From Sporopachydermia quercuum (Eukaryota): a DNA stretch of 20,000 nucleotides. Made by a program: the position numbers and the translations under genes. Location of the stretch: the NCBI GenBank assembly GCA_001599295.1, contig BCGN01000007.1:889288-909287 (forward strand), given 5' to 3'. Position 1 is the stretch's first letter, and each line of letters begins with the position of its first letter. Under the pieces are notes generated by a model. The model searched no databases and was not told where the DNA came from. It saw nothing but the letters and a program-made list of their open reading frames with translations. Of this stretch, positions 1-20,000 are shown in pieces.

Positions 1-2
1 TT

Positions 3-2414
3 GAGCTTATTGATGACGATGAAGATGATATAGCGTTGGATTTGTTTAATGAAGCTAAGCAGCAAAGAAATGGAAATAATATGANAAAATCGGCTCGGAG
101 AAGCACTCGGAACAGTTCTGGGAGCAATTCGCGGGCCTCCCGAGCGTCTCGGAAACAGAGGATTGACAGTTCCGACGAAGATTATGTCGATAACGGAAAT
201 GATAGCGGCTACGAGAGTGGAGAAGATGGTGATTACGTCATTGACCTGACCAAGGAAGAAAACGGAAATCCCAGACCGAAATTGACTCGGAAATCTACAA
301 AGCCCAAGCCGAGAACTAGGAGCAAAACCGGAAACCCCGCGAAACAACGGAAATCATCCGCTAAAAGCTCCGCCGCTAAAGGACCTAAATTAACGCCCCG
401 CGAACGCAGAACTAATCGCCTCTACGAATTTCACCCGGAACTGAAAAATACGCTTGCCTCTATCACTTCCGCACCCGCCATAACCCCCACCGAAAGGCCA
501 CAGCCTGACGGCCTGTCAATTAACCTCCTGCCGTTCCAACTGGAAGGCCTCGACTGGCTCATCAAACAGGAAAATGGCCCTTACAACGGTGGCATCCTCG
601 CCGACGAAATGGGTATGGGGAAAACCATCCAGACAATCGCCCTCCTGGCGTCCGACCCNGCCAAGGCCCCAAACCTCATTATTGCCCCCACGGTGGCCCT
701 GATGCAGTGGAAAACAGAAATTGAACAGCACACCAATGGCAAATTTTCCGTCTTTCTGTTTTACGATCAGGGCAGAAAAGCCAGTGCCAAAGAACTCGCA
801 AAGCACCATATCGTGCTGACTACGTACGCCGTGCTCGAATCCTGCTTCAGGAAACAGCACACGGGGTTTAAACGGAAGAACGGTGTGCATAAGGAGAAAA
901 GCCCGTTACACCAGACGCATTTCCACCGAGTCATTCTCGACGAGGCCCACAATATCAAAGACCGGACTTGCAACACTGCTAAAGCCGCGTTCGGCTTATC
1001 TACCGAGAAAAAGCTCTGTTTGTCAGGAACCCCGCTGCAGAACCGAATCGGGGAACTGTATTCCCTTATCCGGTTCCTCCAAATCGAGCCGTTTTGCAAC
1101 TACTACTGCACCGCCTGCGACTGCGCCTCCTCCCAGTGGCTTTTCAGCGATTATTCCCATTGCGACATCTGCAACCACCGGCCTATGCAACATACAAACT
1201 ATTTCAACCATTTCATACTGAAACAGATCCAAAACGAGGGAATCGACGAGGGAAACGGCAAGGAATCGTTTGAGTATTTAAAAGGGTTGCTTTCTCATAT
1301 CATGCTGCGGAGAACGAAGCTAGAACGGGCCGACGATTTAGGACTCCCACCCCGGATCGTTGAAATCCGGAGAGATTTCTTTAACGAGGAGGAAAAAGAC
1401 CTGTACGCATCTATTTATTCTGACGTCAACCGGAGATTTAACACCTATGTTGACCAGGGTGTTGTTTTGAACAATTATGCAAATATATTCACATTAATTA
1501 CGCGGATGCGGCAGATGGCCGATCATCCGGATTTGATTTTAAAGCGAGGGCTTTTGGGTGAGCTTATGGGCAATGGGCATAGCGGAAGTAATGGCGGAAG
1601 CGGGGCCGGAAATAATACTGTGTGTAATCTGTGCGACGACCAAGCGGAAGACGCCATTGAGTCTAAATGTCATCACATGTTCTGCCGATTGTGTATTCGG
1701 GAGTACATGGAAAGCTTCGACGGCAAGGAGAACGAACTGGAATGTCCCGTCTGCCATATCGGCCTGAGCATCGATTTGAGTGCCCCTGCCATAAACGGTG
1801 ACTACGGCGATGGCAACGGAATTGGAAACGGCAACGGCAACGGCAACGGCAACTCAATCCTCAGTAAAATCCAGATGGACCAATGGAAAAGCTCCACCAA
1901 AATCGAAGCTTTGGTCGAAGAATTGTACAATTTACGCAGCGACCGCCAAACCATTAAATCCATCGTTTTCTCCCAATTCACGTCTATGCTCGATTTGATC
2001 CAATGGCGGCTCAACAGGGCTGGATTCCAGACGGTCAAACTACAGGGAAATATGTCTCCAGTGCAACGGGACAACACAATTAAGTACTTCATGAATAATC
2101 CCCAAGTAGAAGTGTTTTTGGTGTCCCTCAAAGCGGGCGGGGTAGCGTTGAATTTATGTGAAGCGTCTCAGGTGTTTATTATGGATCCGTGGTGGAATCC
2201 GAGTGTTGAATGGCAAAGCGGAGACCGGGTTCATCGGATCGGGCAGCACCGACCGGTTAAAATTACCCGGTTTTGTATAGAGGATAGCATTGAGTCTCGG
2301 ATCATCGAGCTGCAGTATAAGAAAGCGGATATGATCCATGCTACGATCGGGGCAGACGAAAGCGCGATCAACCGGCTTACTCCGGCCGATTTGCAGTTTT
2401 TGTTCATGAATTAG
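3..2414 (+). CDS. RAD16: Rad16 SNF2-family ATPase / RING ubiquitin ligase of global-genome nucleotide excision repair (5'-truncated)
   Basis: Motifs [22 protein letters not shown] (Walker A), [14 protein letters not shown], a C3HC4 RING ([17 protein letters not shown]) between the helicase lobes, [25 protein letters not shown] and the C-terminal [10 protein letters not shown]. The frame is open from base 3 ([11 protein letters not shown]), so the TTG at 36 is not the true start. Adjacent to LYS2 as in S. cerevisiae. Confidence 0.97.
1812..1853 (+). repeat. Coding GGCAAC repeat (Gly-Asn tract) after the Rad16 RING
   Basis: Four perfect GGCAAC copies at 1830-1853 plus degenerate copies upstream, encoding [14 protein letters not shown]. 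Confidence 0.85.
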
Positions 2415-3774
2415 CGAAAATTGCGAAACAGCGATGCGGAGAAGCGGAGAAGATGGAAATATGGTTTTAGCGAGAACTGATTCCGGAAAACATGTGGAGA
2501 TGAGTTGGAATAAATTGGAATCAATGGCGTTTAATGGGGATGCTCCGCTAAGGAATAGACAGAAAATATCCTTTCGCTTAGAAAATTAACCCGAAGACCG
2601 GTNCGAAAGCCGGATCTTTAAATCTATCCGGGAACAACACAGTATTATCCACTATCCATTTGGATGATATCTCGGCTAAGTTACTGGNTTTGCATATACT
2701 TAATACCTTTTCTATTTGCTGTTTTTTTTGTTTTTTTGTTAATTGCTTTACTAGAAAATACTAAATAGTAATTATAAAGAATANTATTGTTATATGAACA
2801 TTAAATGAACGAGTTCTTTCTCTTGGATTGCCGGTATTTTTCGGTTAGGAATAGAATCGACACGATCCGATCCGACCGAAGCTGAATCCAAGCATTTTAT
2901 GTCAATTGGGACGACGGAATAATTAAACGAAAAATGATATCGGGTTGGATTCAAGTAATTCTGGAAATAATAACGGCCTATTGAGTTCCGGGAGTAGAAG
3001 AGATTGTAGTTTATGTTTACGTAATGTTTTATTATTGGAAGATATTTCGGAAATAATGCATATCTACTCTCAAACTTCAAACAGAATGGAATTTGTTGCA
3101 TTCTGCTGAATCTCAATTTATACTTTTATATGAGTTGCATAATACTTGATTGCTTCTTTTTTTGGGTTTTAATTATAAGTTTCGGCTTGAATTTTGGCTT
3201 AATTCAGTTACTTCTTNCTATTGGCTTTATACAGGTATTGTCTCCGATATTTCCACATTTCTCCATTATTTTTGTTGTGAATATTTCCTGATTTGGGACA
3301 CAACCCAGTTCACTTTTCCCTTAATTTTCGGGTCGTTTCCACCTTTTCCTCTGGGTCATTGCCCCATAATGCTCCATATTACTGCTCTTATCATCTTATG
3401 GTTCTTATCGTTTTTTTAATAATTTTAAGAGAATCAACTGCTAAAACTCAACGGAAGAATCAATCTCAATTTGCAAGGTTGCTGTCCATTTATTACTTTT
3501 TGGAGCGTGAATTGACATCTCGCATATCATATAAGAATAATCGAAATACATCAACAAGATATCAATCACCAGTAAAGCTGCACAGTGTCTTTCTGTCAAG
3601 CTATAGATATGTATTCTGTATATCAGCTAGTGGTTATATCGAAGATATTCTGCATTCCATTCCTAGAATAATCCAAGCATAATTATTAACAATTCACCTA
3701 CAAATCTCTGGGTTTATAAGTCTAACGTTTATTCAATTCTGTCTAATATTTCTTTCTTTCCTTCCAATCCTAAT

Positions 3775-6700
3775 TTAATTCTTTCCTCCTCTACCACCAA
3801 TTCCTTTCTCTAATACTTCAATTGCTTCTTGAGAAACTTCTACAGCTGGAAACTTCAATTCTCCTTCTTGTAAAGGTTTATCCAAGAAGCCAATTGCTAT
3901 CAAATAGCTCAAATAAACACCCAGAGTTTTCTCATCAACTCCTCGGCCTTTGCTCAAGTCAACTCCTGTCCATTTCTCATCGGCCTTCAAACATTCTCGT
4001 GCATTAGAATCATCTAATTCTGGGGCTTTAGTGTTCTGGGGTAAATCGTCTAGTACAAAATGCAATAACGGATATAATGCGTTATCTTTAGCTTCCACCA
4101 TAACGTATTTCTCCAGGGCAATTCGCCACGGAATATAATCGGTAATCTCGGCATTATAGCCGTATTTGCTTAAAGAGCCGAAGAACTCATTGAATCTCTG
4201 TCTCGGGTGAGACGTCACGTGCACAACAGATAAATTGCTGTCTTTTACAACCGAAGGCGCATTGAACGCACTAGCAGTGACAATTCTTGCCACGTGATCA
4301 ACCGGGACCATATTAATACTATTATATATATCCGGAACCTTTCCTAATTGCACACAGCCTTTCATCATCCGGACAATATAATCATCAGTATTTGAATAAC
4401 CGTTATAACTATCACCAGTGACATAGCCGGGTCGAACAATAGAGCCTTTTAAGCCCCGTTTGCCGGCCTCACGGAGAATATGCTCGGCAGCCCATTTGGA
4501 CTGTCCGTAGCCGGTAGGAAGTCCCGATTTGGATTTGAGCAAATCGTCACTTTCGGGGATTCCAGGCTTACCCTGNGACACCAAAAGGTCGGAGTATTCA
4601 ATGAATTCATTGCTATCGACTGTCGAAGTAGTGGAAACAAAAGAATAGTATTTTGGCTTGCCAACCGCGCACAGGTCAATCAAGTTAACGGTTCCAATGA
4701 CATTGGGGCCCCGCAATCTACTGTACGGATAAATCCAATGGACCAAAGCTCCATTATGGATAATAATGTCGATTTGGTCGGCCAAATGGTTGAAATCGGC
4801 ATCGGAAAGCCCGAAATGCGGCTGTTCCAGATCTCCCACAAATGCAGTGATAGCATCGGCAAAACTGTCTTTCCAGCACCCGTAGCCGATGGAAGAGTTC
4901 TTAATTCTCTGGAATCCGCTTTCGGCGTCTTTCGCCCGAACATGGGCTACAATTCTTATTTGAGAACTATCTCCGCGGCTTAAAAGGTCTTTGAGGATAA
5001 AAGACCCAAGAAATCCGGTGGCCCCGGTCAGGAAGACTGTAATTGGGTCATTCACACTGAACGGAGCGTCACGTGAAGGATATTTCTCCTGTAACCGCGC
5101 GGAAATAAGCTTTTGGGCGTCGCCATAGTAATCGGGCACATTATTTCCACTATCGGTACTATCATCTCCGGACTCCTCAGACTTGGCAACCCCATCTCCG
5201 GAATTGTCCACTAAATCATCATCAGACACTTTTTCAACTTCTCTAGCAAACGCTTTGATTGTCGGGTACTTGAAAATAGTCCCCAAAGGTAAATCGATCG
5301 CCATTTTGTTCCGAAGCTCGAAAATCATTCGGGTAGCTAAAATACTGTGCCCTCCGAGGTCAAAGAAATTGTCTGCGGGTGAACCAATAACCGGACGAGT
5401 AGGCAGAATATCCAGCCACAAATCGCGGATTTTGGCTTCCATTTCACTGAATTCCGCTTCCGATTCGCTTTTCCGGGTCAATTTAGCCACTAGGGACAAC
5501 TGAACTGTATCCGGGAACGGCAACGCGGGCTTATCCACTTTTCCGTTCGGATTCAAAGGCATTTTCGTCAGCGGAACTATAACTGTCGGAATCGCATAGG
5601 AAGAAAGTCTCTTTTTAAGGAAATCCCGGATATCTTTGATCAGATTCTGATGCTTCACAAGTCCTTTAACTAACGGATCTGCAGGGGCGTCCGGGTCAGC
5701 AGTAGAAGGACCCGGGTCCTTCGGAACAATATAAGATATCAAAACTGGCTCTTCGTCCTTATCTCTGCGCACCAAAGTAACGTTTTCTCTAACCATTGGA
5801 TGCTGGCTCAAGTGAGTATCGATTTCCCCGAGCTCGATTCTGAAACCCCGGATTTTCACTTGATCGTCAGCCCGGCCACAACATTCAGTGTTCCCGTCCG
5901 GAAGATACCGACCCAAATCTCCAGTTCTATAAAGCCGATCCCGAATTCCAAACCAGTATTTTTTCCATGCTTCAACCGGAGTTTTGGTGATTGTCGGGTT
6001 GTTTCCCGCGGAATCATCCACGTCATCTTTCCATTCCGAATCCGCAGTATACCAATTATTCACGAACTTCTTCGCTGTAAGCTCGGGAAGCTTCAAATAG
6101 CCCTCGGCAAGGCCGCCCGCCCGCACGTAAATCTCCCCAACTTCCCCCACCGCGCAGGATTGACTGGTATCGTGCCGGTTCACAATAATTAACTGAACGT
6201 CTAACATTCCTTTTCCTGCAGGAATAATATCCTTCTGAGAGTCCAGGAAAGACGGATCAGCACTTCGGGGCGGAATCAGGAAATAGGAAACCGATCTCTG
6301 AGTTTCCGTAGTGCCGTACATGTTCACAATACTACAATTATTAGCTAATCCTTGTAATCGGACGCAGTCTCGCTTGGTGAGAATATCCCCCACGAAAAAA
6401 GCATGGTGGAGATGGGAAATCTTGTGCGAAGCTTGCGCCGAAAGCAGTTGTCCCATTGCCGGTGTCAAATGCGTAACGGTAGCTTTATGTTCATCCATCC
6501 ATTCGGCAAGTCTTCCGGGAGTTCCGATATCGTCACTGGTGGGCACCAATAGCTGTGCCCCGAGAAATAGCGGAGTGAAAATGTCCCNTTGAATAGGATC
6601 ATGGGCAATTCCGCTAAGCATTGTGAATCTATCCTCGCTCGAAAGGTTGAATTCTTGAGACATCCAAGGGAAATAATAGGTGAGGGAGAAATGTCGACCT

Positions 6701-8088
6701 TTAACGCCTTTCGGAATGCCCTCGGAGCCGGAAGTGAAGGATAAGGTAGGATTGGCGTCTGGGCCGACAATCACACCAGTAGGAGTTGATTTGCGCGAGT
6801 AAAAAGACTGTAAAGGGTTTTCCGTAGTTCCCGAACTAGAACCAAAACTGGTAATTGTGCCGTCGTCTGCTAATTCCAAGCCGTCAATTCGGGCCAAAAG
6901 TTCCAATTCCTTGGAAATGTACTCCTCGACTAAGCCATCGATTATTCCGGCTTTCTTAATCACTATTAAGGCCTTAGGACGTGCTACCGATAAATAAATA
7001 TTCTGTCGGGCCGGCGGATAAGCAGGATCAATAACCGAGAAAGTTGCCCCGGCTTTTAAAACTCCCATCACAGCTACCACCAAATCGACGCCTCTGTAAG
7101 CGTAAATCATAACCACATCACCGATTTTGATACCCTGGTTAATCAAATAATGAGCTACAACATTGCTGCTTTCGTCAATCTGTCGGTAGGTGAAAACACG
7201 GTCTTTACCGGCGGGAGAATCCGGAGCAGCTAAAAAGCTCCCGGTTTCAACCACACAGCATCTTTCCGGGTGTTTTGACGCATTCAATTGGAAAATATCC
7301 TGAATTGAACCACGATATTGATTCCAGTGCAAATCAGTGGTAGGATCAGGCAAAACTGAAGCTTGAGAAGGGGTAATCAACTGGATTTTACTGATTTCAA
7401 TACTGCTATCAATAGAGGCAATTCTCACGGCTCGGCATAATTGGTCGGCAAAAATATTGATTCTCTCCCTTTTGAATAACAGCGAATTATAGTATATTTT
7501 CAGCTGGTTTGTCGATTCGTTNAAATAAATCAATAAATCGCGAATAGAGCCCGTATACGATGATTTAAGATAACTACCAGAGCCGGTGCTGGAAGAGGAA
7601 TCATGTAAATCGTGTTGGAAGGAAACCCGGAAAATAACTGGAGATTCCGAGGTATTTTCCTTGTTTTGGATGAATTTGATCACTTCATGCAAAGGTTCAG
7701 CCTTTGCTGAATTATTGGTGAATTGATCGTCAATTAATGTCAATAAATGGCCAAAAGATGTCGCGCCATTGAGAGATAATCTTACAATGAAAGGTTTATC
7801 ATTTCCGTTATCGGTAGCAATGATGATATCTTCATCTCCGGTCAATCTGAAGATTAAAAGGGCTAAAGCCGATAAATAAATAGTGAACGGGTTTATATGA
7901 GATAAACCGGTGAATCGAGCTTGAGAGGCAATTTTGGTGCACCAGGAAGAATAATCAGCCGGTAAATCGTATTGGAGCGTTGATTCTACAGATTTGTTAT
8001 TGGTAGGCCTGTTAAAATCGTGGGGCAGCACGGACAACGTTGGAGATTTGAGAAATCTGGCCCAAAATTCGAGGTTTTCGTTGCTCAT
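3775..8088 (-). CDS. LYS2: L-2-aminoadipate reductase large subunit (NRPS-like adenylation-PCP-reductase)
   Basis: 1437-aa ORF. Adenylation motifs [55 protein letters not shown]; phosphopantetheine site FFDLGGHSI; reductase NAD-binding [10 protein letters not shown] and GYGQSKW. Confidence 0.98.
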
Positions 8089-8564
8089 CGTTGATTTGAT
8101 TTATTGGAATTTGTTGGGCTTTAGAATGGATGTTCTATACTCAAATATCGATATCTAAGCCGAGAATTGAACCAATAATGATGATATAGGAGATAATGGA
8201 TAGGGGAAGCACGATAGGAAAACCGGAATAGATCTAGAAGGGAGGAACTATAGAACTACACCCTAAAGCATATATCGAATAAGATTTCCACTAATGGAAA
8301 GGTCGGCTGGATAGATTCCAAAGTGTTGTTAATAAAAGCTTAGAAAAAGGAAAATGAAAGAGGATGAAAATAGGGTGGATTGATATGTGAAAGAAGCAAT
8401 CAATTGTTTTCATTGGAGAGGAAGAAAACCGTAAAAGTTTTCACTTCGGGGATGGAAATTTCGGAGAAGATGACTAACATGGGGATTATAGTTTCCGGAA
8501 TTTGAGTCCGAGTTCAGTAATTCAACGGGGAAAAATTACCCGGGGGAGAGGGGAATTGCCCAGA

Positions 8565-8609
8565 GAATGCAGGTGAATGCAGGTGAATGCAGGTGAGTTC
8601 AGGTGAATG
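8565..8609. repeat. 10-bp tandem repeat (GAATGCAGGT, ~4.5 copies) in the LYS2 upstream region
   Basis: gaatgcaggt gaatgcaggt gaatgcaggt gagttcaggt gaatg read directly. Confidence 0.85.
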
Positions 8610-8615
8610 AGTCAG
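8607..8615 (-). promoter_or_regulatory. Gcn4/AP-1-type element upstream of LYS2
   Basis: ATGAGTCAG (TGASTCA core) ~520 bp upstream of the LYS2 ATG, with a second GAGTCA at 8615-8620 and TGACTAA at 8471-8477. LYS2 is an established Gcn4 target in yeasts. Confidence 0.6.
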
Positions 8616-9397
8616 AGTCAGAATGACAGAGAAGTAGGAAGATAATTTATTAATTAAGCAACTGGAGAAATTGGTCACTTATGGAGGATCGGGGTTAAAT
8701 TCGGGGCTGAATTCAGTGAAACTTCTTATGTAACGTAAAATTGTACTGGAAAAGGGGCATCCTGATACGCTTAGAATGCATAGAATTGCGTAGGTAGTAA
8801 TTGGAAAGAAAAAAAAGTAAATTACTTGCAACTATTGGATGCGTCAAAAATATAAAATCAATTTCAAACAAACATCCATATTAACAAAGTTAAATAGTGT
8901 TCTACCAATGCTTCTATTCATTTATTCCAAAGCTCAATAGGACTAATACTGAGAAATGTGCACAATTATGCATAGAATTTTAGCTTTTCTTTATTTCCCC
9001 ACCTTAACATTTAAAGTTTACGCATAATATTGCAGTCGTATGCGCAATCATTCAACTTTAATTACCATCTGCGCTTATTAAAAACATATTCTACGTTATC
9101 TTCAGTTTAAAAACTTCAATCTAATCATTATTCAGCCTCATAAAGACTCATCTTCATTCCTTATAAATTCCACTACTTCTTCTATCAGGAAATATCATTA
9201 AACTACTTCCTTTATCTTCATCTCAAATACCCAGTACAGTTCTGTAGCCTTNGAACTGTACCGATTCAGCTTGGAATTCCAATTATGAATCCTTTCGTGC
9301 ATAAGTGGTCAAATATTCAACTTATAACATAACACCTCTGGAGCAATAAAAAGGTATCACATCCATTGCCCCATTTCCTTATGATTACCATACCAAA

Positions 9398-10158
9398 CTA
9401 TTTATTCAATTCATTGAGGAAAACATCAGTGAAATGAGTCAATTGCTTGAAATTCTCTTGAAATCCATTGATTCCTCCATAATAAGGATCAAAAACAACT
9501 CTATCAATAGAACTATCTGTTCTGTATGCTCCAAGCAAATTAATGATTGCTTTACTATCTTTTGGCTGGATATGTCGTAATTCTTTCAAGTGTCCTCTAT
9601 CCTATAAACTCTCAGTCAGCATTTAGTTTTACCCTGAGCTTATGAATAGTAATAGTAATGATAATAGACAGACAGAAAGGTTTACTTACCATTGCAAATA
9701 TGTAATCGAATTTAGAGAAATCCCTTGATGCTATTTGTTGTGCATAATGATTTATCTTCACGCCATTATTCAGACATGTTTGAATAGATCTTCTGTCTGA
9801 TAGTTCTCCAATATGATATCCGTGTGTTCCGTAGGAATCAATAATATCAAATCGATCTTGCAGTCCTCTCTTTTCAACTTCATGTCTAAATATTGCCCTG
9901 AATTAACTTGTGAGTAATTTGATTGACTGATCATAACTATTTGTGCACACATTCTCCATAGTCGGTAGTGGAGTATAATCAATTGCTGGAGAAGCAACAA
10001 CAAATTAGCAAAGACTTACTCTGCCATTGGAGATCGGCAACTAGGAGAATAGCAGTTAGAATATGGAGAGTTTGAAATCACTCAATCAGTTGATACCAGA
10101 ACAAAGCATACATATTGCCTGTGCAGACGAATGCAACTGAGAGCTTCTCGTTGGTCAT
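9398..10158 (-). CDS. LTP1: Low-molecular-weight protein tyrosine phosphatase, 159 aa, 4 exons: 10158-10112, 10040-10020, 9897-9690, 9601-9398
   Basis: Splicing three GT..AG introns (10111-10041 GTATGC..TAG; 10019-9898 GTAAGT..CAG; 9689-9602 GTAAGT..TAG) gives a 480-nt stop-free CDS: MTNEKLSVAFVCTGNICRSPMAEAIFRHEVEKRGLQDRFDIIDSYGTHGYHIGELSDRRSIQTC...FDYIFAMD...DPYYGG...NFKQLTHF...ELNK*. It has the CX5RS P-loop and the DPYY acid loop and closely follows yeast Ltp1. Confidence 0.95.
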
Positions 10159-10167
10159 TTTGCAAAG

Positions 10168-10278
10168 CTAGCGTTAAGAATAGAAAGAGCAGAATAAAAG
10201 CAGTCGATTTTAGTGATACTGATTACTTTCATGGCCAGAATCTTGATTGATTGGTAGAGTCAAGGGCTGTTTACTTAC
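10168..10278 (-). other. Candidate upstream (5'UTR or N-terminal extension) intron of LTP1
   Basis: Minus strand GTAAGT at 10278 and CTTAAC-GC-TAG ending at 10168, 9 nt before the LTP1 ATG. Confidence 0.55.
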
Positions 10279-10371
10279 TTGACAAATGAATATCTTGTGT
10301 TTCAGAGAGTCTTGNATGCTGAAATTACGGAAAGGATGTAAGACAATAGGGAAAATGAAAGAGGAACTCTC

Positions 10372-10385
10372 TATCACGTGATCAC
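10372..10385. promoter_or_regulatory. Palindromic E-box ATCACGTGAT (Cbf1/Tye7-type bHLH site) in the divergent LTP1 / MULE-relic intergenic region
   Basis: Perfect 10-bp palindrome at 10373-10382 matching RTCACGTG on both strands, overlapped by a GTGATCAC palindrome. Confidence 0.5.
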
Positions 10386-10639
10386 TTATTACCTCCCAAC
10401 ATATTGTTCACTTCAAACCCATTTGTGCTCGCTCCTTACCTCTTATTTTATCAATATCAATTACCATTTATTCCATATATTGCTGCCAATATTCATTATT
10501 TGTCTTCAGAGGGTATTAATATCCTTCTGTAAAGCACTGTTTACTGTTTAGTTTAATGCATCAATTATATCAGAACTACACAATTCATCGTTGACATAGT
10601 GATTTATTATATTGTAGAAAGCACTTATTTTACTCATAA

Positions 10640-13600
10640 ATGCAACCATTCAACTTGAATATGAACCAAACGCTACCAGCCGGGAATTCCTGTCAAAACA
10701 CTAATGGAGCAAAACGTCAATATGAATTTTGGACATGAAGGCCATTGGCATAGTTACAATGCTGAGGCCCAGGCCCAGAAATACGCCATCGGAAGTCCCA
10801 GTCAAGTCTCAACCACAACTGAATCAAACTTTGTCGAAATCGCCGTCTACGTTCACGCTTCAGAAGACGTCTTTCAAACATGCCTCCGCTAATAAGTCAA
10901 CCAAAAGTTGTGATCCAAGACGGGGAAGTATTCTACAAAATACCTATTAGAAATGTACGTTCCATTGAAATCTTAGGGCCAAAACATTCACCAGGTTGAA
11001 TGTCCGTTTAGAGAAAGCTCACCGAGTTACCAGCAACCTCAGGAACCTCTGCGGAGGTTATTTTAGAACAATGGTCCACCATTGGGTCAACCGGAAGGAC
11101 TGCCGGACTTTTCCTGGAGGATATAGCAATGGCGCACGCTGAACCTCAGAAGCAGGCTCAAAAGCAAGCCCAGTGACAAGTCAGAAGGGCCCACATTCTG
11201 TCCCCGCCCTTAATAAACGTTCAGCAAAACGGTCATTCCCGACAAGTTGCTAGAAAGTATCGGAAATTATATGAATAGTATTGGAAATAATAATACCAAT
11301 TGCGGAAATAATAATGTTTATCTCGGAACAGATGATTTAGATTCTGGAAACTTCAGTGTTACTANTATCAATTATAATCAAATCTCGGAAACTCTCAGCT
11401 CAATTCGATACCCGTGGATCAAAATACAAATGCCAGCCAACAAAATAATCAAAAAAAACCAGTATTTTACCCCGCCAACGCATATGCAACCTTATAATTA
11501 TGATTCCAACCATCAATCTACTACTGGAAATTGGACTGAATACTCGTTTGGCCTAGAAAACCCCTCTAATGACCAACCGTGCTCCCAAATCCATCCGATA
11601 TTTTAGCCTATTGCATCCAAGAATAGACCAAATGTATCATCGGCAAGTTCCCTTCCGTCTATTCTGCCGCCTCCAGATATTCAGATTATATTTCAGAACT
11701 CCCCACATGCCTGAATGCCCCTCATGTCCGACAGAATTCACAGCCAACACCTTCCAATCACTGCTTTCAACCACTGAATGCCGAGAAAATAAGCATTCCG
11801 AAAGAGCCGGAACGGAATTCCTGAGTTTGCTTCCGGAAGCCATAATCGACTACTCTTCACGAATAGCATCTATTGGACTGTACCACATCGTCCCTTACGA
11901 CCTTGACGACCCTAGACCGTTTTTCATCTCCCAATACGGCAAAATTCCGACCTCAGCCACATATCTTAAACAGAACGAAACCAAATTGGAATTCCCCCGG
12001 CATTAAATCTACTTTGGCTCACAGTAAGCGGAACGACTGTTTACAATGCCCATTAGTGTCATATGAAAGATTAAAAGAGGATCAATTGCTGAGGATGGTT
12101 GAAGCGCTGAAAGTTCAGAGCCACCTGCTGTTTGTGAAGCTGTATGCCCTACAACAGCAGCCCATGGCGATATTACTAGTAGTGCGGCACAATAAAGCAG
12201 ACCGAAGTGGAGGGATAAGCAGAAGGGTAAACTGGGCGGCAAACGGAATTACAAAGAGCAGGACTCTAGGAACTCCAAATTCGGAATTTTCGTTATGGAG
12301 ACGGAGAACAGGAAACGGTCAAATTAGGAGACAGAAAAGACTGAGTCCGAAGTTACAAACTGGAATAATCTCAACTCAACTATAAGGAACAGCTCCAGTT
12401 CTTCTGTGCTACAGCCACATCAGCCACAATTACAATCTGCTAAAGAGAAAATTTCTGCCGAGACTACCGAAAACTCGAAGAACTCCGCACGGAAACGCAG
12501 CAGAAATTCTTATGGTTCCGAGGTACCTCGCAACCCCACAATTTCTACCTTCTATAATCGTTCACAAATTCACGGCTTTGATGAATTACTCCACCAGATC
12601 TCAATTAAGCTTTTCACTCTGTCCCCAAAAGAACCCCTAAGCTCTAATGCTAACCCCATATTCACGGCTTTTACCCCACATTTTCGGGCTTTCTTTGCCT
12701 TTTCCTCCACAATAAATATCAATAGGCCCTCATTCAACATCCCCCGCTTCGTGACAATCTCCACTAAAGGAGAATGATTTCGCCACTTATGAAGACAATA
12801 ACGTGGCCTATCCCGCATTTCACCACTTTTTCGACTCCCAAATTGCCCACAAAGTAGAAAGAAAGATCGGAATTGTTGTTGATGCACCAAGTTAGGGTTT
12901 CCCGGGATAAAACTAATATAGCTAAAGTGTACCGAGGTTTACTTTACATGTGTACTACACAGCAAGAGTTTGGCAAGGATAGTTTTGTGACTGCGGGTCT
13001 ATCAAAAGGTAAATGAAAGAAGCGGGGTTCCAGCCGAAATTAGAGAAATCAATAGTGATAAAGACTGGAATAATAGTGGAAGTTACAGCCGGTTCAACTT
13101 GCGGGATGACTTTTCCTCGGTTGATGTAGGGTTTTCTGATATTCCTCAAGGCGTACTTAGCGGGATAGTCGCCGAAAATCGAAGGGTTGCCGAAGGAAAT
13201 AGCGATATTGGAAATGAAGTTGGAATAGGAGACTCTACTGCAACATCCTGGAGCAGCTGAAATTGTATTCGACTGCTGGGCAGGTACAAAAGACCAAATA
13301 GTTAGTGGTATCAGCGGGATAACCGACATTGGGAGAGCCTCAGAAGGCAAAAAAGGTAATAGCTCATCTATGAATGAGCTTTTGGCTACATTACACATAA
13401 AAGGGGAGATTTTACTACTTGATTTGAACGAAACTCGGCGAAAGCTAAGCGGGAATACTAGCGAGGTAAATGGCGGCCAAATGAACCCTGCTATCGGTAC
13501 GTCTACACCTCATTCAAAAGCACTCTCATTTGCATTTGTTTTACCGAAAACGCTTGAAATGTTTAAACAGTCACCTGAAATGTCGGACCCCACCAACTTC

Positions 13601-15605
13601 ATGACACCACTTCAGAAACCTAAGAAGTACTGAATCCGAGTCCTCAACATTGGAAGACAGTACATTTCCCTCACAAACTCAGTCGGTCATATCGTAGCCA
13701 CAACTGCCGTCTACGAATTTGTTGCCTTATCCATCAGCATAAAATTACCCCTTTCGGATCGGCTATTCTCATAGCCTACATGTGTTCCGATATTACCGTT
13801 GATACTGATAGTATAATACTATTTTTCAACGCATTAAAGCAGCTCGGAGTTGCCCCGCAATTGGTTTTCTCGGAACGGAGTAAACTGCTGATCCGAGCGG
13901 TAGAGTCAGTATGGCGGAAGAAAGGCAACGCAAAAGCTTCTGTATTAGACTCGGGAATATACCAATTACCCCACAATGACGAAATTCGATTTCAGGAGAG
14001 GAATATAATGCGGATTCTCGGAGATATTAAAAACTATGTAGGGTCGTTTCGACCCATGATGTATAAGAAGGTGAATGGTAACGAGTTTGACATTGAGCCC
14101 TGTTTGGGACTGTAGAAGCGTTTCGACAAGCGAGGCATGCAGGGGAAGTAGTAAATTGGATGTATGCTGATATTTGATGCGGGGAAAATATCGGAGATGT
14201 TGGAAGCTGAACGAAAAAGGATTCCGAGAAATCAGCGAGCGGATATTCGAATTAACGATGGTTCATGCCACGGATCATTCATAATTTCCCGCTCCAGAAG
14301 GTCCCGTTGTATTGAAGGCCAAAACGTGGCAAGAAGGGCTAGTGCAACAGGGCTTATCATCGCGCAACTGACTACTGAAAGCCTAAACCACAACAATACT
14401 AATGATACAAATCTACCCCACAATAAAACCGGCAATAACTCCAACATCAACTTCAACCCCACATTACCCCAGGCAGTACCCAGCCTCCCGTCCGGTCCGG
14501 TCCGGTCCGATCCGCAGTTTTGAGGAAATCCGATACGCCACCATCAAAGACATGTACCTTCTACTTTGAGCGCACAACTTACATTCAACTTGGAACTTTC
14601 TGGGGTGCAACTTCTATGAGGAGTTCTGGTTCTTCCGATGGATGTGAGGTAAGCCTCGGAACGGTTTTCTTATTACTCTCGTGACGGTGTTAAGCAGCAT
14701 TTGAACTTCGTAGTTGGGCCGAGTCTATTCGGAAATATGCGGAAACAGAATTTGAGCGGGGCAGTTAAAGCCGTTGTATACGGAGCAACTGTGGAGATTG
14801 AACGTATATGCGGAAACAGGGATAGTGACAGAAATGGTGAGTTAGGCAAGTCCCACTCTAAGTCAAGCCCCCCTGCTCTCGCCCCCGCTTTGGAGCTATT
14901 GCACTCAATTAAACATAATATCGCTTAAATCCCTCTCAACTTTGCGGTACGAATTATTTAAAAATGGAAGCTATTACTCAATCTGTATAATCTGGCCAAA
15001 GAAAATGATACATGGAACACGGAATTCTCCATAGTAGCAACTGATATGCGGAACTGGATTTGTAGTTGTATATATCAACGTACAGATAAACATTTGCTAT
15101 TCCTACATTTAGTCGGGATCTTAGCACAATAGCAACCGTTGGTATTTGATTTAGGTTTGATTAAAAGTGCCGGTTCTTTGCCGAAGTCGAAACACGGACC
15201 AAAGTGTCATTCTATCGGAATCTCATCATAAGCCGAACTGCGGAGCTGGTAGAAGCGGAAAAGGTGCGGATGGAACGCAAGAAAGCGGAAAAGGAGATGG
15301 AGAAAGCTCGGAAAAAAGCGGAACAATGGGAAAAGCGGAAGCAGCGAAGGCTGCTTGAAGCACTAACCAGAGTAAAAGAGCAAGAACGTCGGCGGACTGA
15401 ATTGGATCGGCAAAACCGAGAAGCTGCAAGCTTGGCTTTTCTTGACCTTAATCAAGTAACAGAATTCGATAAATCGGAGACAATAGCGGAGACAATAATG
15501 TTTTTCTACTATCTCGTTAAGAATTCTGCATTCTGTTTCCGCTATCATTCCTTTATCTTTTTCACCATACATAAGAAAAGGGACAAGACATTTGTTGCTG
15601 CATAG
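10640..15605 (+). pseudogene. Decayed Mutator-like (MULE/SWIM) transposase-derived gene with multiple stops and frameshifts; 5' boundary tentative
   Basis: Collinear fragments in shifting + frames resemble fungal MULE transposases: ALSFAFVLPKTLE (~13520), YEFVAL..GSAILIAY..FFNALKQLGVAPQLVFSERSKLLIRAVESVW (~13710-13915; cf. xLxxLGxxPxFxxTDKDxxEIxAxxxVW), EEIRYATIKDMYLLL*AHNLHSTWNFLGCNFY..W..RW (14522-14641; cf. IRxxAVKEMYxFC..L...WAYLWxNWY...W..W), a degenerate SWIM finger TDMRNWICSC..LLFLHLV (15040-15114), then a K/E/R coiled-coil tail (15204-15605). Confidence 0.75.
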
Positions 15606-15810
15606 TTTATGCTGATGTCAGATTTGAATCACTGCTACGATTTAAATCTTTCGAATTACCACAGATGACATCCTATTTCCTATTTCATAGCATAAAAAGA
15701 AATCGGTGAACTGTATTATTCTGTACAATACATGTTTAGATGTTCTCAGCAAATTCTATGGGAATATCACGATGATGATGGAAAAAGAAGAATAATAACG
15801 CACACATAAT

Positions 15811-15820
15811 TATCACGTGA
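15811..15820. promoter_or_regulatory. Second TATCACGTGA E-box, downstream of the MULE relic
   Basis: 10-mer identical to 10372-10381. Confidence 0.35.
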
Positions 15821-15846
15821 GATATGTGCTTGTAATTAAAAGAAAG

Positions 15847-15869
15847 TAGCATACATTATATGTATGCTA
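15847..15869. repeat. Perfect 10-bp inverted repeat with 3-nt spacer
   Basis: TAGCATACAT-TAT-ATGTATGCTA, lying between two convergent 3' ends. Confidence 0.8.
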
Positions 15870-16045
15870 GAGGAGTTAGTAGTGTGTTGTCACAAGTGGT
15901 TAGTATAATAGTAGGTAAAATAATCAAAACATTCAATTCATTTCTCTGATCACTGTTTCATTTTCTTTCTTGATTCTATTTCTGCTTGTGCGTCATTTAC
16001 CACTTGATCCTCTGTCCTTTTATTGCCTGACCTCTTCCATGCGCA

Positions 16046-18825
16046 TTACGCATACCTCGAAACCATCGCCGTATAGCATGACTCGAGTTCAGTCTCAGAT
16101 CCAACGAACTTTTTGTTTTCACAGGCGTCACTATATGCGACCCGTATATTATCAGGCAAACCAGGCAAATCTTTTTTATTTCCATAATGCAGCTTAACTG
16201 ATGCATGCAATTTTGCGGAGGGTGGTAGTTCTCTTTTCGTTCCTAAAGAAAGGTCAAGCTTCTCGTTCAACTTAACGGCATAATTTTTTCTAACTCTGTT
16301 AGCAGAAAGATGGCAGTAGGAACGCTATTAATCGGTTTGATTACCATTATCATTATTATTGTCATTTTCACTTACTTTCCATCTGCTTTAATTCTTGATT
16401 GAACAGAAAATTCGTTCGTATATTGAGTTTCAAATGCTGACTCTTTTCTTCCCTGTCCTGAACGACGACCACTCCTCGTTTTCATTTTATTGTCCTTATT
16501 AATTTCACTAGATCTGAATAGCTGTTAGTAGGAATATCACAATGGGAATACCATTAATCAGTTTGATTACCATTATTATTACCATTATTATTACCATTAT
16601 TATTACCATTATTATTACCATTATTATTACCATTATTATTACCATTATTATTACCATTATTATTACCATTATTGTTGTCACATTTTCACTTACTTTCCAT
16701 TTACTTTAATTGTTGTTGGAACAGAACCTTCATTTCCATATTGAATCTCAAGTGATGGTAGTTCTATTTCCCTTCCTGAATGAGAACGAAGTTTCCTTTC
16801 CGACCCATTGTCATAAGTTTCACTGAACAACTGTTAGTAGGAATATAGCAGTAGGAATACTCAAAATCATCCTTATTATTATCATTATTATTATCATTAT
16901 TATTGTCATTGTTATTACTTACATTCCATTTACTGTAATTGTTGATGGAACAGAACCTTCATTTGTATATTGGATTTCAACTGATATATGCCATTTCGCA
17001 GATGCTGCTTTTGCAGATGCTACTTTTGCAGATGCTACTTTTGCAGATGCTACTTTTTCAGATGCTACTTTTGCAGATGCTACTTCTCTTCTTTCTTCTA
17101 AATGACGATCAAGCTTTGCTTTCAACTCATCATCATCAATTTCCCTAGATTTGAATAACTCTGTTAGTGGAAATATAGTAGTAGAAACACTATTGTCATT
17201 GTTACTTACTCTCCATCTACTTTAATTGTTGTTGGAACAAAACCTTCATTTCCATATTGAATCTCAAGTGATGGTAGTTCTATTTCGCTTCCTGAACGAA
17301 GTTTCCTTTCCGACCCATTGTCATACGTTTCACTGAATAACTGTTAGTAGGAATATCACAATGGGAATACTATTAATCGGTTTGATTACCATTATCATTA
17401 TTATTGTCATTTTCACTTACTTTCCATCTGCTTTAATTCTTGATTGAACAGAAAATTCGTTCGTATATTGAGTTTCAAATGCTGACTCTTTTCTTCCCTG
17501 TCCTGAACGACGACCACTCCTCGTTTTCATTTTATTGTCCTTATTAATTTCACTAGATCTGAATAGCTGTTAGTAGGAATATCACAATGGGAATACCATT
17601 AATCAGTTTGATTACCATTATTATTACCGTTGCTATTATCACTATTGTTGTCATATTTTCACTTACTTTCCATCTATTTTAATTGTTGATGGAACAAAAC
17701 CTTTAAAAAAAAATAGATATCCCTCGATAATCCGCCAATAGAAAGAAACGTCCAGTTGGTTAAGAATATCAGCGTTGGTTGCTACATCTATTGTAGAAGT
17801 GTTTGGCCAATTTTCTATTGGATCCTTAAATAATAATCTTTTCGACGTTCTGGCATCTCCCTCAACCTGGCACAACTCATTAATTATCCAGCTCAATGGT
17901 ATATCTGATAACAGCAAATTTCGTTTACCATTTTTATAAACAGGAAATGAGCTACCACCAATATCAGCATGACATCCGACAAACCAAGCTTCAACGAGAT
18001 CCGACTTCTGTGTTGTAGAACCTTCCTTTTTTGGAGTAAAAGGGGTTAAGCTGAAGCAAGTTCTTTGCTCGTGTATACTAATAGCATGTCTTATATATTC
18101 AACGTTGTCACCATTAGTGTAAGGAAAAGCTTTATCTAGAAGCACCCCTACTGAACCAACAGTATCAAATAGACCCATGAAGAATATCTTTGTACAAGGA
18201 TACGAAAACATCTCTTGGAACTAGAAAGGGGGACGTGTTAATAATATGCTATAAAACAGTGTAATAATTATCCCTATCAAAAACATACAGCTTCCTGTTT
18301 GGTACTTACTCCATTGATAGTGTCTTTATCTCCTTGTTGGTGTTTCGATGATGCATACAAATTCCATGCCGTAGCAATCAATTCAGTTAATCCATTACGT
18401 AGAATCCCACACGCTTCAATAAGACCAGCTAGCACTCTAGCTGTATATGATCCTCTACTAAATCCAAACATATATATTCTATCACCAGGGTTATANTTTG
18501 ATACCAAATAACTATAAGCTTTTAATACGTGAACCATTAAGGAAGTAGCAAATGCTTTATCTGTTAACGATTTCAACCAGCCCTTAGCATCTTCAAAATT
18601 CAAGGTATTGCCGATTCCTGGTTGGTAGTAGCAAATTTGTTGGTCAGCATTTTCTTTAAAAAGTTGTTCAAATATGATGAGAATATTTGTTGGTTGGATG
18701 GTATCAAAGTTGTTTGATGTACCATCCAGACAGAGAACAATTGATTTCCCAGGGTACCTGTCAGCAGTTGGTGTTCCAGAAGTAGGATCAGCAGAACCCT
18801 CTGGTTCAGTAGTTGCATTCCTCAT
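16046..18825 (-). CDS. DUF2235 / Tle1-like alpha/beta-hydrolase (YEL023C-like), 8 predicted exons: 18825-18289, 18220-17667, 17558-17421, 17332-17210, 17144-16923, 16822-16694, 16513-16376, 16289-16046 (694 aa with all exons, 444 aa without the five cassettes)
   Basis: Motifs IVLCLDGT, TNI, CYYQPGIG, IYMFGFSRGSYTARVLAG (nucleophile Ser), GLFDTVGSVG (Asp), RHAISIHEQR, EAWFVGCHADIGG (His), PLSWII, and the C-terminal LGTKRELP..AKLHASVK. Intron 1 (18288-18221, GTATGT..TATTAAC..TAG) joins the two large ORFs in phase 0. Six more GTAAGT..CTAAC..YAG introns, all phase 2, give a continuous 2085-nt frame. Confidence 0.88.
16566..16673. repeat. 12-bp minisatellite (ATTACCATTATT) x9 inside an intron
   Basis: Nine perfect copies read directly, inside intron 16693-16514. 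Confidence 0.95.
16994..17083 (-). repeat. 15-bp coding minisatellite, (VASAK) x6, in cassette exon C
   Basis: TTTTGCAGATGCTAC-like units x6 encoding VASAK VASEK VASAK VASAK VASAK AASAK. Confidence 0.93.
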
Positions 18826-19391
18826 TATGAAAGGAAGAGTTCAATGTTGAAAAGCTATATAAGAGTATCCCTAGGGTTTTTAAAACAATAGAGTAAATGG
18901 TAAGCTATATGATAGTCTTCCATAAAAGGAAGAGCTCACCTTATAATATATATACCTGTTGCTAGAGAGTATGAACAACAATTTAGGTTATTTACTAATT
19001 AGTTTGTTCATTCATTAGATTTCAAGNATATATTTAAGTTATACTTAATTTNAAGTTAAGATCTGCCAAGAGAAGATGAAAAACAGAAACATGGGTAGAA
19101 GTCTGGGGCTGCAGATTATCTGACAAGATCATCAACTTGCGTGAAGTTAATCATATTTAGGATCAGAATAGATGCTGGAAATACGAATAAATATACAGTG
19201 CCGGTGGTAATTAGAGAAAGGAAATTAAGTAGTATTAAGAATTAATTACCTGGTTAATGAGCTTTTTTTCAGCAGACGTTGAACAAGAAATGATTCTTGG
19301 ATGCAGAGAAGCAACAAAATAGATTAGAAGTATGAGCTAGTGGCTAGTGAGCGCTTAGTAAGAATTGCTGTTAGCTTGATCCTTGCTTGCA

Positions 19392-19400
19392 ATGAGTCAT
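19392..19400. promoter_or_regulatory. Perfect Gcn4/AP-1 consensus ATGAGTCAT upstream of the DUF2235 gene
   Basis: 9/9 match ~570 bp upstream of the ATG at 18825; a Yap-type TTACTAA is at 18992-18998. Confidence 0.4.
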
Positions 19401-19798
19401 TTGAGCTACTGAACTATTGAAAGAGTTGATTGATGGACAGTATACACTAAACTATTCCTGCTATTACAAAGTGAGAGAACAATCATAATCGTTATAATTA
19501 AAGTTGAACGTTAATACTTTTTTAAAAAGTCAATCGTGAAGTTTATTTATGGTACCTATAGAAAATAATTGAGAAGGACATAAAAACAAAGGTTTACATT
19601 TTAACTAAGTTTCATCGAAATACAAATTCTTCTTTCAGAGAAGAGCCACACTTGAATCTCTCTTGTGCACAGATTTTATATAAGGTTGATAGGATTTCAA
19701 ATCAAACTCTAAAAAGAGATACACGGATGGTTCAAATGAGCACCTCTTCAGGAATTGTGAATAGTTCTTTCTGATTGCTAGTTTGTGTCTTTCTCCTT

Positions 19799-20000
19799 TC
19801 AATTGCTTGATCCCTCCCATCTCTTATACCTCGAAACCATCACCTCATAGCATGACTCAATTTCTCTCTTAGATCCAATGAAATTTTCCTCTTTATAGGC
19901 ATTCGATATATTATCAGGAGCCAAATCTTTATTTGCATATCGCAGTTTCACTGATGTATGCAATTTTGCAAATGACGGAAGTTGTCTTTTCCTTCCTAAA
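19799..20000 (-). CDS. 3' end of a second, tandem DUF2235 paralog (continues beyond the window)
   Basis: Translates LGRKRQLPSFAKLHTSVKLRYANKDLAPDNISNAYKEENFIGSKREIESCYEVMVSRYKRWEGSSN*, clearly homologous to the last exon at 16046-16289 (LGTKRELPPSAKLHASVKLHYGNKK..PDNIRVAY..FVGSETELESCYTAMVSRY). Confidence 0.85.
   Translation of the reverse strand, partial: LGRKRQLPSFAKLHTSVKLRYANKDLAPDNISNAYKEENFIGSKREIESCYEVMVSRYKRWEGSSN

Follow-up and report, generated by a model that had tools for sequence, protein, structure and literature searches.

The mutually exclusive exon clusters of Dscam and Mhc, as described in the accessible parts of PMC1397879 and PMC6071210, are built from homologous exons separated by homologous introns of a single phase; their variants are equal in length and in structural core, and competition between RNA pairings ensures that exactly one of them is used. 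The locus analysed here, an array of five segments between the second and the last exon of a budding-yeast gene, likewise combines homologous exons with homologous introns in one phase, but the segments run from 123 to 222 nt, their core is mostly lost (R and H.S persist only in the last exon and, in part, in segment C) and the "true" copy lies in an obligatory last exon. Nor was significant pairing of the docking and selector kind found, the best inverted repeats being 12-27 nt at 70-92% and the local hairpin scoring z -0.06. The Dscam-like character that an earlier note on this DNA had proposed is not supported by these features. Regulators of the kind that mutually exclusive splicing needs are not known from budding yeasts.

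Gao and Lynch (2009) reportedly surveyed internal duplications, and Verstrepen et al. (2005) are said to have described intragenic tandem repeats of yeast genes that vary by recombination. Like those repeats, the units of the present array are coding and have recently been recombined or converted, here over a 259-bp block; the earlier repeats, however, lie inside one exon, mostly of cell-wall proteins, whereas each unit here has its own intron. No N-terminal signal peptide was obvious by eye in the translation of our gene. Intron gain by tandem genomic duplication in potato RdRp, in the portion of PMC4974935 available, also proceeds from an in-gene tandem copy that includes splice signals, and the present array shares with such internal tandem duplication an increase of introns along with exons and a preserved frame. 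It differs from the potato case (PMC4974935, same portion) in having five extra units rather than one, in belonging to an intron-scarce budding yeast, and in drawing on part of a conserved appendage of a catalytic domain as its source. The accessible portions of the literature on DUF2235 in yeast, on YEL023C and on yeast tandem exon duplication describe no such array, and for YEL023C they hold screens only.

Host gene and layout of the array

S. cerevisiae YEL023C-type proteins and bacterial T6SS Tle1 (PDB 4O5P, 6SJL, 9J3F) have PF09994, a GxSxG serine, and D and H motifs in common with the gene considered here. Under an exon model this minus-strand gene, running from an ATG at 18825 to a stop at 16046, encodes a DUF2235/Tle1-like hydrolase. 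Its parts, and the neighbouring paralog, are as follows, with positions counted in the window, that is, the whole 20,000-nt stretch of DNA analysed.

18310..18825, minus strand: exon 1, 516 nt, ATG at 18825; GFSRG nucleophile motif; PF09994 at 6.2e-47, profile positions 1-147
18221..18309, minus strand: intron 1, 89 nt; GTAAGT donor, branch-like site TATTAAC, AG about 17 nt downstream; unrelated to the array
17667..18220, minus strand: exon 2, 554 nt, ending in phase 2; FDTV, GCHADIGG and the WRIIE helix motif; PF09994 at 2.2e-25
17667..17703, minus strand: module-derived tail of exon 2, 37 nt, GFVPSTIKIDGK; repeat family D1, 87%; tail of a B-type module
17559..17666, minus strand: array intron between exon 2 and A, 108 nt; GTAAGT, TACTAAC, acceptor TTCAG at +11, alternative TAG 6 nt further
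17421..17558, minus strand: cassette A, 138 nt
17333..17420, minus strand: array intron between A and B, 88 nt
17210..17332, minus strand: cassette B, 123 nt; homologous to the last exon (p 0.0015 protein, 0.001 DNA)
17145..17209, minus strand: array intron between B and C, 65 nt; CACTAAC, acceptor TCTAG at +19
16923..17144, minus strand: cassette C, 222 nt; most complete copy of the 5' part of the last exon
16823..16922, minus strand: array intron between C and B', 100 nt
16694..16822, minus strand: cassette B', 129 nt; differs from B by 5 mismatches and one in-frame 6-nt indel
16514..16693, minus strand: array intron between B' and A', 180 nt; perfect 12-nt x 9 microsatellite at 16566-16673
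16376..16513, minus strand: cassette A', 138 nt; identical to A at 138/138 nt
16296..16375, minus strand: array intron between A' and the last exon, 80 nt; TGCTAAC, acceptor CAG at +3 or TTAG at +9, both in frame
16046..16295, minus strand: last exon, canonical C-terminal segment (LSLGTKRELPPSAKLHASV...); stop TAA at 16048-16046
17370..17628, no strand assigned: exact repeat block, 259 bp, equal to 16325-16583; cassette A/A' with parts of both flanking introns
19826..19999, minus strand: final 58 codons of a tandem paralog lying upstream, truncated where the window ends

Membership of the family is clear from PF09994 bit scores of 160.7 for exon 1 and 90 for exon 2 against a gathering cut-off of 27, the two exons together covering profile positions 1-147 and 166-287 of 287. 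GFSRG lies at residue 121 in exon 1, and the Asp and His motifs of exon 2, FDTV and GCHADIGG, align to D199 and H314 of family alignment A1; we take the three to be the triad of the Tle1 literature. Across 30 aligned family members, exon 2 and the last exon keep 15 of 15 invariant columns (12 of them in exon 2, and an R, an H and an S in the last exon), while near-invariant P421 is lost and R233 is replaced by Q. In hhalign the last exon aligns with the canonical C-terminal segment of homologs (91.5%, E 8.7e-7), and by BLASTP against the 150 best homologs it finds P0046 (E 1.6e-5). Because the 15 invariant residues all survive, the gene looks functional, and the presence of the GFSRG serine and a dN/dS of 0.53 between the last exon and the upstream paralog point the same way. 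The family assignment and the gene model of the earlier note are supported, all eight exons being open and all seven introns bearing intact signals; its "adjacent paralog" does lie directly upstream in tandem, although only the terminal codons listed above fall inside the window.

The relationship to Tle1 may extend to structure: a homolog profile finds Tle1 4O5P at 1.4e-19, and a model of P0046, which is about 40% identical, matches the same structure in Foldseek at 1.9e-8, but with a TM of only 0.30. The present gene is eukaryotic, however, and stands outside any secretion-system context, with neither VgrG/T6SS linkage nor a cognate immunity gene among its neighbours, which are LYS2, a SNF2/RING helicase and an LTP1-like phosphatase. 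By the similarity of its LYS2 the genome falls within the Saccharomycotina. An exhaustive HMMER search with exon 2 returned 1782 hits at E <= 1e-3, of which 125 reach 1e-10 and 0 reach 1e-30, the closest database protein being 44% identical, and a comparison of exon 2 with longer proteins (424 candidates) gave 0 at E <= 1e-3. A metagenome scan with exon 1 recovered 26 loci, the best at 45% identity, and the array was not seen at these loci. Two loci, L001 and L002, carry an intronless homolog of 682 aa beside a Rieske protein gene, presumably the YEL023C-RIP1 arrangement of Saccharomyces; against the intronless gene of L001, the present one has seven introns.

Splice signals, reading frames and spacing

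Between exon 2 and the last exon lie five stop-free segments of 138, 123, 222, 129 and 138 nt in the order A-B-C-B'-A'. Their sizes, their peptides, the phase-2 introns and the near-perfect branch points had all been given in the earlier note, and each agrees with our exon model, translations and motif scan. All six array introns open with GTAAGT (17666, 17420, 17209, 16922, 16693 and 16375), and their branch sites read TACTAAC at 17575, 17349, 16839 and 16530, CACTAAC at 17169 and (T)GCTAAC at 16303. An alignment of the six shows no variation in the donor GTAAGT, in CTAACAG or over much of the exon tail, and the intron middles differ by indels. These signals are at or near consensus and stronger than those of the introns unrelated to the array, of which the window has four (intron 1 and three of the LTP1-like gene) and which use the same GTAAGT. 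The acceptors are not unique: each array intron contains CTAACAG, with an AG 3 nt after the branch A, and if that AG were used, A, B, B' and A' would be 8 nt longer and out of frame. One unrelated intron skips AGs at 5 and 7 nt past its branch site and uses the AG at +14, which agrees with placing the acceptors at +11 and +19, as the cassette frame requires. A and A' offer an additional in-frame TAG 6 nt downstream, and the last exon may start at 16295 or, from its homology to module C, at 16289, both in frame. No known RNA families were detected in 15500-20000 at E <= 1.

In all five cassettes the used frame has 0 stops and is the sole open frame of six, the two other sense frames holding 1-8 stops and the three antisense frames 1-3. 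Mononucleotide shuffling leaves such a frame open with probabilities of 0.016, 0.031, 0.002, 0.025 and 0.020 for A, B, C, B' and A'; length differences between modules (15, 99 and 6 nt) are all multiples of 3; and at 0.10-0.25 substitutions per site an unconstrained module would stay stop-free with a probability of 0.07-0.49. That three independent module types are open suggests selection on the cassette frame, which would be expected only if the modules are translated. These statistics carry modest weight, as A/A' and B/B' arose by recent copying and the indels of the (VASAK)n tract, a 15-nt x 6.1 repeat in cassette C (16994-17085) that encodes (VASAK)6, are in frame by construction. We also considered the array introns as coding sequence and rejected this, since each holds 1-31 stops in the retained frame; in all six, a TAA directly follows the split codon.

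What the cassettes would do to the protein is best seen from its C-terminal subdomain, which in YEL023C-type proteins consists of a WW.LE.LP helix, a hairpin, LG..R.[IL]P and [LIV]H.SV at fixed spacing. The motifs are all present here (WRIIE in exon 2, LGTKRELP and LHASV in the last exon), and the fixed spacing is not. Among 31 canonical segments out of the 150 best homologs, 34-46 residues, mostly 39-40, separate WW.LE from LH.SV; here the figure is 303 with all cassettes in and 53 with none (51 if the last exon starts at 16289). The predicted all-in protein, with some 250 aa inserted, is therefore a structural outlier. In an AlphaFold model of P0046 the insertion point is a tight helix-to-hairpin junction, with pLDDT 82-96 over residues 431-533. 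Insertions are, to judge from homolog P0083, tolerated in this part of the family: there, some 60 additional low-complexity residues separate G..R..P from VH.SV.

Origin of the modules

The opening ~135 nt of the last exon encode the conserved family segment LG..R..P...H.SV, and modules B, B' and C are degenerate copies of this stretch. This homology is a matter of pairwise shuffle tests rather than of profile-profile comparison: for C, 0 of 1000 DNA shuffles reach the observed score and the protein gives p 0.0005, and B and B' give p 0.001-0.0025. Module A does not match the last exon significantly in the same tests (p 0.52 protein, 0.34 DNA) and is tied to B and C through its C-part only, at 71-76% DNA identity. 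Profile-profile comparison of the modules was not significant with either the canonical segment (1.1% probability) or the last exon (3.3%, E 0.013), and BLASTP of A, B, B' and C against the 150 homologs gave nothing better than E 0.1. MAFFT fragment placement of A and C on the family alignment contradicts the DNA homology and for this reason was disregarded. Read by eye, the peptides keep the invariant motif partly in C and have mostly lost it in B, B' and A. The C-parts show pN/pS of 0.63-0.95, near neutral and not diversifying, and B and B' differ by 4 non-synonymous changes to 1 synonymous. Such near-neutral ratios, together with the lost invariants, are also compatible with decaying or dispensable sequence.

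Repeat families D1-D6 and the six-way intron alignment identify the array as an internal tandem exon-intron duplication, and recombination within it is recent. The exact 259-bp repeat lies 1045 bp from its copy, its flanks being 87% identical and then unrelated upstream and 89% identical downstream, and B and B' are 96% identical in the exon and 84% in the upstream intron. Together with the exact repeat, the order A-B-C-B'-A' speaks for unequal recombination or gene conversion within the array, whose copy number is for that reason likely to vary between strains and which may still be undergoing reshuffling. The exon-like nature of the five segments and their common origin by duplication are supported, and so is the DNA-level recombination proposed in the earlier note, which now rests on the repeat, on the excess of exon over intron identity in B/B' and on the non-tandem order. 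A T9 run at 17705-17713 adjoins the module-derived tail of exon 2 and marks its junction with canonical sequence.

Readings of the array

The explanation that we favour, and to which we give about an even chance, is that an exon-intron unit was duplicated in tandem inside the gene and that the resulting exons are spliced in constitutively, adding a repeat linker of about 250 aa. According to this explanation, a functional fungal DUF2235 gene (a Tle1-like alpha/beta hydrolase of the YEL023C type) in an isolated budding-yeast lineage would have had the 5' ~135 nt of its last exon, together with a short intron, copied repeatedly as a unit, and the copies would have been reshuffled through unequal crossing-over or gene conversion into five extra exons and five extra introns. 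The first donor site may have arisen by intronisation of last-exon sequence or may stem from an ancestral intron. The introns would be removed singly by intron definition, individual recognition being most likely in view of their shortness (65-180 nt) and uniform consensus signals, and we infer that all five cassettes are included constitutively. The 689-aa product would have its catalytic domain and canonical C-terminal segment split by a charged, degenerate repeat linker free to drift near neutrally so long as the frame is kept, and the pN/pS of the modules is what would be expected of such a spacer. Retention of any array intron would lead to an immediate TAA and expose the transcript to nonsense-mediated decay. 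Counting against constitutive inclusion are the outlying spacing of the all-in protein, the confidently folded surroundings of the insertion point in the P0046 model, the near-neutral drift and lost invariants of the modules, the 4-to-1 ratio of changes between B and B', and the chance that the exact 259-bp repeats have caused copies to be mis-assembled. In hemiascomycetous yeasts, according to the accessible parts of PMC2911113 and PMC7491326, alternative splicing is rare and chiefly intron retention; the same parts report that exon skipping affects 4 of 88 genes with variants in Yarrowia lipolytica and that retention of its phase-2 GTAAGT introns always brings a premature stop.

Five introns appear to have been gained at once, by copying of an exon-intron unit. 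For budding yeasts, which have few introns, the usual account is one of intron loss. The gene would be a clean natural example of intron gain via segmental duplication in this group, and it sets up a simple test in which a spliceosome working by intron definition faces a row of near-identical splice sites. A ladder of isoforms among its transcripts would make it one of the rare yeast instances of multi-exon skipping; a single product, which we expect, would make it an instructive but ordinary repeat expansion in an enzyme.

Several other readings have to be set beside constitutive inclusion. The earlier note proposed combinatorial or regulated skipping of cassettes, which would vary the linker ahead of the C-terminal segment and give as many as 32 isoforms, all in frame; the predicted products would measure 689 aa in the full form and 439 aa in the form lacking all five, rather than 694 and 444. 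Each of the five cassettes is phase 2-2 and free of stops, and any subset would therefore be in frame, but this symmetry does not discriminate, because constitutive inclusion needs it equally to hold the conserved last exon in frame. Since donors and acceptors hardly differ from one intron to the next, non-adjacent pairing is chemically possible, and shorter isoforms would come nearer the canonical 39-40-residue spacing; on the other hand, uniformly strong signals and short introns favour intron definition and are not the profile of skipped exons, and the modules are degenerate, with pN/pS of 1 or less, rather than equivalent variants. A 12-nt complementarity (11/12) between the pre-branch segment of three introns and the 5' end of B/B' speaks for skipping, but by our estimate about 5 such 12-mers are expected by chance in the region, and the hairpin around the branch site and acceptor of B is no better than shuffles, 86 of 200 being as good. 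With exon skipping rare in budding yeasts, at least in the accessible part of PMC2911113, we regard skipping as improbable. Slightly less probable still is its extended form, in which a self-generated array of five exons yields the ladder of up to 32 isoforms and is also reshuffled between strains by unequal recombination; if true, it would amount to two-level diversification, of DNA and of RNA, where regulated exon skipping is thought to be absent. The opposite extreme, that exon 2 is joined straight to the last exon (17666 to 16296/16290, or by skipping all five exons) to give a near-canonical enzyme of 439 aa with the cassettes as passengers, would bring the spacing to 53 (51 from 16289), far closer to 39-40 than 303, and would suit modules that have lost the conserved residues and drift near neutrally. 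It is doubtful to much the same degree, as the spliceosome would need to ignore five internal consensus sets of donor, branch site and acceptor, passengers would have no reason to keep an open frame and indels in threes, and an intron of 1371 nt would far exceed the others seen in the window (65-180 nt in the array, 89 nt for intron 1).

Two further readings concern the locus rather than its splicing. The gene may be a decaying or silent paralog, its constraint relaxed after tandem duplication and the repeat expansion part of a degeneration that leaves no working enzyme expressed. The paralog directly upstream, the dN/dS of 0.53 between it and the last exon (only weak constraint), a stop about 10 codons before that of the paralog, the changes at P421 and R233 and the want of any database protein above 44% identity all agree with this; we nonetheless consider it unlikely, if the least unlikely of the alternatives, against the retention of every family-invariant column and the catalytic serine, of open frames in all eight exons and of intact signals in all seven introns. 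Least probable of all to our mind is a partial assembly artefact, in which the unit is real and its copy number or order is wrong, especially at the A/A' block and the microsatellite. An exact repeat so close to its copy, a perfect 108-bp microsatellite and 15 single Ns in the window, which may indicate a draft-quality consensus, would fit such an error, but the flanks differ from copy to copy and diverge gradually, the sequences of B/B' and of C are plainly not the same, and the frame is consistent throughout the array.

The hydrolase gene

The array interrupts a gene on the minus strand, whose landmarks are as follows.

18825, minus strand: start ATG of the hydrolase gene
18825-18310, minus strand: exon 1 (Pfam PF09994 match 6.2e-47)
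18220-17667, minus strand: exon 2, 554 nt (Pfam PF09994 match 2.2e-25)
16295-16046, minus strand: last exon, with stop TAA
19826-19999, minus strand: tandem paralog directly upstream of the hydrolase gene, cut by the window end so that its C-terminal 58 codons are left

Exons 1 and 2 together span the entire PF09994 profile (the T6SS Tle1-like catalytic domain, formerly DUF2235), and the family profile also matches P. aeruginosa Tle1 (4O5P) in sequence (1.4e-19); a fold search with a homolog model hits it at 1.9e-8, with a TM of only 0.30. The GFSRG serine is retained, and of the 15 columns that are invariant in a 30-sequence family alignment none is lost: exon 2 supplies 12 of them and the last exon the other three (R, H, S). 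Because invariant residues are kept in both exons and the last exon shows a dN/dS of 0.53 against the paralog, the last exon must continue the reading frame of exon 2. The hydrolase stop falls about 10 codons ahead of the paralog's, and the sequence beyond it still resembles the paralog's tail.

Anatomy and origin of the array

Between exon 2 and the last exon lie five segments of 138, 123, 222, 129 and 138 nt (cassettes A, B, C, B' and A' in gene order), each with a (T/C)ACTAAC branch motif and YAG upstream and GTAAGT downstream. Since exon 2 measures 554 nt, the six array introns are all phase 2. Every segment is a multiple of three in length and free of stops in the phase-2 frame, which in 5/5 segments is the sole stop-free frame of six; after shuffling, the probability of an open frame is 0.002-0.031 per segment. 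The stop-free, phase-2-bounded segments described in the earlier note were thus recovered on the minus-strand sequence, and its module peptides match our translations; its product sizes of 694 and 444 aa are corrected to a predicted 689 aa when every segment is included and 439 aa when all are skipped.

Repeat analysis shows that the whole 1.4 kb array is composed of one exon-plus-intron unit. Cassettes A and A' are identical over 138/138 nt, both within a 259-bp exact repeat (17370-17628 = 16325-16583), and B and B' differ by five substitutions and one in-frame 6-nt indel, with upstream introns only 84% identical. Exon 2 itself ends in 37 nt of B-type module tail, which meets the canonical sequence at a T9 run. 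This homopolymer (17705-17713) sits exactly where exon 2 switches from likeness to canonical homologs to the module tail, and may either mark the founding rearrangement's breakpoint or be a spot prone to sequencing error.

The unit can be related to the last exon, which codes the C-terminal segment conserved in the fungal family (hhalign profile match 91.5%, E 8.7e-7). Module C aligns in DNA from the first bases of the last exon (0/1000 shuffles score as high; protein p 0.0005), and B and B' also align with it (p 0.001-0.0025). Module A gave no significant direct alignment to the last exon (p 0.34-0.52) and is tied to the array only via its C-part, to B and C. Canonically, the segment is a WW.LE.LP helix followed by LG..R.IP...[LIV]H.SV at a spacing of 34-46 residues, mostly 39-40, as measured in 31 segments out of the best 150 homologs; in the AlphaFold model of the homolog P0046 (mean pLDDT 79.8, pTM 0.83) it is a confidently folded helix, beta-hairpin, loop and helix. 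Given the module homology and the canonical-segment match, the five cassettes are additional, degenerate duplicates of part of the enzyme's own C-terminal subdomain. Read by eye, C retains SAK-WHISV with a (VASAK)6 expansion, B and B' retain ELPS, and A retains little. The expansion is encoded by a 15-nt x 6.1 repeat at 16994-17085 and occupies the region of the fold in which the homolog P0083 carries a low-complexity insert.

The earlier note also proposed that modules recombine at the DNA level, a proposal that gains indirect support from several features: the 259-bp exact block links array positions 1 and 5, the B/B' pair is of intermediate age, the order A-B-C-B'-A' is not obtainable by a single tandem duplication, and the intron between B' and A' carries a perfect 12-nt x 9 microsatellite (16566-16673). 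Module copy number would probably vary between strains.

Use of the cassettes

The open frames, together with length differences that are all multiples of three, argue that the cassettes are translated; under neutral drift, the estimated chance of a module staying stop-free is 0.07-0.49 at 0.10-0.25 substitutions per site. We put the chance that all five would be constitutively included at about even. The array signals are uniform, at consensus and stronger than those of the window's four unrelated introns, and the array introns are short. An unrelated intron in the window skips AGs 5 and 7 nt past its branch site, which fits the in-frame +11 and +19 acceptors of the array. Alternative splicing in hemiascomycetes is described as rare and chiefly intron retention, with exon skipping in 4/88 variant genes of Yarrowia and an immediate stop upon retention of phase-2 GTAAGT introns (PMC2911113, PMC7491326, PMC3925392); the pattern described in these reports shifts the prior toward constitutive use. 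Substantial skipping of cassettes is improbable in our estimate, and the frame symmetry that was the main argument for combinatorial splicing does not favor it, as constitutive inclusion needs that symmetry equally.

Against constitutive inclusion, the full-length protein would have 303 residues at a tight helix-hairpin junction where relatives have 39-40, and the module sequences drift near neutrally. Insertions near this site are nevertheless tolerated in some homologs, P0083 being ~60 residues longer between G..R..P and VH.SV. Skipping every cassette would leave 53 residues at the same spacing, and we regard removal of the whole array as a little less probable than substantial skipping. The near-neutral drift could also reflect a decaying or silent paralog, which is unlikely although the foremost of these alternatives, the 15 invariant columns having been kept. 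An artefact of copy number or order in the array seems to us the least probable of all.

A Dscam-like system, as the earlier note envisaged, fits poorly with the unequal module lengths, the loss of core residues and the placement of the canonical copy in an obligatory last exon. Among modules, pN/pS is 0.63-0.95, neither conserved nor diversifying, and the one intron-exon complementarity of note is no more stable when folded than shuffled sequences are (z -0.06). Clusters of mutually exclusive exons resemble the array in layout only. Among known systems, the array comes closest to internal tandem duplications of exon-intron units, a recognized route of intron gain (PMC4974935, PMC3443670). Among the listed titles and abstract openings on DUF2235 in yeast, YEL023C and yeast tandem exon duplication, none describes such an array in a yeast. 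The main interest of the array would lie in a recent five-fold gain of introns within an intron-poor lineage, and it may offer a natural substrate for splice-site competition.

Neighborhood and homologs

Other genes legible in the window are these.

3-2414: SNF2/RING helicase
3775-8088: LYS2
9398-10060, minus strand: LTP1-like low-molecular-weight phosphotyrosine phosphatase gene, at least three introns

The LTP1-like gene has GTAAGT donors and a 21-nt micro-exon (10020-10040) encoding ..CRSPMAE, and its acceptor at exon start 9601 skips AGs 5 and 7 nt past GCTGAC. In the ~5 kb at 10600-15600, every frame is limited to short overlapping ORFs and no gene model is legible; this stretch may hold intron-rich or frameshifted genes. 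Single Ns at 15 scattered positions (e.g. 18496, 19027, 19052), one within exon 1, suggest a draft or masked consensus. The best 120 LYS2 relatives listed show 55-59% identity, and those with an organism name are all budding yeasts (Nadsonia, Dipodascopsis, Wickerhamomyces, Lipomyces and others), pointing to an isolated Saccharomycotina lineage.

In the best HMMER matches to exon 2 (P0001, P0002 and P0003; 837-2756 aa), the exon is matched in 4-11 separate stretches, and P0001 and P0002 on inspection each carry two or more family-motif sets. These proteins appear to be gene models in which tandem paralogs have been merged, so members of the family may often lie in tandem clusters. On the metagenome contig L001 (36% GC), an intronless 682-aa DUF2235 homolog (5959-8007) adjoins a Rieske iron-sulfur protein gene (8604-9251), which we take to be the YEL023C-RIP1 arrangement of Saccharomyces.
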